Part shown: one piece after another, positions 1-12,562 of the stretch
Layout of the letters: each line of letters starts with the position of its first letter
How positions within the stretch are numbered: the stretch's first letter is position 1
Source of the DNA: a virus
Taxonomy: Duplodnaviria > Heunggongvirae > Uroviricota > Caudoviricetes
Length of the DNA stretch: 12,562 nucleotides
IMG/VR virus record: IMGVR_UViG_2531839666_000031
Reading direction: 5' to 3' (one strand)
Notes under the pieces: model-generated
What the model was told of the DNA's origin: nothing
Database searches by the model: none
What the model saw: only the letters and a program-made list of their open reading frames with translations
Position numbers and translations under genes: made by a program

Positions 1-140
1 GATCTGGGACCTAAACTGACTGAATTTACGTTCAGTGTACTTGTGATGGGGGATGATGTTCAGACACAGCGAAATCGTCTGCGTGATGCCCTTGTGCTCC
101 CGGTGCCGGGAGCTGCTTCACCCGGATTACGCACGTTAAT

Positions 141-1217
141 GTGCTGATAAACAGCTTTGAAAGTCGTTATAACGCCGCTGAACAGGGCGTGGTTGAGTTC
201 ACCATTAATGTCACGCCGGTAAGTGATGATACCGCACCTGCTGTCACACAGGACACGGCCGCCATTCTGGAGCAGAAGAGTACCACCGCGCTCGGGCAGG
301 TTTTTGAAACCCTGGAAGCGGGCTGGACGGTGATCTCTGACGGAATGCACGATGTCCAGGCAATGACCGAAACCATCAGTGATAAGGTGTCCGCCCTGGA
401 AAATGCCGTTTCCGGCATGGGGATTGTACAGGATATCAGTGCCTTTACTGCCACGTTCACGGCGCTGAAAGGGAATGCCACGGCATTACTGACAGCACCT
501 TCCCGCATGGCCTCATCTTTTGCGGGGCTTTTCAGTGCCCTGATCACCCTGCCATCGCTGCCGTCACTGTCTTCAGGAGGCCTGAATACCCGGCCCGGTG
601 GCAGTATCGGCCGGACGACATCCGCCGTCTCTCAGGGAATGCCGCAACTGTACAGGACATTATCTTCCCTGCGTTACGTGCTGGATGAGCAGGATAATCC
701 GCAGACTCTCATCGGTCTGACACCGGCAGCACAAAAGAATATTCGTCTGATACGGGCGGTAATGCAGAGTGCTGCCGTGGTGGCCCAGGCACAGACCGTG
801 GGAAAACTGCTGGATCAGGTTCTCAGTCAGGAAACCCTGCCGGACAGTGACGCAGCCCACCGTACCTGGCCTGTCTGGCTGGAAAGTTCAGTTGATCTTC
901 AGCGCATTAACCGTGACTTAAGCGAAGCGCTCGAACGGCAGGTGATGACACTGTCCGGGCAGGGGTATACCGCCACGGCGCTGACGCTTCGTGATGCCAG
1001 ACTGGCACTGACAGAGGATCTGAATACACGGGGAGTTCAGCTACCCGGTGCAACAGTAGTGACTGTACGTACCACCGAGCCTGCACTGGTGACCCTGTAC
1101 CGTGCCACCGGGAACAGTACCGGCTGGCAACGTTTTGTGCGCCGTAACGGTATTGTTGATCCGCTGTTCATTCCCGGAGGCCATTCAGTGGAGGTGATTA
1201 GTGAGCAGCAGGGTTGA
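141..1217 (+). CDS. Tail protein, DNA circularization protein N-like (Mu gp43 family); true 5' end upstream, apparently frameshifted near 87-147
   Basis: 358-aa ORF ending 17 nt inside the next gene, in the position of Mu N in the order N-P-Q-V-W-R-S. No Shine-Dalgarno before the GTG at 141. A second frame is open from window start to the stop at 145-147 (..FTFSVLVMGDDVQTQRNRLRDAL..) and looks like the upstream part of the same protein. Family assignment is by synteny and recalled features. Confidence 0.5.
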   Translation: MLINSFESRYNAAEQGVVEFTINVTPVSDDTAPAVTQDTAAILEQKSTTALGQVFETLEAGWTVISDGMHDVQAMTETISDKVSALENAVSGMGIVQDISAFTATFTALKGNATALLTAPSRMASSFAGLFSALITLPSLPSLSSGGLNTRPGGSIGRTTSAVSQGMPQLYRTLSSLRYVLDEQDNPQTLIGLTPAAQKNIRLIRAVMQSAAVVAQAQTVGKLLDQVLSQETLPDSDAAHRTWPVWLESSVDLQRINRDLSEALERQVMTLSGQGYTATALTLRDARLALTEDLNTRGVQLPGATVVTVRTTEPALVTLYRATGNSTGWQRFVRRNGIVDPLFIPGGHSVEVISEQQG

Positions 1218-2324
1218 ACTGTATCTGGGCGGTGAGATTTTTTCCGGCTGGCTGACGGTGAGTGTTCGTCGCTCTCTTGAACATCTGGCGGGCTCCTTTG
1301 AACTGGGGGTAATGATGCCCGGTGTACGCCTTCCGTCATCCGTCCGTGCCGGTCAGTCTCTGGAATTGCGCATTGACGGTCAGCCTGTGATCACTGGCTG
1401 GCTGGATCAGGTCCGGCAGCGCATCAGCGCCACGCGTTTTCAGATCACGCTCAGCGGACGGGATAAAACCGGTGACCTGGTGGACTGTTCAGCCATTCAT
1501 CCGGGCAGCCAGTGGAGGAACCGCACGCTGGAGCACATTGCTTCAGATTTGTGTGCTCCGTTCGGGGTCACGGTGCGCTGGCAGGTAAATGATGCAACGG
1601 CAGCCCGGCCCTTTCCACCTTCACACTGGAAAACTCAGAAACCGTGGCAGATGCGCTGACAAGGGCCGCGAGACACAGAGGCGTCCTGGTAACCAGTAAT
1701 GCCGCCGGTGAACTGGTTTTCACTCAGGCCGGCAGTCAGCGTGGCGACACGCTGACGCTGGGCGAAAATCTGCTGGATTTGGATCACAACGTGGATCACC
1801 GTCTGCGCCACAGTGAATACCGTGTACGGGGGCACGGGCGTGGTGGTGGTCATGCCGGGGATGCACTGACAGCCGGAACGCTGGCCGCACCAGTTGGTAC
1901 GGTGACAGACAGTGCCATCCACCGTTACAGACCGAAAATTGTGCTGGCGGATCATGCTGTTGATGCAGACGGTGCACGCCAGAGGGCTGTCCGGGAAATG
2001 CGCCGGGCGGTTGCCCGCTCTGTGCGCCTGACAGCCACCGTGCGGCACTGGTTTCGGGAGAACGGCCAGTTGTGGGATATCAACCTGCTGACGGCTGTCA
2101 CGGCTCCCCGCACCGGAGTGGAAGAGCGTGATCTTCTTGTCTGTCAGGTGGAGTTTTCGCTGGATGCAAATCACGGCGAAACCACCCGTCTGATTCTGGC
2201 ACCCCGTGACGGCTTTATTGTTCCGGCAGAGCCGGGAAACAGCGGAAGCGGAAATGCGGGCGACGTGGACGCCTTCGTGCGGGCACAGATGAAAAAACAG
2301 GGGATTAAATTCAATGATGAATGA
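1201..2324 (+). pseudogene. Baseplate hub protein (Mu gp44/P, phage late control D family), interrupted by a frameshift between 1593 and 1659
   Basis: GTG start at 1201 preceded by GGAGG (1187-1191). ORF 1201..1659 (152 aa) stops at 1657-1659, while the following frame is already open from 1593 and runs to 2324 (226 aa); together they make about 378 aa, the size of an intact hub protein. Sense-looking protein in both frames across the overlap (..VTVRWQVNDATAARPF.. / ..STFTLENSETVADALTRAARHRGVLV..). Shift lies next to the run cagcccggccc. Confidence 0.6.
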
Positions 2325-2928
2325 CGAAGTCATCAGCCGCCTTCTGGCCCCCGTGATGCGGGGTGTTCGTCTGCTGTTCGGGCGTGGTGTACTGACCGGC
2401 ACAACGGACACGCTGAAAATCCAGAATGTGCAAATCACCGGTATGGATGGTGAAACCTTTGATGACGTTGAACGCCCCCAGCAGTACGGGCAAATCAGCG
2501 TCCCCCTGCCTGGTGCGGAAGTTTTTCTGGCCTGTGCTGGCGGACAACGGGATCAGGCCGTGGTGCTTGTGGTGGAAGACCGCCGCAGTCGCCCGACCGG
2601 ACTTACCGCCGGAGATACCGGCGTGTATCACCATGAGGGGCACCGTATACGTCTGACAAAGAACGGCCGGATCATTGTGACCTGTAAGACACTGGAGATT
2701 TACGCCGATGAAGGTGTTCAGGTGGATACACCGGAGGCTCACTTTACCGGTAATATCACAGTGGATAAGAACCTGCATGTCAAAGGCAATGTGTCCATTG
2801 ACGGCACCGGAAGATCACAGGGGGCGTTCACGATGTCCGAAGCGGTTATTGCCGGGATCACCTATTCAGGTCATGTGCATCACGATAACGGTGAAGGCAG
2901 CAAAACGGGAGGACCAGAGAATGGCTGA
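2314..2928 (+). CDS. Baseplate spike/assembly protein (Mu gp45-like, gpV-type)
   Basis: 204-aa ORF; ATG at 2314 overlaps the end of the hub gene (stop 2322-2324); position and size fit Mu gp45 in the conserved baseplate cluster. Confidence 0.7.
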   Translation: MMNDEVISRLLAPVMRGVRLLFGRGVLTGTTDTLKIQNVQITGMDGETFDDVERPQQYGQISVPLPGAEVFLACAGGQRDQAVVLVVEDRRSRPTGLTAGDTGVYHHEGHRIRLTKNGRIIVTCKTLEIYADEGVQVDTPEAHFTGNITVDKNLHVKGNVSIDGTGRSQGAFTMSEAVIAGITYSGHVHHDNGEGSKTGGPENG

Positions 2929-3358
2929 TATTGCTGTCGTCTGGGATCAGGGTTGTGGTTCCCTGCAACTGAACGGCGCAGATCTTCTGACGGATAACAG
3001 CCTGCTGACTGCGGTCATTATTTCACTGTTTACGGACAGGCGGGCGCTGGATTCCGATGAAATCCCTGACGGCACCCGTGACCGTCGGGGATGGTGGGGA
3101 GACAGTTTCCGGGAGCGCCCCATTGGCTCCCGTCTCTGGCTGTTAAGCCGTGAAAAGACGCTGTCCTCCGTGGTCAGCCGTGCACAGGCCTATGCTGATG
3201 AAGCGCTGGCGTGGCTGCATAAAAGCGGTGTTGCCACATCCGTGGTATGTCATGCCATGCGTGTGGGGCATGATCGCCTTTCGCTTTCCGTGAAAATCAC
3301 CCTGCCGGACGGAAGCAGACATCCGATGATTTTTTATGCTGATATGAAGGGGGAATGA
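2921..3358 (+). CDS. Baseplate protein (Mu gp46-like, GP46 family)
   Basis: ATG at 2921 overlaps the gp45 stop (ATGGCTGA). 146 aa. The longer ORF call from 2708 is an out-of-frame upstream extension overlapping gp45. Confidence 0.65.
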   Translation: MADIAVVWDQGCGSLQLNGADLLTDNSLLTAVIISLFTDRRALDSDEIPDGTRDRRGWWGDSFRERPIGSRLWLLSREKTLSSVVSRAQAYADEALAWLHKSGVATSVVCHAMRVGHDRLSLSVKITLPDGSRHPMIFYADMKGE

Positions 3359-4440
3359 TGCCTTATCAGCCCTTACCACTGGCGCAACTGATCACACAGA
3401 CACAACAGGATATCAGCCAGCGCCTGCCCGGTTCGCAGCCGGGCGTGAATGAAACCACCCTGAATGCCATTGCGTATGCACTGGCGGGTCTGTCAGCACA
3501 GGAGCATGAACATCTGGCCTGGATCTCCCGGCAGATAATTCCGACAGAAGCTGATGAAGCCGAACTCCTGAAACACTGCGCATTCTGGGGTGTCATCCGT
3601 AAACCGGCTTCCCGCGCTGACGGACCGGTACAACTGATGCTGACCACGGATGCAGGGATCACGGAAGGCGTACTCCTTCAGCGAAGCGATGGTGTTGTGT
3701 ACCGCATCACCGGCTCTGCGACCGGAAAAGCCGGAACACTGAATGTTAATGTGGAGGCGGAAAGTGCGGGGCGCGCCGGAAATACCCCGACCGGAACCCG
3801 CCTGTCCTTTATCACGCCACAGGCGGGCATCAACCAGACAGCCACGGTTACCGGCACGGGACTCACCGGTGGTGCGGATGTGGAAACGGTGCCGGAGTTG
3901 CTGTCCAGGCTGGTATTCCGGGTACAGAACCCGCCATCAGGGGGAACACAGTATGATTTTGAACGCTGGGCACGGGAAGTACCGGGCGTGACGCGGGCAT
4001 GGTGTAAGCCTGAATGGCCTGAGGCGGGTAGTGTTGGTGTGACTTTTGTTCAGGATAATAACCCTGACATTTTCCCCGGAGAAGGTGATGTGAAGCGGGT
4101 GGCGGATTATATCCGCAGTCATGATGATCCGGCGACGGGCCAGCCCGTTGGTCAGCCACTTGGGCCGACAATCAGCGTGTTTAAGCTGACCAATAAGCCG
4201 GTGGCGTTTGAGATCAGGATTGTACCCAAAACGCCGGAAAATCAGGCTGCCGTAAAACAGGCATTAACGGACCTGCTTTATAACGAATCGCGGCCGGGTG
4301 GACTTGTATTGCCTTCATCATTCTGGCGGGCTGTTGCAGGGGTGAAAGGACTGGAGGATTTTGAAGTTCGCAGTCCGCTGAAGTCCGTGATGGCCGGAGA
4401 TACAGAGTTGCTGACTGTGGGGGAAATCACATGGCTGTAA
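3355..4440 (+). CDS. Baseplate J-like protein (Mu gp47-like)
   Basis: 361-aa ORF, ATGA overlap with the gp46 stop, typical size and position for the baseplate J/wedge protein. Confidence 0.75.
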   Translation: MMPYQPLPLAQLITQTQQDISQRLPGSQPGVNETTLNAIAYALAGLSAQEHEHLAWISRQIIPTEADEAELLKHCAFWGVIRKPASRADGPVQLMLTTDAGITEGVLLQRSDGVVYRITGSATGKAGTLNVNVEAESAGRAGNTPTGTRLSFITPQAGINQTATVTGTGLTGGADVETVPELLSRLVFRVQNPPSGGTQYDFERWAREVPGVTRAWCKPEWPEAGSVGVTFVQDNNPDIFPGEGDVKRVADYIRSHDDPATGQPVGQPLGPTISVFKLTNKPVAFEIRIVPKTPENQAAVKQALTDLLYNESRPGGLVLPSSFWRAVAGVKGLEDFEVRSPLKSVMAGDTELLTVGEITWL

Positions 4441-4991
4441 CCCTGACCCCGCATCAGCGCGCCCTGTTGCAGTTGCTGCCTGACGGGCTGGCATGGGATA
4501 AGCGGCCGTCATCCGTTCTTGCGGCTTTGTGCCTGGGCCTCAGTCATTCCACGGAGCGTGTTTCCTGGACCGGTAACCAGATGCTGGCAGAACGTTTTCC
4601 TGATTCATCCCGTCTGCTGCTGGAAGACTGGGAGCGTTATCTGGGGTTACCGGAATGTGATATGACCGGCGCAACCATTCAGGAGCGTCAGCGTTATGCC
4701 GGGAATAAATACCGGATGAAACCCTCTCTTAACCGTGAATTTTATATCCGGTTTGCGGCAGAGTTTGGTTATGAAATAGATATTCAGCCATCACCGGATT
4801 CACAGTGGGTCAGTATTGTCACGATTAACAGTGAAACCGGCTACCGGAATATGAATGTGCTGGATGATATTCTCACCCCGCTGCGTATTTATGAGGGTGG
4901 TGCGCTGGAATGTATTCTGAACCGTTATAAGCCTGCATGGCAGACGTTTATTTACGTGTATGCAAACAGCCATGAAGAGGAGACTATTTAA
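4431..4991 (+). CDS. Tail protein (Mu gp48-like, DUF2313/YmfQ-like)
   Basis: 186-aa ORF, start overlaps the gp47 stop, stop overlaps the tail-fibre start (TAATG at 4989-4993); position immediately upstream of the fibre gene as in Mu and e14. Confidence 0.65.
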   Translation: MAVTLTPHQRALLQLLPDGLAWDKRPSSVLAALCLGLSHSTERVSWTGNQMLAERFPDSSRLLLEDWERYLGLPECDMTGATIQERQRYAGNKYRMKPSLNREFYIRFAAEFGYEIDIQPSPDSQWVSIVTINSETGYRNMNVLDDILTPLRIYEGGALECILNRYKPAWQTFIYVYANSHEEETI

Positions 4992-5902
4992 TGTTTCATG
5001 TTGATAATAATTCCGGCGTGGCGAATATGCCTGCGCTGGCACCGGCGCAGAGTAATACCACCACCTGGTTTACCGAAGGTGACGGACAAAAAGGTATCAG
5101 CTGGATTGGTCAGGACTGGCTGAATATTCTCCAGGCCGAACTGCTGAATATTCTGGCTGAAGCCAGTATTCAGCCGGATAAGGCGCAGTTAAACCAGCTT
5201 ACGCTGTCCATTAAAGCCATTATCGCTGCGAATGCCTTTTCCCGGAAAAACAACCTGAAAGAAATTGCTGATGCCGGTGCGGAAGCCCAGCGTCTGGCCC
5301 GTGGTTATCTTGGTCTGGGGACGCTTGCCACAAAAAACAGTCTTGGTCCCGCTGACGTTAATGCCCTGGCGAAGGATCAGAACCTTGCCGACCTGGAGAA
5401 TGCGGAAACCGCCCGTAATAATCTGGATGTTTACAGCAGGAGCGAAGGTGATAACCGTTACCTGCGCAGGGAGCAGAACGGCGCAGACATTCCGGATAAA
5501 GGCGCTTTTATCGATAACGTCGGTTTACGGGAAACGGTAAATAAGGCTGCTGATGCCCTGCCATCGGGTGGAACCGCCGTGGCAGCAAACAGACTCGCCA
5601 CCCCAAGAAATATTAATGGCGTTCCTTTTGACGGAACGCAGGATATCAACATCACGTCAGGAATGACGCAGTCAACCGCAGATGGCCGGTATGTACAGAA
5701 TGTTCAGCTTGGAGCACAGAGCTATCATTCACCCGGAGGCAATGAAATATCATGGAATTACAGCGCACCTTCCGGTTGTATGCTTTCCGGTATTAACGTG
5801 CAGGAAACCGGCTCCCGGTCTGCGGACAATATCGGTGGGGTCTATTATCGCCCGGTTCAGATTTATATTAATAATGCCTGGAGAACGGTAAGTTCAGTGT
5901 AA
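4991..5902 (+). CDS. Tail fibre protein (Mu S-like): constant N-terminal part plus variable C-terminal part currently joined in frame
   Basis: 303-aa ORF; N-terminus MFHVDNNSGV..WFTEGDG..ILQAELLNIL..IQPDKAQLNQL is of the Mu S/e14 Stf type; contains the left crossover site at the constant/variable boundary (..NGADIPDKGAFIDNVGLRETVN..); C-terminus ..VYYRPVQIYINNAW resembles the alternative cassette on the other strand. Confidence 0.8.
   Translation: MFHVDNNSGVANMPALAPAQSNTTTWFTEGDGQKGISWIGQDWLNILQAELLNILAEASIQPDKAQLNQLTLSIKAIIAANAFSRKNNLKEIADAGAEAQRLARGYLGLGTLATKNSLGPADVNALAKDQNLADLENAETARNNLDVYSRSEGDNRYLRREQNGADIPDKGAFIDNVGLRETVNKAADALPSGGTAVAANRLATPRNINGVPFDGTQDINITSGMTQSTADGRYVQNVQLGAQSYHSPGGNEISWNYSAPSGCMLSGINVQETGSRSADNIGGVYYRPVQIYINNAWRTVSSV
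5508..5533. other. Left crossover site for a Din-family DNA invertase (gix/hix/pix-like 26-mer)
   Basis: TTATCGATAACG-TC-GGTTTACGGGAA; about 22 of 26 positions match the recalled gix consensus TTATCCAAAACC-TC-GGTTTACAGGAA; lies inside the fibre gene, centre within the Val codon at 5519-5521. Confidence 0.65.
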
Positions 5903-5912
5903 ACCACAGAAA

Positions 5913-5931
5913 AGGGTGCTGAATGCACCCT
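5913..5931. terminator. Hairpin between the convergent fibre and assembly genes (possible bidirectional terminator)
   Basis: AGGGTGC-tgaat-GCACCCT, 7-bp perfect stem with 5-nt loop, lying between the fibre stop (5902) and the - strand assembly gene stop (5937); T-rich flank on the - strand. Confidence 0.4.
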
Positions 5932-5936
5932 CTGAA

Positions 5937-6458
5937 TTATTCCGGTTTTTCCGGCCAGGGAATCGCCTGGTAATGCCCCTCACTGGCAATATCATTAAAG
6001 TGCATTTCTTTAAGCTGTCGGATATACGCCATCCAGCGCGTCAGCTGTAATTTATTTTCATCGCTAATCATGTCCAGTTTTAATTCTGTTTTCCAGTCAT
6101 CCACGGTTTCGTTGGCTTCCTGGAGCAGCGATGAGCGACGCTTTTCAGCAACCGTCTTCCAGTTTACCGGCACCTTTGATATCAGGCCATCAGAAAACTG
6201 CCAGTTACCGTCAATATTCACACCTTCCGGCAGTTCGTCCACTTCAACAACAGTAAAACCTGCCGGATATAAAGCAGAGACATCTTCAGCAACAGAGCAG
6301 ATAATACCCGTTACAGGCGAAATACAGAGTTTGTATTTCTTTGTGAAAAGCGGGATAGATTCATAAAAATCCCTTCCGTCCTCACTCTGGAAATACTGAA
6401 CATCCTCACCATAGGGTTTGTCTTTCGGGTAATATCGTTTGACATTAATCAGTTGCAT
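5937..6458 (-). CDS. Tail fibre assembly protein (Mu U-like chaperone)
   Basis: ORF 5937..6509. Likely start is the ATG at 6458-6456 (MQLINVKRYYPK..) preceded by GGTGA; the 17 upstream codons are hydrophobic and lack a ribosome-binding site. C-terminus ..HYQAIPWPEKPE matches the conserved Tfa C-terminal motif. Confidence 0.75.
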   Translation of the reverse strand: MQLINVKRYYPKDKPYGEDVQYFQSEDGRDFYESIPLFTKKYKLCISPVTGIICSVAEDVSALYPAGFTVVEVDELPEGVNIDGNWQFSDGLISKVPVNWKTVAEKRRSSLLQEANETVDDWKTELKLDMISDENKLQLTRWMAYIRQLKEMHFNDIASEGHYQAIPWPEKPE

Positions 6459-6579
6459 AAACATCACCATGTAAATCAATGATAAAAACAGGAATAATAC
6501 TATCGCCATATACAGGCAATGCTTGTCTGAAATAACGCATATTTCAGATGCTGGCTGCTGTGTGCTATGCCCCCGTTAA

Positions 6580-6946
6580 TTAAATACTTGCAGCGGATAC
6601 CCAATGCCCATTAATACAATATTGTATCTGTCTGTAATAAACACGGTCATCACCACCACGCATTTCCCAGTCTCCGTTAGTCTTAAAACCGGTAATCACA
6701 TTTCCTGATGACAGGGAGTAATTATATTCCAGTCCGCCGCTTAATGCCTGCGCTCCCAGTCTTACCCCTGTAACATAACGCTGATTGGCCGTTGATTCCG
6801 GCATTCCTGACGTAATGTTTATATCCTGCGTGCCGTCAAAGGCGACACCATTGATTCTGCGGGCATTTGCCAGCCTGCTTGCTGCAACAGCCGTACCGTT
6901 TGATGGCAGGGCATTCGCGGCCCTGTTTACCGTATCCCGTAAACCG
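6580..6946 (-). CDS. Silent alternative tail-fibre C-terminal cassette (Sv'-like, no start codon of its own)
   Basis: Reading the - strand from the right crossover site gives ..GLRDTVNRAANALPSNGTAVAASRLANARRINGVAFDGTQDINITSGMPESTANQRYV..GDWEMRGGDDRVYYRQIQYCINGHWVSAASI-stop with no internal stop; a TGA lies immediately upstream of the crossover site. Homologous to the expressed C-terminus. Confidence 0.6.
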
Positions 6947-6959
6947 AGGTTTCAGGGAT
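6934..6959. other. Right crossover site for a Din-family DNA invertase (near-palindromic 26-mer)
   Basis: ATCCCGTAAACC-GA-GGTTTCAGGGAT, inverted relative to the left site, 55 bp upstream of the invertase start. Confidence 0.65.
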
Positions 6960-7013
6960 GCCGTATATCTGCTTTAAAAGGCCTTTCCATCTCTTTTTAA
7001 GGAAGGTAAATAC

Positions 7014-7575
7014 ATGCTGATTGGCTATATACGCGTATCAACAAATGACCAGAACACAGGTTTACAAAGAAATGCGCTGGAATGTGCAGGATGTGAGCAG
7101 ATTTTTGAAGGTAAAATGAGCGGAAAAACAACGCAGCGGCCGGGACTGAAGCGGGCACTGAAGAAACTAAAACCCGGTGACACGCTGATGGTCTGGAAAC
7201 TGGACAGGCTGGGGCGCAGTATGCGCCACCTTGTTGCGCTGACAGATGAATTACAGCAACAGGGGATAAATTTTCGTAGTCTTACTGACAACATTGATAC
7301 GTCAACCCCCACTGGGGCGCTTCTTTTTTCACATAATGGGTGCGCTGGCAGAAATGGAGCGTGAATTAATTGTCGAACGGACACGGGCTGGTCTTGCAGC
7401 TGCCCGTGAAAGGGGACGAACCGGCGGCAGACCCCGCCGTCTCACGCAGGAACAATACGAGCAGGTCGGGCGTTTACTGGCCGGGGGTGTCAGTCGAAGA
7501 CAGGTGGCACTTATTTTTGATATCGGTCTTTCAACCCTTTATCGTTATTATCCTGCGAGCGTTTCGGAAAAATAA
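7014..7575 (+). pseudogene. Serine DNA invertase (Gin/Pin/Cin/Hin family) with an apparent +1 frameshift in a C5 run at 7306-7310
   Basis: N-terminus MLIGYIRVSTNDQNTGLQRNAL..DRLGRSM is a canonical resolvase/invertase catalytic domain (Ser in VST). The frame ends at 7364, and the conserved continuation GRFFFHIMGALAEMERELIVERT..GGRP.. is in the next frame (7294..7575). Deleting one C from acccccact restores ..DTSTPLGRFFFH... ATG at 7014 preceded by AAGGAAGG. Confidence 0.7.
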
Positions 7576-7674
7576 GACGCTCTCTTTGTTGGGCCTTTAC
7601 TGAATTAACGCAAAATGGCGTTTATCGGTCTGTGGATATGATAATTCAGTTTATTCAGGAACAGGCTGATTATT

Positions 7675-12562: not shown

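Follow-up and report, generated by a model that had tools for sequence, protein, structure and literature searches.

How can a tail-fibre gene make use of an antisense cassette that has no start codon of its own? This question is raised by the viral record IMGVR_UViG_2531839666_000031 (Caudoviricetes), the whole of which, a stretch of 12,562 nucleotides, was analysed and is referred to here as the window. The answer that we favour, with a probability of roughly 90%, is that the region constitutes the host-range switch of a Sp18-type Mu-like prophage and is a shortened homologue of the G segment of phage Mu. The switch is real, but it is of a known kind and has already been noted for Sp18-type prophages, as Sp18 was stated in 2009 to possess an invertible host-specificity region (PMC2669165).

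The element is the right end of a Sp18-type Mu-like prophage of Shiga-toxin-producing Escherichia coli (STEC). Homologues of Mu gp44-48 are encoded upstream of the segment, with the gp47-like (Baseplate_J) and gp48-like genes preceding the fibre gene, and com and mom are located downstream; Pfam families assigned in the region comprise Phage_Mu_Gp45, Gp48, GpP-like, Baseplate_J, Com, and Mom. Mu-type morphogenesis genes and right-end genes therefore occur together with an insertion site that varies by strain, i.e., yeaX in the window, sorM in Sakai, and puuB or a position upstream of meaB in others, and the transposase end lies beyond the window. When contigs were scanned for relatives, long matches were obtained only in Citrobacter braakii and Edwardsiella anguillarum, and the representative genome of E. 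coli is devoid of the prophage. An NCBIfam search provided no names for the fibre, the tail-fibre assembly protein (Tfa) or a 679-aa protein.

The proposed switch is delimited by two sites, which form part of a longer inverted repeat.

5508-5533, + strand: left crossover site, gix-like, 22 of 26 bases as in Mu gixL, with the centre TC (5520-5521) in codon 177 (GTC)
6934-6959, - strand: right crossover site, gix-like, 19 of 26 bases as in Mu gix, with the centre GA (6946-6947) on the + strand
5516-5694 (left arm) and 6773-6951 (right arm), no strand assigned: extended inverted repeat of 179 nt, 75% identical, in the proximal cassette halves

The left site reads TTATCGATAACG TC GGTTTACGGGAA and the right site, as its reverse complement, ATCCCTGAAACC TC GGTTTACGGGAT. 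They have 18 of their 26 bases in common, including an identical 13-bp core, TCGGTTTACGGGA, and their centres represent the same dinucleotide in inverted orientation. As in other Din-type systems, each site comprises a pair of imperfect 12-bp half-sites flanking its 2-bp centre. The original prediction had placed them in the Din-invertase crossover family, with compatible central dinucleotides, and had suggested aligning both 26-mers to known sites. Comparison with the gix reference 26-mer TTATCCAAAACCTCGGTTTACAGGAA, taken from the Mu genome record AF083977, bears out this assignment: both sites are homologous to Mu gix in sequence as well as in their position within an S-type fibre gene, and they are the two best gix matches in the whole window on either strand, the third best scoring 16. 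In 100 mononucleotide shuffles of the window, the best gix score had a mean of 16.2 and never exceeded 20. Additional gix-like sites, as expected for a multi-site, shufflon-like system, were sought in the window, and the best remaining match (16/26) is at the level of shuffled sequence. Homology between the proximal halves of both cassettes accounts for the extension of the inverted repeat to 179 nt, past the 26-mers.

Between and beside these sites, the fibre is encoded in three parts.

4991-5521, + strand: constant N-terminal part of the tail fibre, codons 1-177, homologous to Mu S residues 1-170
5522-5902, + strand: tip cassette A with 126 codons and a stop codon, the one expressed in the orientation of the window
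6580-6945, - strand: tip cassette B with 121 codons and a stop codon but no start codon, joining codon 177 after inversion

Over residues 1-198, the constant part of the fibre is 48% identical to Mu S, and both isoforms of the fibre match PDB 5YVQ_A (E=2e-48 and 7e-66). The last ~70 residues of tip A are homologous to the tip of Mu S and resemble the tips of P2-like gpH (46%) and the tail fibre of SfMu (60%), the latter being >95% identical to Mu S'. With a dN/dS of 0.10 against a diverged relative (dS near 1), tip A is under strong purifying selection. Tip B is 59% identical to the tip of Mu S. If the 1,428 bp from 5520 to 6947 are reverse-complemented in silico, a single open fibre gene of 298 codons results, 177 of them constant and 121 new; a stop-free antisense stretch of 122 codons would be expected by chance with a probability of ~0.003, before the 1-in-3 factor for being in frame is applied. 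The protein predicted for the flipped orientation corresponds to an annotated natural protein of strain OkiPb01712 in 294 of 298 residues, and all 4 differences are located in the constant part. A constant N-terminus is hence in frame with either of two C-terminal parts, as in the Mu G segment, which is what had been predicted for a start-less antisense cassette and 177 N-terminal codons; the variable parts, anticipated at about 120 aa, measure 126 aa (A) and 121 aa (B).

A single chaperone gene accompanies the two tips.

5937-6458, - strand: tail-fibre assembly (chaperone) gene tfa, 173 aa, Pfam Caudo_TAP (E=2e-18), co-oriented with cassette B
5911-5933, no strand assigned: G+C-rich hairpin with a stem of 9 pairs and, on the - strand, a subsequent T-run, between the convergent stops of fibre and tfa

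Its product, annotated in relatives as WP_001473653.1, is 29-30% identical to Mu U and U' and matches PDB 5YVQ_B, from the crystal structure entry of Mu S/U, with E=1e-15. No more than 34 nt separate the stop of tip A from that of tfa, and the hairpin between them is likely to act as a bidirectional terminator. As had been foreseen, there is exactly one Caudo_TAP gene instead of the two of Mu, where each variable part has its own. This single chaperone, co-oriented with only one of the tips, is the only mildly unusual feature of the locus, and the layout is conserved in the lineage. Sakai Sp18, a copy borne by a Stx phage, and Citrobacter braakii likewise have one chaperone gene.

The recombinase gene adjoins the right site.

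7014-7575, + strand: gene for a serine invertase of the Gin/Pin family, inactivated in codon 100 by one additional nucleotide, C at 7312

That the adjoining invertase is not intact was implied in the original prediction, and the gene of the window is indeed one base longer than its counterparts in O157 Z1813 and Sakai Sp18, which are intact and encode 186 aa. The product of the window gene consists of 99 correct and 17 out-of-frame residues, and removal of position 7312 in silico restores 186 aa, the length of intact forms such as WP_000904930.1. The intact orthologue shares 75% identity with Mu Gin, contains the domains Resolvase and HTH_7, and carries Ser9 and the motif MLIGYIRVS; it is this orthologue, not the window copy, that has the make-up of a Din-type recombinase. 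In helix 1 of its DNA-binding domain (DBD) it also possesses the Q..RL residues described as specific to Fis-dependent invertases (eLife 2013, PMC3798978). Identity to Mu gin amounts to 82% in the first 60 nt of the invertase gene and to 76% in nt 60-130. Fis sites were sought near the 5' end of the gene, both in the window and in Mu, but the motif used (G-N13-C, A/T-rich in its centre) is too degenerate to place an enhancer.

The closest known system is Sp18 of O157:H7 Sakai (ECs_4989-ECs_4992), which agrees with the window in gene order and sizes: the fibre gene (303 aa) is succeeded by an oppositely oriented tfa (173 aa), a cassette lacking a start codon, and the invertase gene (186 aa), and further on by genes for a DUF6645 protein, DUF1378, and DUF826, then com and mom. 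The two elements are ~99% identical in constant part, tip A, tfa, and invertase. In contrast, the second cassette encodes tip B in the window and a different tip, C, in Sakai Sp18, the invertase is frameshifted in the former and intact in the latter, and the site centres are TC/GA and TT/AA, respectively. The Mu G segment has homologous crossover sites with a TC centre at the equivalent position of its fibre gene, likewise joins one constant N-terminus to either of two C-termini, and lies among the same genes (gp47/gp48 upstream; gin, com, and mom downstream); homology to S covers both the N-terminus and the tips of the window's fibre, and Tfa is a homologue of U and U'. The segment of the window is, as proposed, much reduced, comprising 1.43 kb versus ~3.06 kb and one chaperone gene versus two, with variable parts of 121-126 aa versus ~335 aa, and its fibre amounts to a Mu S without the shaft of ~245 residues (S residues ~192-435). 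Unlike Mu, the window contains a cargo block of ~3.2 kb between invertase and com. In the P segment of e14 with Pin and the C segment of P1 with Cin, a small serine invertase likewise employs 26-bp sites in a tail-fibre gene to swap C-terminal fibre cassettes, although on other phage backbones and, unlike in the window, with one chaperone gene per orientation. The Mu-like prophage of Citrobacter braakii ATCC 51113 (locus L012), whose fibre N-terminus is 73% identical to that of the window, likewise combines a fibre gene with one oppositely oriented tfa, a cassette in antisense, and an invertase gene. However, its fibre is long (472 aa) and includes the shaft, and it is the tip-A-like cassette that adjoins tfa; only one exact AAACCNNGGTTT core was found. 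The Mu-homologous fibre inversion confirmed with long reads by Milman et al. (CP066032.1) was considered as an example of the compact type and was rejected because it is a canonical two-chaperone Mu-type segment.

Natural genomes provide the isomers whose absence would have spoken against a switch. Among 5,426 complete genomes, 183 carry the orientation of the window and 26 the flipped one, and this 183:26 split documents inversion in relatives with an intact invertase, not in the strain of the window itself. The sister E. coli isolates OkiPb01712 and OkiPb01678, in which the prophage is identical in kind and insertion site, differ over 14.8 kb only by the 1,428-bp inversion and one SNP; O157:H7 strain 2-6-2 harbours the Sp18 type in flipped form. 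The breakpoints of the natural isomers fall inside the predicted sites, within the 13-bp core of both. In flipped isomers, the A or T at position 26, by which the inner half-sites can be told apart, travels with the segment, which places the exchange at the centre of the site.

Taken together, these data suggest a mechanism in which a Gin-family serine invertase, encoded just downstream, would bind both 26-bp sites as dimers, cut them at the central TC, and exchange half-sites, so that the 1,428-bp segment is inverted. Promoter, ribosome-binding site, and first 177 codons of the fibre would remain fixed while the C-terminal receptor-binding tip is replaced. The orientation of the window would give a fibre with tip A (126 aa), and the flipped orientation a fibre with tip B (121 aa), followed on the same transcript by the sole Tfa chaperone. 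Tips A and B may recognise different receptors, the invertase probably depends on Fis together with an enhancer at the 5' end of its own gene, and tip A would in some manner fold without a co-transcribed chaperone.

Isomers might also be generated by RecA-dependent general recombination across the 179-nt inverted repeat, which does exist. With 75% identity and a longest perfect stretch of 13 bp, however, it is far too short and too diverged for efficient exchange by RecA, and the sister isolates keep the linkage of all polymorphic positions flanking the 13-bp core, so that the exchange must have occurred within the core, at the gix centre. Moreover, a Gin orthologue adjoins the segment, and the centres of Sakai Sp18 have co-varied, reading TT and AA, as is expected if both centres must match. 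RecA-mediated inversion is so improbable on these grounds that we reject it. In the window copy, the frameshift of the invertase gene removes the E-helix and the DNA-binding domain, so that the segment cannot flip alone and, judged from its sequence, would stay fixed in orientation A if no other Din invertase is supplied in trans. Besides this +1 insertion at 7312, there is a -1 deletion near 1611 that breaks up the gp44-like baseplate gene, and relatives with 99.7% identity possess both genes in intact form. One might consequently regard the locus as a Gin-type fossil only, i.e., as a dead switch in a decaying prophage that never flips and makes no particles, and for the copy at hand we lean slightly towards this description. 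Nevertheless, both indels could be sequencing errors, and the two frameshifts may thus indicate either a defective prophage or indel errors in the sequence. Sites, cassettes, and tfa are undamaged and hardly differ from their counterparts in strains with demonstrated inversion. Furthermore, pin genes are common in E. coli. Din invertases are able to work in trans on foreign segments, as PinQ does on that of e14 (PMC12529663). In any case, the argument bears on the copy of the window and not on the nature of the element, which in the preferred reading is a host-range switch.

The single chaperone invites the question whether both orientations are productive. In an on/off or chaperone-coupled switch, only tip B together with Tfa would give assembled fibres, and fibres with tip A would be unchaperoned, poorly assembled or non-infective. 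The sole tfa is co-oriented with cassette B and has no convincing promoter of its own: six sigma-70-like matches, compared with 4.2 expected and thus at background level, were found in a search for an independent tfa promoter, none of them convincing upstream of tfa. Tip A lacks a chaperone gene in its own orientation, whereas its relatives (gpH of P2-like phages, the SfMu fibre, Mu S', and the cassette of C. braakii) each have a Tfa gene next to them. On the other hand, the low dN/dS of tip A and the prevalence of orientation A (183 of 209 genomes) speak against such a reading. In addition, the same Tfa (~96% identical) is paired with two very different tips, B and C, and therefore looks like a generalist that could serve tip A if made, and Tfa genes of other resident prophages could substitute for it. 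An on/off switch is therefore considered unlikely. Somewhat more doubtful still is the related idea that the single-chaperone layout is functional rather than a loss, with inversion toggling tip identity and co-expression of Tfa. Tfa of Mu is said, in work of North et al. from 2019, to remain bound to the fibre tip. If the layout were functional, the two orientations would correspond to a bare and a Tfa-capped fibre, and A would rely on Tfa from co-resident prophages; host-range control would then depend on the prophage community, which has not yet been described for Din switches. Finally, the flipped fibre chimera might benefit the host. In E. coli K-12, the StfE2 chimera of e14 that arises after PinQ-mediated inversion is reported to be an anti-phage factor blocking receptors (PMC12529663), and the prophage of the window looks partly defective. 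Here, however, nothing points to expression apart from the late operon, the genes for Mu-like morphogenesis are conserved in all other respects, and efficient packaging has been reported for Sp18 DNA (PMC2669165), which fits an ordinary phage host-range function and makes a role in host defence very improbable.

As a phage host-range switch of known type, the locus has little importance beyond annotation. What pipelines annotate at this locus of Sp18-type prophages as a 'partial tail protein' lacking a start, together with short 'hypothetical' ORFs, is the second arm of a working host-range switch, a point that is relevant because such prophages are common in Shiga-toxin-producing E. coli, and complete genomes of near-identical strains can differ by a programmed inversion. 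The absent second chaperone raises the small but testable question of how strictly fibre tips need Tfa. With a fibre of only 300 aa, tips of ~120 aa, and a single chaperone, the compact form could be a convenient minimal scaffold for engineering switchable receptor-binding tips.

The window corresponds to the right-hand third of a Mu-like prophage and contains a tail-fiber switch that operates like the Mu G/Gin system. Homologs of Mu gp44 to gp48 (Pfam GpP-like, Phage_Mu_Gp45, Baseplate_J, and Phage_Mu_Gp48) are encoded 5' of the fiber gene, and on its 3' side there is a gene for a serine recombinase, then a cargo block and the com and mom genes (Zn_ribbon_Com, Mom). The features concerned are the following.

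1201-2324: gp44-like baseplate hub gene, split into ORFs 1201-1659 and 1644-2324
5508-5533: left 26-bp crossover site, TTATCGATAACG-TC-GGTTTACGGGAA
5522-5902 (+): tip A, cassette of 126 codons expressed in the window orientation
5937-6458 (-): tfa, the sole tail-fiber assembly (chaperone) gene (Caudo_TAP; shares 29-30% identity with Mu U and U'; matches PDB 5YVQ_B)
6580-6945 (-): tip B, cassette of 121 codons
6934-6959: right 26-bp crossover site, reverse complement ATCCCTGAAACC-TC-GGTTTACGGGAT
7675-10324: cargo block between the invertase gene and com/mom

The prophage ends at about 11955, where it interrupts yeaX (carnitine monooxygenase reductase), and a search of 5,426 complete E. coli genomes found no such junction (11955-12562 region). 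Relatives with 99.4-99.7% identity are found in numerous STEC strains, inserted elsewhere (in puuB or upstream of meaB), and a further relative, Sakai Sp18, is in sorM; varied insertion is expected of a Mu-like phage that transposes. Mu has nothing at the position of the cargo block, which encodes a 679-aa protein combining a SASA carbohydrate-esterase domain with a C-terminal DUF6645 and, after it, DUF1378 and DUF826 proteins; this trio may resemble the nanS-p esterase region known from Stx phages. The gene between DUF826 and com (10362-10820, minus strand) carries a frameshift annotation in every relative examined and is split in the window too (ORFs 10363-10557 and 10413-10820).

The reference for gix, the crossover site of Gin, was taken from the G-segment boundaries in the Mu genome record AF083977; both Mu sites read TTATCCAAAACC-TC-GGTTTACAGGAA. 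The window sites, which are as the original prediction described them, match this 26-mer at 22 and 19 positions and are the top two on both strands of the 12.5-kb window, the next best scoring 16, and in shuffled controls (n=100) the best score averaged 16.2 and never exceeded 20. Left and right sites agree at 18 of their 26 positions, 13 of them in one unbroken core. The likeness to Mu runs on into the segment (ACGGTAAACAGGGC), and the sites are situated at the homologous codon of the homologous gene. According to a repeat finder, the inverted repeat reaches 179 nt at 75%, because the first ~60 codons of both cassettes are homologous.

In silico inversion of 5520-6947 (1,428 bp) creates an uninterrupted fiber gene of 298 codons, in which codons 1-177 are continued by the 121 codons that, in the window, lie antisense with no start codon; the probability of a stop-free antisense run of 122 codons is about 0.003. 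Residues 1-198 of the fiber share 48% identity with Mu S 1-191 and the last ~70 align to Mu S 436-503, whereas the ~245-residue middle of Mu S is absent. Between tip B and the tip of Mu S, identity is 59%. Tip A has closer relatives in P2-like gpH tips (46%) and in the SfMu tail fiber (60%), a protein itself >95% identical to Mu S', and is under purifying selection (dN/dS 0.10, dS about 1). A 61-aa "hypothetical protein" (WP_001497588.1; 6815-7000, plus strand) that annotation pipelines call in relatives lies antisense to the tip B cassette and spans the right crossover site; it is most likely spurious and present in one orientation only.

Both orientations exist in nature. The window form and its in silico inversion were each searched for in 5,426 complete E. 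coli genomes; counting matches over at least 80% of the length in one co-linear place, 183 genomes have the window form and 26 the flipped form. The bovine strains OkiPb01678 and OkiPb01712 from Okinawa share the chromosomal insertion site of the prophage, and over 14.8 kb inverting 1,428 bp of one gives the other, save for one SNP ~4 kb away. The annotated fiber of the flipped strain (WP_137571455.1) differs from the predicted fusion at four of 298 residues (294 identical), each of them in the constant part. In O157:H7 strain 2-6-2, the Sp18 type is flipped as well, the fiber gene being followed by tfa. In flipped isomers, position 26 (A or T), the sole base by which the two inner half-sites differ, has swapped sites and the outer half-sites are unmoved, and therefore exchange occurs at the site centre. 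Mu-type fiber switches have already been recovered by systematic inversion scans (PMC9881135).

The prototype is Sp18, a Mu-like prophage of E. coli O157:H7 Sakai (ECs_4989, fiber; ECs_4990, tfa; ECs_4991, fragment; ECs_4992, DNA invertase), whose host-specificity region was already called invertible by Asadulghani et al. (PMC2669165). The layout is the same and the sequence ~99% identical, the distal portion of the second cassette excepted; this cassette has been exchanged between lineages: the window has tip B, Sakai and a Stx-phage-borne copy have tip C. The exchange (window 6460-6945 vs. Sakai, columns ~1040-1400 of alignment A3) ends in the opening codons of tfa on one side and in the conserved proximal stretch of the cassette on the other; tip A and tfa remain constant. 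The site centres are TC/GA in the window, in O157 2-6-2, in the Okinawa strains, and in Mu; at the Sakai sites matching window 5520-5521 and 6946-6947 both are TT/AA. This is a concerted change of both sites, as expected if both 2-bp overlaps must match. "Localized conversion" of crossover sequences has reportedly been described for the P1 Cin system.

The sole unusual trait concerns the chaperone: whereas Mu has one chaperone gene per orientation, the Sp18-type lineage has a single tfa, co-oriented with the second cassette. The stops of tip A and tfa flank a 34-nt interval with a hairpin that resembles a bidirectional terminator. The one-tfa layout is also found in Sakai Sp18 and in the diverged copy inserted in Stx phages (tip A 82% identical, second cassette tip C). 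In Citrobacter braakii ATCC 51113 (L012, 4001-7871), a Mu-like prophage encodes a long fiber of 472 aa and, in the opposite direction, one tfa; it also has an antisense cassette with a tip-A-like tip and a Gin-like invertase. A single exact AAACCNNGGTTT core was found there. The single-chaperone arrangement is therefore also present outside E. coli, and, judging from these loci, the single tfa is not an accident of one copy. Tfa is ~96% identical between copies despite very different adjacent tips (B and C), which suggests a generalist chaperone. A search for a separate tfa promoter gave no convincing candidate. Tip A, whose orientation predominates among assemblies, may need no Tfa, may borrow that of another prophage, or may assemble poorly.

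The intact invertase orthologue (186 aa, 75% identical to Gin) has Resolvase and HTH_7 domains, Ser9, and, in helix 1 of its DBD, the Q..RL residues reported by McLean et al. (PMC3798978) to be specific to Fis-dependent invertases. In the window gene, an extra C at 7312 leaves 99 correct and 17 out-of-frame residues, and deleting this base gives back the 186-aa invertase. The split of the gp44-like gene is due to a 1-nt deletion near 1611; relatives with 99.7% identity have a single 374-aa gene. In view of these two indels, the prophage is probably defective, unless they are sequencing errors. As it reads, the window switch would be unable to flip itself, and trans-complementation is plausible since the Qin invertase PinQ flips the segment of e14 (PMC12529663).

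The original prediction of a Gin/Pin-type fiber switch was accurate in its description, and its interpretation is supported. The element differs from the canonical Mu G segment in lacking the two-chaperone feature, and it belongs to a prophage family with an invertible region that earlier literature mentions. The Sp18-type family has the defining features of a Din (Gin/Cin/Pin/Hin family) inversion system that were tested, with the invertase of the window itself broken.

Follow-up and report, generated by a model that had tools for sequence, protein, structure and literature searches.

The closest described systems to the locus analysed here are the invertible tail fibre segments of phage Mu (also SfMu, D108, and P1 C-cin) and the P segment of e14 in E. 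coli K-12. In these textbook systems each variable fibre part has its own Tfa chaperone: U and U′ lie tail-to-tail in Mu, and e14 has tfaP and tfaE, one per tip. Mu fibre S and chaperone U have been solved as a complex (5YVQ). Tfa proteins are described as binding the fibre through a variable N-terminal domain, followed by a helical C-terminal domain that is conserved (PMC9608196), and one passage of that source, citing North et al. 2019, states that the N-domain of Mu Tfa binds the fibre. Rac-SA53, whose tail1 and tail2 are the closest phage homologues of the Sv tip and the Tfa described below, has co-directional, adjacent fibre and Tfa genes and no inversion system.

We analysed a stretch of 12,562 nucleotides (the window), which covers the right-hand end of a Mu-like prophage. 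Its features are as follows.

3355-4440: Baseplate_J (Pfam match)
4431-4991: homologue of Mu gp48 (Phage_Mu_Gp48)/YmfQ (Pfam match)
4991-5902, + strand: tail fibre gene in its current orientation, 303 aa (ORF; stop codon 5900-5902)
4991-5519, + strand: constant fibre part, Sc
5508-5533: left crossover site (gix/pix-like), within the fibre gene, core TC at 5520-5521
5520-5902, + strand: expressed variable tip, Sv
5520-6947: invertible segment, 1428 bp
5903-5936: spacer of 34 bp with a hairpin at 5911-5933, an intrinsic terminator for tfa on the − strand
5937-6458, − strand: Tfa chaperone gene, 173 aa, 522 bp in RefSeq relatives (PF02413)
6459-6579, − strand: spacer between the Sv′ stop and the tfa start, 121 bp
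6580-6947, − strand: silent alternative tip, Sv′, promoterless and Mu S(G+)-like
6933-6958: right crossover site, core GA at 6946-6947
7014-7575, + strand: Gin/Pin-type serine DNA invertase, frameshifted (Resolvase and HTH_7)
7675-9714: SASA/DUF6645 gene, 679 aa, between the invertase and com/mom
10843-11827: com and mom (Com and Mom Pfam matches)

The prophage has Mu-type tail and right-end genes and varied insertion sites. It is 99.7% identical to the prophage of O157:H7 strain Z1813 up to position 11955, after which the host flank differs, and a host-type ORF on the − strand, judged yeaX-like from its sequence, begins at 11951 (window 11951-12562). Relatives are inserted in puuB, flgK, bcsA, an xdh-like gene, and flgL, a variety of host genes expected for a transposable phage. 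The SASA gene, named for its sialate O-acetylesterase-like domain, is conserved in all relatives, and small DUF1378 and DUF826 genes come after it. A small + strand ORF at 6785-7000, antisense to the silent tip, is annotated in RefSeq relatives as a hypothetical protein (WP_001497588.1) and is probably spurious. We take the prophage to be a member of the Sp18 family of E. coli O157:H7. Sp18 of O157 Sakai was predicted to be intact by Asadulghani et al. 2009 (PMC2669165). The same study found its DNA packaged and attributed Mu-like particles to Sp18.

The fibre and both of its tips are homologous to chaperone-dependent fibres of Mu/P2 type. Fibre residues 1-198 match residues 1-191 of Mu fibre S (E = 1e-43 for that stretch), and the last ~75 residues match the C-terminal tip of Mu S (5YVQ_A). 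The tips are ~125 aa long. Sv is 70% identical to the tip of Rac-SA53 tail1 and 61% identical to the tip of SfMu gp52, and Sv′ shares 60% identity with the tip of Mu S. The ORF at 5937-6509 on the − strand encodes the sole Caudo_TAP (PF02413) protein in the window (E = 2.4e-18; 67 bits, cutoff 22.1), and a scan of the window with the Tfa HMM likewise gave one match. This protein is homologous to Mu U (5YVQ_B; E = 1e-15 over residues 3-147) and is 51% identical to the Rac-SA53 Tfa, tail2, rising to 69% over the N-terminal 90 aa. Based on RefSeq relatives, tfa likely starts at the ATG at 6458 and encodes 173 aa, with 6459-6509 only an extension of the open frame. We rejected the 17-residue N-terminal extension of the 190-aa ORF as coding sequence, because other spacer types have unrelated sequence upstream and the RefSeq start is MQLINVK/MELINVK. 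A Tfa scan of the genome contigs returned no relative and so gave no cross-species view. Tfa is itself mosaic, its N- and C-terminal halves having been exchanged independently between lineages (P0002/P0004/P0017 and related clusters).

The layout first reported in the preliminary description was borne out by the ORF map and the single Caudo_TAP match: the fibre gene stops at 5902, and 34 bp further on, past a hairpin, the window's one tfa gene ends on the − strand. An imperfect inverted repeat of 179 nt (5516-5694 and 6773-6951) has the crossover sites at its inner ends. Both crossover sites have CCCGTAAACCGA in common around the core and are inverted relative to each other, the left one lying within the fibre gene. 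Flipping 5520-6947 in silico fused Sc in frame to Sv′, producing an intact alternative fibre of 298 aa, and placed tfa downstream of this Sc-Sv′ fibre.

The same rearrangement was found among relatives. Two loci (L002 and L012), from two strains of one study with the prophage at the same chromosomal place, had 0 mismatches over 8609 bp after the interval homologous to 5520-6947 was flipped. This isogenic pair proves that the inversion is real and fixes the crossover points. As in Din-type systems, inversion occurs in the relatives, based on the isogenic pair and on the presence of both orientations in many genomes, and a serine recombinase of the resolvase/invertase family adjoins the segment. 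The classical Din-type layout of one chaperone per alternative tip was absent, with a single Caudo_TAP match in the segment. We propose that a Gin/Pin-type invertase flips the 1428-bp segment, which would join Sc to Sv, as in the present state, or to Sv′. Taken as a whole, our best explanation is that the locus is a right-hand host-range switch of a Mu-like prophage, and we consider this account reasonably probable.

This copy differs from its relatives by small indels. A 1-nt insertion (C) at 7312, mapped against a related locus (L001), breaks the invertase and splits the Resolvase and HTH_7 matches over two frames; in the annotated relatives inspected, the invertase is an intact 561-bp gene encoding 186 aa. 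With its invertase frameshifted, the segment in this window has probably lost the ability to leave the Sv orientation. In all, seven 1-nt indels separate the window from the Z1813 prophage. At 1612, the loss of 1 nt from a T-run interrupts the gp44/P-like baseplate gene (ORFs 1201-1659 and 1644-2324), which is intact at 1125 bp in relatives. Four 1-nt deletions fall within the first 140 nt (94, 108, 132, and 138), and a 1-nt insertion at 10943, at the start of com, alters its first residues. This pattern may reflect error-prone assembly or sequencing errors, or real decay of the prophage. If the indels are real, the segment would be locked as Sv and the prophage would be defective for reasons unconnected with the chaperone.

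A fibre gene that faces a convergent tfa could be taken for a damaged Mu-type segment. The preliminary description had raised the option that the cognate chaperone of Sv was deleted, leaving an orientation that may be non-infective. On this reading, a further chaperone gene, specific to Sv, would once have separated the fibre stop from tfa, and the present orientation would yield defective fibres. The tail-to-tail pairs of Mu, SfMu, and e14 and the visible decay of this copy, whose invertase and one baseplate gene are frameshifted, are in line with this idea. The 34-bp gap, however, contains no vestige of a second gene. The proposed check, a search for a + strand chaperone gene between the fibre stop and tfa, gave no such ORF in the window, and the relatives have a single tfa as well.

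We found the one-tfa layout in at least 209 complete E. coli genomes, counting a genome if a single place covered at least 80% of 4991-7600, either as is or flipped in silico. The segment was in the present orientation in 183 of them and flipped in 26, although with clonal sampling this excess is only soft support for the infectivity of Sv virions. All annotated examples inspected had one "tail fiber assembly protein." In a set of 80 invertase relatives drawn from IMG/VR, the Sp18-like loci all had one tfa, antiparallel to the fibre operon in 11 and parallel in 4, while the Mu, SfMu, and e14 controls gave two chaperones each by the same method. Tfa variants 71% and 66% identical to that of the window occurred in the same one-tfa layout, each in both orientations, and in these sub-lineages identical proteins were found in both orientations.

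These comparisons leave little room for a deletion. Every relative examined has a fibre-to-tfa gap of 34-35 bp and a single tfa, and the gap and its hairpin are the same in every lineage, even where Tfa is only 66% identical. The orientation that expresses Sv is the commoner one in both the genomes and the IMG/VR loci, and a lineage fixed in it has spread to at least four insertion sites. The suggestion of a non-infective orientation likewise runs against the occurrence of both orientations in nature, as in the L002/L012 pair, and against this fixed lineage with its four insertion sites. The comparative data already largely refute a deletion, which we regard as highly improbable. The one-chaperone layout is instead the normal, widespread and conserved design of the lineage.

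If no chaperone has been lost, the question becomes which tip the single Tfa goes with. Across all lineages, the tip that lies tail-to-tail with tfa across the 34-35-bp hairpin gap was always of Sv type, at 77-95% identity. The tips upstream of tfa, in cis, were of three unrelated-looking types, with identities of just 29-37% among themselves and with Sv: a Mu S-like type in the window, and a second (Sv′′) and a third (Sv′′′) type in other lineages. The N-domain of Tfa remained 72-97% identical across lineages while these cis tips varied. The C-terminal half of Tfa was swapped independently of the tips; between the window and locus L013, for example, the N half is 87% identical and the C half 50%. 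The conserved module, judged from these alignments, is Sv and tfa converging on the hairpin.

Gene order in other phages also connects this Tfa with Sv. In Rac-SA53 the Sv-like tip is directly followed by tail2, and Sv-like tips also lie directly upstream of a tfa in SfMu (gp52) and in a P2-type phage (H protein). The Rac-SA53 arrangement shows that tips of the Sv type and Tfa proteins of this type occur as partners in nature. Sv′-like tips, in Mu S and PSP3 gp19, are each upstream of a tfa too. Mu U and SfMu gp51 are 91% identical to each other, and Mu U follows an Sv′-like tip whereas SfMu gp51 follows an Sv-like tip, so one Tfa type can pair with both kinds of tip. On these relationships, Tfa would act on Sv. 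The preliminary description had placed tfa in the silent cassette, which is correct by position; by homology and co-inheritance, the gene goes with Sv at least as much.

The best-supported reading is that a single Tfa serves both tips, and we hold this to be likely. Of the two options offered at the outset, deletion or one chaperone shared by both C-termini, the second is the better reading, with indirect support from the comparisons. An argument against a shared chaperone is that Tfa would need to handle tips with only ~30-35% identity to each other.

In a rival reading, Sv needs no chaperone, and Tfa, serving only the upstream tip (Sv′, Sv′′, or Sv′′′), is silent in the present orientation. 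Such a division of labour would fit the position of tfa, which is in cis to the upstream tip, co-directional with it, and bounded together with it by a terminator. It would also fit the antisense placement of tfa relative to the late operon in the Sv state, and the failure of our scans to find a promoter for independent tfa expression. A precedent may exist in at least one P2-like locus (L075), where a glycine-rich tip of another type occurs with an antiparallel tfa, so that mixed switches may exist. A chaperone-independent Sv is harder to reconcile with the Sv-like tips of Rac-SA53, SfMu, and the P2-type phage, which are directly followed by tfa, and with the N-domain of Tfa, which, like Sv, is conserved across lineages that have exchanged their cis tips. 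A further argument against it is a lineage, here called lineage B, that has no cis tip and yet keeps tfa intact in seven diverged loci. On balance, we think it unlikely that Sv does without Tfa.

Lineage B is a derived lineage that comprises Tfa clusters P0017, P0018, P0021, and P0028, from prophages that have neither the invertase nor the silent tip. The gene order is gp48, a fibre gene with an Sv tip, a convergent tfa, 304 bp, and the SASA gene. The deletion runs from the Sv′ stop (window 6585) into the 3′ end of the invertase gene (approximately window 7515) and leaves the 121-bp spacer upstream of tfa. The deletion junction is common to all seven loci, and tfa is intact in 7 of 7. The tfa genes differ by 2 to ~63 substitutions (~28-63 barring one near-identical pair), with pairwise pN/pS of 0.14-0.40 (binomial p from 4e-3 to 6e-13).

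Part of this purifying-selection signal may have been imported by recombination with tfa genes selected elsewhere. Synonymous divergence in tfa reaches 0.33 within lineage B, versus ~4% (by eye) in the adjoining 304-bp intergenic region, and the signal is weakened because tfa in lineage B is mosaic.

Four lineage B prophages, from unrelated strains, interrupt flgK, bcsA, an xdh-like gene, and flgL/laf. Of these four, three have a full set of intact tail genes. Mu-like elements reach new sites and strains by infection, implying that lineage B spread by infective particles after the deletion. An Sv fibre facing a convergent tfa would therefore be compatible with infective particles. The preliminary description had stated that a single-chaperone layout in relatives, infective in both orientations, would make the layout normal rather than a deletion; the layout itself was found, and infectivity follows by inference from lineage B only.

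How tfa would be expressed in the Sv state is less evident. The hairpin at 5911-5933 has a stem of 9 bp (−16.5 kcal/mol, z = −2.9). Only on the − strand does a T-run come after it, making it a terminator for tfa and a poor one for the fibre transcript. Transcription of the late operon probably continues past the hairpin and across tfa in the antisense direction, to the detriment of tfa expression. In the flipped state, tfa would close the late tail operon, being cotranscribed with Sc-Sv′ up to the hairpin. In the present state, with tfa antisense to the late operon, the chaperone would have to be made from a − strand transcript independent of that operon. It would then have a promoter of its own.

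A sigma-70 scan found no convincing promoter upstream of tfa. The sole candidate, a weak 9/12 match, lies within Sv′ at 6650-6621, in a region that has no more such sites than expected from shuffled sequences. The other two spacer types had no sigma-70 site on the tfa strand. Near tfa, we found no site of the Mu C-protein-type late promoter kind (TTAT-N6-ATAA-like or C-box-like), and the region upstream of tfa had no similarity beyond chance to that upstream of com/mom. A GGGGGCATAG motif at the Sv′ stop resembled the mom C-box but was rejected, as it is not kept in lineage B. An Rfam scan of 5400-7700 gave no match. Mu late promoters are activator-dependent and lack a sigma-70 consensus, and by analogy an activator-dependent tfa promoter without that consensus is possible.

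One region upstream of tfa stood out in the comparison with lineage B. An island at 6427-6545 (− strand) is 93-98% identical between the two, while tfa is 45-87% identical in the same 60-nt windows. The island covers ~90 bp upstream of tfa and is flanked by much more diverged sequence. It could be a candidate regulatory or 5′ untranslated region, and it could equally be a recombination boundary. The island also holds a small A/T-rich hairpin (CTGAAATA-TGCGT-TATTTCAG). Separately, in the tfa-to-SASA intergenic region of lineage B (L021, 3747-4051; L032-L035), the deletion junction gives rise to a perfect TATAAT, which lies ~125 nt upstream of tfa. Expression of tfa in lineage B may be due in part to the deletion itself and need not mirror that of the invertible form.

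A further rival is that the chaperone is supplied in trans in the Sv state, either by flipped sister genomes during lytic replication or by tfa genes that other prophages bring to the cell. Tfa is trans-acting by nature, the E. coli hosts of this phage harbour numerous tfa genes of lambdoid and P2-like prophages (with matches at up to 8-9 places in one genome), and the invertase is intact in most relatives. Lineage B, however, has no invertase, and a phage that relied on resident prophages would fail on entering a naive host. Sister copies in the flipped state would, moreover, produce Sv′ fibres, resulting in mixed particles. We consider supply in trans improbable.

Returning to a single Tfa shared by both tips, we tentatively propose a more specific version of it, which we hold as a minority possibility in its full detail. 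Tfa would be a generalist that is expressed in either orientation, is anchored tail-to-tail to its "home" tip Sv, and also matures exchangeable upstream tips, at least three types of which, ~30% identical to each other, have been seen. Transcription in the Sv state would come from a promoter facing the late operon, uncoupling chaperone supply from the fibre operon, and the same design would have arisen in P2-like phages too. If one chaperone does handle tips that are ~30% identical, the matching of chaperone and tip in Mu- and P2-type phages is looser than the textbook picture, which would be useful for engineering the host range of phages and tailocins. The locus also raises the question of how a late structural helper gene lying antisense to the late operon is expressed. 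Annotators should not take the convergence of fibre gene and tfa in these prophages for a sign of damage.

A literature search of limited coverage found no paper on a single-chaperone layout and no report of infectivity tested in both orientations. The locus belongs to a well-known kind of switch, and the one-chaperone variant may be new insofar as that limited search can indicate.

Compared with Mu, SfMu, D108, and P1 C-cin, the locus shares the tail module, comprising gp47, gp48, and a fibre resembling S whose constant N terminus is homologous. It also shares the serine invertase immediately to the right of the segment, com-mom further right, crossover sites of the 26-bp type with one inside the fibre gene, alternative C-terminal tips, and a chaperone homologous to U. 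It differs in scale, as the G segment of Mu is ~3.1 kb (3084 bp between crossover repeats) with long variable parts, whereas the segment here is 1428 bp with tips of ~125 aa. Mu has two chaperones, U and U′, lying tail-to-tail; here there is one, tail-to-tail with one tip. The window further has the SASA/DUF6645 gene between the invertase and com, a position at which Mu has no counterpart. The e14 P segment resembles the window in having YmfQ (gp48-like) upstream, a short invertible fibre segment of comparable length (~1.8 kb), and then the Pin invertase (PinE), and differs in its two tfa genes, where the window has one. Carotovoricin Er, in work ascribed to Nguyen et al. in 2001, reportedly swaps fibre C termini with an invertible fragment of ~0.8 kb and lacks a separate chaperone for each tip; it is a tailocin, unlike the phage locus in the window. 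Its tail fibre inversion system is also cited in a passage of PMC13195805.

Some P2-like loci in IMG/VR follow the same logic. A group of these (L061-L065, L074, L086, and L110) has one chaperone of Caudo_TAP type between two convergent, similar tips, adjoins a Pin-like invertase, and occurs in both orientations; L105 has the same layout. All are uncharacterised metagenomic or prophage contigs, and other P2-like loci have two chaperones. In a further P2-like invertible locus (L075, 2412-5145), the expressed glycine-rich tip (PF21722) is unrelated to the silent tip, and a chaperone-independent tip is possibly paired there with a chaperone-dependent one. The one-chaperone group shares with our locus the order Sc, a tip and chaperone reading toward an opposing tip, and then the invertase. 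It differs in having P2-type fibres, with a tail-collar N terminus and a Gp53-like C terminus, and a distantly related chaperone, and its one-chaperone design appears to be an independent occurrence. Because this group also has one chaperone, "one chaperone per tip" describes the textbook systems and is not a rule.

Follow-up and report, generated by a model that had tools for sequence, protein, structure and literature searches.

The DNA invertase gene of an Sp18-type, Mu-like prophage carries two private changes in the source record, and either of them alone should inactivate the enzyme. The window, i.e., the whole stretch of 12,562 nucleotides from the virus record IMGVR_UViG_2531839666_000031, has one extra C at position 7312, which splits the gene, and an A to G exchange at position 7111, which would remove an invariant active-site aspartate (Asp33Gly). 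Judged from the pattern of differences to the relatives, the extra C probably arose through faulty base calling or assembly of the source record rather than through a mutation of the strain. The Asp33Gly exchange is more likely to be real than the frameshift, and there is good reason to regard it as a real change of the strain; it is the better candidate for a true loss of function. It is quite probable that the prophage's own invertase is inactive in the source strain, mainly via Asp33Gly, and the claim of the initial annotation that the prophage cannot flip its own segment is thus probably right, albeit mainly owing to a change that the annotation had not noticed.

The prophage and its insertion site

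According to sequence identity, the prophage belongs to the Sp18 type and is inserted in the yeaX gene of E. coli. Positions 1-11955 of the window are 99.7% identical to the Mu-like prophages of E. coli O157:H7 Z1813 and of strain 2010C-3347, and their identity to many further STEC copies is 98.5-99.4%. The right end of the prophage (...GCGCTATA) meets yeaX at 11955/11956, and the window closes with 607 bases of host yeaX that are 100% identical to E. coli. The prophage-yeaX insertion was found in none of 5,426 complete E. coli genomes (RefSeq), and also not in IMG/VR, the GTDB representative genomes and the JGI metagenomes, which fits the near-random transposition of Mu-type phages and a strain that is missing from those collections.

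The gene order of the relatives runs from a DNA circularisation protein via baseplate genes, the tail fibre and the tail fibre assembly gene (on the opposite strand) to the recombinase, and beyond the recombinase it continues with a DUF6645 protein, DUF1378 and DUF826, and then com and mom. About 3.3 kb of cargo (window 7675-10324) are situated between the invertase gene and com, where Mu has nothing. The cargo encodes a protein of 679 aa, in which a SASA sialate-O-acetylesterase-like domain is combined with DUF6645, followed by DUF1378 and DUF826; it is similar to the region of Stx phages that encodes NanS-p esterases. Among the relatives, the esterase gene shows strong mosaicism, with hundreds of differences to the closely related copy L001 at about 7800-9400, and a PADLOC search with the cargo proteins gave no match. 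A hypothetical gene at 10363-10820 (-) carries the annotation 'frameshifted' in every relative examined, and in the window it is represented by the overlapping ORFs 10363-10557 and 10413-10820. A break that is common to all copies could mean that the gene decayed long ago or that it contains a conserved recoding site.

The invertase gene is divided between two reading frames

By homology, the region 7014-7575 is the gin homologue, of the Gin/Din family, of the Sp18-type Mu-like prophage. The repaired invertase has 186 aa, its Resolvase domain is recognized by Pfam with E = 3.6e-50, and it is 75% identical to Mu Gin in a gapless alignment (136/182 residues; E = 2e-90 to PDB 3UJ3/4M6F). The window invertase contains Y5, R7, S9, Q13, Q18, R42, D64, R65, and R68, and it has Gly at the invariant Asp33. 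Its sequence EQVGRLL aligns with EQAGRLL of Gin, which represents the helix 1 motif Q-x-x-R-L. This motif is specific for invertases and contacts Fis and the enhancer (PMC3798978). The 5' part of the coding region is well conserved and aligns to Mu gin without gaps. In Mu and Salmonella, the Fis-bound recombinational enhancer is located in the 5' part of the invertase gene.

Instead of the single frame of about 185-195 aa that is typical for the Gin/Din family, the window contains a gene that is broken at codon 100 by C7312, and frame 0 stops at 7364. The frame 0 ORF (7014-7364, +) starts with MLIGYIRVSTNDQN... and encodes 116 aa, of which 99 are native, while the last 17 are out of frame and unlike any invertase. 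The rest of the invertase is found in frame +1 (7313-7575, +) and comprises helix E (GRFFFHIMGALAEMERELIVERT...), the linker, and HTH_7 (E = 4.6e-15), with the stop codon at 7573-7575; the open frame extends from 7294 to 7575 and reads ...LGRFFFHIMGALAEMERELIVERT... around the break. The initial annotation had stated that the conserved invertase sequence continues in the +1 frame, and this was confirmed for GRFFFHIMGALAEMERELIVERT as well as for the remainder up to the stop. In Pfam, the Resolvase domain is divided between the two frames, with profile positions 2-114 in frame 0 and positions 108-144 together with the complete HTH_7 in frame +1, and therefore the frame break in the window sequence is real and not a chance pattern. 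Helix E is the oligomerization helix (PMC4513852). The frame 0 product as written would lack helix E and the entire DNA-binding domain and would be inert, and the gene as written is predicted to be unable to yield a DNA-binding, dimerizing enzyme.

The frame break had been ascribed to a base inserted into the C5 run of acccccact, i.e., ACCCCCACT at 7305-7313. While the break itself stands on the basis of Pfam and the ORFs, its position does not. Base-by-base alignment with two intact relatives identified C7312 (+) as the extra base that shifts the frame (ACCCCCA[C]TGGGG); it lies between A7311 and T7313 and destroys the codon of Met100. The intact 186-aa recombinases WP_000904930 and WP_000904927 are encoded by ACG TCA ACC CCC ATG GGG CGC (T-S-T-P-M-G-R), and the window has ACC CCC ACT GGG GCG. 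The window reads ACCCCCACTGGGG at 7305-7317, and the intact allele reads ACCCCCATGGGG, that is, five C and then ATG. The run consists of five C in the window and in the intact relatives, and it has not been lengthened by the insertion. The intact allele (ACCCCCA-TGGGG) is present in 20/20 fetched relatives. The window gene differs from the L001 copy (WP_000904930) at four positions, namely the two private changes and two silent ones.

Removal of one base from ACCCCCACT leads to a protein of 186 aa, and in this respect the expectation that the removal of one C would restore a protein of about 187 aa was essentially right. However, when a C is deleted from the run instead of C7312, the frame is restored at the expense of Leu100 in place of the invariant Met100, which is found in 120/120 homologue cluster representatives and also in Gin and gamma-delta resolvase. 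Resequencing that reveals four C instead of five had been suggested as the refutation of the frameshift; this is wrong and would be a misleading test, because five C ahead of the ATG are the intact state.

The Asp33Gly exchange

The catalytic N-terminus had been regarded as intact, which it is not. The private A to G exchange at 7111 (+) converts GAT to GGT and thereby Asp33 to Gly, and it turns the FEDK of the intact relatives into FEGK. Asp is present at position 33 in 120/120 homologues that are 72-99% identical, and a perfect match to the 81 bases of the window around 7111 was found in 0/232 related records, the best match being 80/81. In the alignment, Gly33 of the window is equivalent to D33 of Gin and D36 of gamma-delta/Tn3 resolvase. 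The Tn3 resolvase variants D36A and D36N cleave with less than 0.0001 and with 0.0004 of the parental rate, respectively, they exhibit zero resolution in vivo, and their synapsis is weakened (PMC2794168). By analogy to these mutants, in which the change of D36 abolishes cleavage and recombination, Asp33Gly would abolish cleavage by itself; Tn3 and gamma-delta are, however, resolvases, unlike the window invertase, and PMC2794168 covers no Gly substitution in a Gin-type enzyme. That the exchange is probably real follows from the observation that the record is not rich in substitution errors and that the other three private substitutions resemble ordinary variation. Should the frameshift be an error, the enzyme would have its full length but would contain Gly33.

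Private changes in the window

Private changes were called against six relatives, and the ratio of indels to substitutions was compared with that of five close relatives. In the window, seven one-base indels are private, i.e., deletions after 93, 107, 130, 137, and 1611 and insertions at 7312 and 10943, and there are four private substitutions, at 1662 and 2261 (both silent), 6990, and 7111. This ratio of 7:4 compares with a ratio of 1:36 in the five close relatives pooled (Fisher p = 3e-5), and with the first 140 bases excluded it is still 3:4 versus 1:36 (p = 0.01). Natural mutation produces about ten substitutions per indel, and purifying selection reduces the share of indels further. Assuming that indels represent about 1/10 of all changes, which is our own estimate, the binomial probability of 7/11 indels is about 2e-5.

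Four of the deletions (93-137, +) are clustered in 45 bases at the beginning of the window, where their net shift of -4 leads to a frameshift in the Mu N-like circularisation gene; this region resembles a contig end or a stretch of poor quality, and it bears on the quality of the sequence. The deletion after 1611 (+, T4>T3) splits the baseplate assembly gene, which has 374 aa in the relatives, into the ORFs 1201-1659 and 1644-2324 with 152 and 226 aa; if it were true, the phage would be unable to build a baseplate. The insertion at 10943 (+, A3>A4) affects codon 3 of com and joins com to the reading frame of an ATG further upstream, at 10927. The com variant (10927-11136) is not destroyed, as its 69-aa product still belongs to the Com zinc-ribbon family, and an AGGAGG ribosome-binding site is present at ATG 10927. 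Without the reads, no biological meaning should be given to the additional frameshifts of the record, which affect the circularisation gene, the baseplate gene, and com.

Five of the seven indels alter the length of a short homopolymer, and C7312 adds another C just behind the C5 run, from which it is separated by A7311. Flow-based sequencing is known to produce errors in which the base of a homopolymer appears again just past the run. None of the eleven private alleles is present in 20 related loci (8 RefSeq, 12 IMG/VR). With an 81-base query, the C7312 insertion was found in 0 of 245 copies in 204 complete E. coli genomes, all matches being 80/81, and exact pattern scans for the mutant 7312 allele yielded none in IMG/VR, the GTDB representative genomes, and the JGI metagenomes, while a control scan retrieved the intact allele from 12 IMG/VR contigs. 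Megablast searches with 30-base queries centred on C7312 and G7111 gave no match; they had no internal positive control, so the 81-base queries were relied on. The protein collection has no record of the exact products, i.e., the 116-aa invertase, the 152-aa baseplate fragment, and the 69-aa com variant. The absence of a private allele from other collections is weak evidence, because private alleles are absent elsewhere by definition.

No error was seen in the 607 bases of the host flank. The 561-bp invertase gene contains 2/11 private changes (p = 0.09) and the region 6934-7577 contains 3/11 (p = 0.02), including the substitution at 6990, which is located 24 nt upstream of the invertase gene. 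A scan of 6850-7700 for promoters and terminators revealed nothing over the shuffled expectation and is uninformative on the change at 6990.

Origin of the frameshift

The excess of indels, the cluster at 93-137, the bias towards homopolymers, and the absence of the allele elsewhere make an error the more likely origin of the frameshift, although C7312 is no simple homopolymer miscount and the host flank is free of errors, which argues against it. A competing explanation would be that gin is a real pseudogene in a decaying prophage, which was hit twice, by Asp33Gly and by the +1 insertion, and that the circularisation and baseplate genes are also truly frameshifted; the fibre segment would then be locked as Sv(+), save for flipping by a resident Pin-type invertase. 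We regard this as possible but rather unlikely. It would account for two independent inactivating changes within one small gene plus the private change 24 nt upstream, and the accumulation of 3/11 private changes in 6934-7577 fits relaxed selection or selection for the loss of gin. Frameshift decay of prophages is common in this host group, and the O157 prophages carry many real frameshifts (PMC2669165). In addition, a different frameshift variant of the same invertase is present in other (Logan) assemblies (P0005, 12 member sequences), with the frameshift at a G5 run matching window 7477-7481, and therefore broken copies of this gene, or errors in copies, exist elsewhere. E. coli also often carries invertases with 73-74% identity that could act in trans (P0098, P0118). 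On the other hand, an indel to substitution ratio of 7:4 is very unlikely to arise naturally and is not shown by the relatives, ordinary mutation does not explain four one-base deletions in a stretch of 45 bases, and four private substitutions in 12 kb leave scant time for even one neutral indel in a gene of 561 bp. That both lesions are real, so that the invertase was knocked out twice and the fibre was fixed as Sv(+), possibly under selection, must be called unlikely; if true, it would be a natural case of a locked host-range switch, in the orientation without a sense-strand assembly gene.

It is very improbable that ribosomes overcome the frameshift through a +1 slip, with tRNA-Pro moving on CCC-A, which would result in T-P-L-G-R-F-F-F, or that variation of the C run acts as an on/off switch for the invertase. 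A tRNA-Pro is able to slip on CCC-N, and the local sequence would allow the frame to be regained by a +1 shift from CCC (7308-7310) to CCA. However, the shifted arrangement is not conserved (0/245 related copies, 0/20 fetched loci), and the product would have Leu at the invariant Met and would retain Asp33Gly. Programmed +1 frameshifting was rejected on account of the unconserved arrangement and of the Leu that it would introduce at the invariant Met, and phase variation was rejected because the run has five C in every copy examined. Returning to the error in the record as the preferred explanation of C7312, inactivation by the insertion, as originally proposed, holds in so far as the gene is broken as written, but a biological origin of the insertion is doubtful in view of the seven indels versus four substitutions, and Asp33Gly had been overlooked.

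The invertible tail fibre segment

The invertase gene is preceded by an invertible, G-like segment of 1,426 bp (5521-6946), which is bordered by two mutually inverted 26-bp sites with matching central dinucleotides. The left site, gixL (5508-5533; TTATCGATAACG-TC-GGTTTACGGGAA), lies in the frame of S and is 22/26 identical to gixL of Mu, and the right site, gixR (6934-6959; ATCCCGTAAACC-GA-GGTTTCAGGGAT), is 19/26 identical to gixR of Mu. gixL and the reverse complement of gixR are 18/26 identical, the central TC being complementary to GA. The 20-base core of gixR (6937-6956) occurs once in the window, with a chance expectation of 0.

The tail fibre gene S (4991-5902, +; 303 aa), annotated as phage tail protein in the relatives, consists of the constant part Sc up to gixL and the variable part Sv (5522-5902). 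The tail fibre assembly gene U' (5937-6509, -; Pfam Caudo_TAP, E = 2.4e-18; annotated at 5937-6458 in the relatives), as assembled, runs antisense to the late operon, and the alternative C-terminal fibre part Sv' (6580-6946, -) is silent in this state. When 5521-6946 was flipped in silico, an intact S' of 298 aa (Sc + Sv') without a stop resulted, followed by U' on the sense strand. The flipped segment, with Sv' fused to Sc, is found beside an intact invertase gene in the gene maps of O157:H7 Z869 and OkiPb01712 (L007 and L008). Junction matches with at least 95% identity were found in about 160 records for the unflipped and in about 18 records for the flipped orientation. Because both orientations exist among the relatives, the fibre switch is considered active in this phage family. 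The window has the segment in the commoner Sv(+) orientation.

The segment 5521-6946 has two fibre ends and one assembly gene, U', which is paired with Sv'. The Sv orientation, which is that of the window and of about 90% of the assembled relatives, has no assembly gene on the sense strand, while Mu has one for each orientation. The relatives also have an annotated hypothetical protein of 61 aa, at window 6785-7000 (+), which is antisense to Sv', spans gixR, and would be broken up by an inversion; it is probably a spurious gene call.

Based on the homology to Mu Gin, the 186-aa serine invertase of the relatives would bind the two 26-bp gix sites and, together with Fis and the enhancer, would flip the 1.43-kb segment between them. 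The flip would replace Sv by Sv' as the C-terminal ~125 aa of the fibre and would switch U' on or off. In comparison with six relatives, no private change is present at either gix site. Gin, Cin, Pin, and Hin are known to complement one another, and E. coli often carries invertases that are 73-74% identical (P0098 on 408 contigs, P0118 on 303 contigs). With both gix sites unchanged and such invertases frequent, flipping in trans by a Pin-type invertase is possible, as had been proposed for another Din invertase.

Comparison with known systems

Gin-type fibre switches of Mu-like prophages are textbook knowledge, and the invertible region of Sp18 is known as well. It matters little that a single prophage copy has a broken invertase, be this an error of the record or a routine pseudogene, and the analysis is of practical use as a correction. 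The assignment to a Gin/Din-family invertase that adjoins a fibre switch was corroborated by the 75% identity to Mu Gin, by the Mu-like gix sites, and by a true invertible segment. Invertase and Gin align over 182 residues without gaps and have the same domain order, Resolvase and HTH_7. As in Mu, the invertase gene is located directly to the right of the invertible segment, the 26-bp gix sites (22/26 and 19/26 identical) have a GA/TC centre, and the left site lies within the tail fibre gene, so that inversion swaps the C-terminus of the fibre. In contrast to Mu, the segment has 1.43 kb instead of 3 kb, and it contains two short variable parts of about 125 aa each and the single assembly gene U', so that the Sv orientation has none. 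Furthermore, about 3.3 kb of cargo separate the invertase gene of the window from com/mom, whereas com directly follows gin in Mu, and the window gene is frameshifted and encodes Gly at the position of Asp33.

Sp18 of E. coli O157:H7 Sakai has been reported as an intact prophage of the Mu type; it contains an invertible region for host specificity, the genes of which differ from those of Mu (PMC2669165). The Sp18-type relatives with the recombinases WP_000904930 and WP_000904927 have the same neighbours and the same gene order as the window. The window differs from them by C7312, A7111G, and six further private one-base indels, and the prophage is inserted in yeaX, a site other than that of Sp18.
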